Below, in pieces: positions 1 through 18,761 of a DNA stretch of 18,761 nt. The stretch is taken from the NCBI GenBank assembly GCA_043754515.1, contig JAYUUO010000015.1:1-18761 (forward strand). The letters run 5' to 3'. Under the pieces are notes generated by a model. It was not told the DNA's origin and searched no databases. It saw nothing but the letters and a program-made list of their open reading frames with translations. This stretch comes from Armatimonadota bacterium (GTDB lineage: Bacteria; Armatimonadota; Armatimonadia; Armatimonadales; Armatimonadaceae). Each line of letters begins with the position of its first letter. Positions within the stretch are counted from its first letter, which is position 1. Made by a program: the position numbers and the translations under genes.

Positions 1-2
1 AG

Positions 3-1139
3 TCGGGCACCCATTCGCCGCGCATTCCGGAGTTGTCGCGCGTGCTAGACGCTCTTGGCGCATCGCCGGTTGCCATAAAGGACGCCCTACGGCTCCTGGA
101 CGTGCCGCGCGCTGTTCTCGCCACGCGCGGTGACTATGACACGCCGATGACCCTCTCGCTCGGGGACTTTCTGTTCGGTCTACGCCAGCGTTCCGGCAAA
201 ACGCAGGCGCAGGCCGCCTGTTCCGCCGGGGTTTCGCGCTCACTGTACGCGCAGTGGGAGCATGACGCCGGACAGCCGACGCCCGGACAACTACACGCCG
301 CCGCGTTCGCGCTCGGCGCGTCCGCCTCGGAAGTCGTCATACTCACGACGCGCCGGTTCGCGCGCATACCGATGGAGCGGAGTCGGGACGCCGTGCTGGC
401 GCAATACACGGCCTTGTATGAACTCGGGGCCGACAAGTCGGAGGCGATACAGGTACCGAGGATGCTGTCCGTTATCGCGCTTGCCGCTTGTCTCGTGCGC
501 GACGGGAAAGCCGACATCGGCGACCTCGCGCTCCTTGTCGGCGACTATGCCGGGAGCCTGGAAGAGTGGCATGGCGATGCCGCGCTTCACGCCCCTTATC
601 GTCGCCGCGCCCTCGCGCTCGCCGAACAGTCCCATCAGCCGCTCCACTTTCACCTCGTCAACGTAGTGCGGGGCATCCTCGACCCCGAGACAAACCCGCA
701 ACCTCTCCGCGAGCGCGTCGCCGCCGCCCTCGCCTGGCGTCCTCGCTTCCCAAGCAACGCGGGCAAGTCGTACCTGCTATCGTTTATCGCCCGCGCACTG
801 GCATCGGAAGTGCCCGACGAGGCCATGCGCCTCGCCGACGAGTACTGCGCCCTGGTCTCGGATGACCCGAGCGAGTATCCGTGTCGCCTACGTGACCGGG
901 GCAACCTGCTCCTGAAGTGCGGACGCGCCGCCGAAAGCGTGGCACTCATCGCGACGCTCGCCCCGCAGGATGCCTACCGCGAGGGGTTGCGGGAGATCGA
1001 GATGGCGCAAGGACTGGTCGTGTTGGAGTCCTTCCCCGAGGCGCGGGTCTGCGTCCAGAAAGCGCGCCGGATTTTCGCCCGCAACACGAATGCCTACGTG
1101 AATACGGGGATGGGCAACCTGGAACGCGCCCTGTCGTAG
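3..1139 (+). CDS. XRE-family helix-turn-helix regulator with tandem HTH domains and helical/TPR-like C-terminus (5'-truncated by the window)
   Basis: The frame is open from base 3. SGTHSPRIPELSRVLDALG looks like the end of one XRE HTH, followed by a complete HTH (LGDFLFGLRQRSGKTQAQAACSAGVSRSLYAQWEHDAGQPTPGQLHAAAFALG). The C-terminal RLRDRGNLLLKCGRAAESVALI is TPR-like. Confidence 0.75.
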   Translation, partial: SGTHSPRIPELSRVLDALGASPVAIKDALRLLDVPRAVLATRGDYDTPMTLSLGDFLFGLRQRSGKTQAQAACSAGVSRSLYAQWEHDAGQPTPGQLHAAAFALGASASEVVILTTRRFARIPMERSRDAVLAQYTALYELGADKSEAIQVPRMLSVIALAACLVRDGKADIGDLALLVGDYAGSLEEWHGDAALHAPYRRRALALAEQSHQPLHFHLVNVVRGILDPETNPQPLRERVAAALAWRPRFPSNAGKSYLLSFIARALASEVPDEAMRLADEYCALVSDDPSEYPCRLRDRGNLLLKCGRAAESVALIATLAPQDAYREGLREIEMAQGLVVLESFPEARVCVQKARRIFARNTNAYVNTGMGNLERALS

Positions 1140-1335
1140 CGTCGGCTCGCCTCCGGGATCGAGTGGTTCATACCCCGTCCCGGCACGAGCCGGTATTCCC
1201 CCATCCCACCCGCGTCGAACGCCGACGTGATCCGCTTGCAGTCCGAAGAGATTGTTCTTCGCCGCCGCCGGGGTACACTGCCTCCGGTCGGGAGAATCCG
1301 GACCTACTTCTACACGATAACTGGCGGCAAAAACT

Positions 1336-2310
1336 ATGAAAGCAATCCGAATACACGCATTCGGCGGAACCGACGCGCTCCGCCTCGAAGACGTCCCCGA
1401 TCCCGTGCCCGGCGCGGGCGAGGTGCTCGTCAAAATCCACGCGGCGGGTGTTAACCCCGTGGACACCTACATCCGCGCTGGGATTTACGGCGAGCGGCCG
1501 ATGCCATTCACGCCGGGTTTAGACGCGGCGGGCGTGATCGAAGCCGTCGGCGCGAACTGCCTGGATTTCGAGCCGGGCGACCGCGTCTATGTCGGCAGTC
1601 CGATCACCGGCACGTACGCCGAAAAGTGTCTGGTCAAAGTCGAGCATACGTACCGGCTCCCCAGCGGCGTGACATTCGAGCAGGGCGCGGCGATCGCCGT
1701 GCCGTACGCGACTGCGTTCCGCGCCCTGTTCAGCAAGGCACAGGTCAAGACGGGCGAGACGGTGCTGGTTCACGGCGCGTCGGGCGGGGTCGGGCTGGCG
1801 GCGGCGCAACTCGCGCTCGGGAAGTTCAGCGACGCGAAGAACCTGACGGTTATCGGCACGGCGGGCACGGACGAGGGGCTGAAACTGGTGCGCGAGCAGG
1901 GCGTGACACACGTCCTGAACCACCGCGACCCCGGCTACACCGAGCAGATCATGACGATCACTGAAGGGCGCGGCGTGGACGTGATCCTGGAGATGCTCGC
2001 GAACGTCAACCTGGATCGTGACCTGGATCTGCTGGCGAAGTTCGGGCGCGTGGTTGTGATCGGGAACCGGGGAACGGTGACGATTGACCCGCGCAAGATG
2101 ATGGGCAAGGACGCGACGGTGACGGGAATGACGCTCTTCAACGTCACGCCCGCCGAACTCGGCGCGATCCACGCCCAGCTTTATACGGGCCTGTTCGAGG
2201 AGACCTTGCGCCCGGTGGTCGGCAAATCATTCCCGCTCGCCGACGCCGCGAAGGCGCAGGAGGCGGTGATGGAACCGGGCGCGTATGGCAAAATCGTGAT
2301 TCTGCCGTAG
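1336..2310 (+). CDS. qor: NADPH:quinone reductase, zeta-crystallin/MDR family
   Basis: 324 aa. N-terminus MKAIRIHAFGG, motifs GVNPVDTYIRAG and VLVHGASGGVG (nucleotide binding), terminal GKIVI. No catalytic Zn cysteine cluster. Confidence 0.9.
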   Translation: MKAIRIHAFGGTDALRLEDVPDPVPGAGEVLVKIHAAGVNPVDTYIRAGIYGERPMPFTPGLDAAGVIEAVGANCLDFEPGDRVYVGSPITGTYAEKCLVKVEHTYRLPSGVTFEQGAAIAVPYATAFRALFSKAQVKTGETVLVHGASGGVGLAAAQLALGKFSDAKNLTVIGTAGTDEGLKLVREQGVTHVLNHRDPGYTEQIMTITEGRGVDVILEMLANVNLDRDLDLLAKFGRVVVIGNRGTVTIDPRKMMGKDATVTGMTLFNVTPAELGAIHAQLYTGLFEETLRPVVGKSFPLADAAKAQEAVMEPGAYGKIVILP

Positions 2311-2336
2311 GTGGGGCGTTGCGCACGTCCTCACTG

Positions 2337-2364
2337 CCCCCTCCCGGTATGCAACGGGAGGGGG
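2337..2364. terminator. GC-rich hairpin between convergent genes (terminator-like or REP-like)
   Basis: CCCCCTCCCG-GTATGCAA-CGGGAGGGGG forms a 10-bp perfect stem. No clear U-tract. Confidence 0.5.
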
Positions 2365-2394
2365 ATGACGCCCAGGAAACGATCTCATGCTCGC

Positions 2395-2631
2395 CTAAGG
2401 GATCGTCTTACCTTCGGCCATCTCATCCGCATAGCCTTTGAGACGGTTGGAGATGATGAGGAACGTCGGTGCCCAAAGCCCGACGAAGATGCCTAACCGC
2501 TCGCCGTGAGCCTGCGCCTCCGGGGTGCTGTCCTTCTTGGCGAAGAACCAGGTAATGATCGAGCCGATCACGGAGATAAAACCGAGCAGGAAACTGATGT
2601 CGGAAATTCGGCGTACTTGCTGTTTATTCAT
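2395..2631 (-). CDS. Small two-helix membrane protein of unknown function
   Basis: 78 aa from ATG 2631 (MNKQQVRR...). Hydrophobic segments ISFLLGFISVIGSIITWFF and ERLGIFVGLWAPTFLII. Divergent from groES. Confidence 0.75.
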   Translation of the reverse strand: MNKQQVRRISDISFLLGFISVIGSIITWFFAKKDSTPEAQAHGERLGIFVGLWAPTFLIISNRLKGYADEMAEGKTIP

Positions 2632-2749
2632 CGAAACGTTGCACTGCCTTTCTAGAAGGGCGCGAACCATCCGCCCGCGCGCATGTGTAGTGTACCTTCA
2701 CGGCGCGCTAAAATCGGCGTCCGGCGGACGCGCAGTGCAACGCCGCGTC

Positions 2750-2778
2750 TTGACAGCCCCCAACACAACGGCTATAAT
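2750..2778 (+). promoter_or_regulatory. sigma70/sigmaA promoter of groESL
   Basis: TTGACA (2750-2755), 17-bp spacer, TATAAT (2773-2778): exact consensus. Confidence 0.92.
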
Positions 2779-2783
2779 CCGAG

Positions 2784-2810
2784 TTGGCAGTCTCCTCTGA
2801 CGTCTGCCAA
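2784..2810 (+). promoter_or_regulatory. CIRCE-like operator (putative HrcA site)
   Basis: TTGGCAGTC-N9-GTCTGCCAA versus consensus TTAGCACTC-N9-GAGTGCTAA. It has 9-9-9 geometry and lies at the predicted transcription start of groES. Confidence 0.8.
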
Positions 2811-2857
2811 AAATGCGCGGAAACACGCGCAGTTTTTTCGCATAAAAGGAAACCCCG

Positions 2858-3151
2858 ATGAACATTCGACCTCTCGGTGACAAGGTTGTGGTCAAGCCCG
2901 CCGACGCTGATGAAAAGTCCGCTGGCGGCATTATTCTCCCGGACGCGGCGAAGCAGAAGCCGCAAGAGGGCACTGTGATCGCGGTCGGTAACGGACGCGT
3001 CCTCGACAGCGGCGAGAAGCACGCGCTGACGGTGAAGGTAGGCGACGTCGTCGTCTACAGCAAGTACGGCGGCACCGAGTTCAAACTCGGCGGCGACACG
3101 GTGATGATCCTCGACGAAGATCAAATTTACGGAATCAAGGAGCAGAAATAG
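2858..3151 (+). CDS. groES: Co-chaperonin GroES
   Basis: 97 aa, [12 protein letters not shown]...GGIILPD...VAVGNG...[16 protein letters not shown] at 2845-2850. Confidence 0.98.
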
Positions 3152-3153
3152 TT

Positions 3154-4782
3154 ATGGCAGCCAAGGAACTTTTATTCGACGAGCAGGCGCGGCGCGCCCT
3201 CGAGCGCGGCGCGAACGCGGTAGCGAACGCCGTCAAGGTGACTCTCGGACCGCGCGGACGCAACGTAGTGATTGACAAGAAGTGGGGTTCGCCGACGATC
3301 ACGAAGGACGGCGTGACGGTCGCGAAAGAGATCGAACTGGAAGACAAGTTCGAGAATATGGGCGCACAACTGGTTCGCGAAGTCGCCTCGAAAACCAACG
3401 ATGTCGCGGGCGACGGCACCACCACCGCCACCGTGCTCGCACAGGCGATTGTGACCGAAGGCCTGCGCTACGTCGCGGCGGGCGGCGCGCCCCTGTCCGT
3501 GAAGCGCGGCATTGACAAAGCGGTCGAAGCGGCGGTCGCGGCTCTCAAAGCCAACGCCACCGAAGTGACCGACTCAGCCTCCATCGCGCAGGTCGCGGCG
3601 ATCTCGGGCAACAACGACAAAGAGATCGGCGATCTCGTCGCCAAGGCCATGGACGCGGTCGGCAAAGACGGCGTAATCACGGTCGAGGAGTCGAAGGGCA
3701 CCGCGACCAGCCTGGAAGTCGTCGAGGGCATGCAGTTCGATAAGGGTTACATCTCACCGTACTTCGTCACGGACGCCGAGCGGATGGAAGCCGTGATCGA
3801 GAACCCGGCGATCCTGCTCTACGAGAAGAAGATTTCGGCGGCGGCGGACCTGCTCCCGATCCTCGAAAAGCTCGCGCAATCGCGCCGCCCGCTCCTGATC
3901 ATCGCCGAAGACCTCGACGGTGACGCGCTCGCGACTCTGGTCGTGAACAAGATCCGCGGCATCCTGAACGTCGCGGCGGTCAAGGCCCCCGGGTTCGGCG
4001 ACCGACGCAAGGCGATGATGGAAGACCTCGCGGTACTGACCGGCGGCAAGTTTATTACCGAAGACCTCGGCATGAAGCTCGACACGATTGACGTTTCGAT
4101 GCTCGGCACCGCCAAGCGCGTGACGATCACCAAGGACGAGACCACGATCGTCGAGGGCGCGGGGACGGTCGAGGCGATTCAGGGTCGTATTTCGCAGATC
4201 CGCAAGCAGATCGAGAACACGGACTCCAGCTACGACAAGGAAAAACTGAACGAGCGGCTCGCGAAACTCGCGGGCGGCGTTGCGGTCGTCCAGGTCGGCG
4301 CGGCTACGGAGACCGAACTGAAGGAAAAGAAGCACCGCTACGAGGACGCCCTTTCGGCGACCCGCGCGGCGGTCGAAGAGGGGATCGTGCCCGGCGGCGG
4401 CACCGCGCTGATCAACATCATCCCGGCACTCGCGAACGTCCAGTGCGACAACAAGGACGAGGAAGTCGGCGTCCAGATCGTGCGCCGCGCTCTGGAAGCA
4501 CCACTCCGCACCATCGCGGAGAACGCCGGCCTCGAAGGCTCCGTTGTCGTGAATAATGTCAAGGGATTGCCGAAGGGCCAGGGGTTCAACGCGCTGACGG
4601 AAGAGTACGGCGACATGATCGGCTTCGGGGTGATTGACCCGGTGAAGGTGACGCGCTACGCGCTGTCGAACGCGGCCTCGATCGCTTCGATGATCCTGAC
4701 GACGGAGTCGCTGGTGGTGGAGAAGGTGGAGAAGAAGTCGGGCGGCGCGGGCGGCGGGCACAGCCACGACGACGACTACTAA
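3154..4782 (+). CDS. groEL: Chaperonin GroEL
   Basis: 542 aa with hallmark motifs [46 protein letters not shown] and EEGIVPGGG. The tail is [13 protein letters not shown]. Confidence 0.99.
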
Positions 4783-4810
4783 GCGGTAGTTGGTTGCTAC
4801 ACAACCGAAA

Positions 4811-4834
4811 GCCCCGTGCCGAAAGGCGCGGGGC
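4811..4834. terminator. Intrinsic terminator-like hairpin after groEL (possibly bidirectional)
   Basis: GCCCCGTGCC-GAAA-GGCGCGGGGC is a 10-bp stem (one G-U) with a GNRA loop, between groEL and convergent gene X1. Confidence 0.75.
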
Positions 4835-4854
4835 GTTCAAACAATCTAGGCTTC

Positions 4855-5556
4855 TCACCAACGGCGGTGGGTCGGGTTGCCAAAATCTCTCGGGGATACT
4901 GACCCGTAAAAAACGCGTTTTGATGTCTTAGTAGGGGTTGGGGCTTGTGTTGTCTGAGTAGGCGCGGGTTCGTATCTCAGTGAGAGTCTTGCCTCTGCCC
5001 GAAACTTATAAAGAACGCCCATCAGTTTGTCCGTGGTGCCCCCACTTCCTCGCTCCACGCTACATATCTGTCTAATGAGACGCTTTCCTCCTGACGACAA
5101 TATACGCTCGTAAACTTCCAAAACCGACAAAGATGGATTGTCAAAGAAGGCACATGTAATACTGCTACGAACGTCTTCTTTCTGTTGTTTGCGCTTGGCG
5201 ACCTCTCGTGCAAGTCTCGCCATCGCGAGCTCTTTTGCATGTGCACTTGCCCTATCATTTTGCGCTACTTCTTCTCTACGCTTCCTCTCCGCTTTTCGCT
5301 TTTGTCGCTCCGCTTCTTGCCTTTGCCGCTCTGGAAGTTCTCGTCGCTTATACACCTCAAACGTGCCAACAACATCAGCAACAGATGGTGTGCGTTTTAT
5401 CACCTCCGGCAACTTGTAGACGACTTTTAGAATGTCGCTGTAAGTAACCTTTTTGCCATAAACATGGGATACTTCTTTGTAACACAGGTTTACATCCGTC
5501 TCCGTAATTTCAAGACGAGTAGCAATGTCGGCGATCAGGTCCGAGTCTGTTCTCAT
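4855..5556 (-). CDS. Orphan protein X, copy 1 (233 aa)
   Basis: ATG at 5556 (MRTDSDL...) is preceded by GGAGGT at 7-nt spacing, preferred over the GTG at 5607. Conserved N-terminal ~75 aa, charged coiled-coil middle, C-terminal SVSPRDFGNPTHRRW. Visibly more AT-rich than groEL. Confidence 0.7.
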   Translation of the reverse strand: MRTDSDLIADIATRLEITETDVNLCYKEVSHVYGKKVTYSDILKVVYKLPEVIKRTPSVADVVGTFEVYKRRELPERQRQEAERQKRKAERKRREEVAQNDRASAHAKELAMARLAREVAKRKQQKEDVRSSITCAFFDNPSLSVLEVYERILSSGGKRLIRQICSVERGSGGTTDKLMGVLYKFRAEARLSLRYEPAPTQTTQAPTPTKTSKRVFYGSVSPRDFGNPTHRRW

Positions 5557-5612
5557 TCGTGGAACCTCCAGGATAATTTTCACCAAGCGACCGAAGACTT
5601 CCTTCACCTGTT

Positions 5613-5633
5613 TGGTACAATAAACGGCAGGAG
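5613..5633 (+). promoter_or_regulatory. Extended -10 promoter and SD for the antitoxin gene
   Basis: TG-G-TACAAT (5613-5621), AGGAG (5629-5633), ATG 5640. The same TGGTACAAT occurs at 7085-7093 and 10278-10286. Confidence 0.7.
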
Positions 5634-5639
5634 AAACCG

Positions 5640-5885
5640 ATGACCCTATCTATCACCGTCCCGGATACGATTGCTACGCGCCTTGTCGCCCTGCCGCAAG
5701 CCGAGCGCGATTCGCTCGTCACCGAACTGCTCACCGAAGCGTGGGACGCTGAAGACGACTTGCGCGAGCGCGAAGACGCCGCGATACGACGCGGAATCGC
5801 CGACGACGAAGCGGGGCGATTCGTGACGTTCACCACGTATGAGGCGTTCCGCGACGAGTGCATAGCGAGAACCGGGCGAAAATGA
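5640..5885 (+). CDS. Putative type II antitoxin (CopG/ParD-like), copy 1
   Basis: 81 aa. Beta-strand start MTLSITVPD and acidic C-terminal AIRRGIADDEAGR typical of ParE-partner antitoxins. Stop overlaps the next ATG (ATGA). Confidence 0.7.
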   Translation: MTLSITVPDTIATRLVALPQAERDSLVTELLTEAWDAEDDLREREDAAIRRGIADDEAGRFVTFTTYEAFRDECIARTGRK

Positions 5886-5914
5886 GCGACGACGAGACCA
5901 CAATCGTTGCTTGA
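5882..5914 (+). pseudogene. Stub of the cognate toxin gene (first codons only)
   Basis: ATGA-coupled MSDDETTIVA*. It has the same position and a similar acidic start as the ParE-like gene of unit 2 (MTDENDAP). Confidence 0.45.
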
Positions 5915-5988
5915 CCGCTTCGGGTAACATCCCGGACGCCGCGAACTATTCCGACCATCTGCCGCTACTCTTGCGGCTCGATATGTAA
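5911..5988 (+). pseudogene. C-terminal remnant of an endonuclease/exonuclease/phosphatase (EEP) family gene
   Basis: Hand translation LTASGNIPDAANYSDHLPLLLRLDM* has the terminal SDHxP catalytic motif followed by a hydrophobic strand and stop. No 5' part is present. Confidence 0.6.
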
Positions 5989-6003
5989 ACGAGGAACAAC
6001 ATT

Positions 6004-6395
6004 ATGCCAGTCACCGAGAACTTTTGGTCGGAGACGATAGACGAAGCCGTTCCCGCCCCGGTCGCTATCCTGCGCGAACAGGGCGAAGCCCTCGCCGAGC
6101 AAACCGAGGGCGTCTGTTCGGCGAGGTTCTTGACAGCGTGATCGCGGGCGCGGAAGGTGTTGACTAAGATTTTTATGTAGGCGTTACCGACAAACCGTAC
6201 CGGTACAACTTTCTCGCGGTAAACATCCCGCTCACCGCCGATTACCCGGTCGTGCTAACGAATCACGACGCGGGAGTGACAACGCAGATTTCTGATCAGA
6301 CGGATTTTGAAAATCAACTCAAGGTAGTTCTTCGCTCCGCCGCGACCAGGCATATTCTCCGCCGCATGATGTTTTTAGCCAACCCCGTGAAGTAG
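6004..6395 (+). pseudogene. Disrupted conserved hypothetical gene (~130 codons)
   Basis: SD GAGG upstream. MPVTENFWSETIDEAVPAPVAILREQGEALAEQTEG, then a frameshift near 6112, in-frame TAA at 6165-6167, then DFYVGVTDKPYRYNFLAV...DYPVV...DFENQLKVVLRSAATRHILRRMMFLANPVK*. Confidence 0.65.
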
Positions 6396-6428
6396 ATAGG
6401 CAGAACCCCGTCGCCGAAGTCGAGTGCG

Positions 6429-6516
6429 GCTTCGATGACGCTGACGACCGAGTCGTTGGTGGTCGAAAAGGCAGAAAAGAAAAAGTGCGCCCGCCGGGAA
6501 GCATGACGATGACTAA
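6429..6516 (+). pseudogene. Displaced groEL 3' tail, copy 2
   Basis: Reads [18 protein letters not shown] versus gro[20 protein letters not shown] (44/54 nt by hand). After a frameshift it ends CAT GAC GAT GAC TAA AGCG, like groEL CAC GAC GAC GAC TAC TAA AGCG. Confidence 0.85.
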
Positions 6517-6575
6517 AGCGTGGTCGCTTATCGCTCCGGTATACGAGTGCCGGGCGTTCAGACCGTTCGGGTTTC

Positions 6576-7028
6576 TTACCAACGGCGGTGGGTCGGATTG
6601 TCAAAATCCCTCGGGGATACCGATCCGTAGAAGATCTGTTGTTTGGGCGCGGCGTCCTCTCGTGCAAGTCTCTCGATCTCGAGCCGTTTTGCGTGTGCTA
6701 ATGACCTATCATTTCGCGCCTTGTTTCCACCGCGCGGTTGCTCCGCTTTTCGCTTCCGTCGCTCTGAGAATTGCAGTTGATCCGCTTCTCGCCTTTGCCG
6801 CTCTAAAAATTCTCGCCGATAATCCATCTCAAACGTGTCAACAACTTTAGCAACAGTCGGTGTACGTTTTAACGTCTCCAGCAACTTGTTTATGACTTTT
6901 AAAATGTCGCTGTAAGTGACCTTTCTACCGTAAACACGGGATACTTCTTTGTAACACAGGTTTACATCCGCCTCCGTAATTTCAAGACGAGTAGCAATGT
7001 CGGCGGTCAGGTCCGAGTCTGTTCTCAT
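6576..7028 (-). CDS. Orphan protein X, copy 2 (150 aa)
   Basis: Same GGAGGT-N7-ATG start, N-terminal domain and FYGSVSPRDFDNPTHRRW end. Lacks about 80 aa present in copy 1, with the frame preserved. Confidence 0.7.
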   Translation of the reverse strand: MRTDSDLTADIATRLEITEADVNLCYKEVSRVYGRKVTYSDILKVINKLLETLKRTPTVAKVVDTFEMDYRREFLERQRREADQLQFSERRKRKAEQPRGGNKARNDRSLAHAKRLEIERLAREDAAPKQQIFYGSVSPRDFDNPTHRRW

Positions 7029-7111
7029 TCGTGGAACCTCCAGGATAATTTTCACCAAGCGACCGAAGACTTCCTTCACCTGTTTGGTACAATAAACGGC
7101 AGGGGAAACCG

Positions 7112-7348
7112 ATGACCCTATCTATCACCGTGCCGGATACGATCGCCACGCGCCTTGTCGCCCTGACGCAAGCCGAGCGCGACGCCGATGTTGCCGACGC
7201 GCTTGTGTTGAAATGGAACGCGGACGACGAACAGGAAGCCGCTATCAATCGGGGCATTGACGAGTTCAAGGCGGGGCAAATGATGTCGCACGAGGCTTTC
7301 ACCGCGAAGTGGAACGAGTTTCGAGCGGCGCAAGTGTCGGCGCAATGA
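7112..7348 (+). CDS. Putative type II antitoxin (CopG/ParD-like), copy 2
   Basis: 78 aa. First 24 aa nearly identical to copy 1, then AINRGIDEFKAGQMMSHE. ATGA overlap with a ParE-like toxin. Confidence 0.72.
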   Translation: MTLSITVPDTIATRLVALTQAERDADVADALVLKWNADDEQEAAINRGIDEFKAGQMMSHEAFTAKWNEFRAAQVSAQ

Positions 7349-7690
7349 CGGACGAAAACGACGCGCCGGTTTACGTTCTGCAATTCACGAGCGACTTTTT
7401 CGCCGACGTTCGCAAAGGGTGGGAACACTCCCGCCTTCACGCAAACGAGGAAGTCGCCGGCGCGAACCGTGGTCTAAATCCTCCGAAACCCGCTTGGCTA
7501 CGGGCTTCCTGACGAGTACGGACACTTCCGCAAGCCGATGCGCCGAATGATTCACCGCCGCACACCTAGTTCCGTAGCGTACCGCGTCCTGTATTTCGTG
7601 GACGTTCCCGCGCCGCAACCGGACGGCACGACAGCGACGCCGGTTGTAATTGTCGCCGCGCTACACGCTTCCGCGAGACCGTTGTCCGCG
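7345..7690 (+). pseudogene. RelE/ParE-family toxin, frameshifted/internally deleted
   Basis: One frame gives MTDENDAPVYVLQFTSDFFADVRKGWEH.... After a break near 7460-7478 another frame gives LRNPLGYGLPDEYGHFRKPMRRMIHRRTPSSVAYRVLYFV...VVIVAALHASARP, matching the ParE pattern (NPxG...YRxxY...V.I...H). The natural stop appears lost; the end coordinate is approximate. Confidence 0.75.
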
Positions 7691-7810
7691 CGAAAAGCCT
7701 GTGCGTTAGACCGGGTCGCGCACCATCGGCGTCGAAACCGACCCCGGGCTTCTGGCGCGGGTGCTCGCGGGAAGCCTCGCCTCGCGCGTCGCGGTATCAT
7801 AAAACAAGTT

Positions 7811-8260
7811 ATGCCCATCCCCCCTTTCCGCGACGACAGCTGGCTCCCCGACGGGCATCACGCCGCGACGTGGGAAGAGATAGCGGACGCGCTGGGCGGC
7901 GAGACCGGTTCGAAGCGGGCGGCGGTGCTCGCGGGTTTGCTGGCGTGGCGCGACGCTGTGCGGTCAGAAGGCTTGTCGGGCCTGGTCATCCTGGACGGCA
8001 GCTTCGTGTCTGCGAAACCCACGCCCGGTGATTTCGACCTTGTGTTTCTGTATCACGCGGAGCATGAGCCGGTGGCGAACACGGACGATTCGGTGAAGGC
8101 ACTGCTGGATTTGACGGAGGGCAAGGCACGGTTCGGCGGCGACATTTTCGCGTTCTCGGGGCGAACGGTTGGCGCGTCCATTTTACAAAAGCCGAACGAA
8201 ATGTTTGACTACGTGAAGTTCACCGGGATACAGAAGGGCGTTCTGGAGACAAACCTATGA
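7811..8260 (+). CDS. DUF6932-like putative nucleotidyltransferase-fold protein, copy A
   Basis: 149 aa from ATG 7811. IPPFRDDSWLPDGHHAATWEE start and LDGSFVSAKPTPGDFD (GS...DxD, Pol-beta-like motif). TATCAT at 7795-7800 lies just upstream with no SD, so possibly near-leaderless. Confidence 0.75.
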   Translation: MPIPPFRDDSWLPDGHHAATWEEIADALGGETGSKRAAVLAGLLAWRDAVRSEGLSGLVILDGSFVSAKPTPGDFDLVFLYHAEHEPVANTDDSVKALLDLTEGKARFGGDIFAFSGRTVGASILQKPNEMFDYVKFTGIQKGVLETNL

Positions 8261-8532
8261 TTGAGAACAACGAACAGTTAGCGGCAACTCTCGAATATAT
8301 CGCGAAGTGGGCGGACGCTTTAGAGGGGTTGCGACAAGTGGAAGCGGCGGAGAACAAGACCAGCTTCTTTCCCGTGTCCGCGAACGGACCGCTGACCGAG
8401 ATCCGCGAAAACCTCGCGCTCGCCCGCGAGTACCTCAGCCGGGGAGTCGCAAAAAAGTCTGCTCCCACGAACGGTGCGTACACGAACGGTCACGCCGCGC
8501 CAACAACGCCGAAGGTGCTGGTAGAAGCCTGA
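8257..8532 (+). CDS. Small helical partner protein of DUF6932-like gene, copy A
   Basis: 91 aa, ATGA overlap. Homologous to 8950-9228 (EQLAxTL, LEGLRQ, NLALARE, TNGAxYTNGH). Confidence 0.75.
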   Translation: MIENNEQLAATLEYIAKWADALEGLRQVEAAENKTSFFPVSANGPLTEIRENLALAREYLSRGVAKKSAPTNGAYTNGHAAPTTPKVLVEA

Positions 8533-8620
8533 ACGGGTCGTATGAAACCCATTCGGAGGGAGGCGCACGCGTCGGGTGTGGTACGCCGGGAGGGGAGTCC
8601 GCGTATGAACTTCACGCAAC

Positions 8621-8953
8621 TTGAAGGGCCTTCTGGCGTGGCGCGACGCGGCGCGGGCGAAAGGCTTGTCCGGCCTGGTGGTTCTCGACGGCAGCTTCGT
8701 ATCCGCGAAACCCGCGCCCGGCGACTTCGACCTGATTTTCTTGTTCGACGAGGCATCAAAGCGTGTTTCGTCCGCTGACGAGGACGCTAAAGCCTTGCTC
8801 GACAACGCAAGCTGTGTTAACCGGTTCGGCGGCGATGTGTGGGCGTTCTCGGCGGGAATGGCACTAAGCCATCCCCACTTCGTTCCGCTCGACACGTTCG
8901 ATAGAACGAAAGACACGCGAAAACCGAAAGGCGTTTTGGAGGTGACAATATGA
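8621..8953 (+). pseudogene. DUF6932-like protein copy B, 5'-truncated
   Basis: Aligns to copy A from GLLAWRDA and keeps LDGSFVSAKPAPGDFD and KGVLE. The N-terminal ~40 aa are missing and there is an in-frame TGA at 8606-8608. Confidence 0.7.
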
Positions 8954-9228
8954 GCGACCGAGTCGAAAGTATGGAGCAGTTAGCCGGGACACTGGCCTAT
9001 CTGACGACGATGGCGGATTTTCTGGAAGGGCTCCGGCAGTACGAAGAAGAAACCGGCGAACATGACTTCGTCATCTCCGGTTCATACCCGATTCACGAGT
9101 TGCGGAAGAACCTCGCCCTTGCCCGCGAGTTTGCCGAGCGTGAAATAGACCACCCTTCAACGAACGGCGCGGCGTACACCAACGGTCACACCGCTGCCGC
9201 GCAATCAAAGGCTTTAGCCGGTGCATAG
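8950..9228 (+). CDS. Small helical partner protein, copy B
   Basis: 92 aa, GGAGGTG SD, ATGA overlap; paralogue of 8257-8532. Confidence 0.75.
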   Translation: MSDRVESMEQLAGTLAYLTTMADFLEGLRQYEEETGEHDFVISGSYPIHELRKNLALAREFAEREIDHPSTNGAAYTNGHTAAAQSKALAGA

Positions 9229-9230
9229 TC

Positions 9231-9383
9231 GGTCGAACGCCGAATGTGCGGGCTGTTTGGTTCGTGGACAGCGGCGAGACTGTTCCGCGCTTTGTCACCG
9301 CGTATCCGCTTGACGTGATGCCAATTATGAACCTCGCGCCGCCGACGGGAAAGGAACAAAATAATGGTACAGGAACTGGATAG
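9231..9383 (+). pseudogene. C-terminal fragment of a DUF6883-like gene
   Basis: Hand translation GRTPNVRAVWFVDSGETVPRFVTAYP matches the PRxVTAYP end of the family usually found upstream of DUF4926. It has no start and begins 2 nt after the previous stop. Confidence 0.7.
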
Positions 9384-9594
9384 AGTGATTTTGCAGGCAG
9401 ACTTACCGGAGCATGGCTTAATCGCGGGCGACCTCGGCACGGTGGTTCTGGTCTACAAAAACAACGCGGGCTATGAAGTCGAGTTCTTCGCGCTGACCGG
9501 CGATACGATTGCGGTGGCGTCTGTCTCTGCCGACAAAGTGCGCCCGGTGCGCCGTTCTCAGGTCGCGCACGTCCGCGACTTAGTCACTCCTTGA
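9364..9594 (+). CDS. DUF4926 family protein (putative antitoxin/immunity partner)
   Basis: 76 aa, ELDRVILQADLPEHGLIAGDLGTVVLVY...GYEVEF...G.TIAV. SD AAGGA upstream. Confidence 0.85.
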   Translation: MVQELDRVILQADLPEHGLIAGDLGTVVLVYKNNAGYEVEFFALTGDTIAVASVSADKVRPVRRSQVAHVRDLVTP

Positions 9595-9596
9595 AC

Positions 9597-10311
9597 GAAT
9601 CGCTGGTGGTCGAAAAGTCAGAAAAGAAAAACCACGCCCGCCGGTGGGCACTGTCACGACTACTCAAGTGTATTCGCTCATCACCACGGTATACGAGTGC
9701 CGGGGCGTTCAAGCGATTCGGGCTTCTTACCAGCGGCGGTGGGTTGGATTATTAAAATCCCTTGTGGATACAGACGTGTGTTCGGGCTCTGCGACCTTTT
9801 GTGCAAGTATCGCCGTCTCGTGCCTTTTTTCTTGTGCTACTCCCCTTGCTGCTCCAGGACTCATTGGTTCCCTACTTATTTTCTCCCTTTCATTGCGTTT
9901 CGCCGTCGCGAGCTGTTGTGCTTTTACTATTTTCTTGTTAATTCGCGCTATTTTCTCCAGGCTACGCGATCGCTCCGCTTCTTGCCTTCGCCGCTCTGGA
10001 AGTTCTCGTCGCTTATACACCTCAAACGTGCCAACAACATCAGCAACAGTCGGTGTACGTTTTATCACCTCCGGCAACTTGTAGACGACTTTTAGAATGT
10101 CGCTGTAAATAACCTTTTTGCCGTAAACGTGGGATACTTCTTTGTAACACAGGATTACATCCGCCTCCGTAATTTCAAGACGAGTAGCAATATCGGCGAT
10201 CAGGTCAGAGTCTGTTTTTATTCGTGGAACCTCCGGGATATTTTCCACCAAGCGACCGACGATTTCCTTCACCTGTTTGGTACAATGAACAGCAGGAGAA
10301 ACCGATGACCC
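9597..10311. repeat. groEL-anchored repeat unit 3 (truncated at the antitoxin start)
   Basis: groEL tail (ESLVVEKSEKK ... GGHCHDY, 9597-9663), terminator right arm CGGGGCGTTCAA, gene X3, TGGTACAAT, AGGAGAAACCGATGACCC, then abrupt loss of similarity. Confidence 0.88.
9727..10221 (-). pseudogene. Orphan protein X, copy 3 (open frame but start codon ATG changed to ATA)
   Basis: IKTDSDLIADIATRLEITEADV...SVSTRDFNNPTHRRW. The SD is retained but the codon at 10221-10219 is ATA. It could still use the GTG at 10272. Confidence 0.6.
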
Positions 10312-10440
10312 GATAGGAACCGGGTGACTTGATCGTGCCTGAGGCAATAAAGCGGCGAGCCCTGTCGCCGTGGCTTGCCCGAAGAAAACGAGCAAGTAGT
10401 CTGTGTACGAATCCAGCAATCGGCGGGTGCGTTCGGTCAT
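10309..10440 (-). mobile_element. IS701-like transposase N-terminal fragment
   Basis: MTERTRRLLDSYTDYLLVFFGQATATGLAALLP, then after a frameshift HDQVTRFLS. YxDYL...TATGL...SHDxxTRFL is characteristic of this family. The rest is deleted. Confidence 0.75.
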
Positions 10441-10518
10441 GGCAGGAGACGCCGCACGAGCGGCTACGCCATTTTACCAACTTCCAACCGCGTAAAGGAA
10501 GTTGCATAGCAACCGCAT

Positions 10519-10554
10519 CTGAAGCCACGGGCTTCAGCCCTGTGAAGTTGTCAC
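10519..10554 (+). mobile_element. IS200/IS605-like right-end remnant (hairpin ending in TCAC)
   Basis: CTGAAGCC-ACG-GGCTTCAG is a perfect hairpin overlapping a second one (CACGGGCT-TC-AGCCCTGTG), followed by AAGTTGTCAC. This resembles tnpB-element 3' ends. No tnpA or tnpB nearby. Confidence 0.5.
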
Positions 10555-10624
10555 TACCATTCGGTGTGTCATGGTTGACACGAGGGAGGAGGACGTGCCG
10601 AAATCCCTCCGCTCCCGCTCCGAG

Positions 10625-11957
10625 TCAGGCGAGTGTATCAATCAGGTCGCCCATCGTGAAGGTGTCGAACACGTTTTTGGTTTCACTGTCGCCCCACAGC
10701 GGCTTCCAGTTCGGATCCATGGCGAGGAACGAATCGTTGTCGCCCAGGATCAGGCCGATGAGCACCTCCCCGACGATCCTGCCGCCGACCGGGCCGAGCG
10801 TTGTGTGCTGGGCGTTCTTCTCGTCGTTCGTTGTCTGACGCTCTTCCGCGCGGTGCCGCCACTTGTCCAGTGCTTCCGCGAGGACGTAGAACCAGAGGGG
10901 TGCCTTTCCAGCAAATCGTGCGTCAACATCCACGATGGACGGGTTCGCGATCCCGCTGAATTCGTTGCTCGCATCGGGCTTCAATCCGTCCGCGTTGTGG
11001 CTTTACCGACCAGCAGTCTTTTGTCCGGGATCGGCTTCAGTCCCATTAATCGCGCCACCGACTGACCCGACGGCAACTGGAGCGTCACCCCGCGTTTCAG
11101 GTTCCGGAACGCCAGGCTGTTCGTGTGATCCGCGCCCATCGGACACTCCGTTCCGGGCTTGGAGAACTCGGGTAGGAACTTGAGAGGTGCTACCAGCGAG
11201 GTATCCATCTTATAGGCGGGCTGTACTCGTCCTGGCCCCCCGGTCGCGGGATTAAGACGGTGTGATCTTGTCTCGAAAAACAGATGCCAGTCAATGCCGT
11301 TCTCGGCGGGGAACTCGCGGAAACCGTTCAGTCCCTCATTGGCTACCGGCGCGAACACCAGGCGGCGACCCTCTAGACCTTCTGGAACCGTGAGGCCGGG
11401 CGTGGTACTCAGGATTGGCCGCGCTCAACCTATAAGCGGGTCGTACCATGCTGTGTCCGAACCGGTAGGCCGCCCCGCTGAACTCGACGGGCATGAACGG
11501 ATCGCACTTGTAGTTGAAGAAGTGCAATCGGGGGGCGTGGTCGTAGATGTAGGGTTGATCGTCCGGCCCGCGCCCATACAACCCGTCCAGGTCCAGCGCG
11601 GGCGTCTGGAAATCAATAAGGCCGTTCGGGTCGTTCAGTTTCACCAGGCTGCTCAGCGGGTCGAAGGTGATGTCGTGATCTACGAACTGTCCGAAGTAGG
11701 TGTAGCCCGCGGGTAGTCCGAAGTTCTCCTCGTCATCGGGGGGACTGGCACCTTCGAGAGTCATTGTCGCCTCTGGTCTTAAGTATCATCGCATCCGCCA
11801 AGTTAATCAGGGCATCGTCATCGAAGTCGGCGGGAGGTAAGGATCGAAACAGGCGACCGAATCGTCCTTCATGTAGTCGCGAGCGGGGGGTAGAGTCTAA
11901 CCCGCGCTCCAGGCGTCCGTGTTCAGTAGGTATCTTTTCCAAGTTTTTGCCTTTCAC
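10625..11957 (-). pseudogene. Bacterial heme peroxidase (animal peroxidase/cyclooxygenase superfamily), decayed
   Basis: Four consecutive minus ORFs carry GRFGRLF, AGYTYFGQFVDHDITFD, LDLDGLYGRGP, EFSGAAYRFGHS, LAFRNLKRG..LPSGQ, PLWFYVLAEA and LGPVGGRIVGEV. Frameshifts near 11760, 11400-11350 and 10985, plus a large in-frame deletion near 11540. Confidence 0.88.
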
Positions 11958-12548
11958 AGCGGCGAGGCTACTTTAGTCCCTGCTGATGTTGACCGTTGCC
12001 CACTCGGACGCGAGCAAGGAGTTAATCCGGATGTGCAAGTCGCTCATTGTGCAGCCAGACGGGTCTTGCTCACGGCCGTGCGGCTTGCGTCGCCATCTGG
12101 CCCTCGGTCAGGTGATGACGCCGGTTCAGGAATGCGCGCAAGTTGGCGACGGCAACAATCGAGAAGCGTCCGCTCGCGGTAGAAAAATTGCGCCTGTGTA
12201 TAGGTGTGATGTGTTTCGCGCGCCATCGGTACTTCTGCATATCCTTCGGATTGATGGTCTACCTATCAATGTCCCTTTTTGGGGTGGCTACCGCGCTCGT
12301 TACGACTGTGAGTCAACCCGGCTACAGAACCCGTTGTACCGACTTTATACCGGGCTAAACCCTTAAACATAAAATATCCGAATGTATTTTCCCGAACGAG
12401 GAAACATCAGTCCAAATCCACAGAACTTTTCGGCAGTTGGAGTCTGTCTTGCTCTTGTAACGATGCTGTAATGATGATCTGTTAGACTCTGAAACAGGAA
12501 GCAACGCGCCCGGCGAAGTCGGGTGGCAGTTGGGAAGGCTATATACTT

Positions 12549-13514
12549 ATGAATCGTTCTTTTCTGATCCGTCACGTCGCGGCTACGCTCGCCATCGGGG
12601 CACTGACATCATTCGGGCTTATCACTGGTTGCGGGGGCGGCTCGAGTGACAACCCGAACGCAGGGCTGGCTCAGTTCGGGGGGCATATATACCGTAGTAC
12701 GTTCCCGCTCGGTAGCCGGGGCACCGCGACCGTGAACATGACGGTGCAAAGCAACGGCACCACGACCGGCACCGCGACGATTGACAACGGTACCCCCGCC
12801 GTCGCTAGTGGCCGCGCCGTTACCCGCGTGGTGGTAGGCACCGGTAACCTTACCGGCACGGTAGACCCGGTGACGGGCGCGGTCAGCCTGTCGGGGAACA
12901 TCACCCAGGATGGCGCGACGACGCCAGTAACAGTGGGCGGTAACCTGAACGGCAACTCCACCCTCGGCCTGAGCGGCACATTCTACACGGCTACCTGGTC
13001 GGTGTTTACCGCGTCTCCCACGCCGGGAGCTACCCCCTCGCCGGGCGCGACGGGGACAGGGACCAATCAAGGCGCGTTCAGTGATCTGCAATTCAGCATG
13101 GTATCGGGGGTGAACTTCACTAGCCCCGGCACGAACCTGAAGGCCGTCTCCGGCGTGGTAGTCACGCAGGGTGTGCCCGGCTTCGGCTCCCTGGTCTCAG
13201 TGACGGCGGTAGATACCATCAACGGCATCGCCCGTAGCGTGACCGTGAGTGTATTCGGTACGCTGTCCGCGGGACAGACGCTCACGATAGACGGCGGGCA
13301 GAACAATGTAATCTACTCGGAGGCGACGCCCGGACAGACCGGACTACCGCGCTCTTACGGGGCGACGGGCGGCACGGTGACGGTAAGTAGCGCGACGGCG
13401 AACGAGTATAAGCTCACGCTGAACAACGTTACGATGGCGGCAGGTCCGACCGCGCAGGTGAGTTCGGGTACCGGATCGTTCACGATTAACGGGCCGATGA
13501 CCGGACAGAAATAG
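12549..13514 (+). CDS. Secreted beta-rich lipoprotein of unknown function
   Basis: 321 aa. Signal peptide with lipobox ITG-C then GGGSS. Two Thr/Gly/Val-rich regions joined by an SPTPGATPSPGAT linker. Confidence 0.8.
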   Translation: MNRSFLIRHVAATLAIGALTSFGLITGCGGGSSDNPNAGLAQFGGHIYRSTFPLGSRGTATVNMTVQSNGTTTGTATIDNGTPAVASGRAVTRVVVGTGNLTGTVDPVTGAVSLSGNITQDGATTPVTVGGNLNGNSTLGLSGTFYTATWSVFTASPTPGATPSPGATGTGTNQGAFSDLQFSMVSGVNFTSPGTNLKAVSGVVVTQGVPGFGSLVSVTAVDTINGIARSVTVSVFGTLSAGQTLTIDGGQNNVIYSEATPGQTGLPRSYGATGGTVTVSSATANEYKLTLNNVTMAAGPTAQVSSGTGSFTINGPMTGQK

Positions 13515-13524
13515 CCCAGTATGG

Positions 13525-13555
13525 TTCTCCGGGAACCTATCAGGTTCCCGGGGGA
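13525..13555. terminator. Hairpin after lipoprotein gene
   Basis: CCGGGAACCT-ATC-AGGTTCCCGG is a 10-bp perfect stem, extendable with G-U pairs, between convergent genes. Confidence 0.55.
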
Positions 13556-13567
13556 GACCCTCGGGTC

Positions 13568-13599
13568 GGTCGAATGAAACCGGCGCGTTTCATTCGACC
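13568..13599. repeat. 13-bp perfect inverted repeat (REP-like or terminator)
   Basis: GGTCGAATGAAAC-CGGCGC-GTTTCATTCGACC. Confidence 0.6.
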
Positions 13600-13653
13600 T
13601 CCGCTAAAGGCAGACTACTTCTTGGTGGCGACATTGGCCCAACATTCACGTCG

Positions 13654-14643
13654 TCACAACGTCGCGAACCGTAGGCCCCTGTTTCGTAAACCGGCTAGAA
13701 TCGCCGGGAGCGCGGCGCGGGTGTCGGCCACTCCGGCGTGGAGTGCGATCACGGCACCCGCTCGGGCGGCGAACAGCACCCGCCGCACCGTTTCGGCGAC
13801 GCCGGGGCGTGTGTGATCGAACGGCGCGATGACCGCCCGGCGCGGCGCGACGATGGTGCTGTTGTTCGTGTCGCGCAGTTCGGTGCTACCAGGCGGGCGG
13901 TACAGCGTCGGGCGGGTATCCGTTATGCCGCGCAGAACGCTCAGGCAACGCGGCAGGTCGGGACGCGTCGCGTCATGATCCCATGAGTGGAGTTGCAAAG
14001 AGTGTCCTTCGCGGGCGGCGCGTCGGGCGGTCGCCGCGCCCGCCGGGCGCGTGAGATGCTCGCAGATGCAGAAGAATGTACACGGGGCGTCGCCCGCCCG
14101 CAGAATATCGAGAAGCAGTTCGTCGGGCGAATCGCGGTTTCCGGGCGAGGTCGGCGTAGGGAAGTCGTCGAACGACAGGTAGATGTCGCCGGGGGAGTTC
14201 GTGTCCGCCATGGGCGCGGCGCGGCCCGTGGCGAGACTGCGTAGGAGCAGTTCGAGTTCGTCGGTGCGGACGATTCCCTGGCGCGCGGACCGGATCACGC
14301 CGCGCGCGTCAACAACCAGCGTCCAGGGCACGGCGCGAAGCCCCAGCCCCGCGCTGATCTGGCCGCCGACGTCTAGTAGGACACCGCACCCGCCCGCGCC
14401 GGTCGGGAACCGCTCCGCCCACCGCCCGTCCACGCTGACCGTCACGTACCCGACTGGTAGACCAGCCAGTCGCGCCTGGACCGCGTCTAGGCGGCGGCTC
14501 TGCTCGCGCCATGTGTCGCACCATAGGGCGCAGAACGAGAGTACGGTGACCCGGCCCGGACGCCAGGTCACTGGTCGCCCGTCCGGAAAGGTCAGCAGGG
14601 TGAACGGCGCAACCGTCTCGCCCGGACCGGCGGGTGGCTTCAC
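13654..14643 (-). CDS. Fusion of TlpA/redoxin-like thioredoxin fold and NodB-type polysaccharide deacetylase
   Basis: N-half: APFTLLTFPDG, VLSFCALWCDTW, VTVSVD, VLLDVGG, AVPWTLVVDARG. C-half: YLSFDDFP, TFFCI, EGHSLQLHSWDH, LYRPPG, VIALH, LPAILAGLRNRGLRFATL. The GTG start overlaps the upstream TGA. Confidence 0.82.
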   Translation of the reverse strand: MKPPAGPGETVAPFTLLTFPDGRPVTWRPGRVTVLSFCALWCDTWREQSRRLDAVQARLAGLPVGYVTVSVDGRWAERFPTGAGGCGVLLDVGGQISAGLGLRAVPWTLVVDARGVIRSARQGIVRTDELELLLRSLATGRAAPMADTNSPGDIYLSFDDFPTPTSPGNRDSPDELLLDILRAGDAPCTFFCICEHLTRPAGAATARRAAREGHSLQLHSWDHDATRPDLPRCLSVLRGITDTRPTLYRPPGSTELRDTNNSTIVAPRRAVIAPFDHTRPGVAETVRRVLFAARAGAVIALHAGVADTRAALPAILAGLRNRGLRFATL

Positions 14644-17600
14644 GGCGTTTTCTCCGCGACTGGCTTGCTCGTACCGCGCGCCGCCTCCCGCACGTCCAGC
14701 ACCTGGGATGCGCTTCCGCCGCGGACACGGGGGCGGCGGATCAATTCCCCGGTTGCGGGCAGGGCGATCAGGGTGCCTTCCGACTCGGCTCTCAGGTAGT
14801 AACGGAACGTCACCGGCTCGGAGCCGTGTACCGATAGGTAGTGTAGCAAGGCACCATCGCGCACCTCCTCGCGCACGTTCGACATGCGCTCGGAATCAAC
14901 GAACTCGAACCCGGATGGGAGCGGTTCAGTCACGCGCAGGGCGTCGGCGGACTCGCCCGGCCAGACGACCACCGTGACGCGCACCGCCGACGCGGGGAGT
15001 ACGTCGGTAACACCAGGTAATACTTCGCCCCAGACGCCGAACATGCTTTGTGCCTCGAACCGGCGCAATACGCGCATCCCCCCGGCGGTTTCGCCGACTT
15101 GCGGCCGATAAACGACCGCCTCGGCGGCTAAAAACGCGGCGTTGCGGGCGGTGCCTTTACGGACAAGCGTGATCGCGTTCGTGCCGTCCTTCAGCAGGGA
15201 GCGCGGCACTGATGCCGTGAGCGGCGTGGTGGTTTCGGTCCCCGGAGCGCGGGCTTCCCAGGGCACCGGGACGCCGTTCACGGTGACCGAGAAGTCGCCT
15301 GGGGACGGCATGAGGGACCGCACCGTGGCGTCGCCGCTCCCGCCCGAAACGGCGCGACTATACAGGAGCAGGGCGCGAACCGTGTCTGCCTGCTCGGAAT
15401 CGGTCGCGTCGGACGAGTCCTCGCCGCCCTCGCCGGGGAGCAGGAGCCAGCGGGCCAGTTTGGATTGCAGGGGCGCGTCGTCACCGAGCGCGACCAGAGT
15501 TTCGAGCGCGAGCGCGGTGGTCTCGATCACGCCGCTACGCTGTCCCGGACGCTCGCCCGCCGGGATGTACGCCGAGTCAACTCCCGACACCGCCAACGCA
15601 AACACCAGTGCCGCCAGTTGCCGCGCCCGTTCCTTATTGCCGGTTTCGAGTATCCCCTTGGCGAGCGCGAGTGTCGCCGCCGGGGATAGGAAGGCGGCAT
15701 CCCGCTCCGCGACTTCGGCAAGGTACGCCGGTTTCTCCGTGGCCGGCGCGAGGAACGCTCTTTCCTCCGGCAGGCCGCTCTCCTTGTACAGCGCGTCGGC
15801 ACCCCGGAGGCCCCGACTGAGCAGGGCTTCGGGGAACGGCAGATCACGCGGCAACAGGTTCGGCGCGGCCTTCACGGCGCGCAGGGCGCGTAGCACCCGC
15901 GCCGTAACGCGGGCGTCGGCGGGCGCGTCCTCCCACCAGCCCCAGTCCCCTTGCGGCGACTGCGAGCGCGACAGGAACGCCAGCGCGTCGCGTAACAACT
16001 CCGGCTTCATCGGCGGTGCGCCGGGAGTCGCGGCGACCAGGAGCCGATCCGCCGCCGCGATTGTCCCGTAACTGCCCGTCGCGTATAGCCCGGTAGCGGC
16101 GGCGCGGGCGGAGGATTCCGGCCCGCCGCGTACGGTGATCAGCAGATCGGTGGCCGGTTCGAGCCGGTCGGCGGGCAAATCCAGGGTGAGCGCGGCGGTG
16201 TCGCCAGGAACGGCGACACCTGCCTGTATCCGGGTCGCGACGCCGCGCGGGCGAACCGGCACCGCCATCCGCAAGTGATCCGAGTAGTCCGCGAGCGTCT
16301 CGCCCGGCGTGCGATCCGTCGCGATCAGCGTCGCGTCGAGCACCGCGCGGCCGTCCGTCGTGGGGATTGTTTCCGCCGACACGTGCCACTCCACCTTCGC
16401 CTCGCCCTTCGCCTTGACGGTGACGGATTTCGTCGCGCTCTCGTTCGCGGCGGGCTGCACTCCGGTGGCGTTCAAGGTCACGGTGAACGTGTGATCGCGT
16501 TCAGAGCGGTTCGAGACCGTGCCGATCAGAGTCAGTTGATCCCCCTGGACGAACTGGCGCGGGGCGGCTATGCGCAACATGACCAGGCGTGACGCGGTGA
16601 TTTTAGACACGGCGCGACCGACCGCCGTGGACCTGGTGACGCCCAGAGCCGTCGCTCGCCACGCCGTCAAGTTACCGGGCAGTTCGACATGGGCGACCGC
16701 CATGCCGTCGGGGCCGGTGAGAAGGTGGGCGTTCCAAAACGCCGTGTCGAGAAACTTCTGGCGCACCGGCGCGACGCCATCCGGAGCGGCACGCTGGTAT
16801 GCGCCGCCGCTGACCTCTTCGGGCGCGGAGGCGTTGGTCTGCGTATGGTTGCCGCGAAGGCCCCAGAACGTCGCGTACAGGTCGGGGGTCGCGTCGGGGC
16901 GCACCGCGAAGATGGCCTCGTCAATCACGGCGAGCACGACTTCGGCACCGACGACGGGTTGACCGCTCTTGCCGTCCCGGGCGCGGATCGTGTAGATCAC
17001 TGTGTCGCCGGGGCCGTGTTCCGCGCGGTCGGGCGTAACGCTTAAGTCGAGGCGGCGCGAGCGATCCGGCACCGGGAGCGTGGTGGTGCAGTCAATCAGC
17101 CGCGAGAAATGCGAAGCTTTGGATATGACGTGTGCCCACTGCGTCGCCGTCACGTAGACGTTCGGCGACATCGCGAGCGTGACCGGCACTTTCCAGACGA
17201 ACCTGGTCTTTCCCGGCAGCATGACCTTCACCGCGAACAGCGACTCTCCTTCAATGGTTAGCAACACCGGCCGTTTCGGGGAGTTGGTAGTCAGGAAAAC
17301 GGTGGCGGTCTCGCCGGGCTGGTAAGACGGCTTCCCAAGCCGCGCTTGGACGATCGGTTCTTTCACCTCCTCCTCGCTAGGGGTATCCGGGGCAGCGACA
17401 TAGAAATGAGTGGTTGCTATCGCGATACGTCCCGTCCCGTCAGCGATGGTGGCGCGAACCTCGACGTCGCCTTCCTTCGCGGCGGGGACGTTCGTCGTCT
17501 GCTTCCCACTCGCGGGCACCACGGCGGCGGACTGGCTGAGAACGTGCCACTCCGAAATGTGCTTTTTCTCGTCCCACTCCTGTTGGCGCGTGACCAACGT

Positions 17601-18761
17601 CACCTTGCTGCCAGCGGGTCGCCCGTCGGGGTCGCTGACGATCAAATCCACCGGCACCACGGCATTGAGCGGGGCCACCTGATTCTGGGCACGGATTCCG
17701 AGCCGGAGCGTGGCGGCATAAACTGGCACCGAAGCGGTCGTGGTGACCTCGCGCCGCTGGCCATCCGTCACGGTCGCCGATATGGTGTAGGCGGCGTCCC
17801 CCATATCCCTCTTCGTCGGGAACGGTATCGTCGCGTTCCCGGCGGCGTCCGTAACGACCGTGCCGTCCCCGACCACCGCGTCGGCGGCGTATGTGTCGTG
17901 GGCGTACAGGTTGCCGTCGCCGCTCGCGAACCACGCGGAATCGGCGGGGTCGTCCGACAGCGAGCCGTAGAATGGCGTGGGACGGCTCCGAATCAGGTAG
18001 CGCACGGCGGCACCGGGGAGCGGCGCGCCGAAGTAGTAGCTCGCCTTGAGCGCGAATGTGCCGGGTTCGCCGGACAGGTACCGTTCCTTGCCGGGTGTCA
18101 CCGAAGCAAGGAAGTCCGGCTTGCGGTACTCAGCGACCGTGAATGTCGCGTAGGCTTTCTGTCCGTCCTTCGCCGTCAACACGAGAGAGTAGGCACCGAG
18201 CGAACCCCGCGCCGGAACCGGGAATGATCCGGCGAGCGTGCCGATGGCGTTCGTCTTCTCCTCCGTGCGCTGGAAAACGTTGTCGCGGCTGTCGCGTATC
18301 TCCGTGGTAATCGGCTCCGTGACTGGGGCCGCGAACCCGTTCCCCCGCGTTCTCCGCAGGATCGCGCGGTAAGAGACGGTCGCGCCGGGTCGGTAAATGG
18401 GGCGGTCAGTTTGCAAGTGGCTGACCAGATGGCCGTCGGGACTAACCCCCGACACCAGCAACCCGGCACGGTCTACTGATTGCCCTGGCGTGCTTCGCGT
18501 CACGATCAGCACCTGCCCCGCGTCCGATCTCGCCGCGATCTGACACACGCCGTCTTTATCGGATCGCCCCCGCGCAATCTCCTTATCGCCCGATTTGTCC
18601 CAAATCGTCACGGTCGCGCCGACGACCGGTGATCCGGTTCGGTGATCCGTCACCCAGGTTAGCACGGCGTTCGGGGAGCGTTTGACCACGACAGCGAGTT
18701 GTGTGACGTTCACCACCGCCCACGTCCGTCTTCCGCCGCCGCTCGCCACCAGCAGGTACGC
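14640..18761 (-). CDS. Bacterial alpha-2-macroglobulin family protein (5'-truncated by the window)
   Basis: More than 1370 aa, with the frame open to the window end. Motifs TDRPIYRPG (MG2), FTVAEYRKPDF, ASYYFGAPL, LAVIDEAIF, VRQKFLDTAFW, LPGNLTAWR, QSPQGDWGWW and EPLPSGFE. Confidence 0.93.
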   Translation of the reverse strand, partial: AYLLVASGGGRRTWAVVNVTQLAVVVKRSPNAVLTWVTDHRTGSPVVGATVTIWDKSGDKEIARGRSDKDGVCQIAARSDAGQVLIVTRSTPGQSVDRAGLLVSGVSPDGHLVSHLQTDRPIYRPGATVSYRAILRRTRGNGFAAPVTEPITTEIRDSRDNVFQRTEEKTNAIGTLAGSFPVPARGSLGAYSLVLTAKDGQKAYATFTVAEYRKPDFLASVTPGKERYLSGEPGTFALKASYYFGAPLPGAAVRYLIRSRPTPFYGSLSDDPADSAWFASGDGNLYAHDTYAADAVVGDGTVVTDAAGNATIPFPTKRDMGDAAYTISATVTDGQRREVTTTASVPVYAATLRLGIRAQNQVAPLNAVVPVDLIVSDPDGRPAGSKVTLVTRQQEWDEKKHISEWHVLSQSAAVVPASGKQTTNVPAAKEGDVEVRATIADGTGRIAIATTHFYVAAPDTPSEEEVKEPIVQARLGKPSYQPGETATVFLTTNSPKRPVLLTIEGESLFAVKVMLPGKTRFVWKVPVTLAMSPNVYVTATQWAHVISKASHFSRLIDCTTTLPVPDRSRRLDLSVTPDRAEHGPGDTVIYTIRARDGKSGQPVVGAEVVLAVIDEAIFAVRPDATPDLYATFWGLRGNHTQTNASAPEEVSGGAYQRAAPDGVAPVRQKFLDTAFWNAHLLTGPDGMAVAHVELPGNLTAWRATALGVTRSTAVGRAVSKITASRLVMLRIAAPRQFVQGDQLTLIGTVSNRSERDHTFTVTLNATGVQPAANESATKSVTVKAKGEAKVEWHVSAETIPTTDGRAVLDATLIATDRTPGETLADYSDHLRMAVPVRPRGVATRIQAGVAVPGDTAALTLDLPADRLEPATDLLITVRGGPESSARAAATGLYATGSYGTIAAADRLLVAATPGAPPMKPELLRDALAFLSRSQSPQGDWGWWEDAPADARVTARVLRALRAVKAAPNLLPRDLPFPEALLSRGLRGADALYKESGLPEERAFLAPATEKPAYLAEVAERDAAFLSPAATLALAKGILETGNKERARQLAALVFALAVSGVDSAYIPAGERPGQRSGVIETTALALETLVALGDDAPLQSKLARWLLLPGEGGEDSSDATDSEQADTVRALLLYSRAVSGGSGDATVRSLMPSPGDFSVTVNGVPVPWEARAPGTETTTPLTASVPRSLLKDGTNAITLVRKGTARNAAFLAAEAVVYRPQVGETAGGMRVLRRFEAQSMFGVWGEVLPGVTDVLPASAVRVTVVVWPGESADALRVTEPLPSGFEFVDSERMSNVREEVRDGALLHYLSVHGSEPVTFRYYLRAESEGTLIALPATGELIRRPRVRGGSASQVLDVREAARGTSKPVAEKTP

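Follow-up and report, generated by a model that had tools for sequence, protein, structure and literature searches.

By what route did copies of the groEL 3' end, separated by toxin–antitoxin (TA)-like genes, come to be stacked behind groEL in an Armatimonadaceae genome with no integrase at the site? The window, meaning the whole stretch of DNA analysed (18,761 nt of contig JAYUUO010000015.1), holds three units, each with a groEL 3' end, a terminator or its remnant, an orphan gene X and a TGGTACAAT promoter, followed by differing, mostly decayed TA-like cargo. The tails are spaced 1745 and 3147 nt apart. The features are as follows.

3154..4782, plus strand: groEL, 542 aa, His/Asp-rich C-terminus (ORF list; full-length matches in 41/41 genomes).
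4684-4782, plus: tail of unit 1, the last ~100 nt of groEL (ORF list).
4811..4834, unstranded: groEL terminator-like hairpin, intact, also behind groEL in congeners G001 and G002 (sequence, folding, alignment).
4855..5556, minus: X1, orphan gene, 233 aa, GGAGG before its ATG (no family or fold match).
5613..5646, plus: TA head 1, with TGGTACAAT (-10-like), AGGAG and ATGACCC (sequence comparison).
5640..5914, plus: A1, putative antitoxin, 81 aa, with a 10-codon partner stub at 5882-5914 (sequence comparison).
6004..6395, plus: U, unit-1 cargo, a hypothetical gene broken by a frameshift and an internal stop (six-frame translation).
6429..6516, plus: tail 2, decayed groEL 3' end (68/88 nt identical), then a collapsed terminator.
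6576..7028, minus: X2, 150 aa, without an 89-residue internal stretch of X1 (comparison with X1).
7085..7720, plus: TA head 2 (7085), then A2, a putative antitoxin (7112-7348), whose partner T2 starts at 7345 and is broken.
7811-8260 and 8257-8532, plus: DUF6932 gene N1 and B1, an overlapping pair (Pfam PF22014 over cut-off).
8621-8953 and 8950-9228, plus: 5'-truncated DUF6932 gene N2 and B2, an overlapping pair (Pfam PF22014 over cut-off).
7811..9228, plus: the two DUF6932 pairs together, 64-67% identical to each other in nucleotides.
9364..9594, plus: DUF4926 gene, its stop codon abutting tail 3 (Pfam PF16277; sequence).
9593..9668, plus: tail 3, decayed groEL 3' end (54/75 nt identical).
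9727..10221, minus: X3, whose open frame runs upstream into the IS701-like fragment.
10278..10311, plus: TA head 3, ending at ATGACCC.
10309..10503, minus: 5' fragment of an IS701-like transposase, truncating unit 3 (80% to contig C184, 73% to contig C280; IS701 models match the product of C184 at E 4e-40, under the cut-off).

Blastn of positions 4501-10700 against the genome returned four repeat pairs (E 1e-17 to 1e-178): 4684-4911/6429-6632 (69% identical), 5181-5710/6635-7182 (85%), 5305-5649/9970-10314 (94%) and 6446-6700/9593-9839 (75%). In the search proposed in the preliminary description, the 313-contig assembly had no copies of X or of the two extra groEL tails beyond the array, and no fourth tail closing unit 3 was found by the same comparison. 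A misassembly of strain variants, named in that description as a possible refutation, is highly improbable. The genome is fragmented and unitigs end within the X-5'/promoter repeats, leaving the order of blocks without independent proof; however, in Logan unitigs from sequencing runs X1 and X3 (a single study, possibly the source of the assembly), the junctions of cargo and tail lie within single unitig pieces with 0 differences (A1-U-tail 2-X2, 5602-6967; A2 through DUF4926 and tail 3 to X3, 7074-10019). Every inter-repeat block was at flank depth (21.9 against 24.6-24.8 in run X1; 7.7-8.5 against 8.3-9.0 in run X3), and such single-copy coverage, seen in both runs of the one study, speaks against a strain misassembly, as does the same three-tailed architecture in a near-complete, 5-contig genome (G104). 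The three units are real, and the pattern first described is confirmed with corrections: only unit 1 has an intact terminator hairpin (the terminator region folds at -32.2 kcal/mol, versus -22.5 and -16.5 in the other two units), and unit 3 ends at ATGACCC, where the IS701-like fragment starts.

A fixed, static triplication, the other refutation foreseen, does not describe the array either. Contig L051 differs at 42 sites across 711 nt of groEL and at 0 across the following 689 nt (4696-5384), after which a mosaic head leads directly into unit-2 cargo, so that X1 is joined to the cargo of unit 2. In P0002, an X2-type C-terminus is joined to the IS701 fragment of unit 3. Both are metagenome assemblies that could be chimeric across repeats, although L051 has private alleles. 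Within the window, the odd one out among the three copies is unit 1 at 34/56 sites of the tail and terminator, unit 2 at 26/36 sites of 5300-5500 and unit 3 at 12/14 sites of 5500-5650. As judged from these alignments, the copies are mosaics and the array is not static. The identity step in L051 had also suggested a fixed att site at 4696, an idea that was dropped because tail starts are scattered.

Gene X had been described as standing where an integrase would be expected without being one, and no recombinase family or fold matched it. Homologues were limited to its own copies and P0002, both among 1350 candidates and among 1.84 billion representatives; X was present in 0/31 family genomes, and there was no match in viral contigs or GTDB contigs, no usable Atlas match, no family in profile searches and no Foldseek match at E<=0.001 (model pTM 0.29). 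X therefore remains an orphan without known fold, and its confinement to this population speaks against the earlier view of X as part of a general module. X1 is predicted to be all-helical and has 49% GC, with GC3 of 46% versus 85% in groEL; a KfrA-like reading of its inner helices was a guess without support and was rejected. X3 has lost its own ATG (now ATA). With dN/dS of 0.35-0.89 over the first 82 codons and 0.06-0.08 over the last 15, on few changes, X is likely, but not proven, to be coding. Separately, low-share runs X5-X8, possibly from related species, gave hints of a DUF4926 gene joined to an A1-like gene, of an 86% tail-X variant and of groEL ends without X; run X6 resembles L051 and was not counted as independent.

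The earlier reading took each tail for a separate displacement of the groEL end. Tails 2 and 3, however, have the same extra A in an A-run, causing a frameshift, and the same collapsed terminator, and because of these shared lesions they are not two independent displacements. Local tandem duplications could instead have copied the tail, X, promoter and cargo together, with cargo later replaced by unrelated insertions or deletions. The shared derived lesions imply that the copying of one unit or more came after decay. X occurs only in this population, this genome has four further short copies of 3' ends, and a whole-gene groEL duplication is present in G203. Against wholesale duplication, cargo paralogues are 64-69% identical in nucleotides where the repeats are 85-94% identical, cargo in G104 is likewise far diverged (below), and the sharp identity step in L051 lies between lineages. 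We consider this explanation unlikely.

The cargo itself is TA-like. A1 is 92% identical to a copy in G002 (226/246 nt) versus 69% to A2 (160/231), and congeners lacking X have a head like TA head 1 in front of this antitoxin family. The A/T family forms small overlapping pairs with the antitoxin first, an ATGA overlap and an own head motif and promoter, as in type II TA systems, and in G002 an A-family gene lies ahead of a ParE_like toxin scoring over cut-off. No Pfam or NCBIfam model matched A1, A2 or the T family, and for the latter there was no Pfam, PDB-sequence or fold match (low-confidence model, pLDDT 43, best Z 4.3); its likeness to RelE/ParE was judged by eye. The TA label is inferred. 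The putative toxins behind both A1 and A2 are broken (six-frame translation), so addiction through A-type toxins is not acting in the window now; an intact 133-aa relative of T2 is encoded in G002.

Of 392 matched Armatimonadota genomes, at least 12 from eight families carry orphan groEL tails (the window genome and at least 11 others; a lower bound), usually 0.7-2.5 kb behind groEL. These repeats of the last 75-300+ nt of the gene divide small blocks of mostly TA-like genes. The earlier expectation of a variable hotspot with cargo turnover between lineages is supported. One cargo in G129 is a 6.6-kb polysaccharide block rather than TA, the repeat in G070 runs on through the terminator to a TTGGTATAATGG promoter, and in G002 the tail is found on a contig apart from groEL. 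Left out of the count were G203 (whole-gene duplication), G107 and G062 (frameshifted genes), G130, G093, G142, G180, G147, G176, G192 and G326 (full genes or contig-edge pieces), G078 (two matches, E 0.017) and G009 (match upstream of groEL, E 0.019). As a control, orphan enolase tails were found in 0/382 genomes, the 34 with extra matches having paralogues, contig-edge splits or a frameshifted gene; this search was run with a single sequence instead of a profile, and enolase is perhaps not the last gene of its operon. Without G000, the comparison is 11/391 versus 0/381 (Fisher p 0.0009, kin not being independent). Measured from the Asn codon of NAAS, the starts of 15 tails outside the window range between -206 and +36 nt, a scatter of ~240 nt with loose clusters (a group of three at -36/-41 and one of four between -177 and -206). 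The six tails with 94-98% identity begin at -192, -177, -134, -129, -98 and +12, and G104 alone has three different starts. Such scatter, even among near-identical copies, argues against a single att site. In G104, protein identity is 49% between XisH copies and 43% between XisI copies, next to tails at 94-98%, which, together with A1 being closer to a congener gene than to A2, indicates that cargo was not sister-copied.

The claim of an integrase-less hotspot was supported: 14 recombinase domains had no tblastn match in 176,491 bases (the window and 16 loci), the tyrosine-recombinase positive control was recovered, and Pfam gave no recombinase among 23 window proteins. No named PHROG matched eight proteins, neither X nor the tail pattern matched viral contigs, and no long inverted repeat was seen at unit borders. 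The units could nonetheless be cis-mobilisable or eroded integrative elements, each bringing a replacement groEL 3' end, with the integrase acting in trans or lost. Elsewhere in the genome, 14 matches to tyrosine recombinases and 7 to serine recombinases occur (0/21 on C15), groEL tails are enriched over enolase tails, most fresh tails have their end no further than about 12 nt from the stop, and XisH/XisI, found as cargo, are accessory to a cyanobacterial excision system. The e14/icd pair is a precedent for long replacement ends. Moreover, groEL 3' ends are proven att sites of staphylococcal islands (PMC8125051), and tandem accretion with decay to integrase-less CIMEs has been described (PMC5704250). 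Against this, fresh tail starts lie up to 200 nt apart even in one genome, the recombinase searches above were negative, no integrase-bearing island was seen by ORF inspection behind groEL in 32 relative loci (many of them short), tails occur on both groEL paralogues, neither X nor the tail pattern found a match in viral contigs, and unit 3 has no closing tail. We regard integrative elements as the main rival, though a rather doubtful source of the array.

Among the three options raised at the outset, insertion by homologous recombination through groEL fits best. With modest confidence, we favour a groEL-anchored, homology-facilitated additive insertion, followed by RecA-type exchange between repeats, as the origin of this integrase-less array. 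DNA of a relative would pair via groEL while its other end joins illegitimately shortly inside the recipient groEL, restoring the gene and displacing the old 3' end and terminator behind new cargo. A cassette between two groEL ends would then offer two-sided homology, through which RecA-type exchange could bring in, exchange or remove entire units with no need for homology in the chromosomal flanks. Here the repeat appears to have grown to take in X and the TA promoter; with the decay of the tails, crossovers in this lineage probably shifted to the 300-550-nt X-5'/promoter repeats (85-94% identical), yielding mosaic copies and strains that differ in their unit–cargo joins. Addictive TA cargo may slow unit loss by inter-repeat deletion and decay later. 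Domains of comEC and dprA are present in the genome, a weak pointer as both are widespread and do not imply activity. We note that no recombination event, circle or transfer was observed. Several points weigh against the model: HFIR occurs at frequencies orders of magnitude below those of homologous recombination, and for natural arrays it is itself only a proposal (PMC5361080); 5' erosion from one true att site could scatter tail starts, which do form loose clusters; the model alone leaves groEL tails versus no enolase tails unexplained; and the broken A-type toxins of the window, the non-TA cargo of G129 and the position of the G002 tail also count against it. More tentatively, TA cassettes between two groEL 3' ends might form a class of recombinase-free mobile elements whose own homology, on both sides, to one of the most conserved genes would let DNA uptake and RecA insert them into any relative, with addiction preventing their loss by looping out and groEL as a phylum-wide and possibly wider integron-like platform; this we hold as possible, though not probable.

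The route by which most small integrase-less islands arrive is still an open matter (10.64898/2026.01.13.699239). Such arrays offer a countable signature, the duplicated end of a housekeeping gene, which can be screened in any phylum and whose start position tells site-specific from homology-driven insertion; if true, the model would give a reason for TA genes piling up behind groEL in this phylum. Literature searches outside subscription papers listed no work on duplicated groEL ends flanking TA cassettes. Among known systems, staphylococcal PICIs such as SeCI-SE48 use the same gene and end and leave groEL intact, but have an 18-bp att, their own integrase and phage packaging (PMC8125051); here, repeats span 75-300+ nt, their starts vary between -206 and +36, no short fixed att core stands at both ends, and no phage-interference, replication or packaging genes were seen. 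The SaPI-like att chemistry first suggested is not supported. In ICE/IME/CIME tandem accretion, integrase-less modules likewise sit at a gene 3' end, divided by copies of that end, and the array resembles a CIME in lacking integrase and transfer genes of its own; CIMEs, however, have defined attL/attR and usually lie beside an integrase-bearing element (PMC5704250), whereas here direct repeats are present but their starts are scattered, and no such partner was found behind groEL in one set of 32 loci or another of 16, both of incomplete coverage. Chromosomal integron arrays are also small, TA-rich cassettes with own promoters at one site, a parallel drawn in PMC5361080; here, by contrast, no IntI-like gene lies near the array, C15 has no tyrosine-recombinase match, and the spacer is a groEL coding end with terminator rather than an attC hairpin. 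There is also a close likeness to Vibrio cholerae T6SS effector–immunity displacement arrays and Rhs orphan arrays, in which a conserved upstream anchor adjoins new modules, old 3' parts are pushed downstream, no integrase is known and HFIR is proposed (PMC5361080). The array shares their conserved anchor (groEL) and variable illegitimate join (scattered tail starts), and its modules appear acquired rather than sister-copied, tails 2 and 3 reflecting one secondary copying. In those arrays the anchor is the constant part of a toxin gene and the insert replaces its variable end (same source), whereas groEL, which serves as anchor in the present array, is an essential housekeeping gene, is restored, and has no relation to the cargo.

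The array behind groEL is real, dynamic and phylum-wide. The genome that holds the window comprises 5.13 Mb in 313 contigs, and the window is the entire contig C15. As the preliminary description held, a three-unit repeat lies at the groEL 3' end, where the order [groEL end - terminator - X - TGGTACAAT - ATGACCC] is present as three diverged copies, each combining a copy of the groEL 3' end (the tail), a minus-strand orphan gene (X) and a promoter with ATGACCC start (the head). The differing cargo that it noted is evident behind units 1 and 2, with an A1 block against an A2/DUF6932/DUF4926 block (A and T denote putative antitoxin and toxin families).

Features of the window
2858-4782, groES-groEL (ORF list)
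4750-4782, GroEL C-terminus, His/Asp-rich (GHSHDDDY), common across the order
4684-5710, repeat unit 1 (self-comparison by blastn)
cargo 1, of unit 1: the antitoxin-like gene A1, a toxin stub of 10 codons and one broken gene
6429-7182, repeat unit 2 (self-comparison by blastn)
cargo 2, of unit 2: A2 with its partner broken, then two DUF6932 gene pairs and a DUF4926 gene
9593-10314, repeat unit 3 (self-comparison by blastn), cut off by an IS701-like fragment
10625-11957, minus strand, animal-haem-peroxidase-like gene in several pieces that follow directly on the IS701-like fragment; one piece matches PF03098
13654-18749, minus strand, bacterial alpha-2-macroglobulin gene, then a thioredoxin-like/polysaccharide deacetylase fusion

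Misassembly of strain variants had been named as one finding that would overturn the reading. In two runs from one study, possibly the source of the assembly, the inter-repeat blocks are single unitigs with 0 differences, at depths of 21.9 against 24.6-24.8 in the flanks (one run) and 7.7-8.5 against 8.3-9.0 (the other). Unitigs that are unbroken, free of differences and at flank-level depth show that the joins between cargo and tail are genuine and that the blocks do not stem from minority strain variants; this support covers the junctions, and block order across the repeats rests on the assembly.

Set against groEL, tail 2 is 77% and tail 3 is 72% identical; between the two tails the figure is 80%, downstream bases included. 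Their common extra A and collapsed terminator indicate descent from one copy already decayed, contradicting the earlier proposal that each tail is a separately displaced groEL end. By site patterns the units are mosaics: the odd copy out is unit 1 in the tail region (34/56 sites), unit 2 in the 5' part of X (26/36) and unit 3 at the head (12/14). The orphan X is low in GC (GC3 45-50% versus 85% in groEL), absent among 31 family genomes searched and without family or fold match in profile and structure searches; apart from its own copies, the sole relatives are the metagenome-derived P0002 and contig L051. Gene layout, together with a congener (G002) in which an A-family gene precedes a ParE_like toxin, suggests a putative toxin-antitoxin (TA) identity for the A/T genes. 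Another A/T pair with a similar head lies away from groEL (G000:C36:41177-41703, minus strand), the 3' part of its toxin apparently replaced. A second GroEL paralogue (C303) ends in GGM repeats.

Comparison of groEL-downstream loci in relatives, which the preliminary description had called for, shows that unit number and cargo vary. L051 differs from the window at 42/711 groEL positions and then at 0/689 (4696-5384), a run with a chance of 6e-19 at the groEL difference rate; beyond it lie a mosaic head and, directly behind, unit-2 cargo, with one unit fewer than in the window. P0002 joins an X2-type C-terminus to the IS701 fragment of unit 3. Both are assemblies and may be chimeric. In congeners G001 and G002 groEL is followed by different cargo and, beyond it, by the same A-family genes, preceded by a similar head; neither X nor tail is present at that locus. 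A synteny break in G002:C211 (L054:9560-11124), distant from groEL, holds a module that was either split off by rearrangement or moved: a tail with a degenerate terminator, an orphan gene on the minus strand, a head and an A-T pair that is intact.

A tail peptide was searched against 71 order genomes (full listing) and a tail profile against 401 phylum genomes, of which 392 matched; from the best 150 of 714 profile rows and close inspection of 20 genomes, orphan tails were confirmed in at least 12/392 genomes from 8 families (G000, G002, G009, G066, G070, G104, G117, G129, G137, G141, G292 and G336). In G104, an assembly of 5 contigs that is 99% complete, three tails occur, spaced 2777, 1236 and 1208 nt. 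The cargo that separates groEL from its first tail spans 0.7-2.5 kb, except for 6.6 kb of polysaccharide genes in G129, and includes XisH/XisI, DUF433 + DUF5615, PIN, Gp49 + HTH_37, ParE and GNAT by Pfam name, and HNH-like genes by eye in G137. Enolase 3' ends served as a control, and none of the 382 genomes that matched had an orphan tail (11/391 for groEL vs 0/381 with the window's own genome left out, p 0.0009, with related genomes counted as independent and query type unmatched). Six loci of relatives (L033, L036, L040, L012, L020 and L027) have TA-like pairs, named by eye, right behind groEL and no tail duplicate, and L070 (G203:C2:775873-779551) carries the entire groEL in tandem duplicate, 96% identical over 519 nt compared, one copy apparently frameshifted. 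The window's genome also has 40-75 nt copies of other genes' 3' ends 0.1-2 kb downstream of them (contigs C47, ~12447; C287, rc ~761; C21; C68); these come from 9 rows out of 2422 ORFs, and several of the rows are paralogues or repeats. The C287 stretch also holds an antitoxin-like ORF.

The array had been described as integrase-free, and a domain search, whose positive control covered just the tyrosine class, found no recombinase in the window or 16 loci; the proposed genome-wide search likewise found none at the array, but returned 14 tyrosine- and 7 serine-recombinase matches elsewhere. Fifteen tails outside the window start from -206 to +36 nt relative to the NAAS Asn codon of groEL; for the six that are 94-98% identical, the start positions are -192, -177, -134, -129, -98 and +12. 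Next to near-identical tails the cargo has diverged deeply, to 49% and 43% protein identity. The scattered starts disfavour a single att core, which would give one start, and the diverged cargo disfavours in-place duplication, which would leave cargo as similar as the tails. Additive insertion facilitated by groEL homology fits both scattered starts and diverged cargo, and groEL homology on both sides of a cassette would let units move by RecA alone; both steps are inferred. Against homology-driven insertion, erosion can blur a fixed start, tail starts cluster loosely, groEL specificity is not accounted for and, in the window, the A-type toxins are no longer intact.

A literature search, supplements not covered, returned no description of a groEL-tail architecture of this kind. 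The array fails the tests for integrons and those for staphylococcal phage-inducible islands at groEL (PMC8125051). It looks like accretion of cis-mobilisable elements (PMC5704250) and operates in the manner of the displacement arrays that have been proposed for V. cholerae T6SS loci (PMC5361080).
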